A stretch of DNA of 64,000 bases from contig NC_043024.1 of assembly GCF_006345805.1 (NCBI RefSeq), forward strand, positions 16,554,001 to 16,618,000. Reading direction: 5' to 3'. Positions 1-64,000 of this stretch are shown one piece after another. The notes below the pieces were generated by a model. It did not search any database. It saw only the letters and a list, made by a program, of their open reading frames with translations, and had not been told where the DNA came from. Position 1 is the stretch's first letter; the number at the start of each line of letters is the position of its first letter. Source of the stretch: Octopus sinensis. Taxonomy: Eukaryota. The translations under genes and the position numbers were made by a program.

Positions 1-1276
1 CACACACAGATAGACAATGCACTCTCCTGTGGGTCATGACCATATAATATTATAATCACACCATGTTTCTGTTTCAAAACGTATGGCGGCAGTCTCTGTG
101 GAGTCTCTATTATTTTCATAAATTTCCTAAATATATACAACTGCAGCAATGTGTTGTATCTGCGGGATATCGCATATACATCATCTTTTATATACAAAAT
201 ATGATGACAATAATATGGAAGGTTGTGTTGTGTTCATTGAATATTCATATCCAAAGTTTTGTATACAAACAGACATCAGAAATGACTCAGGACATGTCTG
301 TGCACTAAACTTTATGGCCAGAAACATTGGTAATTTCTATAGTTATGTAAATTCAATTGTTTCATATCATTTCTTCTTTGTTCTAATCATTACACTGTGG
401 CCATACTGTGGCACCACCTTTGGGGAATGTAGTGTTTCATGATGATTCCAGGACAGATTTTAGTGGTTTACAGTTATTGCAGACACATGGACATATATGA
501 CAGGCTTCCACACAGTTTCCGTTTTCTTGTTTTACTCACAGGCCTTGGTTGGTGCAAGGCCATAGTCAAAGACATTTGCCCAAGGTGCCACATGAAAATA
601 CTGTTGAATGGAAGACCGCATAGTTGAGAAATAAATTTCCTAATTGCACGGCCATGCCTGTACCTATACATGAGCATGCGTGCGCGCACACACACACACA
701 CACACACACCAAGATATTTAAGATTTGTCAGAATACTTTGAGTGACATTAAATGCATAAATACACCATGGCAATTATTATATTGTTAATAAGAAGCAAGT
801 CCAGCTGATCAAACAACTGTGATACACATTGTGGAAACTGCAAGAAGATCTTCTAATTACATTTGCTTTATAGTCATCTGCTAATTGGTCTTTTAATTAT
901 GTTTATGTCTTTCTCATATGATATCAGATTTAACTATGATCTGCTGCTCTGTCGTTACACTAAAACTCCATATGTGTGTATTGTTACTTTTTAAAAGAAA
1001 GAGAGATGGAAGTTCATGGGAGTATCACAGAGTTATTCTCTCAGGAATTAAAACTGTAGCTTGGTAACTTTGGGGTGCTCAGAGGCAGACACGGATCAAG
1101 TTGAGATATGATCATAGACATTCCAATCATAACCCTCTCACTTTATTTTGGGGCATACTCCATCTAGGTCTTACATTATCCAATATGCTCTCCCCCTCAT
1201 TTCAAAGTTGTTAATATGATTTCTGGTGATATGCAGTGATCAGTCTTATTTGGCCTCATAGATGACATTGTGTTGG

Positions 1277-1560
1277 TCATTTGCATTGTAGACAGTGTTG
1301 ATTATTGGTTACCTGAACACTTACATTTTTGTCACAGACTGGACTGTTCTTTGATCTTTTACTGTGAAATTTATTTTTCTTCAGTGACTTCACTTCTCCA
1401 TAACACACACAGCAGATTTTAAGCATCCGGTTTCTAGTTTCACAGTCACAACAAATTTGGAGATAGTGTTGCATTGAGGTAATTTTCTTTACTTGTCTGC
1501 TTTCAGTCTTCTGGTCTCAGCTGTCAGTGATATTTATCTATAGCCTACTATTTCTAGCAG
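1277..1560 (-). pseudogene. possible degenerate piggyBac-like transposase C-terminal Cys-rich remnant
   Basis: Minus-strand frames give KICCVCY...VTKCKC...HCLQC, a Cys spacing reminiscent of the piggyBac C-terminal domain; frameshifted, no TIRs seen. Confidence 0.25.
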
Positions 1561-1722
1561 GCTGCCTTGTTGGCTTGATATTGTATTTTATTCTATGTTT
1601 TGTCAAGGCACAAAACTCTTTTTGTCTCCCTAGCTCTTACAGTCATCGGAAGCTAAGGTTACTGAACAACTGGACACATGATTGTGAGTTCAGACCTTAA
1701 TAATATTTGCGTATTGTCATCA

Positions 1723-2122
1723 GTGCAGGTATGGCTGTGTAGTAAGAAGCTTGCTTCCCAACTACATGGTTCTGGGATCAGTCCCACTGCATGGCACCTT
1801 GGGAAAGTGTCTTGTACTATAGCGTTGGGCCGACCAAAGCAGATTTGGTAGATGGAAACAGAAAGAAGCCTGTTGTATGTATATATATATATATATATGT
1901 ATATATTTGTTTGTGTCAGTATTTGTCCCCCCCCCCACCATCACTTGACAATCAATGTTGGTGTGTTTACCTACCCATAACTCAGTGGTTCAGCAAAAAG
2001 AGACCAATAGAATAACTACCAGACTTACAAAGAATAAGTCCAAGGGGCGATTTCTTCGACTAAAGAGTGGTGCTCAAGCATGGCCACAATCAAAATGACT
2101 AAAGCAAGTAACAGAATAAAAT
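1723..2122 (+). mobile_element. tRNA-derived SINE, family A
   Basis: A-box-like TGGCTGTGTAGTAAG, B-box-like GGGATCAGTCC, body GGCACCTTGGGAAAGTGTCTT, internal (TA)n, tail GGTGCTCAAGCATGGCC...AAATGACT; more than 15 related copies in the window. Confidence 0.9.
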
Positions 2123-2445
2123 AATATATATAAAACACAAAAGATGTCACTGGAAAACCAAATGTTATGTAATGAAGTGCATAAAAATAGTGAACTCAGC
2201 TCTAAGTCCATCACAGCTTATAGCAGAAACATCTGTAAGCTAATGAAGTTCATAACATAATATTTGTTTTTTTCCGGTGCCAACTCTTTGTTTTCTATTA
2301 TCACTCGATACCCATATAACATTGTGTTCTAAAACATATGTATATTGAGTTCTACACCCAGTTAGTAGTCTTGCTATGCCTAAGTGAAATATTAATGTGT
2401 GTGTGTGTGTGTGGTTTGTGTCTGTTTACCCTCACCCCATCCCCA

Positions 2446-2735
2446 TGAGTGTGGTCATTGCCAGTGCCGCTGGACTGGCTCCCGTGTAGGTAGCACATAA
2501 AAACACCTTTTGAGTGTGATCGTTGCCAGAACCGCCTGACTGGCCCTCATGCCAGTGACATGTAAAAAGCACCCACTACACTCTCGGAGTGGTTGGCTTA
2601 AGGAAGGGCATCTAGCTGTAGAAACTTTGCCAGATCAGATTTAGCCTGGTGTAGCCTCTGGCTCACCAATCCTCAGTCAAACCATCCGGCCCATGCCAGC
2701 ATGGAAAGCGGATGTTAAACAATGATGATGATGAT
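2446..2735 (+). mobile_element. RTE LINE 3' UTR fragment with (GAT)n tail
   Basis: Reverse complement of the 3' UTR next to the RT ORF at 56995-57600; ends ATGTTAAACAATGATGATGATG. Confidence 0.85.
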
Positions 2736-2744
2736 ATATAAATA

Positions 2745-2781
<37 letters not shown>

Positions 2782-3381
2782 CAGAGGCTTTCTGCAAAGT
2801 TCAGTCAGAGGCCATGCAATAGAACGACCTGGGTGGTGAAGATGCTGTACAGTGGGGTCAAACATGGAAACCATGTACTTCACTCGTGTTTTGAGCCCAC
2901 GCAGTTCATGGCCTGTTCAGATTGAAAAATCTTATCCAATCAGTAAGCATTTTATTTAAAGATATACAAAGAAAAGCATGTCAAAAAGTATAAAATAAAA
3001 TACAGAACTGAGCAATGGAAATGTGAATATAAAATGTCTAATGGAAATTGTTTCAGAATTTCCATTTAAAGATCGGATTGCAAAATTTCATCTTTAAACT
3101 GTTGTTTGCTGGTTCTGTTTTACTTTTTATTCCTTTATTTCTCATCTCATCGTTATTCTTTTGGTGGTGATGATAGTAATGGATGATGATGATGGTGGTG
3201 GTGGTGGTGTTGGTGGCGATGATAATCATCCTCATTACTATTGTTCTCTCCAGATAAAGGCATAACAGAAGAGCTGAAGATGATGGTATTGCCCATAAAA
3301 TTTCTCTTAGAGGTTCTGTGTGTATGTGTGTATGTGTTTATATGTGTGCTCTTATGTGTATGTATGTATATTTATATATAC

Positions 3382-3582
3382 TTTTATTCTTTTAGATGTT
3401 TCAGCTATTTGACTGCGGCCATGCTGGAGTACCACCTTAAAGGGTTTTTTAGTCAAAGAAATTGACTCTAAGACTTATTCTTTGTAAACTTGTATTTATT
3501 CTGTCAGTCTCTTTTGTCAAACCACTAAGTTATGGGGATGTAAGTACTCTAACATTGATTTTTAAGCAATAGTGGGGGACAA

Positions 3583-3618
<36 letters not shown>

Positions 3619-4710
3619 CATCATCATCATCATCATTTAACGTTCATTTTCCATGCTAGCATGGGTTGGACGGTTCGACCGGGGTCTGGGAAGCCAGGGG
3701 CTGCACCAGGCTCCAGTCTGATCTGGCAGTGTTTCTACAGCTGGATGCCCTTCCTAATGCCAACCACCCCGCGAGTGTAGTGGGTCCTTTTTACGTGCCA
3801 CCGGCACAGAAGCCAGTCAAGGCAGTGCTGGCAACGGCCACGTTTGGATGGTGCTTTTGGCATCGGCCACATTCGGATGGTGCTTTTTATGTGCCACCGG
3901 GACAGAAGCCAGTCGAGGCGGAGCTGACAACGGCCACGTTCGGATGGTGCTTTTTATGTGCCACCGGCACAGGTATCACAACTACTATTTCGATTGATAT
4001 TTATTTTGGTGTTCATGTACTTGACTCAACAGGTCTCCTCAAGCACAGCGGGATGTTCTGGAATCCAGGGTACTTTGAATGGGCAGGGGCTATGCGTAAC
4101 TGGTGCAGGAAGCAGCCCGGGTCTTTACAGTCACAGCATATCTCCAGAGATCTCGGTCCTTCGCCTTTGCCTCAGTGAGGCCCAACGCTCTGAGGTCATG
4201 CTTGACTACCTCATCCCATGTCTTCCTGGGTCTACCTCTCCCCCTGATACCTTCAACTGTTTGGGAGTGGCACTTCTTCACACATCTCTCCTCATCCACC
4301 ATCGCAAGCGTCGCTCTTGCACACCACATCTGATGCTTCTTATGTCCAGCATTTCTCTCAGAGTGCTTACCCTCTGTCGTGTGCGCACACTGACATTACA
4401 CATCCAGCGGATCATGCTAGCTTCATTCCTTTCAAGCCTACGCATGTCCTCTGCAGTCACAGTCCATGTTTCACTACCGTGAAGCATGGTGGTTCGCACA
4501 TATGCGTCATACAATCTACCTTTCACTTTGAGCGAGAGACCCTTTGTCGCCAGTAGGGGTAACGATGGGCTTCTTTCAGTTTCCATCTACCAAATCCACT
4601 CACAAGGCTTTAGTTGGCCCGAGGCTGTAGAAGAAGACACTTGCCCACGGTGCCATCCAGTGGGACTGAACCCGCAACTATGTGGTTGGGAAGCAAGCTT
4701 CTTACCACAT
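3382..4710 (-). mobile_element. SINE family A split by an RTE insertion
   Basis: 3' half at 3382-3610, 5' half at 4562-4710, RTE fragment between them inside the internal microsatellite. Confidence 0.8.
3617..4560 (-). mobile_element. 5'-truncated RTE LINE (RT C-terminus and 3' UTR)
   Basis: Minus-strand translation KGRLYDAYVRTTMLHGSETW...VEGIRGRGRPRKTW; (CAT)n tail at 3618-3636. Confidence 0.92.
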
Positions 4711-4779
4711 ATCCCCTCTATACAAATACTGAATCCTTATTTGCAATATGGATTTTGCAGCTCCATATTAAGCATATTT

Positions 4780-4810
<31 letters not shown>

Positions 4811-4870
4811 TCTTTTATTCTTTTATATGTTTTAGCTTTGAGGCTGTGGCCATGCTGGGGCACTGCTATT

Positions 4871-5200
4871 AAGCTTGCTTACCAACCACATGTTTACAGG
4901 TTCAGTCCCACTGCATGGCACCTTGGGCAAGTGTCTCCTACTATAGTGTCGGGCTGACCAAAGCCTTGTGTGTGGATTTGGTAGGCGGAAACTGAAAGAA
5001 GCCTTTCGTATATGTGTGTGTGATTGTCCCCCACCATCACTTGACAACCGATGCTGGTGTGTTTATGTCCTTGTAACTTAGCGGGACGTACGAGACCAAT
5101 AAAATAAGTACTAGGCTTAATAACTCCTGGGGTCGATTTGCTCGACTAAAGGCAGTGCTCCAGCATGACCGCGGTCAAATGACTGAAACAAATAAAAGAA
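4871..5200 (+). mobile_element. SINE family A
   Basis: Matches family A body and tail; an inverted tail fragment lies at 4812-4868. Confidence 0.85.
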
Positions 5201-6495
5201 TATATATATATATATATATACATACATACTTACATACATACATACATACCTGTTAGCTTGTTAAAAAATATATATTAGCAACAAAAATATATATTAGCAA
5301 GTGGTAGAGTTAGTTTCCTATCTCTCTCAGTATGTGTGTGTGTGTGTGTATTAAGGCCCTGGAAGCTAAGAAAGATGTAGTATTTCCAATGCAGCACTCA
5401 ACAACAGCTTGAGGCAATCTACACTCTTGAGTTATAGTCTTGAAGTAAGATTGAAATCCTTCAGGTGTAGAAAATCCATGTGTAATATTGGTTAAACTGG
5501 TGTGTGGGTTTAGCGAAAAGTAAAATATTGCCCAAATAAGAAGACAAAGAGTTTAGCGCAGTTTTAGTGATTGTTTACCAACTCTGTTTTTGATGTCCGT
5601 TCCTGCAAAAATTCTGTGCAAAAAGTTACATAATATTGCAGTTTTAAACATCAGAGTGGCACACCGTCAGAGTGTGTCACAAGTGCCACTCTTACATAGC
5701 TCATCTGCCAAGCATTGTGTTTTACTTGTCTTGGGAGGAAAGAAGTATAAATAAAGATGAAAATAAAATTGTGAGTAGATGGGCAGGGCAAATACAATGT
5801 AAATGCTAAAATAGATAAAAAATATGGTTAGTGAGAGGAGGAGGAAGAAAATAGAGGAAGAAGTAGAAGAGGAAAAAGTAGAAGGAAAATATGAGGATTA
5901 AGTTGGAGAAGAAGAAGGAGAAAGAAAGAAAACAAATGGAGAAGAAAGAAGAGGAAATATGTGATATAAAGAGTAAGGTGGGCTAATAATAAGCAATCCA
6001 ACCTCTTTGGGAACCAAGTGATAATGGATAAAGCAAGTATAGTAATTTCATTAGTCTTTACGAATCTCTGAGCCTGGGGTTACATCTTTGCATAGACCAG
6101 ACCCACTCTGTGTATCATACTATGGATAGTTAATCCTCATTCCCATTGTTTCCATTTTGTTCAACATATTGTTGGCATTGGTGGATATGAACCAGGAGAC
6201 CTTCAGCTTCATCAAATAGTACAATAAACCAACTCTCTCTTTCTCACCTGGAGCAGGATATTTGATCATTTCTTCTTTTATTCTTTTACCTGTATCAGTC
6301 ATTTGTATCAGTCATCCTGGAGCACCACCTTGACGGTGTTTTAGTCAAAACAAATCGACCACAGGACTTGTTCTTTAAGCCCAGTAATTGTTCTATCAGA
6401 CTCTTTTGCCAAACCGCTAAGTTATGGGAATGTAAACACACCAACACCAGTTGTCAAGTGGTGATGGGTGACAAACACAGATACACATGCACTTA

Positions 6496-7109
6496 TGAAG
6501 GAAAATCAAAAATTATCCACACTTCACCATACCATATCTTTATTATTGTCACATTACTTTTTGTACACTCATGCTTATAGTTGGTACTATTGTGGTCATG
6601 TAGTCGAAGTTTGGCCTGATTGTAAGCATGACTGCTCCACTAACAAGGTGCACCAAAGAGGAACAAAGAGCAGTGACCTAAGAAATGGTAATGGTGAACT
6701 GGTTCATCATTACCATCTCTGAAGCTTGCTGAATCTTCTCATCAGTGGTGGAGGTTGACAGGCATTCTGTTCCCTCTTCATGCATCATGCTTGTCCAGCC
6801 ACTTTCAAAACTTTTCTATCCTAACTTTTCTCTCCACTCATACACACTTCTATGTGGTAGTGCACTGTCCCTGTGTTGTGCTAAAAGCCTTCAATGAATT
6901 TCAGCACCTGATACACCTTCCAACCAGATAAATCGGATCACTGATCTTTGTTCTTCTTCAGTGCACTTTGCTAATGGAGCAGCCATGCTTACACTGTAAA
7001 GCCAGAAAGAAAACTGATACGGTCAGGCTCAAACTTTGTGCAGAAGGCAGTGTGACAATCATAAAGATATGTTATGGTGAAAATGCGGATAATTTTTGAC
7101 TTCTCCTCA
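6496..7109 (-). mobile_element. mariner-derived non-autonomous element with two facing 5' ends
   Basis: TA flanks; TIRs TGAAGGAAAATCAAAAATTATCCAC and GCGGATAATTTTTGACTTCTCCTCA; minus strand gives MAAPLAKCTEEEQRSVIRFIWLEGVSGAEIH*...SVYEW (mariner N-terminal HTH). Confidence 0.85.
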
Positions 7110-7407
7110 TATATACATATATAGGAATTTTTTGCATAATGAGATAAAAAACCAAGGCTGTGTAGATATTAGAACGTTTATAGATAAAAGCCTTGGTTTT
7201 TTTTATCTCATTACGCAAAAAATTCTTATATACACATGCTGACATGACCAATGTTGAACCCTTTATTCGCAAAATTACCGAACCTGGAACTTAACTATGG
7301 TCTGTCTATAGTACTTATTCAGCATTAGCTGACACCTTTGGGTCTCAATGACACCATTACCTCTTATAACCTATATATATATATATATGTATATATCCAT
7401 ATATGTC

Positions 7408-7700
7408 GAGGCGCAATGGCCCAGTGGTTCGGGCAGCGAACTCACGGTCATAGGATCGCGGTTTCGATTCCCAGACCGGGCGTTGTGAGTGTTTATTGAG
7501 CGAAAACACCTGAAGTTCCACGCGGCTCCTGCAGGGGTTGGTGGCGATCCCTGCTTTACTCTTTTGCCACAACTTTCTCTCACTCTTTCTTCCAGCGGGG
7601 TGGCATCATTTGAAGGCTAAAACAATGCGAAGCGCATTGTGACCAGCGATGTGTAGCAACATCTGATGACCTGGTCGGTCACGGTGATCACGGTGATATC
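7408..7700 (+). mobile_element. young CpG-rich tRNA-derived SINE, family D
   Basis: A box TGGCCCAGTGG, B box GTTTCGATTCC, ends in (CACGGTGAT)2; flanked by TA-rich repeats. Confidence 0.8.
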
Positions 7701-8384
7701 CATATACATATATATATACATATATATATGATGGGCTTCTTTTGGTTTCTCTCTACCAAATCCACTCACAAGGTTTTGGTCGTCCCGAGGCTATAGTAGA
7801 AGACACTTGCCCAAGGTGCCATGTAATGAGATTGAGCCTGGAACCATGTGGTTCGGAAGCACACTTCTTACTACACATCCATGCCTGCACCTATTCTTCA
7901 CCTTTCCAATACAGTGACTTTTAATATCTACCCTAGTAATTAACAAGCTAATTATTAAGCATTCTCTCTTTCCTATTCACACTATAATTCATAATTTAAT
8001 TTGTGTTTTTAATCATTTGCTTTCAGCTGTTATAAGAGCTTGTTCCCTATTTGTTTTAATTTTACTTTATTTCATTCTAAACTCTCTTCTTTTACTATTA
8101 GCATCTTAAATAAATAATTAAAAACCTACTCTAGTTTCTTCCATTAGCTTTTTATTTTATAATTAATTCCTTGCTGCCCACCTCACCTCATTAACTTAAT
8201 ATTTTTATGCCTTGGCATATGGGATTCTAAGGTCACCAGGAAGCATTCTGCTTAACCTCAGCACTACCCCACCCCACCCCATTCCGCCTATCCATTCTAC
8301 TTCTACTACTAGTGTCGTATCTCCTAACTTCATTTTGTCATTATCATCATTACTGTCGCTTGAATTCCAACTATTCTTGCTGTC

Positions 8385-8530
8385 ATTACATTCTGAGTTC
8401 AAATTCCATCAGCTTTGCCTTTCATCCTTTTGGGGTCTATAAAATAAAGTAGCAGTTGAGCACTGGGGATTGATGTAATTGACTTTGCCCCACCCCTCCA
8501 ACTTGGTGGTCTTGTGCTAAAATTTGAAAA
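8385..8530 (+). mobile_element. SINE family B fragment (tail type 2)
   Basis: TTCTGAGTTCAAATTCC...TTTGCCTTTCATCCTTTTGGGGTC...CTTGTGCT. Confidence 0.7.
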
Positions 8531-9027
8531 CATCATCATTATTATTATCATTATTGTAAAAGTGGTAACCTGGCAGAATCATTAGCATGCTGGATGAAAC
8601 CACAGTGGACAACAGTATTCAGGGTGAGAAGACAATGATAATGTTAAAAGCATTTCCTCACTGAAAAGTCCTGAGGATCCGGAAGCAAACCCTGCTGGCC
8701 ATGTTGACTTGGTTGTTTATATGGGTACTCTAGCTTAAGTTGATGTCAGCAACTCTGAGGTTACTTGCAGTATTTGATGCCATGAGGTTTTGGTTCAAAG
8801 GAAGAGTGCAGCCTCTTTACCAAAGAGGATTAATTCAGATTAATTCTTGTTTAGCTGCATATTGTGTTTGTCCATCCATGGGACGAATAACAGTGAGCGG
8901 GTCTGATGTATACCAAAACAGAAGACTAGAAACATTTTATCTACTTTTCAAAATATAGCAAATGTTTTCACTCTTCTGTTTTGATATGTAATTACTCTAC
9001 AAATTGAATTCACCAGAAATTTCAAAT

Positions 9028-9138
9028 ATCTATCTGTCTGTCTGTCTGTCCGTCCGTCCATCCGTCTGTCCTTCTATCTATCTATCTATATATCTATCCA
9101 TCCATCCATCCATCTATCCCTCTCTCTCTATCTATCTG

Positions 9139-9186
<48 letters not shown>
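9028..9186. repeat. compound (TCTG/TCCA/TCTA)n microsatellite
   Basis: Read directly; continues as (TCTA)n(GCCT)n(TCCT)n at 10207-10328 beyond the LINE insertion. Confidence 0.95.
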
Positions 9187-9187
<1 letters not shown>

Positions 9188-10206
9188 TCTATAGGGGTTT
9201 AGTGGAGGGGAGGTACGACGACGAGCTCGGGGCGAACCTGGACGTCGACGAGGAGTACCTGACCCGCCTGTTCGGGACGACTTTCGGGCCAGGGCCCATG
9301 GACAACTTCCAGAGATCCCTGGCCTGGCAGTGCTACCGAGAAGCGCTACCCGTTCGGGATAAGCTCTACAGACACGGCTCGAGAAACACGGGGCCGACCT
9401 GCCCGAGATGCGGTCAGAGCGACGAAACCGTCTGCACGCACTCGTTCAGTGTCCAACAATTTCCGACCTGTGGGCTTATGTCGAACAACTGCTGTCACGT
9501 GTGGGACGAGTCGGTTTATCAGCTGAGTCTATCGTCAATATTGTCACGCCTCCTTCCTTCAAACGGGAAGGAAGAGCTATTTTCATCATCCTTGTGGCTA
9601 TGGCGAAAGAATGTATCTGGTGGACGCGTCTGAAAGGATTGGAGACAAACACTTTCCTCTCTGGTCAATCTCTCATCAACTTCTTCAAGTACCACTTGAA
9701 AAGGAAAGTGAGAGTAGAGAGGCAAGTTTTGTCTAGCGAATGTTTTAAAAAAAGATGGGTGAATGTAGCAAGAATGGCACGTATGAATGACGAAGCCACC
9801 TTGAGCATAGTCCTATGAACCCAGAAATCGAAAACAGAGAGTTGCTTATTTGCAAAAAAAAAAAAAAAAAAAAAAGAAATATAAAATGTGACTTCATTGA
9901 CCGAGGTTACCGTGGTCTTTTCCGTAGGCTTTTCTTTCCACGAGTAAACCTCACCTGTCCTCCCCTTTACACTTCATTTTGACATTTCTGTGATAACGAT
10001 CCCTATTGATCAATTTTTTTTCCTCTCCCCCTTTTTTTTTTTTTTTAACCCCCCTTTTTTTTGTCCTCTTTCTCTCCTTTTACGATCCCTTTTGATCGAA
10101 ACTCACCCTTCCTTTTTTTTTTTTTTTTTTTTAAACCTTCAAAAGAAAAGCTCTACCTTGTAATTTGTTCTATCTGTGTGCAGCCCTGTGTGGCTAATAA
10201 AGAAAC
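9187..10206 (+). mobile_element. 5'-truncated Tx1/L1-clade LINE (ORF2 C-terminal zinc-knuckle region and 3' UTR)
   Basis: AWQCYREALPVRDKLYRHG...TCPRCGQSDETV/LHALVQCPTISDLW is a CX2C...HX4C motif (zf-RVT-like) with one frameshift near 9430; stop at 9816-9818; A/T-tract 3' UTR ending AATAAAGAAA; CpG-rich. Confidence 0.85.
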
Positions 10207-10207
10207 A

Positions 10208-10292
<85 letters not shown>

Positions 10293-10327
10293 TCCTTCCT
10301 TCCTTCCTTCCTTCCTTCATTCCTTCC

Positions 10328-10472
10328 TAACTTAGTAGTCTGGCAAAAGCGACCGATAGAATATGTAACCGGGCTTAATAAAAAATAAGTGCTGGGGTCA
10401 ACTAAAAATTCTTTAAGATGGTGCTCCAGCGTGGCCACAGTCAAATGACTGAAACAAGTAAAAGATAAAGGA
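10328..10472 (+). mobile_element. SINE family A 3' part
   Basis: TAACTTAGTAGTCTGGCAAAAG...GTGCTCCAGCGTGGCCACAGTCAAATGACTGAAAC. Confidence 0.8.
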
Positions 10473-11000
10473 TATACATACATACATATATATGTGTGTA
10501 TATATATATATATATGTATAAGGAAAAAGGTATTAAAAAATCCAGGCCGGTAGCAATAAAGCAGTCAGTTTTAAATGAATTTGGTTAATTACATCTAACA
10601 ATCAAACACCAATTATAGCAGCCCATAAGTGGAGAATTAAGGAATATCACAACTCAAAATCTGTAAACAAGAGTTAAATCAATTGTGGGAATTGTGAAAG
10701 TAACTCTCATGATAATTTCTCTTGAACTAGATTTCAATTCTTTAAGTAAAAGTAATTCCGACACTGATAACACAGTTAAGTTGATACCTAGTTTTAATAT
10801 TAATTATAATGATTATAATAATAATGATCCTGCCTTAACACCTAATTCTGTAGGAATTCTTTTAACCGCCAGTAGCAAATACGAGTAAATGCTTGTGTAA
10901 CTGTAAAACCATAGTGTATCAATGTAAGGTAATAACAGAAGATCATAAGTATTATTACAATTTGGAGATCTGGTTTTCATAATCATTCTCATTCATTTAA

Positions 11001-11220
11001 CCCTTTAGCATTCAGATTATTCTGTAAAATGTAAAGCTTATGTATTCACACCATGTAAAATTAATCTTGCATCATTTCATGGCTTTGAGATTTCAATGAT
11101 GTGATTGTTTATTTTTAAAATGGCACAATAAGATAGCTACGAATGACCATATCTGACTAGTTTGAACATAGAACAGATAGAATATTTTGGCCGGATATGG
11201 CCGGTTTAAACACTAAAGGT
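11001..11220. mobile_element. piggyBac-type MITE, family P1
   Basis: TTAA at 10997-11000 and 11221-11224; termini CCCTTTAGCATT and AACACTAAAGGT; homologous copies near 16569, 51960 and 60018. Confidence 0.8.
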
Positions 11221-11571
11221 TTAAGTATAGAAAAAAAGGTAATCCTACAAATCTTAGTAAATGCATTTGGGATTTAAAAGACAGGAACTTTAATTAGTAT
11301 GATTTAAAGTGGCCCATTATTAGTTACACACCATCATACAATATTGGCAATTCTGCATGTGATCTTTGCCTTAAAAAATGTATTATATAACTACTTAATA
11401 TTATTGAATTTTAATGGTAATTTCACAAAGAAATGTTCTCACAAATTTCAGAAAGCATTTAAATATTTCACTTCTTAATCATAATTGTTTTTCATATATT
11501 ATATAATCAACATAATTTTTCTAAAAATATTTAGTAGGTTTAATAAATAAATAACTAATTGTCATGATGTA

Positions 11572-11872
11572 TGAAGGCTCATGGCTCATTGTTTAGAGCG
11601 TTGAGCTTACGATTGTTGTGTTCTTGAGCAAGACACTTTATTTCATGTTGCTCCAGTTCACTCAGCAGTAGAAATTAGTTGTGGTGTCACAGGTACCAAG
11701 CTGTATTGGCCCCTTTGCCTTTCCCTTGGATACCATCAGTGGTGTGGAGAGGGAAGGCTGGTATGCATGGGCAACTGCTGGCCTTCCACAAACAGCCTTG
11801 CCTGGACTTGTGCCTCGGAGGGTAACTTTCTAGGTGCAATCCCATGGTCATTGATGACCAAAGGGTGTCTCC
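11572..11872 (+). mobile_element. tRNA-derived SINE, family C (CORE-like central domain)
   Basis: TTGTGTTCTTGAGCAAGACACTTTATTTC...CAGTTCACTCAGC; copies at 45710 and 53560. Confidence 0.8.
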
Positions 11873-12973
11873 TCTAATTGTCACAATGTAGAATCTCTGT
11901 TTCTAATTGTCCTAACGTAGAATTCATAGGTTCATTTTTTATTCTTTCATTATCCACTGATGTCACCAAAAGTGAAATACAAAAGTAGCTTTTCTTCGAT
12001 TATATTTCTTCTTAGTATTCTTTTTGTATGTGTTTGTGTACTTGAGATATTTTTTTAGTTCCCTTTGAATTCAATTTTGGATCTCCTCGAGAACATTGAT
12101 GACATTAACATGTATTTTCAGATATATAAATTTCAATGATATTTTCTGTATTTAAATATGTTGATACAACAAAAACAATTGTCAGTTTTGTATGGTGAAT
12201 TCAACAGTTAAAGATGTGATTTTTCTCTATTTGTATTTTTGTTGAATACATATATTTTTTGTCATATGTAGATTTGGGGATTGATCCAGTACCAGACAAA
12301 GGTTCTGGATTATTTTTCTGGCTTTTTTTACTTAATTTTTGAGAGTGGTCAAGTTCATTTTTAGTTTTCTCATATGTGAGAGGAGTGAAGTTTATTTCAG
12401 ATATTCTCATTTAGAGAGAGAGAGAGAGAGAGATGCAAATAAACAACTAAACATGCTTGGGCCTGATATATAAAATATACATGCATTCATATATATATAT
12501 ATATATACACGCACACACATGCACATGTAAATATATTTGGGGATTTATATTTAGAGAGAGAAGCAAAAGCTGAAAATATCCAAGAGATGAACATTCACCA
12601 CGTGTTTTCTATATTGAGCATCTCTGGATTTCACCTGTTGACTTTATCTCTCTCTCTCTGTATGTTTGTATGTATGCACATGTATGTTTGTGAGAGCGTA
12701 CACACACACAAACACACACACGCACACACACACACACACACACAAAAACACACACACATACATAGTTGGATCTGATTTCTTATTGAGTTTAGTAAACTGA
12801 ACAAAGAATGCTATGAGCTTTTGCTCAGGAATATAATACAATATTAGTGGAGAAATTTGAATCCATAGTCAAATGGCCATTTATCCAGTACCTTAATCTC
12901 CTTAGCTTTTGTTCCCATTCCACATTAAATTCATTCATATTCTCTATAATGGCTTTTGTAAGATTTTTCCTTG

Positions 12974-13361
12974 TTACCTCTGCCTTCGCTAAGGTGGAAA
13001 GGTATTGTTTTCAGTCATGTTTGTTTGTTTGTTTGTCCCTGGACAAGATATCTCAAGAACCTCTGGATGGATTCGAATTAAACTTTCAGGGATGTTTGGC
13101 CTCATGACTGGCACAAACTGATTAGATTTTGGGATCGATTCAGTACTGGCCAAGGATTCTGGATTATTTTTCCAGCTTTTTTACTTAATTTTTGAGAGCA
13201 GTTGGGTTTCATTTTTAGTATTCTTGTTTGTGAGAGCAGCTGAGCTTATTTCAGATATTCTCATTTTAAAAATCATCTCTGGTTAATCGTTGAGAGGATG
13301 GTGGCGTAGAGGGTGGTGTTATTGCCTTGGCAGCGGTTTTTGCTTTCTGAGTGCTCTTGTT
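12974..13361 (+). mobile_element. HINE/DINE-1-like (Helentron-associated) non-autonomous element
   Basis: 5' TTACCTCTGCC..AAGG, (GTTT)n microsatellite, 3' inverted copy CCTTGGCAGCGGT followed by TCTGAGTGCTCTTGTT; partial second copy at about 12270-12410. Confidence 0.65.
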
Positions 13362-13384
13362 CTTACTGTTATTATGGTTGGCAG

Positions 13385-13575
13385 TGCTTGACCAGAGGTC
13401 TGCCTTGATTGAACTAACATATGGTCAAAGGTATTCTAGCCATGATTGTCCCTCATTTTTCCATGCATAGTGAACACAACAGGACTTTATTCAACATGCC
13501 CTTTTTGCAGACAGTGGGGTGTGCTTTGAGGGGATCTTGTTGCTGTTTCTTGCAGATTGTGTGACCACATAGAGG
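13385..13575 (-). repeat. unclassified ~200-bp dispersed repeat, family F
   Basis: Shared motifs GGTCAAAGGTATTCTAGCCATGA and TTTGAGGGG..TTGCTGTTTCTTGC; related copies near 1085, 38955, 42105, 42335, 55305 and 59255. Confidence 0.6.
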
Positions 13576-13912
13576 TTCCCTTGTTGTCTTGTGTAGTTGA
13601 TGGAGAAGATGTTGATGGTGTCAGTGATGGTGATGATAATTGTCGTCATCATCATCATCATCATCATCATCATGATACTGGTAGTGCCCACAGTGATGTT
13701 AATGAAATTAATAAGGTAGGGTAATGGATGGACTAGTGGTGATGACGATGATGGATGTGATGGTGATGATGTCAGATGTGGCAATGATGAGGAGGGTGAG
13801 GAGGATGTCCATGGTGGTGTTAGTGAAAGGTTTTGTTGATGTTAATAGAGAGAGAGACTGGGTGAAACAGAGAGAGAGGGAGAATGAGTGGCAGGGAGGA
13901 AATGATTGTGCA

Positions 13913-13952
<40 letters not shown>

Positions 13953-14800
13953 GGTGGGAAAGAGAATGGGTGAGAGAGAGAGAGAGAATGGGTGTGAGGG
14001 ACAGAGAAGGGGTGGGTGAGGTAATTTGTAAGTTGATATCACTCTAACAGTTGATATCTGAAACTGAAGTCTTAAACCTCTTCCATTTAACCTTCCCCCA
14101 AGCAGCAACTAAACTACAATTACCACCACCAACACCATCACCCATACCACCTACACCATCAGAGCAATCCCCCACCACCACTACCATCACAACCAGTAAC
14201 ATCCAACCACGATCACACCACCACCACCACCACCACCACCACCATCAATACCACCACTACTGCCGCCGCCACCACCACCATAATTAAAACTCCAATCCCC
14301 CCATAACCCTCCACCGATTTCCTTTGTCTGTCTCAAGTGAACCATTTAAATCTCTGGTTTTGTAAATCCTGACAATTTCAGTCTGGTGAGAAAAAGCACA
14401 ATAAATTCTAAATGAATTATTTATATTGTTGCTACTATTGTTGATGTTGTTGTTGTTGTTACTAATGTCATGGTTGTTGTTGTTACTAAGGTTATTGTTA
14501 CTGTTACACTTGTTTCACTATTTTTGTTATTTTTATCACTGATGTTGTTGTTGTTGTTACCCTGTTGTTTCTGTTGTTATCACAGGTAGTACCTATGTTA
14601 TCTGATTTCCCTTTGTTTCCTTCAGACACCTTATGCCTCTCTCCCTGGCAACATTCTTTGAAACAAAATTAATAAAATGGAATAATACTGAGGATTGAAT
14701 CATTGAAGAAAAATATATGAATGAATGAAAAGAAGCAGAAGTTGCTGTAGTAATTTAACTTAGGCGTTAGAACTGAACTTTGGAGTTGGGACAGAAAGAA

Positions 14801-15050
14801 AGGCGGCGAGCTGGCAGAATCGTTAGCATGCCAGGCAAAATGCTTAGCGGTAGTTCATCTGCCATTATGTTCTGAGTTCAAATTCCGCCGAGGTCGACTT
14901 TGCCTTTCATCCTTTATCATGATGTAGGTAGTTGATAAATTAAGTACCTGTCATGCACTGGAGTTGATGTAATCGACTTAATCCCTTTGTCTGTCCTTGT
15001 TTGTCCCCTCTATGTTTAGCCCCTTGTGGGCAATAAGGAAATAAGAAATA
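14801..15050 (+). mobile_element. tRNA-derived SINE, family B (tail type 1)
   Basis: Head GGCGGCGAGCTGGCAGAATCGTTAGC, B box GAGTTCAAATTCC, core GGTCGACTTTGCCTTTCATCC, tail TTTAGCCCCTTGTGGGCAATAAGGAAATA. Confidence 0.9.
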
Positions 15051-15139
15051 GTCACTTCTATAGACTGGTTCTTTATTTCCAGTACCCTGAAACAATGAAA
15101 GTTAAATTTGACCTTGACTGTATTTGAACTCAGAATTGT

Positions 15140-15612
15140 AAGTGAAATCGTAGTCGTGACTGATGTTGGTGTCATGTAACTGGCACCCATGCTGGTGGCA
15201 CATGGCACCTTTTGAGCATTGGGCCTCACAGAGGCAATGTGGCTGATGCCAGTGTTTTGTAACTAGCACCCATGTGCTAGCTGGTGGCACATAAAAGGCA
15301 CCTTTTAAGCATTGGGTCTCACAGAGGGAATATGGATGATGCCAGTGTCGTATTACTAGCACCCATGCTGGTGGCACATAAAAAGCACCTTTTGAGCATT
15401 GGGCCACATGGAAACAATGGCAAATGATTGAGACCTTTGGCAATATGCTATGCTTGAGTAGAGAGACTCATTGAGCCAAGTGAAATCGTAGTTGTGGCAG
15501 ATACTGGTGTCATGCAACTGGCACCTGTGTCAGTGGCACATAAAAGCACCCATTACATTCTCGGAGTGGTTGGCATTAGGAAGGGCATCCAGCCGTAGAA
15601 ACCATACCAAAT
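15140..15612 (+). mobile_element. RTE LINE 3' UTR fragments with internal repeats
   Basis: Repeated GGTGGCACATAAAAAGCACC units followed by GGAGTGGTTGGCATTAGGAAGGGCATCCAGC. Confidence 0.8.
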
Positions 15613-15943
15613 TCAGGTTATGCATACAGAGAATTTAACCCTTACAAGTATTTAATGCCTTGAGAGTGGTCCAAAGTGCATGTAGTATTGGTCGTATGGT
15701 GTTTGGTATACTCCAGGATGTCTGACAGGTTGGGAATCCCTTTTGGTGTATTATAAGCAAAGAGATAAACAACAAACAAAAGATGATTGTTAGTTCATTA
15801 CAACTGTTTCTAATGCATTTTTTAAAATAGATGAATGAGTACATTACATCATAGCAAAAAAAGAACTACACTCCAGCTTGGGCTGGAGTCTAGATGTGTT
15901 CCTACTGTGTTCATGGATTGATCTGCTATTGTTTGAAATTCTA

Positions 15944-16022
15944 TGTATCATCTGATGAAAACAGCTTTTTGCTATGATGTAATTGATCTATCAAAAATGT
16001 GTTAGAAACAGCTGTAATGAAC
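15944..16022 (+). ncRNA. hammerhead ribozyme-like motif (type I, Penelope-like)
   Basis: TCAT-CTGATGA (15952-15958), long pairable stem II, GAAA (16005-16008), palindromic stem III ACAGCTGT, GTA cleavage triplet, then ATGA pairing with TCAT. Confidence 0.6.
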
Positions 16023-16568
16023 TGACCTTCATCCATTGTTTGTTATTTATATATCTGCTAATATGTGTGTGTATGTTATGTGTGCATGTCTTCGCCCCTG
16101 TGTTTGTCCTCCACCATCGCTTGGAAACTGGTATTGGTGTCTGTCTCCATAACCTGGAGGTTCACCAAAAGATATTAATAAAATAGGTATCAGGCTTGCA
16201 AAAAAAAAAAAATCCTGGGGTCAATTCATCCAATTAAGAGTTCTTGAAGGCGGGGCCTCAGAATGACCACAGTCTCATGACTGAAACAAAAGATAAAAGA
16301 TGAAGGATTAATGATTAAAAATTTAACGAGAAATAATTATGTGGTGTTAGATAGTTAAGTTAATGTTAGCATATTCAGTGTAAAGAGTATTAAAAAGTTA
16401 ATTATAAATAATTATGAGGGGGAAAAATGAACCTACAGTAATCATTAGCTGACAGTGTTTTAATAATTTCAGTCAGTAAAAGATAGAGACAAACTGAACA
16501 TGTTTGAATGTTATTGCAACCTCTTTAACAAAATATAAACTTCACTGCAATGATGGGAGAATCCTTAA

Positions 16569-16787
16569 TCCTTTAGCATTTAGATTATTATATCAAATAT
16601 AATGTTTGTTTAGACACATTGTTTAGAATTAATCCAGCATTATCTTGTAGCTTTGAGATTTTGAGGATATGATTATTCATTTTCAGAATGACATTGTAGG
16701 TTGGAGCAAAAGGCTGGATCTGGACGGTTTGAATATAAAACAAGTCGAATGTCATGGTTGGGTATGGCCTGTTTAAATGCTGAAGGG
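16569..16787. mobile_element. piggyBac-type MITE, family P1
   Basis: TTAA at 16565-16568 and 16788-16791; termini TCCTTTAGCATTT and AAATGCTGAAGGG. Confidence 0.8.
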
Positions 16788-16852
16788 TTAAACAAGTGTA
16801 AAAGATTGTACATTGTTTTGTGTAAGAAGATAGAGTAATTTAAAGAATAAAT

Positions 16853-17031
16853 ATGCAGAGGAGTGGCTGTGTGGTAAGTAGCTTGCTTACGAACTACATG
16901 GTTCCGGGTTCAGTCCCACTGCCTGGCACCTTGGCCAAGTGTCTTCTGCTATAGCCTCAGACCAACCAAAGCCTTGTGAGTGGATTTGGTAGATGGAAAC
17001 TGAAAGAAGTGTGTGTGTGTGTGCGTGTGTG

Positions 17032-17066
<35 letters not shown>

Positions 17067-17270
17067 GTTTGTGTGTCTGTGTTTGTTCCCCCAACATTGC
17101 TTGACAACTGATGCTCGTGTGTTTACGTCCCCATAACTTAGCGGTTTGGCAAAAGAGACCGATAGAATAAATACTAGGCTAACAAAGAATAAGTCCTGGG
17201 GTCGATGTGCTTGACTAAAGGTGGTGCTCCTGCATGGCCGCAGTCAAATGACTGAAACAAGTAAAAGAGA
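16853..17270 (+). mobile_element. SINE family A, full length
   Basis: Complete head, internal (TG)/(TA) microsatellite and tail. Confidence 0.92.
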
Positions 17271-18009
17271 GAGAGGTGATGTGTTAACACATCTGTGCCA
17301 GTGCTATGTAAATGCACCATGCCAGTGGCACATAAAAAGTACCCAGCATGTTGTAAAGTGGTTGGTGTTAGGAAAGGCATCCAGCCATAGAAAGCATGTC
17401 ATAACAGACAGCTCCCTGCTGACCAGCGCTTGTCAAACCACCCAACCCATGCCAGCATGGATAACAGTAGTTAAACGATGATGATGATACACCATCTGCA
17501 TGAGCAACAATAGTTAAGTGTAAATATGTTTAATTCAAGGAATATAGCAACTGTAGAACTAGTAGCAGTCACGCTCAAAGAGCAGGAGGGTCAGCTCAAG
17601 CGCTTCACTTTTCCACTTATTTATAGCCTTGTACCAATGTAAGAAGTTATTATGATTTGCTAGTATAAGCAGTGGGAGTATTATGAAATTGCTGCATGTT
17701 TCAAAAGCTATCAATGGTGAGTTCAGTTCTGCTTGTAAGTGTTCAGTCCAGGAAAGGTTTCATCTCTGATCTAATTAATGCTAGTAGTGAAGCATTTCAT
17801 CTGTGGATCCTTTATTGTGAAACTGAAATGCAAACAAGGACATATTGATCAGAGACAAGACAGCCTGTCAATGTGGATGTTCACAAAATAGACATAGGCA
17901 GTTTATTGATATTTACAACACCATCATTATCAGCCAGCCATTTCTCCATGGTTGCCTAATACACACACACACGTACATATATATATTATATATATTATAT
18001 ATGTATATA

Positions 18010-18530
18010 CAAGGTGCAGTGAATATATTGTTGTCTATATTATGCAAAAAACGAAAATGACATTGACATTTCCTTTTAACAGATATATTTACCAAAATTA
18101 CATAAAAATATCTTGAAATACTAAAGAGGAAATTTATTCAATAAAATCGCCATAGGCCAGACGACTTTGGAATCTCCTGCAGCTCTTCCGGATGGTCTCC
18201 TTGTTCAAGTTGGTGAATGCTGCCATAATTCTTGCCCGTTGTTACAAGGAGTTTTGTTGGTCTCTCGCTCAACTGCGCTCCACACATAATCAAGAGTATT
18301 GCAGTCTGGGGAGTTAGGTGGCCAAATGTTAGGGGTGATGTGGTTGCAGAAATTGTCTGATAGCCACGACTGGGTTCCCTTGCTTGAGTGACTCACACTC
18401 TCTTGTCCCCCTCCAACCCTTCCTTGTGATAAACTCTCTGGCTCTTCTATCCAACACTTGGCCTGAATAGCCACCTCAGGCATTGGTACCTTTGCACCCA
18501 TCAGAATGAAGAGGCATAATCACTCACTAC
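18010..18530 (-). mobile_element. Tc1/mariner superfamily (maT/DD37D-like) transposase remnant
   Basis: Minus-strand QSWLSDNF...IWPPNSPDCNTLDYVWSAVERETN resembles the WPPNSPDLNPLDY motif. Confidence 0.7.
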
Positions 18531-18554
18531 AGATTAACTACTCAGATATATATC

Positions 18555-20810
18555 ATCACTGCCGTTTAACGTCCGCTTGACAGTTTGACTGAGGGCTGGA
18601 AAGCCAGGAGGCTTTACCAGGCTCCAATCTGATCTAGCAAAGTTACTGGATGCCCTTCCTAATGTCAACCATTCTAAGAGTGTAGTGGGTGCTTTTTATG
18701 TGCCATCAGCATGAAGGCCAGTGAGGCAGTACTGGCATCAACCACACTTGAATGGTGCTTTCTACATGCCACTGGCACAGGACCAGTCAGCCAGCACTAG
18801 CATCAACTATGCTCGAATGGTGCCTTTTACATGCCATTGGCATACAAGCCAGTCAGGTGGTACTGGCAACGATCATGCTCAAATGGTGCTTTTAACATGC
18901 CACTGGTATGGGTGCCAATCAGGTGGTACTGTCATCGGCCACAACAACAATTCCACTTGCCTCAGTAGGTTTTCACATAGTTTATTGTCCAATGATTGAA
19001 GGGTACTCTTAAATGGGCTGGTCATGCTGCATTGGCATAGGCCATGGGTTATGGTCTCACTTGGCTTGCTGGGTCTTCTCAATCACAGCATATCTCCGAA
19101 GGTTTTGGTCACTTGTCATTGTCTCAGTGAGGCCCAATGTTTGAAGGTTGTGCTTCACCACCTCATCCCAAGTCTTCCTGGGACTACCTCTTCTATAGGT
19201 TCCCCCTACTGCAAGGGTGTGGCACTTTTTCACACATCCATACGCAATACATGACCATACCTATTTCTTTATTACCCACAAGGGGCTAAACATAGAGGGG
19301 ACAAACAAGGACAGACATAGGTATTAAGTTGATTACATCGACCCAGTGCGTAACTGATACTTAATTTATCGACCCCGAAAGGATGAAAAGCAAAGTCGAC
19401 CTCGGTGGAATTTGAACTCAAAACGTAACGACAGACGCAATACGGCTACGCATTTTGCCCGCCGTACTAACGTTTCTGCCAGCTCGACGCCTTGTACATG
19501 ACCATACCAGCACAGTTGTCCCTCTTGCACACCACATCTGATGCTTAAGTCCAACTTGTCTCTCAGGGCACTTATACTCTGTTGTGTATGTTTCACTGCC
19601 ATATAGCATGGCTGTTCGTACACATGTATCATACAGTCTAACTGTTACTTGAAGTGAAAGGCCCTTTGACACTAGCAGCTACACTTTCAGAGCATCCACC
19701 CTTGCTACTGACTTGGTCACCTAGGTAACGGAAGCTATCAGCTACTTCTAGTTTTTCTCCCTGGAATGTGACAAAAGCTGTTCTCTGCACATTTTCAGTG
19801 TTATTTATTGCTTCCGAGCATCTGCCACATACAAAAACTATCTTCCCAGTTAGCCTTCCTTTGACATTGCTGCACCTCTTATGTGTCCAGAGCTTACACT
19901 GGGTACATCTTATAGAGTTTCTAACTATGCCTTTTCTACAGAACAAGCAGAGCCATCTACCTGAAGGGAATTGTGATTTGTCTGCCTTCCTACTTATTAA
20001 GACTTTGGTTTTAGCTAGATTGACTGTAAGGCCCTTCGATTCTAGCTCTTGCTTCCACACCTGAAACTTCTCTAGTTTTGATAGTGACTCACCTATTAGA
20101 GCAAGGTTGTCAGCATAGAGAATCTCCCAGGGACATCCTGTGTTGAATTCCTCTGTTATTGCTTGGAGGACTATGATGAATAAGATGGGGCTGAGGACTG
20201 AACCTTGGTGGACCCCTACCTCTACCCGGAATTCTTCACTGTACTTGTTGCCAACCCTCACCTTACTGACAGCATCCCAGTACATGGCTAGTACAGCTCT
20301 CACTAACCATTCATCTATTCCTAGTTTTTGCTTCTTCTACCAGATAAGGGATTGGGAGACCCTGTCAAAGGCTTTCTCCATGTCAAAGAAAGCTAGGTAC
20401 AGAGGTTTATCTTTGGCTGGGTATTTCTCCTGCAGCGATCTTACCAGAAATATAGCATCAGTGATGCTTTTACCTGACACAAACCCAAACTGCATCTCGT
20501 CTAGACTTACTCTCTCCCTAATTAGTTGGGCTATGACCCTCTCTGTGACTTTCATTACCTGATCCAATAACTTGATACCTCTCTAATTGTATCTAATGCA
20601 TTACCTTTACCTTTCTAGCAGTTGACTATTATGCTGCTATACCAGTCATTGTGTATGACTCCTTCATGTATCACCTGACTAGACTATTGCCAACATCACC
20701 AGATATCTTAAGCATCCCTGCAGTGATTCCTGATGGGCCGGGAGCTTTCCCCGTCTTCATACTCTTAATTGCGTTATCTACCAAGGTACTGTCAATTTGG
20801 ATAGCTTAGA
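18555..20810 (-). mobile_element. degenerate 5'-truncated RTE LINE (RT with PHD-like insert), interrupted by SINE B
   Basis: QFGF..GKSITDAIF, DMEKAFDRV, GVHQGSVLSPILF, YADNL, FRYLG motifs with stops and frameshifts; 3' UTR at about 18555-19120. Confidence 0.92.
19262..19494 (-). mobile_element. SINE family B (tail type 1) with 14-bp TSD
   Basis: TSD TACATGACCATACC at 19248-19261 and 19495-19508. Confidence 0.92.
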
Positions 20811-20933
20811 TATATATATGTACATACATATATATACACAATTAGAGGATATGTTAACATCATGAAAAGATGCTTGCATCCAAGGAAATACTGGTTCAAT
20901 ACTTAGTATTTTGGAAGAATTAAATTCCCTTAA

Positions 20934-21154
20934 CCCCTTACCCGGCAGAAACGAATATATGCGTTTTGACCGAAATCGTTTTTTTCTATTTCTGGCAAGT
21001 TAACTCGTCAAAAGATTTTAAAAGATTAAAATTCATAATAAATAAGGTTTGAAATATACCTCGAAATCACCATTCAAAACATAGTAAAATAAAACAATTA
21101 AAAAATATGTCTGAAAAAATACATTTATTTTCAAAATAATTGTTGGGTAAGGGG
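20934..21154. mobile_element. piggyBac-type MITE, family P2
   Basis: TTAA at 20930-20933 and 21155-21158; TIRs CCCCTTACCCGGCA and TGTTGGGTAAGGGG (12/14 match). Confidence 0.85.
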
Positions 21155-21467
21155 TTAAACCAATAGGTATATATATTAAGTATATAGTATATATCCATTT
21201 AAAAGAAGAAAAGAAAATGGAGACAAGTCTGGTGAAACGAATTGATAGGTCCACATTTAACATCTAAAGGTACATCTTTTTTTTCTTTCTCTGAGGAAAT
21301 TATACTCATGTCACATAAATGTAAATTTAATGTACAAATTTGTAATAAATTTATTGAGTATTAATTGACACAGCTGTAAGAAGTGAAGGTGACCAATTTG
21401 TTAATAATAAACAACTATTAACTTCCTTATCTTCATTTCCTTTTCTTCTTTTAAATATTTAAATATA

Positions 21468-23414
21468 TCTATAATATAAATCCCATTCCGTCTGTGTGTG
21501 TAAAAGCATAACAGCCATATTTTTCAACTGAACTTCTCGAAACTGGGAACATTACATTACTTATGTTCGAGGAATGGTTTTAGACTCTCAAACATTTTTC
21601 ACATAATGAATAACGGGGCCCCTGGGGGCGGAAAACACCCATTCATGGATTCTGTAGAGAAGGAAGGTAACTCTTTGCGAAGTAACTTTAAGAAAGTAAT
21701 TGTCTCCCTTACATCCACTGGTCATATATCGAAAAAATATTGCTTTTTATGTTAGATTCACATCTTTGAAAGTTTGAAAAAATATTTACTTCTGATTTTC
21801 TAGTGTCAGTGACGTCTATATTGGTATCTATATCTCTCTATCCATCTCTGTCTTGCTCTCTATATCTTATCTATCTATCTATATCTATCTTATTTGTCTA
21901 ACTAGCTAGTATGTATGTATGTATTTATTTATTTATTAGATGTTGGAAAGCCAAGAAGTTTGTTTCACAATCATGAGGTCCCAGATTTTATTTCAATGCA
22001 TGTCATGTTAGGCAAACATCTGTTACCATTGCCTCTAGTTGACTCAAGTGTTGTGGGTTTAATCAAACAGATGGAAACTGTGTGGAAGTCAGTTCTATAG
22101 TTTCTGCCTTAAATTACAAAGTTTCAGCTTTGTCATCTATACTGTGTAATGTTAAGTTGACCTGAGAATTAAGTTAAGGGTAAATGAGTATTTGCAATAT
22201 TCAGCCATTTGCATGTTGACATAAGTGGTAGGTAGTTCAGTTGCTTGAGCAACTAAATGCTTATCATCAAAACCGATGGCCAATCCCATACATATATGCA
22301 TACATATATACATACGTGTGTGTGTGTATATGTATATATATATATGTGTGTGTGTATATACTGAGAGAGTTATATAAATCCATAGATACATATATTGTGT
22401 AGGTGTTGATTGGATAGACTGGAAACTGTGCTTTTGTCAATTTAATAGCACAGTCTGACTATAACGAAGACAGGGCAATTATATTCAATTAATCGATTGG
22501 TCAGTCAATCAATATCTATCTATCTAATTTTGTTATTCCATTAATCTATCCTCCACCCATTTATCGCTTGTTTGCTTGCTTTATCTTCTATTATGTTATT
22601 CCAATTACATATCCTGCTACACTGCCAAACTACTAAATGGATTTTTGCTATTCATATTCACTCATCTTGACAATGTCCTTTATATTAAGAATCTGGCTTA
22701 ACAAAGCCTGCTTCCAAACGCTGTCCATGAACCAGTGATTGGCTCATTGGAACCATGTAACCAGTGATACCTCATTATATATATTGTTAAAAAAAATCTT
22801 AATCAAAACTCAGTGAAACTCACCTTCAAATTCATACTCAGCTGCTATCAGACTATTAGTAAACCTGCACTGAACACATCAAAATCTTTCTTAGATGTGG
22901 CTGTGTGATAAGAAGCTTGCTTCCCAACCACATGGTTATGGGTTCAGTCCCACTGCGTGACACCTTGTGCAAGTGGACTCTACCATAGCACTGGGTTGAC
23001 CAAAGCCTTGTGAGTGATTTGGTTGACAGAAACTGAAAGAACTACATCATGTATGTATGAATACACACATACACACAAACACACATATATATAGAAGAAT
23101 CGAAGTTAGGCAAATCAGGTTCATATAGACATTCATAGTTATTCAGCCTCAGACCCAACTTGCATGAATTTCTCCAAAAGTATATTCAATACATCAAACA
23201 TATCAAAAAATATATTCTTTTATTGGTTTCAGTCATTTCACTGCAGCCATCTTTAGTTGAACAAATCAGCCCCAGGACTTATTCTTTGTAAGCCTAGTAC
23301 TTATTCTATCGATCTCTTTTGCCAAACCGCTACTTACGGGGGATGTAAACACACCAACATTGGTTGTCAAGCAATGGTTGGGGGACAAACACTGACATAC
23401 AAACATATACATAT

Positions 23415-23445
<31 letters not shown>

Positions 23446-24799
23446 TATATATATTGTATGGAACCATGTGGTTTGGAAGCGAGATTTTTACCACTCAGCC
23501 AAACCACATGGTTCCAGGTTCAGTCCCACTTTTTTTCAATATCTATTTTGGCTTGCAATATCTGGTTCTTTTAGCCAAACTATCGTAACTCCAGCTGCTT
23601 CATTCCAAGATATAAAAAATTGTCAACNNNNNNNNNNNNNNNNNNNNNNNNNNNNNNNNNNNNNNNNNNNNNNNNNNNNNNNNNNNNNNNNNNNNNNNNN
23701 NNNNNNNNNNNNNNNNNNNNNNNNNNNTCTCTCGAAACATTTTTATTAACACTTTCTCTCACTGAATATGTGTGTCCGTGTGTCCATCAGTGTGTGTGTG
23801 CATGCATATCTGTAAGGAATTTCATTAGGGCGACAGAGTGATTTAAAACCATATGTAAATGCTAATTTATTTTAATAGCATCTTTTTCTGTTAGTAAATA
23901 TGTTTTTCCTTACACACACACACACGGACTTGCTCTCTGCAAGGTGATGAATCAAAAATTTAAATTACAAAGCTTTTTGCAGTTGTTTACATACAAGCAA
24001 TGGATCACCACATAATCATTCCAGAAAATATGTTTATGGGGAGAAAAATATTGAAAATGTTAGTGTGTGACAAGAAAGGTAACAGGTGGCCATGGGATGT
24101 GCTAGAAATAACAGCTTTAAATCACATACCTTTTTGCCTGAAAATTATTTTGAAATTATAAACAGCAACACATTGCAGATTTGGACTGCCATATTTTTAA
24201 ACTAAGAGGAAAAAACAAATTTGGGAAAAAAGCCAAAATTGTAGGATTTATGGAAGGGCAGCATTAATGATAAAATTAAAGATTTCACTATTGTTTTTGA
24301 ATTTCATTTTCTGTTTGAAAATATAGAAAGTAGGGATTGTTACAATGATTGCCATTTCCAAATGTTTTTCTTTTTTTAAAACTTTCGAGGTTTCTCTCAT
24401 CATTTTTAAGTGCATATTGCAAAAAAAAAAAGAAAAGACCAAAATTGGTACTCAGTGGGGGAAGGGGCTTGAAAAATATTCATAAATTTTCAAAAACATT
24501 TCTTATTTTTACTGAAATGGATTTCCCATAGTGCAAAAATAAAGAATAAAAAATGGACAAAATTGGTCCAGAAGTGGGAGATAGAATTCATAAATTACTG
24601 ATAACATTGGAATTCATAAATTTTCAAAATGCCTTTTCATAAAAAGCATTCCCTGCATCATTTGCAAAAGTGTTGTGGAAAAATATTTTGAAAAATCCCT
24701 GTCAAAATGGAGAAAATCCAATTTGAGTGTGGTATTCCAAAAATGGGACAAGGCATTCAATTGTGAAAATTATCCAGCAAGAAAGGGATACTCAGCTAT
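21468..24799 (+). mobile_element. possible non-autonomous Helitron remnant(s), heavily interrupted
   Basis: 5' end A|TCTATAATATAAA..GTCTGTGTG at 21468; 3'-like end CCAGCAAGAAAGGGATACTCAGCTA near 24775-24799; spans SINEs and the gap, so the two ends may belong to different copies. Confidence 0.35.
23628..23727. other. assembly gap (100 N)
   Basis: Run of exactly 100 N, typical of a placeholder of unknown true size. Confidence 1.
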
Positions 24800-25756
24800 A
24801 TATATATATATAATAAATATTTTGGACTAATAGATATAAGTCAATTAGTGTGTTTAAATGTTGAGTAGAGCACCGATACAGTTTAGGCTACCTGGTGTCA
24901 TCCGCAGTTGTGGTATACTTCCATTGGATCTAATTCAGGAACTCCACAGCGGCAGTTAGGGGAATTATATTAAGGAACGAGAAGATGGATTTGGTATTAA
25001 ACTTTATTCTATACAGCATTCATTTTGTCCTGTCCTTTAATAAAGTTTAATCCATCTTCTAATTACGTTATATATATATATGTATATATATATATGTATA
25101 TATATACATATATGTATATATACATATATGTATATATATATGTATATATATATGTATATATATATATGACAGGCTTCTTTTAATTTCCATTTGCCAAATC
25201 CATTCACAAGATTTTAGTTGATCTGAGGTTGTAGTAAAAGACACTTGCCCAAGGTGCCACATAGTGGGACTGAACCTGGAACCATGTGCTTAGGAAACAA
25301 GTTTCTTATCAAACAGCCATACCTTTGCCTTCGTTCCATATTCTACAAAACAGTAATAATAGACACATAATATATATGGCTGTATAAAAAATTACAAATT
25401 TTTGTGATTTGATGGACTTTTACCTTGATTTCAACACATGATGTCCTAGCTGTTCAATCAACTGAACAACCTACACATTGTGTTAGCATGTGAAGTGGCC
25501 GAGTATCCACATGTGTGTATCTTTAATGTAATTCTCAGTTAGAATCAGAGTTACACAGTGTATCTCTGTTGCATCTTTGAATTTCCCTCCATCTGATGGG
25601 TTTCCAAGTAGTTACTATCTTGACACCTTCACAAATCTGATACCCCAGCTGCAAAGGCAAACTTCTTAACTACACATCTATTCAGGCAACCTCAACCAAA
25701 TTTGAATCCTGCTATATTTGTATACATATTGGTGCAGGGGTGGATGTGTGGAACTA

Positions 25757-25885
25757 AACCACATGGTCTCGGGTTCAGTTCCACTGCGTGGCACCTTGGG
25801 CAAGTGCCTTCTACTATAGCCTCGGGCCAACCAAATCCTTGTGAATGGATTTGGTAGGCAGAAACTGGAAGAAGCCTGTCGTATA

Positions 25886-25940
<55 letters not shown>

Positions 25941-26161
25941 GCGTGTGTGTGTGTGTATGTTTGCGTGTCTGTTTGTCCCCCCAGCATTGCTTGACAACCG
26001 ATGTTGGTGTGTATATGTCCCCGTAACTTAGCAGTTCGGCAGAAGACACCGATAGAATAAGTACTAGGCTTACAAAGAATAAGTCCTGGGGTCGATTTGT
26101 TCAACTATAAAGGCGGTGCTTCAGCATGGCCACAGTCAAATGACTGAAACAAATAAAAGAG
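25757..26161 (+). mobile_element. SINE family A
   Basis: Near-complete copy; tail-to-tail with the next copy. Confidence 0.9.
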
Positions 26162-26169
26162 TATACATA

Positions 26170-26424
26170 TTCTTTTATTCTTTTACTTGTTTCAGTCAAT
26201 TGATTGTGGTCATGCTGGAGCACTGCTTTTAGTCGAGCAAATCAACCCCAGGACTTATTCTTTGTAAGCCTAGTGCTTATTCTATCAGGCTCTTTTGCTG
26301 AACTGCTAAGTTACAGGGACATAAACACACCAGCATTGGTTGCCAAATGATGGTGGGGGTGGGGACAAACACAGACACACAACACTCATACACACATACA
26401 TATATATGCATATATATCTATATA

Positions 26425-26456
<32 letters not shown>

Positions 26457-26615
26457 ACGGGCTTCTTTCAATTTTCATCAATCAGATCAATTTACAAGGC
26501 TTTGGTTGGTCTGATGCTATAGTAGAAGACACTTGCCCAAGGTGCCATGCAGTGGGACTGAATCTAGAACCATGTGGTTGGTAAGCAAGCTACTACTTAC
26601 AGCCACTCCTGCACC
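26170..26615 (-). mobile_element. SINE family A
   Basis: Full-length copy in reverse orientation. Confidence 0.9.
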
Positions 26616-26715
26616 TATATACACATAATTTAAATATAGAAGTATTATTGTCATTATTAATAGTATTAATAAGGTAATAATAAGGTAGCTAGCTAGTTCA
26701 CACCATTACAGGCAC

Positions 26716-27042
26716 AATATACGGTAAATTTAGATTCAGTAGGATATATATAATACCACTTGCTAAAACCAAAGCCAATGCTTCAAAAGCACCACAAACT
26801 CACGATAAAGATGTTGAAATGTTATGTTCAACTGATGATCACAGAGTATATTAGTGATGCAAAGTGTGATACTAATTGATATTGAAATATACATTACTTA
26901 CTGATGTAATCAATGCAAAGGTAAGCCTATTTCTCATATGGTCATCGCATTGTATCTTTATTGTGAATTTTATGGTGGTTTTTGGAGCATTGGCTCTGAT
27001 TTTAGCAAGTGGCATATACCCTACTGAATCTAAATTTACCAT

Positions 27043-27044
<2 letters not shown>
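26716..27044. repeat. inverted repeat with ~95-bp arms
   Basis: GGTAAATTTAGATTCAGTAGG...CACTTGCTAAAACCAAAGCCAATGCT is mirrored by AGCATTGGCTCTGATTTTAGCAAGTG...CCTACTGAATCTAAATTTACC. Confidence 0.85.
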
Positions 27045-27085
<41 letters not shown>

Positions 27086-27088
<3 letters not shown>

Positions 27089-28110
27089 GCTGAATGACCC
27101 AGCATTGCCTGGATTAGTAAACAATAAATATAAAGATATATTTTCATAATTATATCAAAATATCTATATTTTGTTGAAAAATATCCAAATTGTAATGATA
27201 ATAGAATTTTGAACTGAAAATCTGTCAATGTTGAAGCATTGCAGAGTAAAAAATATTCATTGTATAATATTTTGTTGGTGTCTAAATGAATAAAGTGTTG
27301 CTGCTTCCAACTCGCAAGCAAACAACATGGAGTTGGCCGAGGGAGAAGCATGTAGTAGAGAGATCAAGTCCAACTACCTTCAGGGATCGACCCTGAGATT
27401 TGTTAAGTGAAATATCAAAACTTAGTTTGACTGGAAACAGAGGCATTTAAAATTCAAATGGAACATCTGTAGGTAGGAGAGGAATTTTTGGAATAAAGAC
27501 ATCTCCTTTATGACTACCTGTCATTATTGTTGCCTGTAGGACATGGGGCTTCATGGAAATAACAATTGAGTTCCATTATACAGGTGAGATGGATCAAGAT
27601 TCCTAAGCAACATAATGAGAGAACCCAGTTTTAGTGTCAAGTTATACGGTTGCACCCCAGTGGGTTTAAGTGTGTTCAGAAATTCAACAGGGTATTGAAT
27701 AACCTGATCTTGCTGTCAATTGATCAAAAAGTAATTTCTGATGTATTTGTTAACTTTTGAAGGAGTTCCTGATTGAGTTTATCAACCATTTTCATTAGTT
27801 GGAGCCAGTATAGCTCTTTCACATAATTGTGTAATTGACAGATGAACTAGGAAATACTTTATCCATAAGATCCCTAAGAGAAAGTGTCATTTGATCTCAT
27901 GGAAATCATGTAGCTGTTAATATCCCATTACCAATCTTAAGAAATTCACATGATCATCTTGTAAAAGTACGCATGTGTTGCTTGTATGATCAAGTTTTTC
28001 ACATGTCTCCAAAGGTATGATTTTTGTAAGCATGCATTGCTTTCATCAGCTTTTGATCCTTTGGGGATAAATGGCAACATTTGACAAAAGTCTCCTTGTG
28101 AGAATTTACT
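27086..28110 (-). mobile_element. Helitron 3' fragment: decayed PIF1-type helicase and 3' hairpin terminus
   Basis: Minus-strand GDFCQMLPFIPKG...SYLWRHV, ERAILAPTNE, YPVEFLNTL...IMLLRNLD...NGT, FPVKLSF..SLNKSQGRSLKVVGLDL...GQLHVVCLRVG; terminal hairpin CCAGGCAATGCTGGG then CTAC (degenerate CTAG) at 27086. Confidence 0.88.
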
Positions 28111-28781
28111 AAAAAAAAGAAGACGGACATGTAAACAACAAACAGATGTATTAGTTCAATGCTTGGAAAGTGAGAAAGATATATATTGTAATATCAACAA
28201 AGTGGCGTTAACATTAGCACCACTTTGCAGATGTAACGACATGTGGAATATATTCACACACATGAATGCACCTGATGGGATTCCTGCTGTTTGTATCTAA
28301 CAGATTCCCTCATGTAGCATTTGTCAGGTCAGGGTCACATTAAAAGACACCCATGGTGCAATAGGAACAAACCTGAAACCACATCATGAAGGGGCAAAAT
28401 CCTTCACCACATAGTCATGGCTGTGTGTTTATGTGTGTGTACGTGCAAGCATGTGTGCATGCATGTGCATACATGCATGTGTGCATCCCCCTTCTATTAA
28501 CACCTTATCATTTACTTCCCCCTCCTCTCTCTTTGCCATTCTCTCTTCCTTTCTCTTTGTCACTCTCTTCTTCCCTTGCCTCACTCTCTCTCACTCTGGC
28601 TTCCTTTCTCCCACTGCCTCTTCCTCTCTACTTCCCGCACTCTCTCTCTCTCTTCCTCCCCCTCCATATCTCTCCAATGTGTGTAGGTGTGGTTGGCTTA
28701 GATAAAGCATGAAGATGAAGAGGCAGAGTGGTTTGGCTCCTGCCACCAACACTTCCCTTCTTTCTCATCACTCTGATGTCC

Positions 28782-29105
28782 CCACCACCACCACCACCAC
28801 CACTACCACCACCATTACCACCACCACCACCACAACCACCACCATCAGCACCACCACCACCACCGCCACTACCACCACCATTACTACCACCACCACCACC
28901 GCCACTACCACCACCATTACTACCACCACCACCACCACCACCACCGCCACTACCACCACCATTACCCCAAACACAACCACCACCACCACCATCAGCACCA
29001 CCACAACCACCACCACCACCACCACCACCGCCACTACCACCACCATTACTACCACCACCATTACCACCACCACCACCACCACCACCACCACCATCACATT
29101 ACCAT
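28782..29105. repeat. (ACC)n trinucleotide tract with longer-period variant pattern
   Basis: Recurrent CACCGCCACTACCACCACCATTAC blocks. Confidence 0.95.
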
Positions 29106-29911
29106 TGGATACGAATGCAGTTCCTGCCTCACCCCTGTTCGTGCTGCAATTAATTAATAGGTACTTTGTTAATCTCACACCCTTGATAATCTTGATTTGT
29201 TTGTGTGTTTTGATATTTATTGAATTTTAAATAATTTTGTTTTATTTTCAGTAATATTCCATCCTAACTAATTAGCTGTTACTTTCTTAATGAACAAATA
29301 ATTTATAAAAGGCAATAATGCATGCGTGTATGTGTGTTTGTGTGTGTGAGTGCATGTGTGTGTGCGTGTGTTATCTAATCATAAATTCCTATCCACACAC
29401 ACTTATATGTGTGTATGTAAATATTTATATGTATACATGTATGTGTATTTGTGTATATATATATATATAGTGTGTGTGTGTGTGTGCATATGAGTGTGTA
29501 TGTGTGTACAGAAATGACTTTGTAGTTGGTAATTTTGCCCCCCAATTCCATGGCTTGATTTCAGTCTCACCTTGGGCAGGTGTCTTCTACAACCCCAGGC
29601 CAGCCAAAATCTTGTGAGTGATTTTGGTGAACAGAAACTCATTTTCTGTGATCTTTCTTCTTCTTCTTCTTCTTCTTCTTCTTCTTCTTCTCCGCTTCCC
29701 CCTCCTCCTCCTCACTGCACAAAGCTCTCAATACAACACTCATCTTACATTGCACTCTCTTGCTTAGTCTTTACTCTTCTGTCTCCTCTTCCCTACACAT
29801 TCTGTCACTCCTCATCTCTTTCAATTTTCCTGCTTTCACATTCCTTTATGGTTTGGTGTAATGCAGTTTGTACTCTCCTATGAGGTTTTTCATATGTTCA
29901 TCTCTTTAATT

Positions 29912-30001
29912 CATCATCATCATCATCATCAATAGACTCTTGGTTTCGTTTCTACAGTTGGACACCCTTCTTAACACCAACAACTTCAGAGTGTATTCGT
30001 T
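29912..30001 (-). mobile_element. RTE 3'-end remnant directly abutting the satellite
   Basis: (CAT)n tail, then GTTTCTACAGTTGGACACCCTTCTTAACACCAAC..GAGTGTA, matching GTTTCTACAGCTGGATGCCCTTCCTAATGCCAAC..GAGTGTA at about 3730. Confidence 0.8.
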
Positions 30002-33000
30002 GCTTTTTATGTGACACCATCACAAGTGCCTCTTTACATGGCGCCATCACCAGTGCATTTTATGTGGCACCAACACCATTGCTTTTTATGTGACACCATC
30101 ACCAGTGCCTTTTTATGTGGCACCATCACAAGTGCCTATTTACATGGTGCCATCACCAGTGCATTTTATGTGGCACCAACACCATTGCTTTTTATGTGAC
30201 ACCATCACCAGTGCCTTTTTATGTGGCACCATCACAAGTGCCTCTTTACATGGTGCCATCACCAGTGCATTTTATGTGGCACCAACACCATTGCTTTTTA
30301 TGTGACACCATCACCAGTGCCTTTTTATGTGGCACCATCACAAGTGCCTCTTTACATGGCGCCATCACCAGTGCATTTTATGTGGCACCACACCATTGCT
30401 TTTTATGTGACACCATCACCAGTGCCTTTTATGTGGCACCATCACAAGTGCCTCTTTACATGGTGCCATCACCAGTGCATTTTATGTGGCACCAACAACA
30501 CCATTGCTTTTATGTGACACCATCACCAGTGCCTTTTATGTGGCACCATCACAAGTGCCTATTTACATGGTGCCATCACCAGTGCATTTTATGTGGCACC
30601 AACACCATTGCTTTTTATGTGACACCATCACCAGTGCCTTTTTATGTGACACCATCACAAGTGCCTCTTTACATGGTGCCATCACCAGTGCATTTTATGT
30701 GGCACCAACACATTGCTTTTTATGTGACACCATCACCAGTGCCTTTTTATGTGGCACCATCACAAGTGCTCTTACCATGGTGCCATCACCAGTGCATTTT
30801 ATGTGGCACCAACACCATTGCTTTTATGTGACACCATCACCAGTGCCTTTTTATGTGGCACCATCACAAGTGCCTCTTTACATGGTGCCATCACCAGTGC
30901 ATTTTATGTGGCACCAACACCATTGCTTTTTATGTGACACCATCACCAGTGTGCTTTTTATGTGGCACCATCACAAGTGCCTCTTTACATGGTGCCATCA
31001 CCAGTGCATTTATGTGGCACCAACACCATTGCTTTTTATGTGACACCATCACCAGTGCCTTTTATGTGGCACCATCACAAGTGCCTATTTACATGGTGCC
31101 ATCACCAGTGCATTTTATGTGGCACCAACACCATGCTTTTTATGTGAACCATCACCAGTGCTTTTTATGTGACACCATCACAAGTGCCTCTTTACATGGC
31201 GCCATCACCAGTGCATTTTATGTGGCACCATCACCAGTGCCTTTTTATGTGGCACCATCACAAGTGCCTCTTTACATGGCGCCATCACCAGTGCATTTTA
31301 TGTGGCACCAACACCATTGCTTTTTATTGTGACACCATCACCAGTGCCTTTTATATGTGGCACCATCACAAGTGCCTCTTTACATGCGCCCCATCACCAG
31401 TGCATTTTATGTGGCACCAACACCATGCTTTTTATGTGACACCATCACCAGTGCCTTTTTATGTGGCACCATCACAAGTGCCTATTTACATGGTGCCATC
31501 ACCTGTGCATTTTATGTGGCACCAACACCAGTGCTTTTTATGTGACACCATCACCAGTGCCTTTTTATGTGTGGCACCATCACAAGTGCCTCTTTACATG
31601 GTGCCATCACCAGTGCATTTTATGTGGCACCAACACCAGTGCTTTTTATGTGACACCATCACCAGTGCCTTTTTATGTGGTGCCATCACAAGTGCCTCTT
31701 TACATGGTGCCATCACCAGTGCATTTTATGTGGCACCAACACCATTGCTTTTTATGTGACACCATCACCAGTGCCTTTTTATGTGGCACCATCACAAGTG
31801 CCTCTTTACATGGTGCCATCACCAGTGCATTTTATGTGGCACCAACACCATTGCTTTTTATGTGACACCATCACCAGTGCCTCTTTACATGGCGCCATCA
31901 CCAGTGCATTTTATGTGGGACCAACACCATTGCTTTTTATGTGACACCAACACCATTGCTTTTTATGTGACACCATCACCAGTGCCTTTTTATGTGGCAC
32001 CATCACAAGTGCCTCTTTACATGGCGCCATCACCAGTGCATTTTATGTGGCACCAACACCATTGCTTTTTATGTGACACCATCACCAGTGCCTTTTTATG
32101 TGGCACCATCACAAGTGCCTCTTTACATGGTGCCATCACCAGTGCATTTTATGTGGCACCAACACCATGCTTTTTATGTGACCCATCACCAGTGCCTTTT
32201 TATGTGGCACCATCACAAGTGCCTATTTACATGGTGCCATCACCAGTGCATTTTATGTGGCACCAACACCATGCTTTTTATGTGACACCATCACCAGTGC
32301 CTTTTTATGTGACACCATCACAAGTGCCTCTTTACATGGCGCCATCACCAGTGCATTTTATGTGGCACCATCACCAGTGCCTTTTTGTGGCACCATCACA
32401 AGTGCCTCTTTACATGGCGCCATCACCAGTGCATTTTATGTGGCACCAACACCATTGCTTTTTATGTGACACCATCACCAGTGCCTTTTATGTGGCACCA
32501 TCACAAGTGCCTCTTTACATGGCGCCATCACCAGTGCATTTTATGTGGCACCAACACCATGCTTTTTATGTGACACCATCACCAGTGCCTTTTATGTGGC
32601 ACCATCACAAGTGCCTATTTACATGGTGCCATCACCTGTGCATTTTATGTGGCACCAACACCAGTGCTTTTTATGTGACACCATCACCAGTGCTTTTTAT
32701 GTGGCACCATCACAAGTGCCTCTTTACATGGTGCCATCACCAGTGCATTTTATGTGGCACCAACACCAGTGCTTTTTATGTGACACCATCACCAGTGCCT
32801 TTTTATGTGGTGCCATCACAAGTGCCTCTTTACATGGTGCCATCACCAGTGCATTTTATGTGGCACCAACACCATTGTTTATGTGACACCATCACCAGTG
32901 CCTTTTTATGTGGCACCATCACAAGTGCCTCTTTACATGGTGCCATCACCAGTGCATTTTATGTGGCACCAACACCATTGCTTTTATGTGACACCATCAC

Positions 33001-36000
33001 CAGTGCCTCTTTACATGGCGCCATCACCAGGCATTTTATGTGGGACCAACACCATTGCTTTTTATGTGACACCAACACCATTGCTTTTATTATGTGACAC
33101 CATCACCAGTGCTTTTTATGTGGCACCATCACAAGTGCCTCTTTACATGGCGCCATCCAGTGCATTTTATGTGGCACCAACACCATTGCTTTTATGTGAC
33201 ACCATCACCAGTGCTTTTTATGTGGCACCATCACAAGTGCCTCTTTACATGGTGCCATCACCAGTGCATTTTATGTGGCACCAACACCATTGCTTTTTAT
33301 GTGACACCATCACCAGTGCCTTTTTATGTGGCACCATCACAAGTGCCTATTTACATGGTGCCATCACCAGTGCATTTTATGTGGCACCAACACCATGCTT
33401 TTTATGTGACACCATCACCAGTGCCTTTTTATGTGACACCATCACAGTGCCTCTTTACATGGCGCCATCACCAGTGCATTTTATGTGGCACCAACACCAT
33501 TGCTTTTTATGTGACACCATCACCAGTGCCTTTTTATGTGGCACCATCACAAGTGCCTCTTTACATGGTGCCATCACCAGTGCATTTATGTGGCACCAAC
33601 ACCATTGCTTTTTATGTGAGACCATCACCAGTGCCTTTTTATGTGGCACCATCACAAGTGCCTCTTTACATGGTGCCATCACCAGTGCATTTTATGTGGC
33701 ACCAACACCATTGCTTTTATGTGACACCATCACCAGTGCCTTTTTATGTGGCACCATCACAAGTGCCTCTTACATGGTGCCATCACCAGTGCATTTTATG
33801 TGGCACCAACACCATTGCTTTTTATGTGACACCATCACCAGTGCCTTTTTATGTGGCACCATCACAAGTGCCTATTTACATGGTGCCATCACCAGTGCAT
33901 TTTATGTGGCACCAACACCATTGCTTTTTATGTGACACCATCACCAGTGCCTTTTTATGTGACACCATCACAAGTGCCTCTTTACATGGCGCCATCACCA
34001 GTGCATTTTATGTGGCACCATCACCAGTGCCTTTTTATGTGGCACCATCACAAGTGCCTCTTTACATGGCGCCATCACCAGTGCATTTTATGTGGCACCA
34101 ACACCATTGCTTTTTATGTGACACCATCACCAGTGCCTTTTTATGTGGCACCATCACAAGTGCCTATTTACATGGTGCCATCACCTGTGCATTTTATGTG
34201 GCACCAACACCAGTGCTTTTTATGTGACACCATCACCAGTGCCTTTTTATGTGGCACCATCACAAGTGCCTCTTTACATGGTGCCATCACCAGTGCATTT
34301 TATGTGGCACCAACACCAGTGCTTTTTATGTGACACCATCACCAGTGCCTTTTTATGTGGCACCATCACAAGTGCCTCTTTACATGGTGCCATCACCAGT
34401 GCATTTTATGTGGCACCAACACCATTGCTTTTTATGTGACACCATCACCAGTGCCTTTTTATGTGGCACCATCACAAGTGCCTCTTTACATGGTGCCATC
34501 ACCAGTGCATTTTATGTGGCACCAACACCATTGCTTTTTATGTGACACCATCACCAGTGCCTTTTTATGTGGCACCATCACAAGTGCCTCTTTACATGGT
34601 GCCATCACCAGTGCATTTTATGTGGCCACCAACACCATTGCTTTTTATGTGACACCATCACCAGTGCCTTTTTATGTGGCACCATCACAAGTGCCTCTTT
34701 ACATGGTGCCATCACCAGTGCATTTTATGTGGCACCAACACCATTGCTTTTTATGTGACACCATCACCAGTGCCTTTTATGTGGCCACCATCACAAGTGC
34801 CTATTACATGGTGCCATCACCAGTGCATTTTATGTGGCACCAACACCAGTGCTTTTTATGTGACACCATCACCAGTGCCTTTTTATGTGGCACCATCACA
34901 AGTGCCTCTTTACATGGTGCCATCACCAGTGCATTTTATGTGGCACCAACACCAGTGCTTTTTATGTGACACCATCACCAGTGCCTTTTTATGTGACACC
35001 ATCACAAGTGCCTCTTTACATGGCGCCATCACCAGTGCATTTTATGTGGCACCAACACCAGTGCTTTTTATGTGACACCATCACCAGTGCCTTTTTATGT
35101 GACACCATCACAAGTGCCTCTTTACATGGCGCCATCACCAGTGCATTTTATGTGGCACCAACACCAGTGCTTTTTATGTGACACCATCACCAGTGCCTTT
35201 TTATGTGACACCATCATCAGTGCCTTTTTATGTGGCACCATCACAAGTGCCTCTTTACATGGTGCCATCACCAGTGCATTTTATGTGGCACCAACACCAT
35301 TGCTTTTTATGTGACACCATCACCAGTGCCTTTTTATGTGGCACCATCACAAGTGCCTATTTACATGGTGCCATCACCAGTGCATTTTATGTGGCACCAA
35401 CACCATTGCTTTTTATGTGACACCATCACCAGTGCCTTTTTATGTGACACCATCACAAGTGCCTCTTTACATGGTGCCATCACCAGTGCATTTTATGTGT
35501 CACAAACACCATTGCTTTTATGTGACACCATCACCAGTGCCTTTTTATGTGACACCATCACAAGTGCCTCTTTACATGGCGCCATCACCAGTGCATTTTA
35601 TGTGGCACCAACACCATTGCTTTTTATGTGACACCATCACCAGTGCCTTTTTATGTGACACCATCACAAGTGCCTCTTTACATGGCGCCATCACCAGTGC
35701 ATTTTATGTGGCACCAACACCATTGCTTTTTATGTGACACCATCATCAGTGCCTTTTTATGTGGCACCATCACAAGTGCCTCTTTACATGGCGCCATCAC
35801 CAGTGCATTTTATGTGGCACCAACACCATTGCTTTTATGTGACACCATCACCAGTGCCTTTTTATGTGACACCATCACAAGTGCCCTTTACATGGCGCCA
35901 TCACAGTGCATTTTATGTGGCACCAACACCATTGCTTTTTATGTGACACCATCATCAGTGCCTTTTTATGTGGCACCATCACAAGTGCCTCTTTACATGG

Positions 36001-38460
36001 CGCATCACCAGTGCATTTATGTGGCACCAACAACATTGCTTTTTATGTGACACCATCATCAGTGCCTTTTATGTGGCACCATCACAAGTGCCTCTTTACA
36101 TGGCGCCATCACCAGTGCATTTTATGTGGCACCAACACCAGTGCTTTTTATGTGACACCATCACCAGTGCCTTTTTATGTGACACCATCATCAGTGCCTT
36201 TTTATGTGGCACCATCACAAGTGCCTCTTTACATGGTGCCATCACCTGTGCATTTTATGTGGCACCAACACCATTGCTTTTTATGTGACACCATCACCAG
36301 TGCCTTTTTATGTGACACCATCACAAGTGCCTCTTTACATGGCGCCATCACCAGTGCATTTTATGTGGCACCAACACCATTGCTTTTTATGTGACACCAT
36401 CACCAGTGCCTTTTTATGTGACACCATCACAAGTGCCTCTTTACATGGTGCCATCACCAGTGCATTTTATGTGTCACCAACACCATTGCTTTTTATGTGA
36501 CACCATCACCAGTGCCTTTTTATGTGACACCATCACAAGTGCCTCTTTACATGGCGCCATCACCAGTGCATTTTATGTGGCACCAACACCATTGCTTTTT
36601 ATGTGACACCATCACCAGTGCCTTTTTATGTGACACCATCACAAGTGCCTCTTTACATGGCGCCATCACCAGTGCATTTTATGTGGCACCAACACCATTG
36701 CTTTTTATGTGACACCATCATCAGTGCCTTTTTATGTGGCACCATCACAAGTGCCTCTTTACATGGCGCCATCACCAGTGCATTTTATGTGGCACCAACA
36801 CCATTGCTTTTTATGTGACACCATCACCAGTGCCTTTTTATGTGACACCATCACAAGTGCCTCTTTACATGGCGCCATCACCAGTGCATTTTATGTGGCA
36901 CCAACACCATTGCTTTTTATGTGACACCATCACCAGTGCCTTTTTATGTGACACCATCATCAGTGCCTTTTTATGTGACACCATCACAAGTGCCTCTTTA
37001 CATGGCGCCATCACCAGTGCATTTTATGTGGCACCAACACCATTGCTTTTTATGTGACACCATCACCAGTGCCTTTTATATGTGACACCATCATCAGTGC
37101 CTTTTATGTGACCATCACAAGTGCCTCTTTACATGGCCCTCACCAGTGCATTTTATGTGGCACCAACACCATTGCTTTTTATGTGACACCATCATCAGTG
37201 CCTTTTTATGTGGCACCATCACAAGTGCCTCTTTACATGGCGCCATCACCAGTGCATTTTATGTGGCACCAACACCATTGCTTTTATGTGACACCATCAT
37301 CAGTGCCTTTTTATGTGACACCATCACAAGTGCTTTTTATGTGACCCATCACAAGTGCCTCTTTACATGGCGCCATCACCAGTGTGATTTTATGTGGCAC
37401 CAACACCATTGCTTTTTATGTGACACCATCATCAGTGCCTTTTTATGTGACACCATCATCAGTGCCTTTTATGTGACACCATCACAAGTGCCTCTTTACA
37501 TGGCGCCATCACCAGTGCATTTTATGTGGCACAAAACACATTGCTTTTTATGTGACACCATCACCAGTGCCTTTTTATGTGACACCATCATCAGTGCCTT
37601 TTTATGTGACACCATCACAAGTGCCTCTTTACATGGCGCCATCACCAGTGCATTTTATGTGGCACCAACACCATTGCTTTTTATGTGACACCATCACCAG
37701 TGCCTTTTTAGTGACACCATCACAAGTGCCTCTTTACATGGCGCCATCACCAGTGCATTTTATGTGGCACCAACACCATTGCTTTTTATGTGACACCATC
37801 ACCAGTGCCTTTTTATGTGACACCATCATCAGTGCCTTTTTATGTGGCACCATCACAAGTGCCTCTTTACATGGCGCCATCACCAGTGCATTTTATGTGG
37901 CACCAACACCATTGCTTTTTATGTGACACCATCACCCATGCCTTTTTATGTGACACCATCACAAGTGCCTCTTTACATGGCGCCATCACCAGTGCATTTT
38001 ATGTGGCACCAACACCATTGCTTTTTATGTGACACCATCACCCATGCCTTTTTATGTGGCACCATCACAAGTGCCTATTTACATGGCGCCATCACCAGTG
38101 CAATTTATGTGGCACCAACACCATTGCTTTTTATGTGACACCAACACCAGTGCTTTTTATGTGACACCATCACCAGTGCCTTTTTATGTGGCACCATCAC
38201 AAGTGCCTCTTTACATGGTGCCATCACCTGTGCATTTTATGTGGCACCAACACCATTGCTTTTTATGTGACACCATCACCAGTGCCTTTTTATGTGGCAC
38301 CATCACAAGTGCCTCTTTACATGGTGCCATCACCTGTGCATTTTATGTGGCACCAACACCATTGCTTTTTATGTGACACCATCACCAGTGCCTTTTTATG
38401 TGGCACCATCATCAGTGCCTTTTTATGTGGCACCATCACAAGTGCCTCTTTACATGGTGT
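30002..38460. repeat. tandem satellite, 106-bp higher-order unit of four 26-27 bp monomers, about 80 units
   Basis: Unit = GCTTTTTATGTGACACCATCACCAGT + GCCTTTTTATGTGGCACCATCACAAGT + GCCTCTTTACATGGYGCCATCACCAGT + GCATTTTATGTGGCACCAACACCATT (26+27+27+26); 106-nt offsets are visible in the ORF track. Confidence 0.98.
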
Positions 38461-38622
38461 CTTTGATTCCTATAATATACTTTCCACGTGGTTTGTGTAT
38501 TTGTTGTCTTATGTTTAATGCCTGATGTATTTGCAGCATTATTCTATGCCTTGATCTGCCAGTTCATTAATATTTCACTTATAATTCATGTCTCTTTTTC
38601 TTCTGCGGATTTCTTTATCCAG

Positions 38623-38712
38623 TGCTTTGCTTGTGGAGGAGAATCTAAACGTTCCATGGAGAGGGATTTTACCACTGATATGTTATATTCTGTGGACACT
38701 CACTGTCTCTAT
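38623..38712 (+). CDS. candidate 90-bp internal exon of an unidentified gene
   Basis: Pyrimidine tract plus TTTATCCAG acceptor, GTAAGT donor, length divisible by 3, unique sequence; open as CFACGGESKRSMERDFTTDMLYSVDTHCLY or ALLVEENLNVPWRGILPLICYILWTLTVS. Confidence 0.35.
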
Positions 38713-39194
38713 GTAAGTACATGCATTATCTATGTTTTTATTGTTTTCTAACTGAATATTTTACCCCTGAAAATGGAGTCATTGTATTGCTATGAGTTCA
38801 GGTCTTCCTTTGATTTCTCAACAATTTACCCTGGATATATGGATGATATACTTGTCATAAAGGATTCACTGAAAGACATTAACAAACAAGAAAATCATTA
38901 ACAGCACACTCCTCTGTCAGTAACCACTATATCAGCTGGTTGTCACAATGAAGTAATCATACAAACCGCTGGAAACAGTAGCCAAATCAACCTCTCATCT
39001 TAATAGCAATAACATATTGGGCAATGTAGACCAAAGGAGATTATAATTAAAAAAAAAAAGAAAACAAAAAAGTACAGATATGATGGTCGTGGTTGAAATG
39101 TTTCTGATCAAAGCAGGCCAAGGGCTAAACTACAACAACAACAATAGGAACAACTTGACAGGAATAACACACTTGTGTCAACACCAATAAAAAT

Positions 39195-39518
39195 CACATC
39201 ACCATCATTTAACATCCGTTTTTCCATGCTGGCATGGGTTGGACAGCTTGACAGAAGCTGGCAAGGCCAAGCATCACACCAGGTTCCATAGCTTTTTTTG
39301 GCTTGGTTTCTATGGCCTGGTGCCCTTCCTAATACTGACCACTTCACAGAGTGTATTGGGTGATTTTCACATGTCACTGGCATGGGTGCCTTTCACATGT
39401 CACTCGTGTGGCTCCCTTTTACATATCACCGGTATGAATGCCTTTATGTGTTATTAACATGGGTAATTCTTATGTGTCGCTGGCATGGGTGCCTTTTATG
39501 TGTCACCAGCATGGGCGC
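39195..39518 (-). mobile_element. RTE 3'-end fragment with a short diverged 26-27 bp tandem array
   Basis: CATCATTTAACATCCGTTTTTCCATGCTGGCATGGG end, then about six units like GTGCCTTTTATGTGTCACCAGCATGG. Confidence 0.75.
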
Positions 39519-40371
39519 AGATAAGGGAGTTTCTGCATGTTTGCATGATTCGTTAAAAACAACAGCCGAACCTTCCTCAAATAACACCCAACTGTCATCT
39601 TAAAATTGAAATAGCACAGTGTGCATCACAGACGTAGCAAATATATGTTCACAGTTCAGCTGTTTAAGCTTATATCAGTTTGTACACCTGTTTTCTGCAA
39701 GTGGTCACATGACCTGGTCATACATCGATCTCGCCTTTCTGGCTCTCATCCGATCATGTGACAGACCAGCTGAGCCTGGGAAATTTATGTCTCTCTACTG
39801 GGAGCCTACCTTCAGCTACATAAGGAAACCTTTCCTGCTATTTCCTCCGTGAGGCGAGCTGCACTGTTAAGATCTTTGGCAAAGAGCAAATTTATTTTCA
39901 CAGGTATCCTTTGACATTAGGTTTGTTCCTGTCTTCCAGCAGAAGTTATGTCTCATATGTTTTTTCTGGTTTTACACTGCATACATCATGAACCAATTGC
40001 ATTAGAAACCATTGTACATTTGACGACAGTATATTTCAAGACGTACCTTGACAGCTTTGCCGTGTTAATGCTCTTTAATGGGTTGAGTAAATTGTCGCAT
40101 TTTATCCTTCTGGTTTTCTGTTTCTTCATTTATCTACACACACACACACACACACACACGTGTATATTGGAACTGAAACCAGCTTTATCCCTCTATGCAA
40201 CTTCAACCATTAAATAGTCATGGACATGCAAAAATGTTGGAGCTTCTTTGATCAACCCTTTTTTGGTCAATCTAGAATTGGGGCTTAACAACAACAACAA
40301 CAACAACAGTATCAGTAACAAGACAAACCTGTCACTAACAGACATTCTAGTTACACACTAATATACATACC

Positions 40372-40607
40372 TATTTCTTTATTACCCACAAGGGGCTAAA
40401 CATAGAGGGGACAAACATGGACAGACATAGGTATTAAGTCAATTATATCGACCCCAGTGCGGAACTGGTACTTAATTTATCGACCCCGAAAAGAATGAAA
40501 GGCAAAGTCAACCTCGGCGGAATTTGAACTTACAACGTAACGGCAGCCGAAATACTCCTAAGCATTTCGCCCGACGTGCTATCGATTCTGCCAGCTCGCC
40601 GCCTTAT
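40372..40607 (-). mobile_element. SINE family B (tail type 1) with 14-bp TSD
   Basis: TSD CTAATATACATACC at 40358-40371 and 40608-40621. Confidence 0.92.
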
Positions 40608-40761
40608 CTAATATACATACCAGTTACAACAACAGATACACACCTGTCACAATACAAATACACACTTATCACAGTAACAGACATATCTGCCACAGCAATA
40701 TATATACACACACACCTGTCTCAGTAATATACACATTCCTGTCACAACAATATACATGTCT

Positions 40762-40982
40762 AAGGCAGTGAACTGGCAGAAATGTTAGCACGCCAGGTGA
40801 AATACTTAGCGGTATTTTGTCTGTCTTTATGTGCTGAATTCAAATTCCGCTGAGGTCGACTTTGCCTTTCATCCTTTCAGGGTTGATAAATTAAGTACCA
40901 GTTGCTTACTGGGGTCGATCTAATCTACTGTCTCCCCCCTCCCCCAAAATTTTGTGCCTTGTGCCTAAAGTGGAAAAGGATA
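40762..40982 (+). mobile_element. SINE family B (tail type 2)
   Basis: Same head and core as other B copies; tail CCCCCTCCCCCAAAATTTTGTGCCTTGTGCCTAAAGTGGAAAAGG. Confidence 0.88.
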
Positions 40983-43469
40983 ATATACATACCCGTTAGA
41001 ACAACAGATACACACCTATCACAGCAACAGACACATCTGTCACAACAATACACACACAGACCTGTCATAATAATATACACATTCTTGTCACAGCAATATA
41101 CATACCTGTCAAAATACACACACCTATCACAGCAGACACACTTGTGACAACCAGCTACATCCTGTCACAACAACAGATATTCTTGTCACAATAATATACA
41201 TACTAGTCACAACACTCATACAAATACATCTGTCACAATACACACACACACACACACTCTTGTCACAGCAACAAATACACCTGTCACATATCTGTCACAG
41301 TTATATAAACTTGTTTTTTATGCTGAGGTCGACTGTGCCTTTCACACTTTCGAGGCTGATGAAATAAGTACCAGTTATGCATTGGGGTTGATATAATTGA
41401 CAATCCCCTCCCCAAATTTTCAGGCCTTCTACCTACAGTAGAAACAAGTATATACACCTGTTTTAAAAACATTCACACCTGTCATAATTACAACAAAAGG
41501 TACAGCTGTCACAACAAGGACATGAGTCACGATACACATGCATACACCTCACAACAGCCCAACACCTTATAGAATCACAATTGCAAAGTGTCTTAATGAA
41601 TAACAAGGGTCATGTGCATTTAATAAAATTGCATTTGGTGCTGGGAAACAACCGTCACAACAACAACAACAACAATATATGCCTGAGCCAGAAACAAGAG
41701 CAATGCATGCTTGTTGCAGTGACTGCATTTGCTGTCACAAGAACATTGTCACAACAAAGGCACATAACTGTACGTGCAACAACGCTAAGCAACTATTATA
41801 ACCACACATGCACAGAAGTGTGTGTGTGTGTGTGTGCGCGTGCACGTGTCTGTTTCAGTTACAACATCAGCCAATTGTTACACCACCACCACCAACACAC
41901 AACACTATAGTGATACACACTTGTCATAGTGATACCATTTATTGTCAGTGACAGTCACAGTAGCAGCAACAACAACAACAACATAGCAACTGTTGCTACA
42001 ACAACACACACATCCCCGTCTGTAACAACATCAATTACAACAACAACAACAGCTACACATTGCTGCTGTCAGTAACAATATCAGCTGATTGTCTGAATGA
42101 TGTAGCTGCTTGACTTGCTAGAAATAGAAGTTAAACCTCCATTGCTGTCTGAGAGAAAATAAAAAAGAAAATAGAATATAAATGTAATAATCCTGTACAT
42201 GCTGTGTTTGAGAAAATATAGGATGGTTATGGATGGATTGTCTTTGATCATGCTTCTGTTCAAGCAGTGTTGCCTGTACATGGAACCATCTCAACACCCT
42301 ACCTGTCACTGCAACAGCTGATGAGTAAACCACTATGTGAGCTCTTGATCTATTAGAAATAATAGTTAAATTTTCCTCAGATCACACTCTGATAGCTTTC
42401 ATAAGGGAAGGAGACCTTGGAGAAAGTAGGCCTATGCATACAAAATGACAGGATGGTCATGGCTGGAATTTCTTTTCTCATGGGTCTGTTCAAGCAAATT
42501 TGCCTGGGGTTAAACAGCAGCAGCAACATCAACAACAACAATGGCTGAGCTGGCCGCAGCAGAGCCTGGAGGACTGCTATAGGTTGAGGTGATGGTGTTC
42601 AGGTGTTTGGCTACGGTGGTGACCAGAATGGGGTGCGAAGAGGGTGATGGGTGGAGATTTGTTGCATTTTCTATGGTAGACACACCTGTGACATCATCCT
42701 TATGACATCATACCTTGCCTCTCTCTCTATACCCACACACACGCACACACACACACACATACGCACACACATATATATATGTATGTATCACTCTTTCTCT
42801 TTCATTTGAAATACATATAAACTCATGCACACGTACACACACACGCACACACACACCACATGCAAGTTGATAATGATATACTCTCATAATTTATATGAAT
42901 ATATTATGTGTATAAACCATTGCCATTATCATCATCATCATCATTTTTATGGTCGCTTTTCCACACAGCCATGGGTTGGAGAGGACTTTCTGAGGTAATT
43001 TTATGGATGGATGCCCTTTCTGATGTCAACCATTTTAGTTCCCCTTACAACATACCGGAATATGACGTACGTATTCTAAGAACTGAGATATGTACAGAAG
43101 TACCGTAATATACGTATGTGTGTGCGTGCGTGTATTTGTGTAGATACATATATATTCTTATGTGTGCATATATATGTATGTATGTATATATATGTATGTA
43201 TGAATAAATATGTATATGTGTGTATGTATGTGTGTGTGTATGCATATAAATATATTCTTATGTGTATATATATAATATATATGTATATACATATGTATAT
43301 ATATATATGTATGTATGAATATATGTGCATGTGTGTGTATATATTTATGTGTATGTGTCTGAAATGGGTACAATGAACTTGCCATGTATGTATATATGTT
43401 TGTATATATGTATGCATATATGCATGTATGTATGTATGTATGTACATACGTATAAATGTTAAAGTGAAT

Positions 43470-43540
<71 letters not shown>

Positions 43541-43837
43541 TAGCCATATATTTAGTGTGTGTGTGTGTGTTTGCATGTGTGTTGTATTTAGGTAAATTCT
43601 TTTTTCAATTGAGAGGTTTGCAAACATCACTGATCACGTGTCTGATTTCTGATGTTTTAGACATGGTCTATAGAAGAGAATGGGAGGATGCGAGCAGGCA
43701 GAACTGTTAGCTCATCACACAAAATGCTTAGCGGTGTTTCTTCTGTCTCTTAACTGAGTTCAATTCCTGCCAAAGTCAACCCTGCTTTTCATCCCTTCAG
43801 GTTCAGTAAAATAAGATGCAATAGACTTGGTCCCTCT

Positions 43838-44245
43838 CTTTTACTCTTTTAATTGTTTCAGTCATTTGACTGTGGCCATGCTGGAGCACTATCTTTAGTC
43901 AAACAAATCGAACCCAGGACTTATTCTTTGTAAGCCTAGTACTTATACTATTAGTCTCTTTTGCCGAACTGCTAAGTTACAGGTATGTAAACATACCAGC
44001 ATCGGTTGTCAAGTGTTGTGGGGGACAAACACAGACACACAAATGTATACACACACACATACATATATATATATAAATATATATGTCAGACTTCTTTCAG
44101 ATTCCGTCTACCAAATCCACTCACAAGGCTTTGGTCGGCCTGAGGTTAAAGTAGAAGACACTTGCCCAAGGTGCCATGCAGTGGGACTGAACCCAGAACC
44201 ATGTGGTTGTTAGCAAGCTACTTACCACACAGCCACTCCTATGCT
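43838..44245 (-). mobile_element. SINE family A
   Basis: Full-length reverse copy. Confidence 0.9.
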
Positions 44246-44771
44246 TCTCCTCATAAATTGCTAACCTTGAATCCTGCAACGAACAGCATCCTGTTTGGGA
44301 TGTGTTTTGTTAAACCTGCTCATATTATAATAAAGAAATTTATTCAATAAAGAAATTTATTACATGTGATGGAAACCAGGTAAAAATGCCTTGAGTCCTA
44401 AGATTTGAGAAATAAATGCAATGTATGATAAAATGATATGAAAGGTCAGTTATTGATACACACACACACAACACACACACACACACACACACACTCACAC
44501 ACATTCTCATATCCTCCTCCACACACACACATTGTTAGTCTTTACATCTACATCCATTTTTCCTTGTCTTCTGGGAAAAACATGTCTAGCTATGCAAAAA
44601 TATTATGTTGCTTGGAAACAGGTGCAGGTTGGTGACACCTGTTTTCAAGGGTCCCCACAGAAAGTTACTTATGAGTAGAATAATCTACCTCAACATATTC
44701 TGTCTGATCCCTGCAAACATAGAAAATTGAATATTAAAACATGAGGATGATTTATATGTAGTACATATATA

Positions 44772-45337
44772 CTCTTTTCTACATTAGGCATAAGGCTCGA
44801 AATTTTTGGGGAGGGGCCAGTCGATTAGATTGTCTTCAGTATGCAACTGGTACTTAATTTATTGACTTCGAAAGAATAAAAGGCCAAGTCGACCTTGGTG
44901 GAATTTGAACTCAGAACATAAAGACAGACGAAATACTGTTAAGCATTTTGCCCGACATGCTAACGATTCTGCCAGCTCGCCACCTTCAAATGAATTATTC
45001 TTATTTCTTTATTGCCCACAAGGGACTAAACATAGAGGGGACAAACAAGGACAAACAGATTAAGTCAATTATATCAACCCCAGTGCATAACTGGTACTTA
45101 TTTAATTGACCCTGAAAGAATGAAAGGCAAAGTCGACCTCGGTGGAATTTGAATTCAGAATGTAGCGGCAGACAAAATACCACTAAGCATTTCGTGGATT
45201 AGATCCACCCCAGTACACAAATGGTACTTAACTTATCAACCCTGAAAGGATGAATTTGAACTCAAAATGTAAAGACAGACGAAATACCACTAAGCATTTC
45301 ATCTGGCGTGCTAACGATTCTGCCAGCTCACCACCTT
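44772..45337 (-). mobile_element. cluster of three SINE B copies (tail type 2, tail type 1, partial)
   Basis: Three repeats of GAATTTGAA[C/T]TCA[G/A]AA...AAGCATTT at about 44900, 45145 and 45252. Confidence 0.85.
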
Positions 45338-45351
45338 GTAGTATATATATA

Positions 45352-45672
45352 CTGGCACTCTGTCGCTTACGATGACAAAGGTTCCAGTTGATCCGGTCAA
45401 CAGAACAGCTTGCTCCGTGAGATTAATGTGCCAGTGGCTGAGCACTCCACAGACACGCATACTTCTTAACATTCTTCTCAGGGGGATTCAGCATGACACA
45501 GAGTGTGACAAAGCTGGCCCTTTGAAATACAGGTACTACTCATTTTTGCCAGATGAGTGGAGCAATGTGAAATAAAGTGTCTTGCTCAAGGACATAATGT
45601 GTTGCTGGGAATAGAACTTGTTACTCTATGATTGTGAGCTGAATACCCTAACCATTAGTTCACACCTCTTCG
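45352..45672 (-). mobile_element. tRNA-derived SINE, family E
   Basis: Reverse strand has a tRNA-like head and CORE-like GTCCTTGAGCAAGACACTTTATTTCAC; body fragments recur near 22150, 25440 and 59790. Confidence 0.75.
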
Positions 45673-45709
45673 TGATATATGGAGTACATATATTATGTAT
45701 ATATGCATG

Positions 45710-46000
45710 TGAAGGCTCAGTGGTTAGAGCATCGAACTTACGATCGTGAGGTTGTGAGTTCGAATCCCTGACCAGGCTGAGTGTTGTGTTCTTGAGCAAG
45801 ACTTTATTTCACATTGCTTCAGTTCACTCAGCTGTAGAAATGAGGTGCAAAGCTGTATCGGCCCTTTTGCCTTTCCCTTGGATAACATCGGTGGGGTGGA
45901 AAGGGGAGGCTGTTCCATAAACAACCTTGCCTGGACTTGTGCCTGGGAGGGTAACTTTTTAGGTGCAATCCCATGGTCAGTCATGACCGAAGAGGGTCTC
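45710..46000 (+). mobile_element. SINE family C
   Basis: GGCTCAGTGGTTAGAGC A box, GAGTTCGAATCC B box. Confidence 0.88.
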
Positions 46001-46099
46001 AGCAATGCATGTATTTTATAAATTTGTCCTGTTCCTGGTGGTGGTCATCTTTTAATGCTTGTTCTCCATGCTGGCATCGACTGGACATTATATAGAGTA

Positions 46100-46506
46100 T
46101 TCTTTTATTCTCTTACTTGTTTCAGTCATTTGACTGTGGCCATGCTGGAGCACTGCCTTTAGTCAAACAAATTGACCCCAAGACTTATTCTTTGTAAGCC
46201 TAGTACTTATTCTATTGGTCTCTTTTGCCAAACTGCTAAGTTACGGGTGTGTAAATACACCAACATCGGTTGTTAAGCGATGATGAGTGGGGGGGGGGAC
46301 AAAAACAGACACACAAATACATACACATATATATACATATATTTGATGGGCTTCTCTCAGTTTCCAGCTACCAAATCTATTCACAAGGCTTTGGTTAGCC
46401 CAAGGCTATAATATATGTCTCTTGCTCAAGATGTCACGTAGTGGGGCTGAACCCAGAACCATGTGATTGGTAAGTAGGCTTTTTACCACACTGCCACTCC
46501 TACACC
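46100..46506 (-). mobile_element. SINE family A
   Basis: Full-length reverse copy. Confidence 0.88.
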
Positions 46507-46617
46507 TATATGCAGTGGCAGATCTACCATAAAACTAATGAAGCTAAAGCTTCAGGGCCCCTTATCCTGGAGAGGCCCCTCTGAAGCGACTTAATTTTTT
46601 CATTCTTTTTACTTTCT

Positions 46618-46825
46618 TTTTTTACTCTATTTACTTGTTTCAGTCATTTGACTGCGGCCATGCTGGAGCACCGCCTTTAGTCAAGCAAATCAACCCCAGG
46701 ACTTACTCTTTGTAGGCCTAGTACTTATTCTACCGGTCTCTTTTGCCAAACCGCTGAGTAACGGGGACGTAAACACACCAGCATCGGTTGTCAAGTGATG
46801 TTGGGGGGACAAATGAAGACACACA

Positions 46826-46867
<42 letters not shown>

Positions 46868-47027
46868 CACGACAGGCTTCTTTCAGTTTCCGTCTACCAA
46901 ATCCACTCACAAGGCTTTGGTCGGCCCGAGGCTATAGTAGAAGACACTTGCCCAAGGTGCCATGCAGTGTGACTGAACCCGGAACCATGTGGTTCGTAAG
47001 CAAGTTTCTTACCACACAGCCACTCCT
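46618..47027 (-). mobile_element. SINE family A nested in the hAT 5' region
   Basis: Near-consensus reverse copy. Confidence 0.92.
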
Positions 47028-47596
47028 AGTAAATTTTTTTGACTTTGTGTTTTGCCATGCAGTATCGCTGTTTCCAGCCCTAGAGCAAAATGTCATTTTA
47101 TTCTCCTACGTAGAGTCTAGACACATAGTGTCTAGCCATGTGTTGTTCACCTGCTCTTTCTACCAGTGTGGAATAGCATGAAAAATAAAAGTACAAATGA
47201 CTTGCAGATAATTCACTTTACTTGAATTATTTTGGAAACTTCGGCCCTGCCCCTCCCATTGTCAAATATGTCTACTACTACATCAACATGGTAGAGATAA
47301 GAATTCTTATTTTCACACCATTATTTAATGACCAATGAAAGGGCTTGCCTCCTAATTTTATGAATAATTATTCATTTATGACTATAAATTAAGTTGTGGA
47401 CCCTTATCTTGATCAATCTCTGTCTCACTGTGGCTAATGAAAGGATTACCCCAACTTTTTTTTCACATGGGTCTAGAACCCTAGAGGAATAGCAATGTCT
47501 TTAATTAAGTACTAAAGCTGATCCCAGAAACACCAACTCAAGGAAAAGCAATCTAACGAAATTTCTAAATGTCAAAAACTATCAAACTATTTTACA

Positions 47597-50132
47597 ATGT
47601 CAAGTAAAAGTTTGTCATCACCTGCAACTGAAAGAAAGCATGCAAGCAGCAGTGAAGTCAATGACAGGGCACAAAGCATGAGTGCTCTGTTCAGCAGTAA
47701 TCAACCCACTGTCGACACTTTTGGTGCAGATGATGATCAAGGTGGTCAAGAACTTCGAGAAAAGAGAAAGCAGAAACAGGAAACAGGGGGCAAGATTAGT
47801 GATTTCAAAGAATACAGCGACCTGACAAACTGGCCCGAAACAATTGATAAGGGTTTTACACAAAACTGTTTAACGCAAGACAGCAGTTTTTTTTTCAAAA
47901 TAAAAAAAAAACCCAGATAATGTATATATTGAATCTAACAGCAAAATCGAAGTTTCTCAAACAAGTACTATTTTGGTGTGCTAAAACGAGTTGTAGTAGT
48001 TACAAAGTTTTGAAGTGACAGAGGTTTAGCATTTAAAGGTCACGAGAAAAAGTGGGGCTCCCCAAACAATGGAAATTTCATGAGGGCCATTGAGCTTATT
48101 GCAGAGTTTGACCCATTTTTACATGAACATTTAGAGAAATGTAAAAATGAAAAAATAAATATTACCTACCTATCCAAATCCATGTATGAAGAATTGATTG
48201 AAATTATGGGAAAACAGGAAAGATGAAGTGGTGACTCAGATCAACAACCTAGACATCAAATACTACTCAATTATTGTTGACTCTACACCTGATGTGACAC
48301 ATGTTGACCAGCTGGTAATTGTGGTTCGATACTGTTATAATGGAAAACCCTGCGATAGATTTTTGCCAATAGAAAACCATTCATCCATGACCTTGTTCAA
48401 CAAAATAACACAGTTACTGAGGGAGCATAAGTTTGCATTTGAAAATATCCATGGTCAGTTGTATGATAATGCTTCCAACATGAAGGGCTTGGAGAAAGGG
48501 CTGCAAGCACTTCTTAAAAACATTAACAGTTATGCAGACTATGTCCTATGTGGAAGCCATTCACTCAACCTTGTTTTGTAAAAGGCAGTGTCTACGGTAC
48601 CTGAAGTTGTTGACTATTTTGACATCTTGCAGCAGCTGTATGCTTTCTTTTCTGAATCTCCTCGAAGATGGGGGATTTTAAACACACAGGGTAATCTAGC
48701 CTTTTCTCTAAAGAGATTACGTGTAACTAGATGGTCTGCACAATCTGGGCAATTAAAAATGAAGCAGTCCAGCAATTAAAAATGGATATAGGGATATTTT
48801 ACAAACTCTCAAACTTATGTTTGAAAACTCAGAAGAGATGCAAAGACTTTATACCACAAGTTGGTAAAATTGGAATATGCTGCTTTAACAGTCATTTGGG
48901 AAGAAGTTATAGAGCATTTTAACAAAACATTTAAGAAACTCCAAACACCTGGTTCTGGTGTATTTTGAAGGTTACCTTCTGCTAGTGTCTTTGCTTTCAT
49001 TTGTTAAAGAACTACAAGAAAATCCAGCTGACAGGATTGCACACTATGAATCAGTAGCAAAAGGTTTGTGAATAAATCACCTCAAATTATTCTGATGTTT
49101 CCAAACGCATTGTTACAAAGAAATTTGCAGATGGAACAAGTGATAAAGATTCTTTGAAAGGGGTTTAAAAATTTAGTACAGAAGTTCTAAATCAAGTCTA
49201 TGACTGCTTGAATAATTCATTTGAGCAAGCGGATGGTCCACATGAGCAGATTGCAAAAAGGTACAAGAGTCTCTCAGAATTAATGAACAATTCAGAATTT
49301 GATGAAGACAGTATCAAACTTATGATATCGCATTACAAAGACAATATTGACCACAAATTAATAAATGAGTGTTATCAGGTGCAGGAGTGGCTGTGTGGTA
49401 AGTAGCTTGCTAACCAACCTCATGGTTCCGGGTTCAGTCCCACTGCGTGGCACCTTGGGCAAGTGTCTTCTGCTATAGCCTTGGGCCGACCAATGCTTTG
49501 TGAGTGGATTTGGTAGACGGAAACTGAAAGAAGCCTGTCGTATATATGTATATATATATATGTGTGTGTTTGTGTGTCTGTGTTTGTCCCCCTAGCATTG
49601 CTTGACAACCGATGCTGGTGTGTTTACGTCCCCGTCACTTAGCGGTTCGGCAAAAGAGTCCGATAGAATAAGTACTGGGCTTACAAAGAATAAGTTCCGG
49701 GGTCAATTTGCTCGACTAAAAAAGGCAGTGCTCCAGCATGGCCGCAGTCAAATGACTGAAACAAGTAAAAGAGTAAAAAAGAAAAGAGTTCAAAGAGTAT
49801 TTACACCTTAGGAAATCCTAAAACACAGAAGAAAACACACCGTCTACAATGCAATGCACAGAAGTTCTTCAGCTTATTTATGAGCTCAATTAATTGTAGT
49901 GTCCCCTAATATTACCACTGCACATAAGCTGTACTTGACAATGCCTATCATGAGCTGTGAAGCAGAAAGGAGTTGCTCAAAGCTTTCTTTTGTAAAGAAT
50001 GAATTTCGGTCTACCATGACTGAAGAGCACTTAAATTCCTTATGCATTTTGTCTCTAGAAAACGACATTGCAAGGAAGCCGTCATGTGACAAAACTGTTG
50101 CTAAAAAAAACAGAAAAAGAAGTATTTTGTAA
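47597..50132 (+). pseudogene. hAT transposase pseudogene
   Basis: LAFKGH..NNGNF..I.LIAEFDP.L, YYSIIVDSTPDVTHVDQL, GQLYDNASNMKG, CGSHSLNLV, TRWSA, LTMPIMSCEAERSCSKL..VKNEFRSTM (hATC dimerisation region); many stops and frameshifts. Confidence 0.92.
49378..49788 (+). mobile_element. SINE family A inserted in the hAT transposase frame
   Basis: Interrupts ...ECYQ|FKEYL...; CpG-rich near-consensus copy. Confidence 0.92.
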
Positions 50133-50381
50133 TTTTCATTTGTATCTTAATGATGCATCGTGTATGTATATAACGCTCCCCTAATTTTCAACCCCCATAA
50201 CTCTAAAAGCATAAGGCATAGCCTGGAAAATATTTGTAGTGATCTGCTATGGAACAACCACATTGACAAAGATATCAGTGATTACCCACACCTCGTTTCT
50301 GGTGGAAAGAGGGCTCACTTTCAGATGCATTTTTAAGGACTGCACATCACAACTCCACCATTTGGGCTATCAGGGCCTTAA

Positions 50382-51456
50382 CCCTTTCGTTACCAAACCG
50401 CCCGAAAAAAAGTTTGGTTAATGTGACCAAACCGCCTAAAGCCGCCCGAATTTACCTATTCATATTTAAATGAGAATATCAGAGCAAATCTCTTTAGTAC
50501 ATTCGTGAAAATATGTATTATACTTCATAAAGAGTTCAACTACAGTTTTGTACAAAAATCGAAGTGTAATTTTAATTCCGTGAATTTTGGGAGATTTTTT
50601 TCCGAAATTTGTTCCTATTGTGTTTTCAAAATTTGTAATTCTGACAAAAAATGGATACGAATTTCATTATATCAAGCAGCGAGTCAGAATTCGAAGGATT
50701 TTCTGCTGAAGACCTTCATAAATCTAACTCACTGACTGAAAAAAAAAAGCACGTGGTATTTGATAATGAATCTGATGTTTCATTTTCCAAAAGTGAAAAC
50801 AGTGAATCTGAGAGCTCCGACAGCGATAAAGAAAATGAATTGGCACCTGAATGGAGTGAAAATTTAAAAACTGTTTCTTTCAGTGATTTTTCTGAAGAAA
50901 CTGGACCAAGACACAGACTTTCCCAGGAGAGTAAAGCCTTAGACTATTTCTTTTTACTTTTTCGAATGAGCCTATTTGAAATCATTACGGCGGAAACGAA
51001 CCGTTACGCTAAATGTAAACAAAACGAATGAAAGGATAGTTAGTGGTTTCCCATAACCTTAAATGAAATTAAGACTATTTTGCCATAAATATTATTATGG
51101 GTATCAGAAAGTTACCCAGAATAACAAATTCTATCGTAAAATTTTGTTGTATACCCAATTGAATATTAGCTAATAACCCATTTTCTATAGCGATGTTTGA
51201 ACAAAATTTTAATAATTTTATATTTTGTTGAATTTACCTTATCTACCTGCAATTAGAGTCACTTTGTGACAAAAATTATAGTATAGAATTGGTTGAGAAC
51301 ATTTCATTAAATTATCTTCCAAAAATCAGATTAATATATTGATAAATAAAAAAGTTATAGTTGTTTAATGAAACCAGACTAAATTTATGATTATGTTAGA
51401 AATTAATTGAAACACATAAGGGGTGTATTTTGGTCAGAAATAAAGTAACGAAAGGG
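50382..51456 (+). mobile_element. internally deleted piggyBac element nested in hAT
   Basis: TTAA TSDs at 50378-50381 and 51457-51460; perfect 12-bp TIR CCCTTTCGTTAC; ORF 50651-51031 has an acidic N-terminus and ALDYFFLLF..LFEIITAETNRYA, followed by W.PITLNEI and IIMGI.KLP remnants. Confidence 0.93.
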
Positions 51457-51959
51457 TTAAGCTAGGATTCCTTGCAAGGGCACAAAAATTCTTTGACCCT
51501 TGTTGGATGTTACCCTATTGCTGCTGGTTGTAAAGTGGTGGGGGCATAACATTTTAAGCTTCAAGGCCTCAATATTGTAGATCTGCCACTATATATATAT
51601 TTAATATATATAAATGTATTTATTATATTAAGCAAGTCAGGAGGCTTGAGATGAATATATTCATTTCACCTGATGGAAATCAACTGATGACATCAATATA
51701 TTCTTCTCATACCTCTTTACTTCCTTTATATTCTATATACTCCACATGAAATAATCATTAATAATTGGATTTTCTGGACTTCAGCTACATCGGTCTCTAC
51801 ATTAAACCCCTTTGTATTAGTTTACTATGGGGTTTTGGCCTAGTCTACTAAAGGAGCTTTTTTATCAATGCCACCAGATTAGTTAAATCCATATAATGTG
51901 CAATAGATTTCTATGTATTTATTATCATCATCATCTGACATCAATTTTTTGCTTGCTTT

Positions 51960-52587
51960 GACCTTTCCTCATTCAGACTATTCTGTCAAATGTAACATTT
52001 ATTAACTCATATAGTTTTGAATTAAACATGCATTATCATGCAGCTTCAAGATTTCAATGATGCGATTGTTTATTTATAAGAATGACATTATAAGTTCAGT
52101 GTGAGCAGGGCCAGATTAAGACCCATCAAGGCTCTAAGCGCTTAAAAGATTTTGGTGCCCCCCATAAAAAATTATGTAATTCAAAATACAAACACTAACA
52201 AACCATAGAATAAAATTTAATTTTTCAAAACAAAACAAAACAGTAAGAGGGAAAATAATGTTTTCCTTGTATACATCCACTTTATTTATATTTTTGAATT
52301 GCTAAGGGTGATCAAATTCTCAAAATTAGGTAACACATCTGCATCTATATTTAGTAGAGATAAATGCATTCTGAATATTATTTCAGCAAGTTTGAAGTGA
52401 TTTCTTTTGTACCATAAACCATTTACCATTTCTGTGGTATCCCCCTCCTTCCCTTGATACCCTAAGCATGGGCTTATTTTACTTAATGGTTAATCCAGCA
52501 CTGGGTGTGAGAGGCTGGATCTAGCCAATTTGAACATAAAACAAGTATAATATTTTGCCGGATATAGTTGGTTTAAATACTAAAGGA
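51960..52587. mobile_element. MITE P1 interrupted by a hAT-type MITE
   Basis: P1 sequence on both sides of 52106-52503; TTAA at 52588-52591. Confidence 0.75.
52106..52503. mobile_element. hAT-type MITE
   Basis: TIRs CAGGGCCAGATTAA and TTAATCCAGCACTG; 8-bp TSD AGTGTGAG / GGTGTGAG. Confidence 0.8.
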
Positions 52588-52811
52588 TTAAGGGAATCGG
52601 ACTAGAATTTGTTGAGGCTGATTTTCTACAGCTGAATGCCCTTTCTGTTGCCAACTCTGTCCTTTTTTTCAAGCAAAGTAATATTTTCTGTTATGCTAGC
52701 TAGACATGTTTTCATAAAAGACTGGAAATGAGCAACATCACTCATATGAGAGAAATGCTCATTTACAAACAACATATAATGTCAAGATAAGGGTAAACAC
52801 ACATTCACAAA

Positions 52812-53545
52812 CGTTTGGAGGGAACCTGTGAAAAGGGTAGACCCAGGAAGACATGGGATGAGGTGGTGAAGCATGATCTTTGAACGTTGGGCTTCATGGA
52901 GGCAAGTGAACACATAGTAAGACGGCAAACTAGCAGAAATGTTAGCACGCAGGGCGAAATGCTTACTGGTATTTCGTCTACCATTACATTCTGAGTTCAA
53001 ATTCCACCGAGGTCGACTTTGCCTTTCATCCTTTTGGAGTCGATAAATTAAGTACCAGTTGCGCACTGGGGTTGATGTAATCGACTTACACCCTTTGTCT
53101 GCCCTTGTTTGTCCCCTCTATGTTTAGCCCCTTATGGGCAATAAAGAAATAAGTGAAATCATAGTCATGGCTGATGCCAGTGTCACATTACAAGCACCCA
53201 TGCTGGTGGCACGTAAAAAGCAGCCTTCAAATGCTGGACCTCACGGAGGCAATGATAAGTGACCGAGACCTCTGGTGATGTGCAGGGCTTGAGAAGACCC
53301 ATCAAGCCAAGTGAAACCATAGTTGTAGCTGATGTTGGTGTCATGTAAGTGGAACCCATACCAGTGACATGTAAAATGCACTCATTACACATTTTTGGAG
53401 TGGTTGGTGTTAGGAAGGGCATCCAGCTGTAAAAACGTTGCCAGGTCAGATTGGAATCTGGTGCAGTTATCCAGCTTACCAATTTCAGTCAAACCATCTA
53501 ACCCATGCCAGCATAGAAAGCAGACACTAAATGATGATGATGATC
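52812..53545 (+). mobile_element. RTE 3' fragment interrupted by SINE B (52919-53150)
   Basis: EGTCEKGRPRKTWDEVVKHDL remnant, 3' UTR and (GAT)n tail; SINE TSD AAGTGAACACATAGT / AAGTGAAATCATAGT. Confidence 0.85.
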
Positions 53546-53559
53546 ACACACACACACAC

Positions 53560-53885
53560 GACTCAGTGGTTAGAGAGTTGGGCTCACAATCATGAAGTTG
53601 TGTGTTCAATTTCTGGACCAGGCTGTGTGTTGTGTTCTTGAGCAAGACACTTTATTTCACATTGCTCCAGTTCACTCAGCTGTAGAAATGAGTTGCAACA
53701 TCACAGGTGCCAAACTGTATCAGCCTCTTTGCCTTTCCCTTGGATAACATCAGTGGCATGAAGAGGAGAGGTTGGTATGCATGGGCAACTGCTGGTCTTC
53801 CACAAACAGCCTTCCCCAGATTTGTGCCTTGGAGAGGAACTTTCTAGATGCAATCCCATGGTCATGCATGACCAAAGGCAGGTTT
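53560..53885 (+). mobile_element. SINE family C
   Basis: Homologous to the copies at 11572 and 45710. Confidence 0.85.
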
Positions 53886-54007
53886 TATCATATATACTCC
53901 TGAACCAGTTATGTATCCCACATGTGAGGGATCGATGCTAGGTGGGTCGAAATAATTGTAGTGATTTATAAAAATTCTTGTATCTTCCATCTTCCATCAC
54001 TCATTTA

Positions 54008-54051
<44 letters not shown>

Positions 54052-54076
54052 TCACTCACACACACACATATATATA

Positions 54077-54465
54077 TGGCTGTGGTAAGTAGCTTGCTTA
54101 CCAACCACATGGTTCCGGGTTCAGTCCCACTGCATTACACTTTGGGCAAGTGTCTTCAACTGTAGCCTCAGGCCGACCAAAGCCTTGTGAGTGGATTTGG
54201 TAGATGGAAACTGAAAGAAGCTTGTCGTATATGCGTGTGTGTGTGTGCATGTTTGTGTGTCTGTGTTTGTACCCCCACCATCTCTTGACAGCCGATGTTG
54301 ATGCCTTTATATCCCCATAAACTTAGCAGTTCAGCCAAAAGTGACCGATAGCATAAGTACTAGGCTTACAAAGAATAAGTCCTGGTGTCAATTTGTTCGA
54401 CTAAAGGCGGTGCTCCAGCATGGCCGCAGTCAAATGACTGAAACAAATAAAAGCATAAAAGAATG
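54077..54465 (+). mobile_element. SINE family A
   Basis: Near full-length copy. Confidence 0.9.
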
Positions 54466-54478
54466 TATATATGCACAT

Positions 54479-54521
<43 letters not shown>

Positions 54522-55582
54522 CAATCATGTACATATGTTATACTTCATGTGATTCCTTTCATATGCAGTTTTTCTTCACTTCATCGTATGTATATACTGA
54601 CATTGCACATCAGGTGGAGTATGGTTGCCTTATTTCCTCCATTCACAGCCCCTCTGTATTCAAGGCCCTTGTATTACTACTGCAGGTCATACACAGGCTT
54701 CATACAGTTTCCCTTTCACTGAGAGAGAAACCTTTTGGTACCAGCAGAAGAAATGGTTTCCTTTACATTCTCCAACCTGTTCATCTTCACTTACGATGCT
54801 TTCGGAATATTTTCCTCCATTGCTAATTAGGCCACCTAGGGAGAAAAAGCTATCTACTACCTCCAGGGACCCCTGGAGATTTCACAGAACCTATTTCCTG
54901 TGCACATTTAGTGTTTATTGCTCCTGTGCATCTGATTCATGCAAAGTTTGCTTTCACTATTAATGTGCTTGGGAATGCATTGCACCTCGTGTATATATAT
55001 GCATTTGCACCCGTGTATGTGTGTATATGTATATTTATGTGTATGTGTGTGTGTATATGTGTTTGTGTGTACATTCAGTATTACAAAGCCACCACCACCA
55101 CCACCACCAACAACAACAACAATGCATTAAGAACCTAGGGGGTATAATCAAATGCTTACAACTGACTTGATTTCCACTGCAGTACTACTGCACTATCTGC
55201 TGCACTATCCACTGCAGTTCTACTGCTGCAAAATATAAATTGCAGTAGTGTTGTTGATGCTGATGGTGAAGTTGTGATATTGGTGATGGTAGAGGCGATA
55301 TTTTGTTTTTAAACCCCAGATCAGCTCTGATTGAATGAGAAAAAGGCATTCCAGCCATGACCATCCCAACTTCTTTTAAATGCAGGTCTACGGTATACAA
55401 GATGTTTGCTATTCAAGACTGTATAGTTTGAGGGATGTTTGCTGCTATTTCTAGTTAGCTGAGCAATTGTTGCCAGACCCTCACAGTGTGATATTTGTGG
55501 TGGTGGTGGTGTTGGTGGTGGTGGTGGTGGTGGTGGTATTGTTGCTAATGGTTGTACAGAATTTAGTGACGTCATTAGATGC

Positions 55583-55813
55583 TTGTGTGTGTGTGTTTAA
55601 GTCATTACAGGTGTTTGTGTGTGTGTGCGTCTGAGTCAATATGTGTGTTAGTCTGTGTGTGTGTGTATGTATGTTTGCATGAGTGTGTGTGCATCTCTGT
55701 GTGTTGGCTTGTATTTGTGACTGTGTGTGTGTGTGCATGTGTGTGTGCGTGTGTGTGAGTGAGTGTGTGTATGTGTGTGAGTGTGTGCATCTCTGTGTCG
55801 GCTTGTATTTGTG

Positions 55814-55853
<40 letters not shown>

Positions 55854-56027
55854 CGTGTGCATCGTTGTGTCTGTGTGTGTGCATTTTCACATTCAGAAAG
55901 TTAAGAACACAGACACACACATACAAGCAGACACACACACACAACATATGCACACACACACAACATATGCACACACACACATGCACAGACACACACACAT
56001 GCACAGACACACACACACACACATGCA

Positions 56028-56059
<32 letters not shown>

Positions 56060-56275
56060 AAACACAGACACACACAGTCATAAATGCAAGCAAACACACA
56101 CACACACACATACACACACACCCACACAGAGACACACTGACATACAAACACAGACACACAGACACAGACAAGCAGACATTCACAGCTGCAGACACACACA
56201 CACACACACACACACATAAGCACTATACTCTCACAGACACACAGACACTACCATACACAGATACATGCATACAAA
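55583..56275. repeat. (TG)-rich block followed by an inverted (CA)-rich block
   Basis: TG-rich 55583-55882 and CA-rich 55907-56275, sharing a complex non-dinucleotide motif in inverted orientation. Confidence 0.85.
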
Positions 56276-56387
56276 CTCAAGCACATTTCAAACTGCATCA
56301 GTGTGGTGCACGAGATAGATCAGCTGACTTCTGCAGTCAACAACTGGTGCACCTTCTGTAAGTGCAGGTCAATAGCTCTGAAATTGG

Positions 56388-56434
56388 AGTGTGTGTATGT
56401 GTGTAGGTATGTGTGTGTATATATATATAATGTA

Positions 56435-56467
<33 letters not shown>

Positions 56468-56476
56468 ATGTATATA

Positions 56477-56525
<49 letters not shown>

Positions 56526-56609
56526 GTATATATGTATATATATGTATATGTATATATGTATATGTATATATGTATATGTATATATATATATGTATATATA
56601 TATATATGT

Positions 56610-56641
<32 letters not shown>

Positions 56642-56789
56642 GTATGTATATATATATATAATGTATGTATATATATGTTCTGTTGTGTCTGGGGAGAGTC
56701 GTTTTCTTTTTATGCTTTATAATTTAACCAAATCCAAGAATGAAATGTATATATGAATATATATGTATGTAAATTTATATGTGTGTGTG

Positions 56790-56878
<89 letters not shown>

Positions 56879-56994
56879 ATTTATGTATATATATGTGTGT
56901 GGATATATATGTATATGTGTATATATATATATATATATGCATATGTGTTTACATATGTATGTGTATATACATGTATATATATATGTATATATAT
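56388..56994. repeat. (TA/TATG)n microsatellite field
   Basis: Read directly. Confidence 0.95.
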
Positions 56995-58894
56995 AATCAT
57001 CATCATCATCATCGTTTAACGTCCGTTCTCCATGCTAGCATGGGTTGGACAGTTCAACCAGGGATCTGGGAAGTCAGAAGGCTGCACCAGGCTCCAGTCT
57101 TATCTGGCAATGTTTCTACAGCTTGATGCCCTTCCTAACGCCAACCACTCCGTGAGTGTAGTGGGTGCTTTTTACGTGCCACCCGCACAGGTGCCAGGCG
57201 AGGCTGGCAACAGCCACGGTTGGATTGGTGCATTTTACATGCCACCGGCACGGAAGCCAGTCGAGGCGGTGCTGGCATCGGCCACGATTCGGATAGTGCT
57301 TTTTACGTATCTCCAGTCCAGGGGTCCTGGCATCTGCCGGGTGCCAGTCATAGGATTGGTTCAATTTCGATTTCACTTGCCCCAACAGGTCTTCGCAAGC
57401 AAAGGTGCCTGTCGTCGGATGAGGTTCGATATTGACTTCGTTTGCCTCAACAGGTCTTTGTGTGTCCAAGGGAGGAAAGGCATGCATAAGTGGGCTGGGC
57501 TCACTTGTCCTGCCTGGTCTTCTCACGTACAGCATATTTCCAAAGGTCTCGGTCGCTGGTCATTTCCTCAGTGAGGCCTAAAGTTCGAAGGTCGTGCTTC
57601 ACCACCTCGTCCCAGGTTTTCCTGGGTCTACCTCTTCCACGGGTTCCCTAGGGATTGGCACTTTTTCACACACCTATCTTCATCCATTCTCGCCACATGA
57701 CCATACCAGCACAATCGTCTTTCTTGCACACCACAACTGATGTTTCTTAGGTACAACATTTCTCTCAAGGTGCTAACGCTCTGTCGAGTATGTACCCTGA
57801 CATTACACATCCATCGGAGCTTACTGGCTTCATTCCTCGCGAGCTTACGCATGTCCTCAGCAGTCACAGTCCATGTTTCACTGCCATGTAGCATGGCTGT
57901 TCGTACACATGCATCATACAATCTGCCTTTTACTCTGAGCGAGAGGCCTTTAGTCACCAGCAGAGGTAAGAGCTCCCTAAACTTTGCCCAGGCTATTCTT
58001 ACTCTAGCAGTTACACTTTCAACGCACCCACCCCCACTACTAACTTGGTCACCTAGATAACGGAAGCTATCAACTACTTCTAGTTTTTCCCCCTGGAAAG
58101 TGACGGAAGTTGTTTTCTGCAGATTTTCAGAGGTTAATGCTCCCGAGCATCTGCCACATACAAAAACTATCTTCCCAGTTAGCCTTCTTTTGACATTGCT
58201 GCACCTCTTATGTGTCCATAGCTTACACTTGGTACATCTTATAGAGTTTCTACCTACACCTTTTCTACAGATCGAGCAGGGCCATCTTCCTGAAGACATT
58301 TGTGGATTGTCTACCTTTCTACTTATTAGTACTTTGGTTTTAGCTAAGTTGACTCTAAGGGCCCTCGATTCTAAACCCTCCTTCCACACCTGGAACTTCT
58401 CCTCCAGTTCTGATAGTGACTCAGCAATTAGAGCAAGGTCGTCAGCATAGAGGAGCTCCCAGGGGCAACCTGTCTTGAATTCCTCCGTAATTGCCTGGAG
58501 GACTATGATAAATAGGAGGGGGCTGAGTACTGAACCCTGGTGGACCCCAACCTCTACTTTGAATTCTTCTGTGTACATGTTGCCAACCCTAACCTTACTT
58601 ACGGCATCCCTGTACATGGCTTGCACAACCCTCACCAGCCATTCATCTATCCCTAGTTTCCTCATTGACCACCAGATAAGGGATCGGGGGACCCTGTCAA
58701 AGGCTTTCTCCATGTCAACGAAAGCCAGGTACAGGGGCTTATCTTTGGCTAGATATTTCTCCTGCAGCTGCCTTACCAGGAATATAGCATCAGTGGTACT
58801 TTTCCCTGGCACAAACCCAAACTGCATCTCATCTAAACTAACTTTCTCTCTAATTAGTTGGGCTATGACCCCCTCCGTAACCTTCATTACCTGA
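56995..58894 (-). mobile_element. 5'-truncated RTE LINE with a long open RT frame
   Basis: ORF 57628-58923: QFGFVPGKSTTDAIF, FVDMEKAFDRV, GVHQGSVLSPLLF, LYADDL, FRYLG, MLHGSETW; frameshift near 57650; 3' UTR and (CAT)n tail; TA-rich flanks on both sides. Confidence 0.96.
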
Positions 58895-58929
58895 TATGTG
58901 TATATATGTATATATGTATACATATGTAA

Positions 58930-58993
<64 letters not shown>

Positions 58994-59529
58994 GCATGTT
59001 CGGGTACTATTGTAATAATGATAGTAATATAGTGATGATGATGGGGATGGTAGCAGGTAATATGGTGGAATGGTGGGGATGTAGTGCGGTGGTGGTGGTG
59101 GTGGTGATCATAGTGGTGGTGGCAGCAGCGATGACCGTGGTTGTTGTGGTGGTGGTGGTGTGCTAACTATGCTGCTGCAGTGATGGTGATGGTAGTATAG
59201 AACCTCTCCTCCCCCCACCCACCTCTACTGGTTAAATGTGTTACCTTTGCCAGTTTTACTCTCAGTCAGCCCTTGATTCAACAAACCTAAAATCAAAGGT
59301 GTTCCAGCCACGACTATCCTATTTTTTTCCAGACATAATATAACTATGATTACATTATATAATGCGTACTTCCTTTTAAGATGATTGAGTGTGGGGTCTG
59401 AAGGAGATTTAGCTACTATTTCTTGCAGTCTGAGTTTCCACATAGGGTATGATGATTAACCATTTTAGCCTGGCATGTCGAAACTTTTAGTTAGTTTTAT
59501 AACCTTGTTATTGGGTGAAAGCCAGGAAT

Positions 59530-59591
59530 TCTAGTGGTGAGGATTCATGGCTTTTATCCAGGCAGCCTGGGTTCGATTCCTGGCATGGGAA
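59530..59591 (+). pseudogene. tRNA-Glu(TTC)-like pseudogene, 5'-truncated
   Basis: TCTAGTGGTGAGGATTCATGGCTTTTATCCAGGCAGCCTGGGTTCGATTCCTGGCATGGGAA follows the metazoan tRNA-Glu pattern; 5' acceptor strand missing, anticodon loop mutated, CpG decay. Confidence 0.75.
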
Positions 59592-60091
59592 CACAATTAT
59601 TTTGGTGTTAATGATGATGATGATGATGATGTTTGGAGTGTCACATGATCAACCCAAGCTATGTGAGTGAAATTGACAGGAACTGTGTGAAAGCCTATCA
59701 GATGGCCAGTCCAGCCATGACACAGAAGTCCAACCTTGATTTCCACACACACTCACACACACACTTACTGTGTCACACTGACTCTGCCTAAAGATTACAT
59801 TAAGGGTACATTAAGGGTACATTTGTCTGTGGAATACTCAGTCATTGAAATGTTTATTCAATGAACAGGCTGTTCAGTTGGTTGAACAAATGTTGCTTCG
59901 CGTTTGGAATATTCTGAGATCCATTTATATACTTACTTGTGCACCTGTTTTAAATTCTTATAGTTAACCATTTTTAAAACATGATAAAAATATAACAGGA
60001 TAAAAAAAGCTTCTTAATCCTGTAACATCCAGATTACTCTGTCAAACGTAATGCTTATATTTTCACATTATTTTGAATCAACCATGCATTA

Positions 60092-60371
60092 TAAAGTAAA
60101 GTCTAGTTGCCAATGTGAAGTGGCAGTCCTGATTAGGATGGTGTTACTACCTTTTTAGCCCCAGGACCAGTGCCGATGAAGAAAAATAACCCAGAAAGCA
60201 TTGGTCTGCAGGAACCATCTCAGGCTGAGTGGAGATGTTAGCTCCCTTATTTGAGGCATAAGGACGCAGTTTTAGCCTACTGGAAAACATGTTTTCCTGA
60301 GGCTAAAAAAAGGTTGTAATACTGTCCTAATAAGGATTGCCACTTTATGTTGGCAAATGGACTCTACTTTG
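60092..60371. mobile_element. TA-flanked MITE with ~75-bp TIRs
   Basis: 60093-60166 is the reverse complement of 60295-60370; partial second copy at about 61078-61290. Confidence 0.8.
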
Positions 60372-60459
60372 TAGTACTGTTGTTACTCAATTCTCACTCA
60401 GAGATTTAAAGTTGTTTTACTCCTTAAAAGATCAGTAACTGTGTGTCACTTTAAAAGTA

Positions 60460-61025
60460 TTGGGTTGTCCGGAAAGTTCGTGCTGATTTATAGTAGCTTA
60501 CCTTTCGACTTATTTTAGAACATGGTTGAGTCCATAAAATAGGATTTGACTACATCTCCATTTAGAGCACAGTTTAAGCTATCTTTTCGTGGAAGAAGGT
60601 TTATGCTCCTATAACCTGTGTTAATTTTGTAACCCTTTAAAATGGAAGATAAGAAAGTTCGTTTTTGGCACTTGATGCTTTGGGAAGCAGACAAAAATTG
60701 CTGCAGCTTGGCTGGGATGTGTTACCCTACCCTCCATATTCACCAGATATTGCTCCTTCGGATTTCCACTTATTCAGCTTTCTGCAGAATAGTCTTAATG
60801 GTAAAAATTTCAATTCCTTGGATGACGTAAAAAGATACCTTGATGAATTCTTTACCATGAAACCACCTCAATTCTGGGAAGAGGGTATTTTCAAGTTAAA
60901 GGGAAGATGGGGACGCATTGTGCCACAAAATGGTTCATATTTGGTTGATTAAAAATGTAATGGCAAGTATTTATTGACCTTTTCCTTTCCTTTAAAAATC
61001 AGCATGAACTTTCCGGACAACCCAA
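60460..61025 (+). mobile_element. internally deleted mariner element
   Basis: TA TSDs; 30-bp TIR TTGGGTTGTCCGGAAAGTTCRTGCTGATTT with one mismatch; LGWDVLPYPPYSPDIAPSDFHLF motif; N-terminus MEDKKVRF joined directly to the C-terminal region. Confidence 0.95.
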
Positions 61026-62106
61026 TATCTACCTCAAACAAGGCCTAGTGCTGCCATCTCTAGCCAGTGGTTATCCTGTGCCAATGAGGAGAAATAACCC
61101 AGAAACCATTGGTCTGCAGGTACCATCTAAGGCTGAGTGGCAACATTAGTTCCCTTATTTGAGGCATAAGGATGCAGTTGTGCGTCGATAGCCTACTGGA
61201 AAAGATGTTTTCCTGAGACTAAAAAAAGGTTGTAACACCGTCCTATTCAGGACTGCCACTTTACATTGGCAAATAGATTTAACTCTGCAGTACTGTTACT
61301 ACTTATTTTTTGCTTAACCAGGTATCATTTTGCAGTCATGAGATTTCAATGATGTGACTGTTTATTTTTAGAGTGATGCTGTCGGATAGATCTGGTTGGT
61401 TTGAACATAAAACAAAGTAGAATATTTCAACCAGATATGACTGGTACAAATGATATGGGATTAAAACATGTTACTGCTGGGAGATTATATGCTTTTTTTC
61501 CAAAATCCATGGCGTGTCACCTGAAAACCTGTAGAAGGTCACTACCGACACATGTCATAGCATCACCTTTACTCACATAAAGGCTTCTTCATTTCCACAA
61601 GTTAAAGTTGAACTAATTACTCTAAGCTAATTAAACATGCATTAATTAAATGTGAAACAGCAACAAATTTAGAGAACTGTTAAAATGTAATTGTTAAAAC
61701 TTTGCAGTAATTAGTTACAAGCCTTTATGTGCTGGACTCAAAACCTGTCAATTCATGGGCTTAGTAAAATAAAATAGCCGTCAAATAATTCACTCTTTGG
61801 GTCCCTCAGTTCCTGATGGAATCAAAGGGGTGTCTTCATGACAAGTGGCATACCTTGGGTATTTTAAACCTGACAGAGTACATCACTCTTTAGATCTGGT
61901 CAAGGCCAGCTTTTTCCAAAGATAGACGGAGAGAGGGAGAAGAATTAACCACAGTATTAAACTGGTATTTTATTGATAAAAGGCAACATGGGCCTTAGCA
62001 GGATTTGAACTCAGAACAGAGAGAGCTTGAACATATGTTGCACTGCATTTTATTTGACTGATAGTCAAAGATACCTGCATTGATTTAGTATTCTGGTAGT
62101 GTATCA

Positions 62107-62322
62107 AAGCGGCAAGCTAGCAGAAACTTTAGCACCCCGAGTGAAATGCTTAGTAGTATTTGGTTTGTCTTTACATTCTGAGTTCAAATTCCACTGAGGT
62201 CGACTTTGCCTTTCATCCTTTTGGGGTCAATAAATTAAGTACCAGTTGCATACTGGGGTTGATCTAACTGACTGCCCCACCTCCCCAAAAATTTTACGCC
62301 TTGTGCTTAGAGTAGAAAAGGC
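62107..62322 (+). mobile_element. SINE family B (tail type 2)
   Basis: Head, core and tail CCTCCCCAAAAATTTTACGCCTTGTGCTTAGAGTAGAAAAG. Confidence 0.88.
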
Positions 62323-62349
62323 TCTGGTTGTGTATCCTAGATTTTGAAT

Positions 62350-62566
62350 ATTCTTTTATTTGTTTCAGTCATTTGACAGAAGCCATGCTGGAGCACCACC
62401 TTTAGTCAAACAAATCAACCCCAGGACTTATTCTTTGTAAGCCTAGTTGCTTATTCTATTGATCTCGTTCGCTAAATTACAGGGACGTAAACACACCAAC
62501 ATCTGTTGTCAAGCGATGTTGGTGGGACAAACAAACATATACATATACATATATATATGCATGTAT

Positions 62567-62613
<47 letters not shown>

Positions 62614-62768
62614 TATACTACATACGACAGGTTTCCTTCAGTTTCCGTCTACCAAATCCACTCAGGTTATAATAGAAGACACTTGCCCAAGGTGCCACGC
62701 AGTGGGACTGAACCCTGGAACCATGAAGTAGGGAAGCAAGCTTCTTACCACACAGCCATTCCTGTGCC
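62350..62768 (-). mobile_element. SINE family A
   Basis: Reverse copy with internal microsatellite. Confidence 0.88.
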
Positions 62769-63077
62769 TAAAATAGAATAGAATAATAATTTTACTAATT
62801 AGTTCTAATTTTGCCTCAAGGCCAGCAATTTCAGCAGGAGGGGTTTAGTTCATTATTTCGACTCCAGTGTTTAACTGGTACTTATATTATCAACCCTGGA
62901 AGGATGAAAGGTAAAGCCAACGTGAAGGTGGGGACTGAACTCATAGCATAAAGAATTGAAAGAAATGCTGTTGAGCATATTGTCTGGTGCTTTAACCACT
63001 CTGACAACTCACTGTACTACTACTACTACTACTACTACTATTACCACCACCACTACTACTACTGATGATGATGATAA

Positions 63078-63590
63078 AAGTGGTATGAACATAAACCCGA
63101 AGGCATCATCGAAAATGATAATGCAAAGCTCCAATGGGATTTTATGATTCAGTATGAACATGAGATAGAGAATATGAAACTAGATATAGTGTTAATTGAG
63201 AAAGAAAGCAAACTATGCTGGATCATAAATGTAGCATGCCTAGCTGACAACAAGGTATGTGATAAGGAAGAAAGGAAAGTTGATAGATAAAACAGGTTGG
63301 CTTGGAAGGTTAAGCAGCTGAAGTCACTGAAAAAGGTGGTAGTAGTACCAATAATTGTCGGAGCCCTGGGAACGGTGAGTAAAAACCTTGAGAAGTACAT
63401 GGAACAAATAGGGGCTGCAATAAGGGTGGAGCACTTGCGGAAAACAGCACTGCTTGGAATCACTCGAATACTCCGGATGGTGCTAAAAAAATAAGGGGTG
63501 TTACCTTAGTTTACTGGTAGTGAACAGCTGACACTGGTACATCTCCAGCATTAGAAGCTGTGCAAACACAATAAAATAATAATAATAATA
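63078..63590 (+). mobile_element. Dong/R4-like non-LTR retrotransposon 3' fragment (restriction-like endonuclease region)
   Basis: KWYEHKPEGIIENDNAKLQWDFMIQ...KLDIVLIEK...KEERK...VVVVPIIVGALG...LRKTALLG..RILR.VL; one internal stop; (TAA)n at the 3' end. Confidence 0.85.
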
Positions 63591-63703
63591 GCCATATCAC
63601 GTTGAAAGCACCGGTTCTCATCCGATCACCAAAGTTAAGCAACGTCGAGCCTAGTTTGCACTTAGATGGGTGACCGCTTGGGAAACCTAGGTGCTTTAAG
63701 CAT
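63591..63703 (+). pseudogene. 5S rRNA pseudogene/retrocopy
   Basis: GCCATATCACGTTGAAAGCACCGGTTCTCATCCGATCACCAAAGTTAAGCAACGTCGAGCC...GATGGGTGACCGCTTGGGAA...GGTGCT follows the metazoan 5S pattern; first ~7 nt absent, several substitutions, no oligo-T terminator. Confidence 0.9.
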
Positions 63704-64000
63704 CACACATAATGCCCTGATTCAGTACCAGGCAGTGGCTCTCGTGGCTTCTGATCTTAACTGATTGGAAGTGTTATCATGTACGTTGTTTTGTCTTGGT
63801 ATAAAAGATGGGCTACAGCAAATATTCTGTTCAATATCACAGATTTGCTTGTCAGTTGTTTGACCATAACCAGTTGAGCATGTCCCTTAGTGGCTGACGA
63901 TATGTGCATCTCTGATCACGAGCAGAAGTAGTGGGGAGCATCATAGCCATGTGTTGAGAGGGATTTTTGGGGGTTTGGATAATTCACCTCTGGAAACATG

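What the first reader, a model, noticed from the sequence alone, without database searches (positions are those of the whole stretch)
10164..10205. Tx1-like LINE and SINE family B share the same 3' terminus: candidate SINE-LINE partnership
Seen: the LINE end TTTGTTCTATCTGTGTGCAGCCCTGTGTGGCTAATAAAGAAA aligns without gaps to the SINE B tail TTTGTCCCCTCTATGTTTAGCCCCTTGTGGGTAATAAAGAAA (reverse complement of 19264-19305) at 33/42 positions, and both elements end there without poly(A). Established: SINEs often borrow the 3' end of the LINE that mobilises them, mostly L2, CR1 or RTE, while L1-type mobilisation usually relies on poly(A). Inference: SINE B tail type 1 is mobilised by a Tx1-clade element through stringent 3'-end recognition, an uncommon pairing.
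Basis: partly seen in the sequence, partly recalled or inferred. Interest (0 to 1): 0.75.

Follow-up and report, generated by a model that had tools for sequence, protein, structure and literature searches.

The report
SINE tail copied from Tx1-like LINEs
These 42 bases belong to the conserved end-piece of an L1/Tx1-type jumping gene that lands in (CTAT)n microsatellites, and an abundant octopod SINE carries the same end-piece, so it is likely copied by sister LINE families rather than by this one.

Summary
The 33/42 match is real and far beyond chance. The 42-mer is integral to the LINE: all 40 full-length genomic matches reach its last base. The LINE does not end there, though. It runs on as CATAT(CTAT)n, and 13 of 16 assessable 5'-truncated copies are also preceded by CTAT repeats, so this ~6.2 kb APE+RT+zf-RVT element is specific to (CTAT)n microsatellites.

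The tail is one version of a ~60-nt 3' module: a TGTCC…TCTATGT box, a short variable hairpin and AATAAAGAAA. This module closes 25 of 30 sampled zf-RVT LINE loci, which come from several families with different, mostly recurrent, insertion sites.

SINE B type 1 carries the same module. It matches other families (group A, 41/43) much better than the window LINE (34/44). No SINE B copy has the window LINE's hairpin. The SINE's insertion sites (TA|GGTAT or TA|AGAAA) differ from (CTAT)n. One SINE subfamily shares both a tail variant and a junction with a small group-A subfamily.

Verdict: a SINE–LINE partnership is supported at the level of the LINE group, not for this particular LINE. The partner of the youngest SINE subfamilies was not found. 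Tx1 clade membership was not tested by phylogeny.

The parts
9073..9192 (.). (TCTA/CTAT)n microsatellite directly upstream of the truncated LINE. This is the 5' side of the insertion target.
   Evidence: TRF: period 4, 29 copies. 13 of 16 assessable 5'-truncated copies elsewhere are also preceded by CTAT-type repeats, at different truncation points.
9193..10207 (+). 5'-truncated, frameshifted copy (~1.0 kb) of a ~6.2 kb L1/Tx1-type LINE (the 'CTAT-LINE').
   Evidence: 98.2% identical over 1070 bp to a copy with both ORFs open. 5' junction at 9193. Full-length extent taken from L032 against L033, 6243 bp at 98.4%.
9193..9818 (+). Remnant of the ORF2 C-terminus, including the zf-RVT Cys/His motif. 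It is split over two frames.
   Evidence: ORFs 8992-9633 and 9363-9818, compared with the intact ORF2 P0001. Pfam zf-RVT at residues 983-1035 of P0001.
9819..10147 (+). LINE 3' UTR with A- and T-runs. It is family-specific and cannot be aligned with the UTRs of other families.
   Evidence: Copies are 95-100% identical. Between families only the last 10-24 nt align by BLAST.
10148..10207 (+). 3'-terminal module of the LINE: box …TCTGTGT, hairpin AGCC-CTGTGT-GGCT, then AATAAAGAAA(CA).
   Evidence: Covariance-model hit, 51.7 bits, E 4.5e-10. The MFE fold shows a three-part stem.
10164..10205 (+). The 42 bases of the finding, which lie inside the module.
   Evidence: 33/42 identities to the SINE tail.
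10206..10244 (.). CATAT followed by (CTAT)n: the 3' junction and the 3' side of the target microsatellite.
   Evidence: TRF 10208-10244, period 4, 100% matches. 28 of 30 copies continue CATATCT.
14800..15043 (+). SINE B type 1, subfamily 1c (GGGCAATAAGGAAA), junction TA|AGAAAT.
   Evidence: blastn; model hit 14984-15043, 74.5 bits; flanks.
19262..19493 (-). SINE B type 1, subfamily 1a. Target-site duplication GGTATGGTCATGTA.
   Evidence: Model hit 19262-19321, 83.3 bits.
40372..40605 (-). SINE B type 1, subfamily 1a. Target-site duplication GGTATGTATATTAG.
45002..45194 (-). SINE B type 1, subfamily 1c, 5'-incomplete. It lies next to further SINE B pieces.
52919..53151 (+). SINE B type 1, subfamily 1c. 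15-bp target-site duplication AAGTGAA..CATAGT with 2 mismatches.

Best explanation
Window 10164-10205 lies in the 60-nt 3'-terminal module of a dead, 5'-truncated copy of a young L1/Tx1-type LINE that inserts into (CTAT)n microsatellites. SINE B type 1 carries a homologous module, which it likely took from sister LINE families (group A-like) and is predicted to use to be reverse-transcribed in trans by them, not by this LINE.

Shown:
- The module consists of a C/T-rich box ending TCTATGT, a short hairpin of variable sequence, and AATAAAGAAA.
- It closes several LINE families whose ORF2 proteins are as little as 56% identical. Their 3' UTRs are otherwise unalignable.
- Each family has its own recurrent insertion site.
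- The SINE body occurs with two alternative tails. The type-1 tail is this module over its whole length.
- No element of this group has poly(A).

Inferred:
- The LINE reverse transcriptase recognises the module on its own RNA and starts cDNA synthesis at …GAAA(UA), upstream of any poly(A) added after the embedded AAUAAA signal.
- Pol III transcripts of the SINE present the same module and are copied in trans.
- The endonuclease, possibly helped by read-through RNA that pairs with the target, sets the insertion site.
- SINE subfamily 1c was probably moved by the small group-A 'CTCTATGTT' subfamily, because they share the GGGC tail variant and the TA|AGAA junction.
- The partner of the youngest subfamilies, 1a and 1b (junction TA|GGTAT), is unidentified.
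For: Integral LINE tail: 40 of 41 genomic matches reach the last base, and the 42-mer is present in 30 of 30 loci.

Microsatellite specificity: 13 of 16 assessable truncated copies have CTAT repeats on the 5' side, and 28 of 30 continue CATATCT… on the 3' side.

LINE type:
- ORF2 of 1149 aa has Exo_endo_phos, RVT_1 and zf-RVT.
- ORF1 has a CCHC knuckle.
- The best solved relative is human L1 ORF2p, E 6.5e-53 over residues 6-877. R2 matches only the RT, at about 1e-20.

Module in many families:
- 25 of 30 zf-RVT loci end with it about 600 nt downstream of the zinc finger.
- Further families were sampled.
- UTRs of different families align only at their ends.
- CTAT-LINE ORF2 is 56% identical to group A ORF2.

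SINE tail against LINE tails, last 44 nt: group A L050 41/43, L173 40/43, CTAT-LINE 34/44.

Tail modularity: the same SINE body carries a second, unrelated-looking tail in the window.

Matched variants: 5 LINE copies carry GGGCAATAAAGAAA, 4 of them with a TAAGAA junction (6 of 9 copies in the subfamily; only 6 exact matches genome-wide). SINE 1c has the same GGGC variant, with TAAG junctions in 15 of 30 copies and TAAGAAA in 8 of 30.

Similar divergence from consensus: SINE 1c 4.9% and the group-A subfamily 3.9% (samples are biased toward best hits).

Structure:
- A named 4-bp apical helix has 82.9% of cells paired against 66.0% in shuffles (0/500). Its covariation score is 0.540 against 0.287.
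- On the model-fitted alignment the figures are 85.6% against 71.2%.
- The 11-bp extended helix has 88.5% paired against 50-57% when slid.
- 9 of 12 single folds give the same three-part stem.
Against: - No trans-mobilisation was or could be tested.
- The partner of SINE 1a/1b was not found. Patterns for group-A or L051/L106-type LINE ends with a TAGGTA junction, or with the 1b tail variant, gave 0 LINE hits. In 817 kb of fetched DNA, 103 of the 115 TAGGTA-junction tails had a recognisable SINE body upstream. By eye the other 12 were truncated SINE tails or LINE ends with near-miss junctions, none a LINE with a TAGGTAT junction.
- The 1c/group-A link rests on 9 LINE copies.
- The stem-loop is weakly supported. 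RNAalifold predicts no consensus pair. Single-sequence hairpins are no better than shuffles, median P 0.5. MFE z-scores range from -2.6 to +0.65. Sliding by -1 still pairs 81.7% of the apical cells. The lower stem never covaries, and the extended structure was read off one of the sequences.
- Tx1 clade membership was not tested by RT phylogeny, because no labelled reference could be obtained.
- Neither ARAGORN nor Rfam recognises the SINE head as tRNA.
Confidence: 0.72

Rival explanations
1. One reading: the (CTAT)n-specific LINE seen in the window is itself the element that mobilises SINE B type 1.
For: - Same module architecture and same predicted fold.
- The LINE is as young as SINE 1a: 1.4% against 1.5% divergence from consensus.
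- At least one sampled copy has both ORFs open.
Against: - Tail identity is only 34/44, against 41/43 for group A.
- 0 genomic copies of a SINE B body followed by this LINE's hairpin. The pattern tool had a positive control.
- The SINE junction is GAAATA|GGTAT or |AGAAA, with 8-25 bp target duplications at sites that are almost never microsatellites. The LINE junction is GAAACATAT(CTAT)n.
Confidence: 0.08
2. Reverse direction: the LINEs acquired their ends from the SINE, for example by SINE insertions at LINE 3' ends that were then co-transcribed.
For: SINE B copies are far more numerous than any one LINE family: more than 6000 first-look candidates, against 193-1372 for individual LINE families.
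Against: - The module is present in every sampled family of a LINE group that has diverged to 56% ORF2 identity. Each family has its own hairpin variant and its own box variants.
- The SINE body also exists with a different tail.
- No SINE body sequence precedes the module in the LINEs.
Confidence: 0.05
3. Chance or convergence: both ends are simply A/T-rich polyadenylation-like sequences (AATAAA) that look alike.
For: The most conserved stretch, AATAAAGAAA, contains a canonical poly(A) signal and is of low complexity.
Against: - 33/42 against a null maximum of 24-27.
- Similarity extends over about 60 nt to exactly the point where SINE tail types 1 and 2 diverge.
- 41/43 identity to group A.
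Confidence: 0.02
4. SINE 1a/1b are moved by an unsampled Tx1-like family whose target is the GGTATTTCG site inside SINE B itself. This would be a LINE that homes to the SINE it mobilises, as Tx1-Mar homes to Mariner-N4.
For: - 22 of 30 copies of 1a and 20 of 29 copies of 1b have the TAGGTA junction.
- 6 of 30 and 14 of 29 sit in the SINE-internal site GGTATTTCGTCTGCCG.
- Every sampled LINE family of the group is site-specific.
- There is a precedent in PMC4494074 (passages read).
Against: No such LINE was seen in 817 kb of fetched DNA or in five pattern searches. Only 150 of 24042 zf-RVT candidates were scored, so sampling is thin.
Confidence: 0.3

Closest known systems
Stringent-type LINE/SINE pairs sharing a 3' tail (eel UnaL2/UnaSINE1; recalled, and cited as Kajikawa & Okada 2002 in PMC4494074)
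   Same: - The SINE tail is homologous to the 3' end of the LINE.
- The homology runs to the terminus.
- No dependence on poly(A).
- A short stem-loop lies near the end.
   Different: - The LINE here is L1/Tx1-type, not L2, CR1 or RTE.
- The end is AATAAAGAAA(TA), not a short tandem repeat.
- The stem-loop is only weakly supported.
- Nothing was tested in cells.
L1-clade stringent pairs: maize/sorghum LINE1-1_ZM with SINEs, and Chlamydomonas L1-1_CR with SINEX-3_CR (PMC3472496, passages read)
   Same: - An L1-superclade LINE with a conserved 3' end shared with a SINE.
- Variable stem with conserved flanks.
- Compensatory changes are reported.
   Different: - Those elements end in poly(A) repeats, whereas these do not.
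- Those are plant or algal L1; this is an animal, site-specific (Tx1-like) group.
Tx1-Mar and SINEU of crocodilians (PMC4494074, passages read)
   Same: A Tx1-type, target-specific LINE group proposed as the mobiliser of a SINE. Shared target preference is used as evidence.
   Different: - No LINE with a matching 3' tail was found for SINEU-1 (passage read), and the link rests on the shared target alone.
- Here the tail is shared.
- Here the target is shared only for subfamily 1c with a small LINE subfamily.
Microsatellite-specific Tx1 elements: Kibi (TC)n, Koshi (TTC)n, crocodilian (TTCC)n/(TTTC)n families (PMC4494074, passages read)
   Same: An APE-type LINE flanked on both sides by one microsatellite, whatever the 5' truncation point.
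   Different: - The target is (CTAT)n. No CTAT-type unit, in any phase or strand, is mentioned in that paper's main text.
- The host is a cephalopod.

Membership tests
L1/Tx1 group of non-LTR retrotransposons | ORF2 with an N-terminal APE-type endonuclease followed by a reverse transcriptase | tested here: met
   Exo_endo_phos at 24-212 (E 2.6e-15) and RVT_1 at 511-760 (E 1.1e-30) in P0001. Group A and family D have the same domains.
L1/Tx1 group of non-LTR retrotransposons | Closer to L1 ORF2p than to other LINE clades with known structures | tested here: met
   Human L1 ORF2p matches at E 6.5e-53 over residues 6-877. R2 proteins match only the RT, at 3e-20 to 4e-16. Only L1 and R2 are available as solved references.
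Tx1 clade specifically | RT-domain phylogeny groups the element with Tx1 references rather than L1 proper | not testable with these tools
   No labelled Tx1 sequence could be obtained. Names are 'hypothetical protein' or 'reverse transcriptase'. Indirect support: published octopus repeat tables list L1-Tx1 as the only L1-type LINE class (PMC13282606 Table 1, PMC8967140; passages read).
Tx1 clade specifically | Target-sequence-specific insertion | tested here: met
   - CTAT-LINE: 13 of 16 on the 5' side and 28 of 30 on the 3' side.
- Family D: 20 of 29 copies share one flank.
- The L051 and L056 families have recurrent flanks.
Stringent-type SINE-LINE partnership | The 3' tail of the SINE is homologous to the 3' end of the LINE, up to the terminus | tested here: met
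   33/42 to the window LINE and 41/43 to group A. One covariance model hits both LINE and SINE ends.
Stringent-type SINE-LINE partnership | The LINE 3' end is conserved against the background of its UTR | tested here: met
   Between six families, only the last 10-24 nt of the UTRs align by BLAST. The module is present in 25 of 30 zf-RVT loci.
Stringent-type SINE-LINE partnership | Conserved stem-loop with compensatory changes | tested here: inconclusive
   For: (0/500 shuffles reach the observed values; all 4 apical pairs change on both sides) and 9 of 12 folds. Against: RNAalifold finds no pairs, single-sequence tests are not significant, and z-scores are weak.
Stringent-type SINE-LINE partnership | Same target-site signature in the SINE and its LINE | tested here: inconclusive
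   - Met for SINE 1c against the group-A 'CTCTATGTT' subfamily, TA|AGAA (only 9 LINE copies).
- Not met for the window LINE, (CTAT)n against GGTAT/AGAAA.
- No LINE was found for 1a/1b.
Stringent-type SINE-LINE partnership | The LINE proteins mobilise the SINE RNA in trans, dependent on the tail | not testable with these tools
   Needs a cell-based retrotransposition assay.
tRNA-derived SINE | The head is recognisable as a tRNA | tested here: not met
   ARAGORN finds 0 genes in the window. Rfam finds 0 hits at E up to 1 on 40300-40700. Only box-B-like GAGTTCAAATTCC is visible by eye; the box consensus is recalled.

The most novel reading that the evidence does not exclude
A whole radiation of site-specific Tx1-like LINEs in octopods shares one 3' recognition module built around the AAUAAA signal. 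The dominant octopod SINE hijacks that module. Target choice in this group is reprogrammed quickly, possibly by read-through RNA that 'remembers' the last target rather than by endonuclease change. This would explain two things: closely related LINE subfamilies use unrelated sites, and the youngest SINE subfamilies home to GGTAT, including a site inside the SINE itself, building nested SINE arrays.
Probability: 0.15. Interest if true: 0.75.

Novelty: new member of a known kind. Interest (0 to 1): 0.5.

Why it matters
SINEs make up about a tenth of octopus genomes, and in the latest published annotation nearly all are 'unclassified', with no stated LINE partner (PMC13282606, passages read). Five full-text searches found no paper naming one.

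Linking a major SINE family to the L1-Tx1-type LINEs would name the machinery behind a signature feature of these genomes. It would add an animal case to the few L1-superclade LINEs that appear to recognise a specific 3' end rather than poly(A). It would also provide a compact, testable RNA element of about 35-60 nt.

The (CTAT)n specificity, and the many other site-specific sister families, offer a natural series for studying how target choice evolves.

Tried and rejected
Hunt for the LINE partner of SINE 1a/1b:
- Group-A UTR with a TAGGTA junction: 0 hits.
- L106-type UTR with the GCCCC hairpin: 0 hits.
- Group-A UTR with the GTAGTAAAG variant: 0 hits.
- TTATARG hairpins with a TAGGTA junction: 5 hits, all SINE copies with a mutated hairpin.
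- Scan of all 817 kb fetched: 103 of 115 TAGGTA-junction tails have a SINE body upstream. The other 12 look like truncated SINEs or near-miss LINE ends.
- Family D looked promising (GAAAT|GGCATGG), but it is specific for one long recurrent flank.

A 55-nt tail fragment in L109 looked like a candidate LINE end. It turned out to be SINE subfamily 1b.

Attempts to get a labelled Tx1 reference gave only unnamed or generic names: homolog search, protein atlas, cluster members.

The single-sequence hairpin test has no power. RNAalifold gave an empty structure.

The tRNA origin of the SINE head was not confirmed.

The SINEBase supplements, which should hold the octopus OK/OR1/OR2 consensus sequences, could not be read. 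So I cannot say which published octopus SINE, if any, SINE B corresponds to.

Earlier findings of this scan: three look-ups, nothing held.

Full report
**The observation.** The LINE end at 10164-10205 and the SINE tail (reverse complement of 19264-19305) match at 33 of 42 positions without gaps. Scanning the LINE 42-mer over both strands of the window, only the five SINE B type-1 tails reach 26/42 or more (33, 33, 31, 31, 31). In 20 simulated windows the best chance score was 24-27. The match is therefore real.

They do not. A genome search with window 9700-10205 returned 41 matches (40 of 1372 candidates scored). Forty of them cover the query to its last base at 95-100% identity. All 30 fetched loci hold the 42-mer with at most two substitutions.

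**What the LINE is.** The window copy (9193-10207) is a 1.0-kb, 5'-truncated and frameshifted remnant. It is 98.2% identical to a long copy.
- Two long copies align over 6243 bp.
- One of them has an open ORF1 of 590 aa, with one CX2CX4HX4C knuckle by eye. It also has an open ORF2 of 1149 aa with Exo_endo_phos, RVT_1 and zf-RVT domains.
- The best solved relative is human L1 ORF2p, E 6.5e-53 across endonuclease and RT. R2 proteins match only the RT core.
- The nearest named homologue is from Argonauta hians (65% identity over the RT to C-terminal part), so the host is an octopod.
- I could not obtain a labelled Tx1 sequence, so 'Tx1' remains an inference. It rests on the L1-like ORF2, on pervasive site specificity, and on published octopus repeat tables, which list L1-Tx1 as the only L1-type LINE class (PMC13282606, PMC8967140; passages read).

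**The LINE does not end at GAAA.** In 28 of 30 copies the next bases are CATATCT…, usually running on into (CTAT)n. Of 16 copies whose 5' truncation point is visible, 13 are directly preceded by CTAT-type repeats, at 13 different truncation points. Three are not, and one more is hidden by an assembly gap.

The window copy itself lies between a 29-unit TCTA array (9073-9192) and a TATC array (10208-10244). This is the signature of a microsatellite-specific inserter. It is known in the Tx1 clade for (TC)n, (TTC)n and (TTCC)n/(TTTC)n (PMC4494074, passages read). No CTAT-type unit is mentioned in that paper's main text.

**The tail is one version of a shared module.** A search of the genome with Pfam zf-RVT gave 24042 candidates, of which 150 were scored and 30 fetched.
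- In 25 of the 30 loci, about 600 nt downstream of the zinc finger, the element ends with the same architecture. It has a C/T-rich box ending TCTATGT, a short hairpin and AATAAAGAAA.
- The hairpin stems differ between families: GCCC/GGGY, AGCC/GGCT (the window LINE), GATT/AATC, AATT/AATT, GATC/GATC, CCT/AGG, CCCTT/AAGGG and AACCT/AGGTT.
- Further sampling of three families gave the same picture.
- ORF2 of the window family and of 'group A' are 56% identical. Their ORF1s are 29% identical.
- The 3' UTRs of six families align only over their last 10-24 nt.
- Each family has its own recurrent downstream flank. For example, 20 of 29 family-D copies share one flank. The L051 and L056 families also have fixed flanks.

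**The SINE.** SINE B is about 230 bp. In the window the same head and body occur with two tails. The type-1 tail, from the point where it departs from type 2, is the LINE module over about 60 nt.
- Against SINE 1a over the last 44 nt, group A scores 41/43 and 40/43. The L051/L106 families match the upstream box almost perfectly but differ in the hairpin. The window LINE scores 34/44, near the bottom.
- A genome-wide pattern for a SINE B body followed by the window LINE's hairpin found nothing. The pattern tool had a positive control: 6 hits, exactly the copies already known.

Three subfamilies were sampled.
- 1a (GGGTAAT): 22 of 30 copies have the junction GAAATA|GGTA.
- 1b (GGGTAGT): 20 of 29 copies have the same junction.
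- 1c (GGGCAAT): 15 of 30 copies have TA|AG, including 8 with TAAGAAA, and only 4 have TAGGTA.
- Target duplications, mostly of 10-21 bp, were found in 47 of the 89 copies.

Many 1a and 1b copies sit in the GGTATTTCGTCTGCCG site inside other SINE B copies: 6 of 30 and 14 of 29.

**Which LINE moves the SINE.** A small group-A subfamily (box CTCTATGTT, 9 copies sampled) carries the GGGC variant of SINE 1c in 5 copies. It has the junction TA|AGAA in 6 of its 9 copies, and there are only 6 exact matches genome-wide. Its divergence from consensus (3.9%) is close to that of 1c (4.9%). These samples are biased toward best hits. This is the best candidate pair, on few copies.

For 1a (1.5% divergence) and 1b (8.4% in the sample) no LINE with a TA|GGTAT junction was found, neither by five patterns nor in the 817 kb fetched. 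The window LINE is as young as 1a (1.4%), but it differs in tail, junction and target.

**Structure.** Single folds of 12 tails give the same three-part stem in 9 cases. UCU pairs with AGA, UGU with the AAUA part of AAUAAAGA, and a variable apical stem sits on top.
- Counted on the alignments, the apical 4 bp pair in 82.9% of cells against 66.0% in shuffles (0/500), with changes on both sides at all four pairs.
- On the model-fitted alignment the figures are 85.6% against 71.2%.
- The 11-bp version pairs in 88.5% of cells, against 50-57% when slid.

Against this:
- RNAalifold predicts no consensus pair.
- Single-sequence hairpins are no better than shuffles.
- Folding z-scores are weak.
- A slide of -1 keeps 81.7% pairing in the apical helix.
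- The lower stem is invariant, so it says nothing either way.

I treat the stem-loop as predicted, not shown. The conservation of primary sequence at the very end of otherwise unalignable UTRs is the firmer evidence of constraint.

**Mechanism (inferred).**
- The module contains AAUAAA, so Pol II transcripts of the LINE should be cleaved and polyadenylated a little downstream, in target sequence.
- Since no copy carries poly(A), reverse transcription would start internally at …GAAA(UA), guided by recognition of the module. This is the stringent mode.
- Pol III transcripts of the SINE would present the same module and be copied in trans.
- The site of insertion would follow the endonuclease of the driving family, possibly helped by pairing of read-through RNA with the target.

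**Comparison with what is known.** Shared-tail SINE/LINE pairs are classical for L2, CR1 and RTE. Within the L1 superclade they are reported for a maize/sorghum lineage and for Chlamydomonas (PMC3472496). For Tx1, a SINE link was proposed from shared targets (PMC4494074).

Five full-text searches, and passages of the octopus repeat papers read, name no LINE partner for octopus SINEs. Most papers of subscription journals, Repbase entries and the SINEBase supplements could not be seen. An existing description therefore cannot be excluded.

**Verdict.** The finding is a new member of a known kind, of moderate interest.

Noticed in passing
window 40762-40990 (+), 44819-44986 (-), 62106-62330 (+); fragments at 8379-8485, 41322-41401, 62844-62921: SINE B copies with a second tail type (…GGCCCCTCCCCAAAAATTTCGGGCCTTGTGCCTAAAGTAGAAAAG). 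It also holds a GGC-CTTGT-GCC hairpin before an A-rich end, so it may derive from yet another LINE of the same group. A similar non-SINE end was seen at L108:120-179.
   Followed up: partly
loci L065-L094 and L126-L154; window 19262 and 40372: The youngest SINE B subfamilies insert at TA|GGTAT (22 of 30 and 20 of 29 copies). They often insert into the GGTATTTCG site of other SINE B copies (6 of 30 and 14 of 29), giving nested and tandem SINE arrays. No LINE with this target was found.
   Followed up: yes
G000 C9:70499064-70514771, C25:24097801-24103409, C10:103844754-103850351 (loci L229, L238, L239, L245, L251, L253): LINE family D copies lie head to tail, mostly about 5.4 kb apart. 20 of 29 share one 3' flank (T[T/G]GGCATGGTTTGTCCGATG…). 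That flank may be the 5' end of the next copy, or a fixed target.
   Followed up: partly
window 4090-4586 (-), 19100-19260 (-), about 52880-52915 (+): ORF fragments ending …GRPRKTWDEVVKH.L..LGL… from a different LINE-like element. Two of the SINE B copies are inserted into such fragments. Not classified.
   Followed up: no
window 10243-10328: Directly after the (CTAT)n target come (CTGC)n and (CCTT)n arrays, forming a compound microsatellite block.
   Followed up: no
window 9845-9870 and 10014-10135: Long A and T runs inside the LINE 3' UTR. They vary in length between copies, from about 12 to 27 A (listing).
   Followed up: no
loci L155-L184 (group A): Subfamilies whose 3' UTRs are 81-97% identical have unrelated recurrent flanks (TAAGAAA; TAGTGTATTTCTTAAATGGC; TAAAACCTGGATACATCG; TATGACCTAAGTG). 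This suggests fast switching of insertion site, though segmental duplication was not excluded.
   Followed up: partly

Follow-up and report, generated by a model that had tools for sequence, protein, structure and literature searches.

A higher-order array of a 26-bp unit in Octopus sinensis and its likely origin in the 3′ UTR repeat of an older RTE-like LINE subfamily

Results

Structure of the locus

The analysed stretch of Octopus sinensis DNA (64,000 nucleotides of contig NC_043024.1, hereafter the window) was found to contain a long tandem array joined on one side to the 3′ end of a LINE, along with separate copies of two related LINE subfamilies. The following features were recognised.

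29903..29912, plus strand: left copy of a weak candidate 10-bp target-site duplication, 9 of 10 letters equal to 38460-38469
29912..29931, minus strand: simple-repeat LINE 3′ tail of six CAT triplets, the LINE reading on the minus strand
29932..30000, minus strand: remnant of the LINE 3′ UTR head, log-odds +18.5, leaning to the older 26-bp subfamily
30001..38459, no strand assigned: tandem array with a four-unit 106-bp higher-order repeat (HOR), from period counts, monomer typing and a 28-base motif found at this locus only
38460..38469, plus strand: right copy of the candidate duplication, where the unique flank begins, at a junction common to runs of other organisms
39200..39515, minus strand: short copy apart from the array, whose head is of the older type and whose 26-bp units, about six in number and degenerate, belong to another variant; given as context and not as parent
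56997..59166, minus strand: younger RTE-like copy with a 63-bp UTR unit and a reverse-transcriptase frame, of the sister family and not the parent
near 3619-4586 and 18555-20561: further younger sister-family copies like that at 56997..59166, not the parent

The array at 30001-38459 was found to contain about 320 units of 26-27 bp (a 27-bp period repeated 320 times), organised by the four-unit HOR (a 106-bp period repeated 80 times). Segmentation gave 318 units, comprising 90 of type D, 76 of type A, 76 of type B and 72 of type C, with 4 left unresolved. The order D-A-B-C was found 69 times and the canonical steps made up 92%. The types were 3-6 positions apart over 26-27 positions and copies of the same type differed by 1.8-3.7%, so that the array shows what defines a HOR, monomers that differ from one another recurring in blocks that are far more alike. 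Traces of a super-period of 12-14 HORs were present in the left half, and the variant composition shifted from left to right. The 28-base motif, spanning the A/B junction, gave 56 matches in the assembly, all 56 within the array, and the four-unit HOR is specific to this locus. An indel was found in 61 of 314 monomers, homopolymer indels being frequent and assembly errors visible; the length of about 8.5 kb is a figure from this one assembly with its visible indel errors.

The array starts directly behind the tail and the head remnant, which agrees with the first-pass annotation, in which an array of four monomers had been placed at a LINE 3′ remnant. About 80 bp of the LINE 3′ end were found to be deleted between tail and head, a gap that the first-pass annotation had not recorded. 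The absence of an RTE body after 38460, claimed in the same annotation, was borne out by scores of 21 and 20-21 against null maxima of 30 and 29-34. The candidate target-site duplication was equalled or bettered in 68 and 44 of 5000 random pairings (p about 0.01), no convincing duplication was found at 17 other arrays, and a match of more than 10 bp was found in only 2 of 44 young LINE copies, duplication not being typical of the family. As the duplication is weak, truncation may have taken place at insertion or by a later, old deletion.

Stop-free frames of up to 445 codons were found to span the array on the plus strand. A coding role was rejected because a period of 106 bp is not divisible by three and no such frames occur on the element strand. 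A possible exon at about 38620-38715 was rejected as well, its conservation being no higher than that of the flanks in contigs of other organisms. Folding as a driver was not favoured, the HOR giving z-scores of -1.2 to -1.6 as DNA or RNA with no support for a special structure; among 11 folds, the two exceptions were the L044 array folded as RNA (-2.9) and one young UTR folded as DNA (-2.0).

Class of the host LINE

In the younger sister family, a 1043-aa ORF at locus L101 was found to contain Exo_endo_phos and RVT_1 domains, in accordance with RTE elements, for which one ORF encoding both an AP endonuclease and a reverse transcriptase is described (PMC2887409). Many frames like this ORF were present in the genome. 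The ORF of this family contained a PHD-like finger, and the atlas matches to its protein were RVT_1 and PHD clusters, most commonly from Mollusca. The short simple-repeat 3′ end of RTE type was present as a triplet tail in the window and in the fetched copies, and the same CAT-type tail terminated the ORF-bearing copies at 3619 and 56997. The putative RTE label rests on the ORF layout, the tail and a C-terminal motif typical of RTE. The 3′ UTR, at about 0.4-1 kb with internal repeats, was not of the very short RTE kind. RTE-2_OV is likewise reported with a 3′ UTR of about 600 nt (PMC9115989), so the long UTR lowers the RTE claim only a little.

Arrays of the 26-bp unit in the genome

The array in the window is not a lone event, being one of at least 32 long arrays of the 26-bp unit, of 1-11 kb each, the count being a lower bound. 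The closed arrays spanned 0.1-10.9 kb in the assembly, none being longer than 10.9 kb, and four long arrays were located on unplaced contigs. By unit and length the arrays are on the scale of minisatellites and do not reach the hundreds of kilobases of classical heterochromatic satellites. At most 32 of the 2436 distinct 40-mers of the array at 30001-38459 were in common with any other array, and the other arrays contained their own periods of 1, 2, 3 or 5 units. The long arrays of the first set were distally placed, but 4 of 14 later arrays were found mid-chromosome on C8 and distal placement is not claimed.

Of the 29 arrays found by array sequence alone, 20 adjoined the LINE head (about 2% expected by chance) and 2 more had element sequence only at their far end, so that 22 of 29 were joined to the element on one side or both. 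Neither flank was clearly of element origin in the other 7, two of them borderline. The earlier expectation that other arrays would be anchored on the RTE tail therefore held for most of them. Element sequence was kept on both sides of five expanded arrays of more than 1.3 kb, namely L044/94 (8.3 kb), L038/39 (10.9 kb), L172 (5.7 kb), L171 (2.8 kb) and L168 (1.35 kb).

The 7 arrays without clear element flanks would be accounted for if a pre-existing satellite had been captured into the LINE 3′ UTR, the long arrays being satellite remnants with LINE ends placed in or beside them. Such a capture is very unlikely, since the junction lies at the same place and in the same orientation in the 20 loci with an adjoining head, a core of about 21 letters links the 26-bp-unit and 63-66-bp-unit families at the same spot in the UTR, and the headless arrays are no more diverged from the native units (closeness of 0.808 against 0.812 for the anchored arrays, in a rough test). 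The head was also present at 12 of 13 short unit runs among 58 stretches sampled at round positions. The very first unit may have been captured in the deep past.

Older and younger subfamilies

The older sister subfamily was found to contain 1-10 copies of the 26-bp unit about 150 bp from the tail, whereas the younger RTE-like subfamily contained a UTR unit of 63-66 bp. The unique UTR body was used to fetch 30 loci. A head that could be scored, with 2-10 units after it, was preserved in 16 of them, and degraded reverse-transcriptase frames followed in 4 of the 30 (L050, L054, L058 and L059). No intact element of the older family was found; only fragments of its reverse transcriptase and C-terminus were recovered, with an identity of about 50% to the younger family.

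The monomers matched the 16 older copies with medians of 22, 21, 20 and 19 letters against 19, 17.5, 18.5 and 16 for 20 younger copies. At the last positions of the unit, agreement with the older copies was seen about 8 times in 10, whereas at two of these positions fewer than 1 in 10 younger copies agreed. The head log-odds were at least 26.9 in 29 older-type heads and at most -30.5 in 20 younger-type heads, and the window head (+18.5) scored below every older-type head. Overall this head was equidistant from the two subfamilies (0.654 and 0.656), only the diagnostic columns favouring the older one; head identity within the family was 0.76 for the older and 0.86 for the younger. On these comparisons the array units and the flanking head appear to fit the older 26-bp subfamily better than the younger one. 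Besides the array, one copy alone in the window had a 26-bp period, the short one at 39200-39515, and its unit resembled the array no more than did the 63-bp copies.

The three copies cited in the first-pass annotation as carriers of the motif were found to exist and to contain the core 3-4 times, but at a spacing of 63-66 bp and in the younger subfamily. When the monomers were compared with these copies against 300 shuffles by two-letter blocks, D, C and A matched 18-21 letters (shuffle maxima 16-18) and B fell short with 15-16 (maxima 17-18). The proposed origin in the internal repeat of an RTE-like LINE 3′ UTR is thus supported by three of the four monomers and by the mostly tail-anchored arrays. 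The picture of a source, an intermediate and a mature array lying together in the window is not supported, since the 26-bp unit is native to the older subfamily, and the 63-66-bp copies were given up as parent because the array units and head fit that subfamily better.

A direct origin from the younger subfamily's 63-66-bp repeat, through loss of the spacer between the cores, draws on the shared core, on the three monomers that beat the shuffles and on the overall head identity, which does not separate the families. It is largely refuted and hardly probable, as the unit is native to the other, more diverged family and both its last positions and the head log-odds favour that family.

Age of the array

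The right junction of the array was found to be common to runs of five other organisms. In organism E, three runs crossed it into a plain 26-bp unit, with 19 substitutions in 425 bp of flank, and the contigs of organisms C and D passed through the last B-type unit into the flank. Only 10 singleton substitutions were found in 8287 bp of the array. The shared junction together with the few singleton substitutions makes it likely that amplification took place long after insertion.

The number of units varied among short copies, so that some change of length in copying is likely. It is nevertheless extremely improbable that the long arrays were made during reverse transcription or were inherited long from a master element, like a retrotransposing VNTR, since every long array contains its own variants and period and the array in the window is far more homogeneous than its insertion age allows. 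An assembly artefact, in which a shorter or much longer array was rendered as 8.5 kb with part of its HOR pattern spurious, is also extremely unlikely: homopolymer indels are frequent, three bases are missing in the flank, and the 10.9-kb maximum with the four unplaced arrays could reflect a ceiling of read length, but the shared variants recur in ordered super-periods and gradients, unlike random error, and the contigs of organisms C and D cross the array end.

Discussion

The reading preferred here, at a probability of roughly 85%, is that the array consists of the 26-bp 3′ UTR unit of an older RTE-like LINE subfamily, likely expanded in place long after insertion, in a copy probably already cut short within the repeats. 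The copy would have been inserted by target-primed reverse transcription that began at the tail and was truncated at the 5′ end, which would explain the survival of the tail side and the frequent absence of the body. Unequal exchange, conversion or slippage may then have multiplied four already diverged units as one block, and groups of 12-14 HORs would have been duplicated after the HOR amplification. No function is indicated for the array, which most likely is a minisatellite-type locus that evolves neutrally and varies in length. No RNA datasets were among the matches listed for the locus, which has no bearing on expression.

Satellites from 3′ UTR tandem repeats of Ogre LTR-retrotransposons are described in Lathyrus sativus and pea (PMC7004042), PisTR-A being the pea case in this class (PMC9659126). 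As described there, short arrays lie in the 3′ UTR of a dispersed retrotransposon, some are expanded, all stages of length occur and HORs are present in the long ones (PMC7004042). The LINE described here likewise contained short arrays native to a dispersed 3′ UTR and expanded arrays still joined to the element. The host here is a non-LTR LINE and not a Tat/Ogre LTR element (PMC7004042), so that the arrays are anchored mostly on the tail side; the case works like the Ogre ones without being one of them. The LINE-borne arrays also stay at 1-11 kb in the assembly and are dispersed. For the Ogre satellites, expansion is reported to be concentrated in pericentromeric regions (PMC7004042).

In Lepidoptera, RTE-generated microsatellite families are described in which mostly 5′-truncated 3′ ends likewise spread a tandem repeat to many loci, the repeat being the simple one with which a very short UTR ends (PMC2887409). 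The octopus LINE repeat is instead an internal 26-bp unit of a 0.4-1 kb UTR and grows to kilobases with HORs. Other LINE or SINE cases compiled in PMC9659126 include the cetacean common satellite from the L1 3′ end, chicken HinfI from CR1, Drosophila 18HT from HeT-A/TART, mouse Ms6-hm/Hm-2 from MaLR and the hexamer repeat from B1. Retroelement sequence is the array source in these as well, and the mouse cases are dispersed seeds that expanded; the LINE cases are given there as similarity to a LINE segment and not as repeated independent expansion of an internal VNTR, and no RTE or cephalopod was found among the entries of its table covered here. The central repeats of Helitrons and Helentrons of oyster and Drosophila are similar in that short arrays inside a mobile element are dispersed with it and in some cases expand, and are known in molluscs, whereas these are rolling-circle DNA elements and not LINEs (PMC10048060, PMC12628747). 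RTE-2_OV of Octopus vulgaris is a single-ORF RTE-clade LINE with long UTRs like the present one; its published description gives an ORF of 1109 aa, a C2H2 finger and a 3′ UTR of microsatellite type, and on that description alone it is set apart from the LINE with the 1043-aa ORF and PHD-like finger (PMC9115989).

The route from a transposon-internal repeat to a satellite is already established and the principle is not new; the array is a new animal example of the known route from a retrotransposon 3′ UTR repeat, and no published report of this LINE and 26-bp-repeat family was found in a literature search. The value lies in replication: a single seed sequence is present at numerous loci, it has expanded separately at least 32 times, and periods of 2, 3, 4 and 5 units have each arisen on their own, with close relatives sharing at least the insertion at this locus. 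It can therefore be tested whether position, recombination or chance picks the seeds that expand, and when a higher-order period takes over, both of which are left open by the Lathyrus study (PMC7004042). The array loci are likely to act as hypervariable markers and to cause breaks in assemblies. It is possible, though doubtful, that this one LINE subfamily seeded tens of thousands of near-identical starter repeats, dozens to hundreds of which expanded independently with differing higher-order periods, small chromosomes being favoured. If true, this would be a replicated natural experiment on the sites of array growth and the beginnings of HORs, datable against close relatives.

Extent and internal order of the main array

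The tandem array reported in the first-pass annotation was found to be real, and Tandem Repeats Finder recovered two periods in it, one of 27 bp in 320 copies and one of 106 bp in 80 copies with 92% matches. The window corresponds to G000:C28:16554001-16618000, and the features were located in it as follows.

30001-38459: main tandem array
About 3619, minus strand: younger RTE-like copy, leading into a reverse-transcriptase frame
About 18555, minus strand: younger RTE-like copy, leading into a reverse-transcriptase frame
About 56997, minus strand: younger RTE-like copy, leading into a reverse-transcriptase frame

Splitting of the main array gave 318 segments of four types, which contained the order D-A-B-C 69 times and followed this canonical order in 92% of steps. 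The types differed from each other at 3-6 positions and copies of the same type were 1.8-3.7% apart. Shared variants in the left half returned every 12-14 or so higher-order repeats (HORs) of four units, and the variants changed gradually from left to right. Only 10 singleton substitutions were found in 8287 bp, and 61 of 314 monomers contained an indel, many of these indels probably being consensus errors. The A/B-junction motif had 56 matches in the assembly, all 56 within the main array. The main array contained 2436 distinct 40-mers, of which no other array had more than 32. The left edge was preceded by the triplet tail and a remnant of the head (the 3′ UTR part adjoining the units), between which about 80 bp were gone relative to other copies. 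Folding gave no special signal for the array, and nothing pointed to a coding role. Elsewhere, the window contained degenerate tandem repeats of 21-23 bp without relation to the main array (40613-41267) and an assembly gap of 100 bases (23628-23727).

The parental subfamily

The general idea of the first-pass annotation, that a repeat in an RTE LINE 3′ UTR gave rise to a satellite, was right; the parent was found to be another subfamily than the one named, and the array to be one of many. A left-junction search of the assembly recovered further loci that share the tail and the 26-bp units, and four of these lead into a common UTR body. Search by the UTR body alone, in which the best 40 of 1717 candidates were scored and 30 loci taken, yielded copies with 68-79% identity to the query. 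A head that could be scored, with 2-10 units behind it, was present in 16 of these 30 loci; others had a single unit or a lost head, and four reached broken reverse-transcriptase frames with about 50% identity to the younger family. The array monomers matched the native older units at a median of 22, 21, 20 and 19 letters, versus 19, 17.5, 18.5 and 16 for the younger cores. The head profile assigned all 29 older and all 20 younger heads correctly (leave-one-out) and placed the window head on the older side (+18.5), yet lower than each of the 29 older heads; plain head identity gave no separation of the subfamilies for the window head (0.654, 0.656).

The core common to the array and the younger window copies was spaced at 63-66 bp in those copies, whose reverse-transcriptase frame contained an RVT_1 match and a sub-threshold PHD match; a PHD-like finger was present downstream of the reverse transcriptase in the younger family. 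Mollusca was the most frequent taxon among the nearest Atlas clusters, in keeping with a likely octopus host. The best 108 of 84,316 candidates had 95-100% identity, with 1043-codon frames in many, and one of them contained endonuclease and reverse transcriptase within a single ORF, the RTE layout according to PMC2887409. The element is accordingly termed RTE-like, a label based on this agreement in ORF layout rather than on a reference-element tree. The younger family, noted at window 57628-59166 and genome-wide, was likely active in the recent past, since its 1043-codon frames include many without interruption, at 96-97% identity. An intact younger copy (L101) contained a 162-bp tandem of at least five copies upstream of the ORF (1-801) and a 159-bp tandem within the 3′ UTR (4160-4613), and a 93-bp tandem was present at window 15169-15405, which suggests that the UTRs of the family undergo repeated duplication.

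Short and long arrays in the genome

An unselected sample (58 stretches at round positions, 579,900 bases) contained at least two tandem units at six loci, with a maximum of four units, and the head was present at 12 of 13 unit runs; the reversed control contained zero unit runs. Scaled from this sample, the short native runs number roughly 28,000 genome-wide, with a wide margin of about 10,000-60,000. The same sample contained a second type of tandem array from the older element (L146, G000:C22 near 10.00 Mb), with about nine 162-bp units over about 1.5 kb, each comprising two of the 26-bp units together with ORF-side UTR and a portion of the head.

Searches with the array interior only (best 40 of 506 and best 27 of 1468 candidates scored) gave 31 new array places among the matches listed, all of which were retrieved; two, in which the array passed the end of the retrieved stretch on the tail side, were excluded. 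Among the 29 kept, the head adjoined the array in 20 (one partial), with a chance adjacency of about 2%, in two further arrays element sequence was confined to the far side, and seven, two of them borderline, had no clear element sequence. Similarity to native units was 0.808 in headless and 0.812 in anchored arrays. With the first set included, the matches listed contained at least 32 arrays above 1 kb and at least 15 above 5 kb, the longest closed one being 10.9 kb. Element sequence flanked both sides of L044/94 (8.3 kb), L038/39 (10.9 kb), L172, L171 and L168, and expansion therefore took place within the element. The dominant period was four units in the main array, two in L084/85, three in L087, five in L082, L089 and L172, and one in most.

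In the first set, the 11 smallest chromosomes, with 12.4% of the placed DNA, contained 6 of the 13 placed arrays above 1 kb (p 0.003), compared with 0 of 38 body-selected short copies; the test was chosen after that set had been inspected. The later set gave 4 of 14 (p 0.085). Location of long arrays on small chromosomes is thus a post hoc lead and not a result. Four arrays of 3-8 kb were located mid-chromosome on G000:C8 (40.9, 70.8, 76.2 and 76.7 Mb) and might indicate a region that is centromeric or low in recombination.

Age of the junction and of the array

Right-flank words were found in 20 of the 22 listed runs, and eight runs were compared in detail; run X1, possibly the source from which the assembly was made, is not independent. 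In organisms C and D, contigs crossed the last unit into the right flank; in A and B they ended at 38457 and in F at 38466, a stop to be expected at a repeat. For organism E, three runs with 19 substitutions and 4 gaps against the window over 425 bp extended beyond the junction, where they contained a plain 26-bp unit, so the insertion and right boundary predate the split from E. The homogeneity of the main array points to amplification much later than insertion, or to continuing turnover. A candidate target-site duplication of 10 bp, with 9 letters in agreement, was equalled or bettered in 68 and 44 of 5000 random pairings; it fits truncation inside the repeats and is only a hint, since none was found at 17 other arrays or in most of 44 young copies.

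In window 38575-38690 all eight compared runs had one base more than the assembly at three separate places, so the assembly likely loses bases there. Two versions of window 38528-38750 were present within X1 (12 positions different in 226 bp), many letters of the second being found also in run X7, which bears another organism label.

Proposed origin

Native short UTR arrays, tail-side anchoring, two-sided cases, a locus-specific HOR and an old junction were observed, and the steps joining them draw on what is established for LINEs and tandem repeats. Reverse transcription would have started at the tail and ended in 5′ truncation, and the array may later have grown by unequal exchange, conversion or slippage. 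A four-unit block, its units already diverged, would then have been amplified, followed by duplication of larger blocks.

The literature covered yielded no report on the 26-bp/RTE-like family and none on cephalopod arrays derived from LINEs; cephalopod SINE and LINE papers under subscription, Repbase/Dfam and genome-paper supplements, which lay outside this scope, may already list the element or unit. Related literature includes PMC9115989 (RTE-2_OV, Octopus vulgaris) and PMC4758252. The principle that an element-internal repeat becomes a satellite is not new, being described for Ogre (PMC7004042), Helitron (PMC10048060, PMC12628747) and mouse retroelement (PMC9659126) cases. The main array is one of many such arrays, and the value lies more in the genome-wide replicated system than in the single locus.
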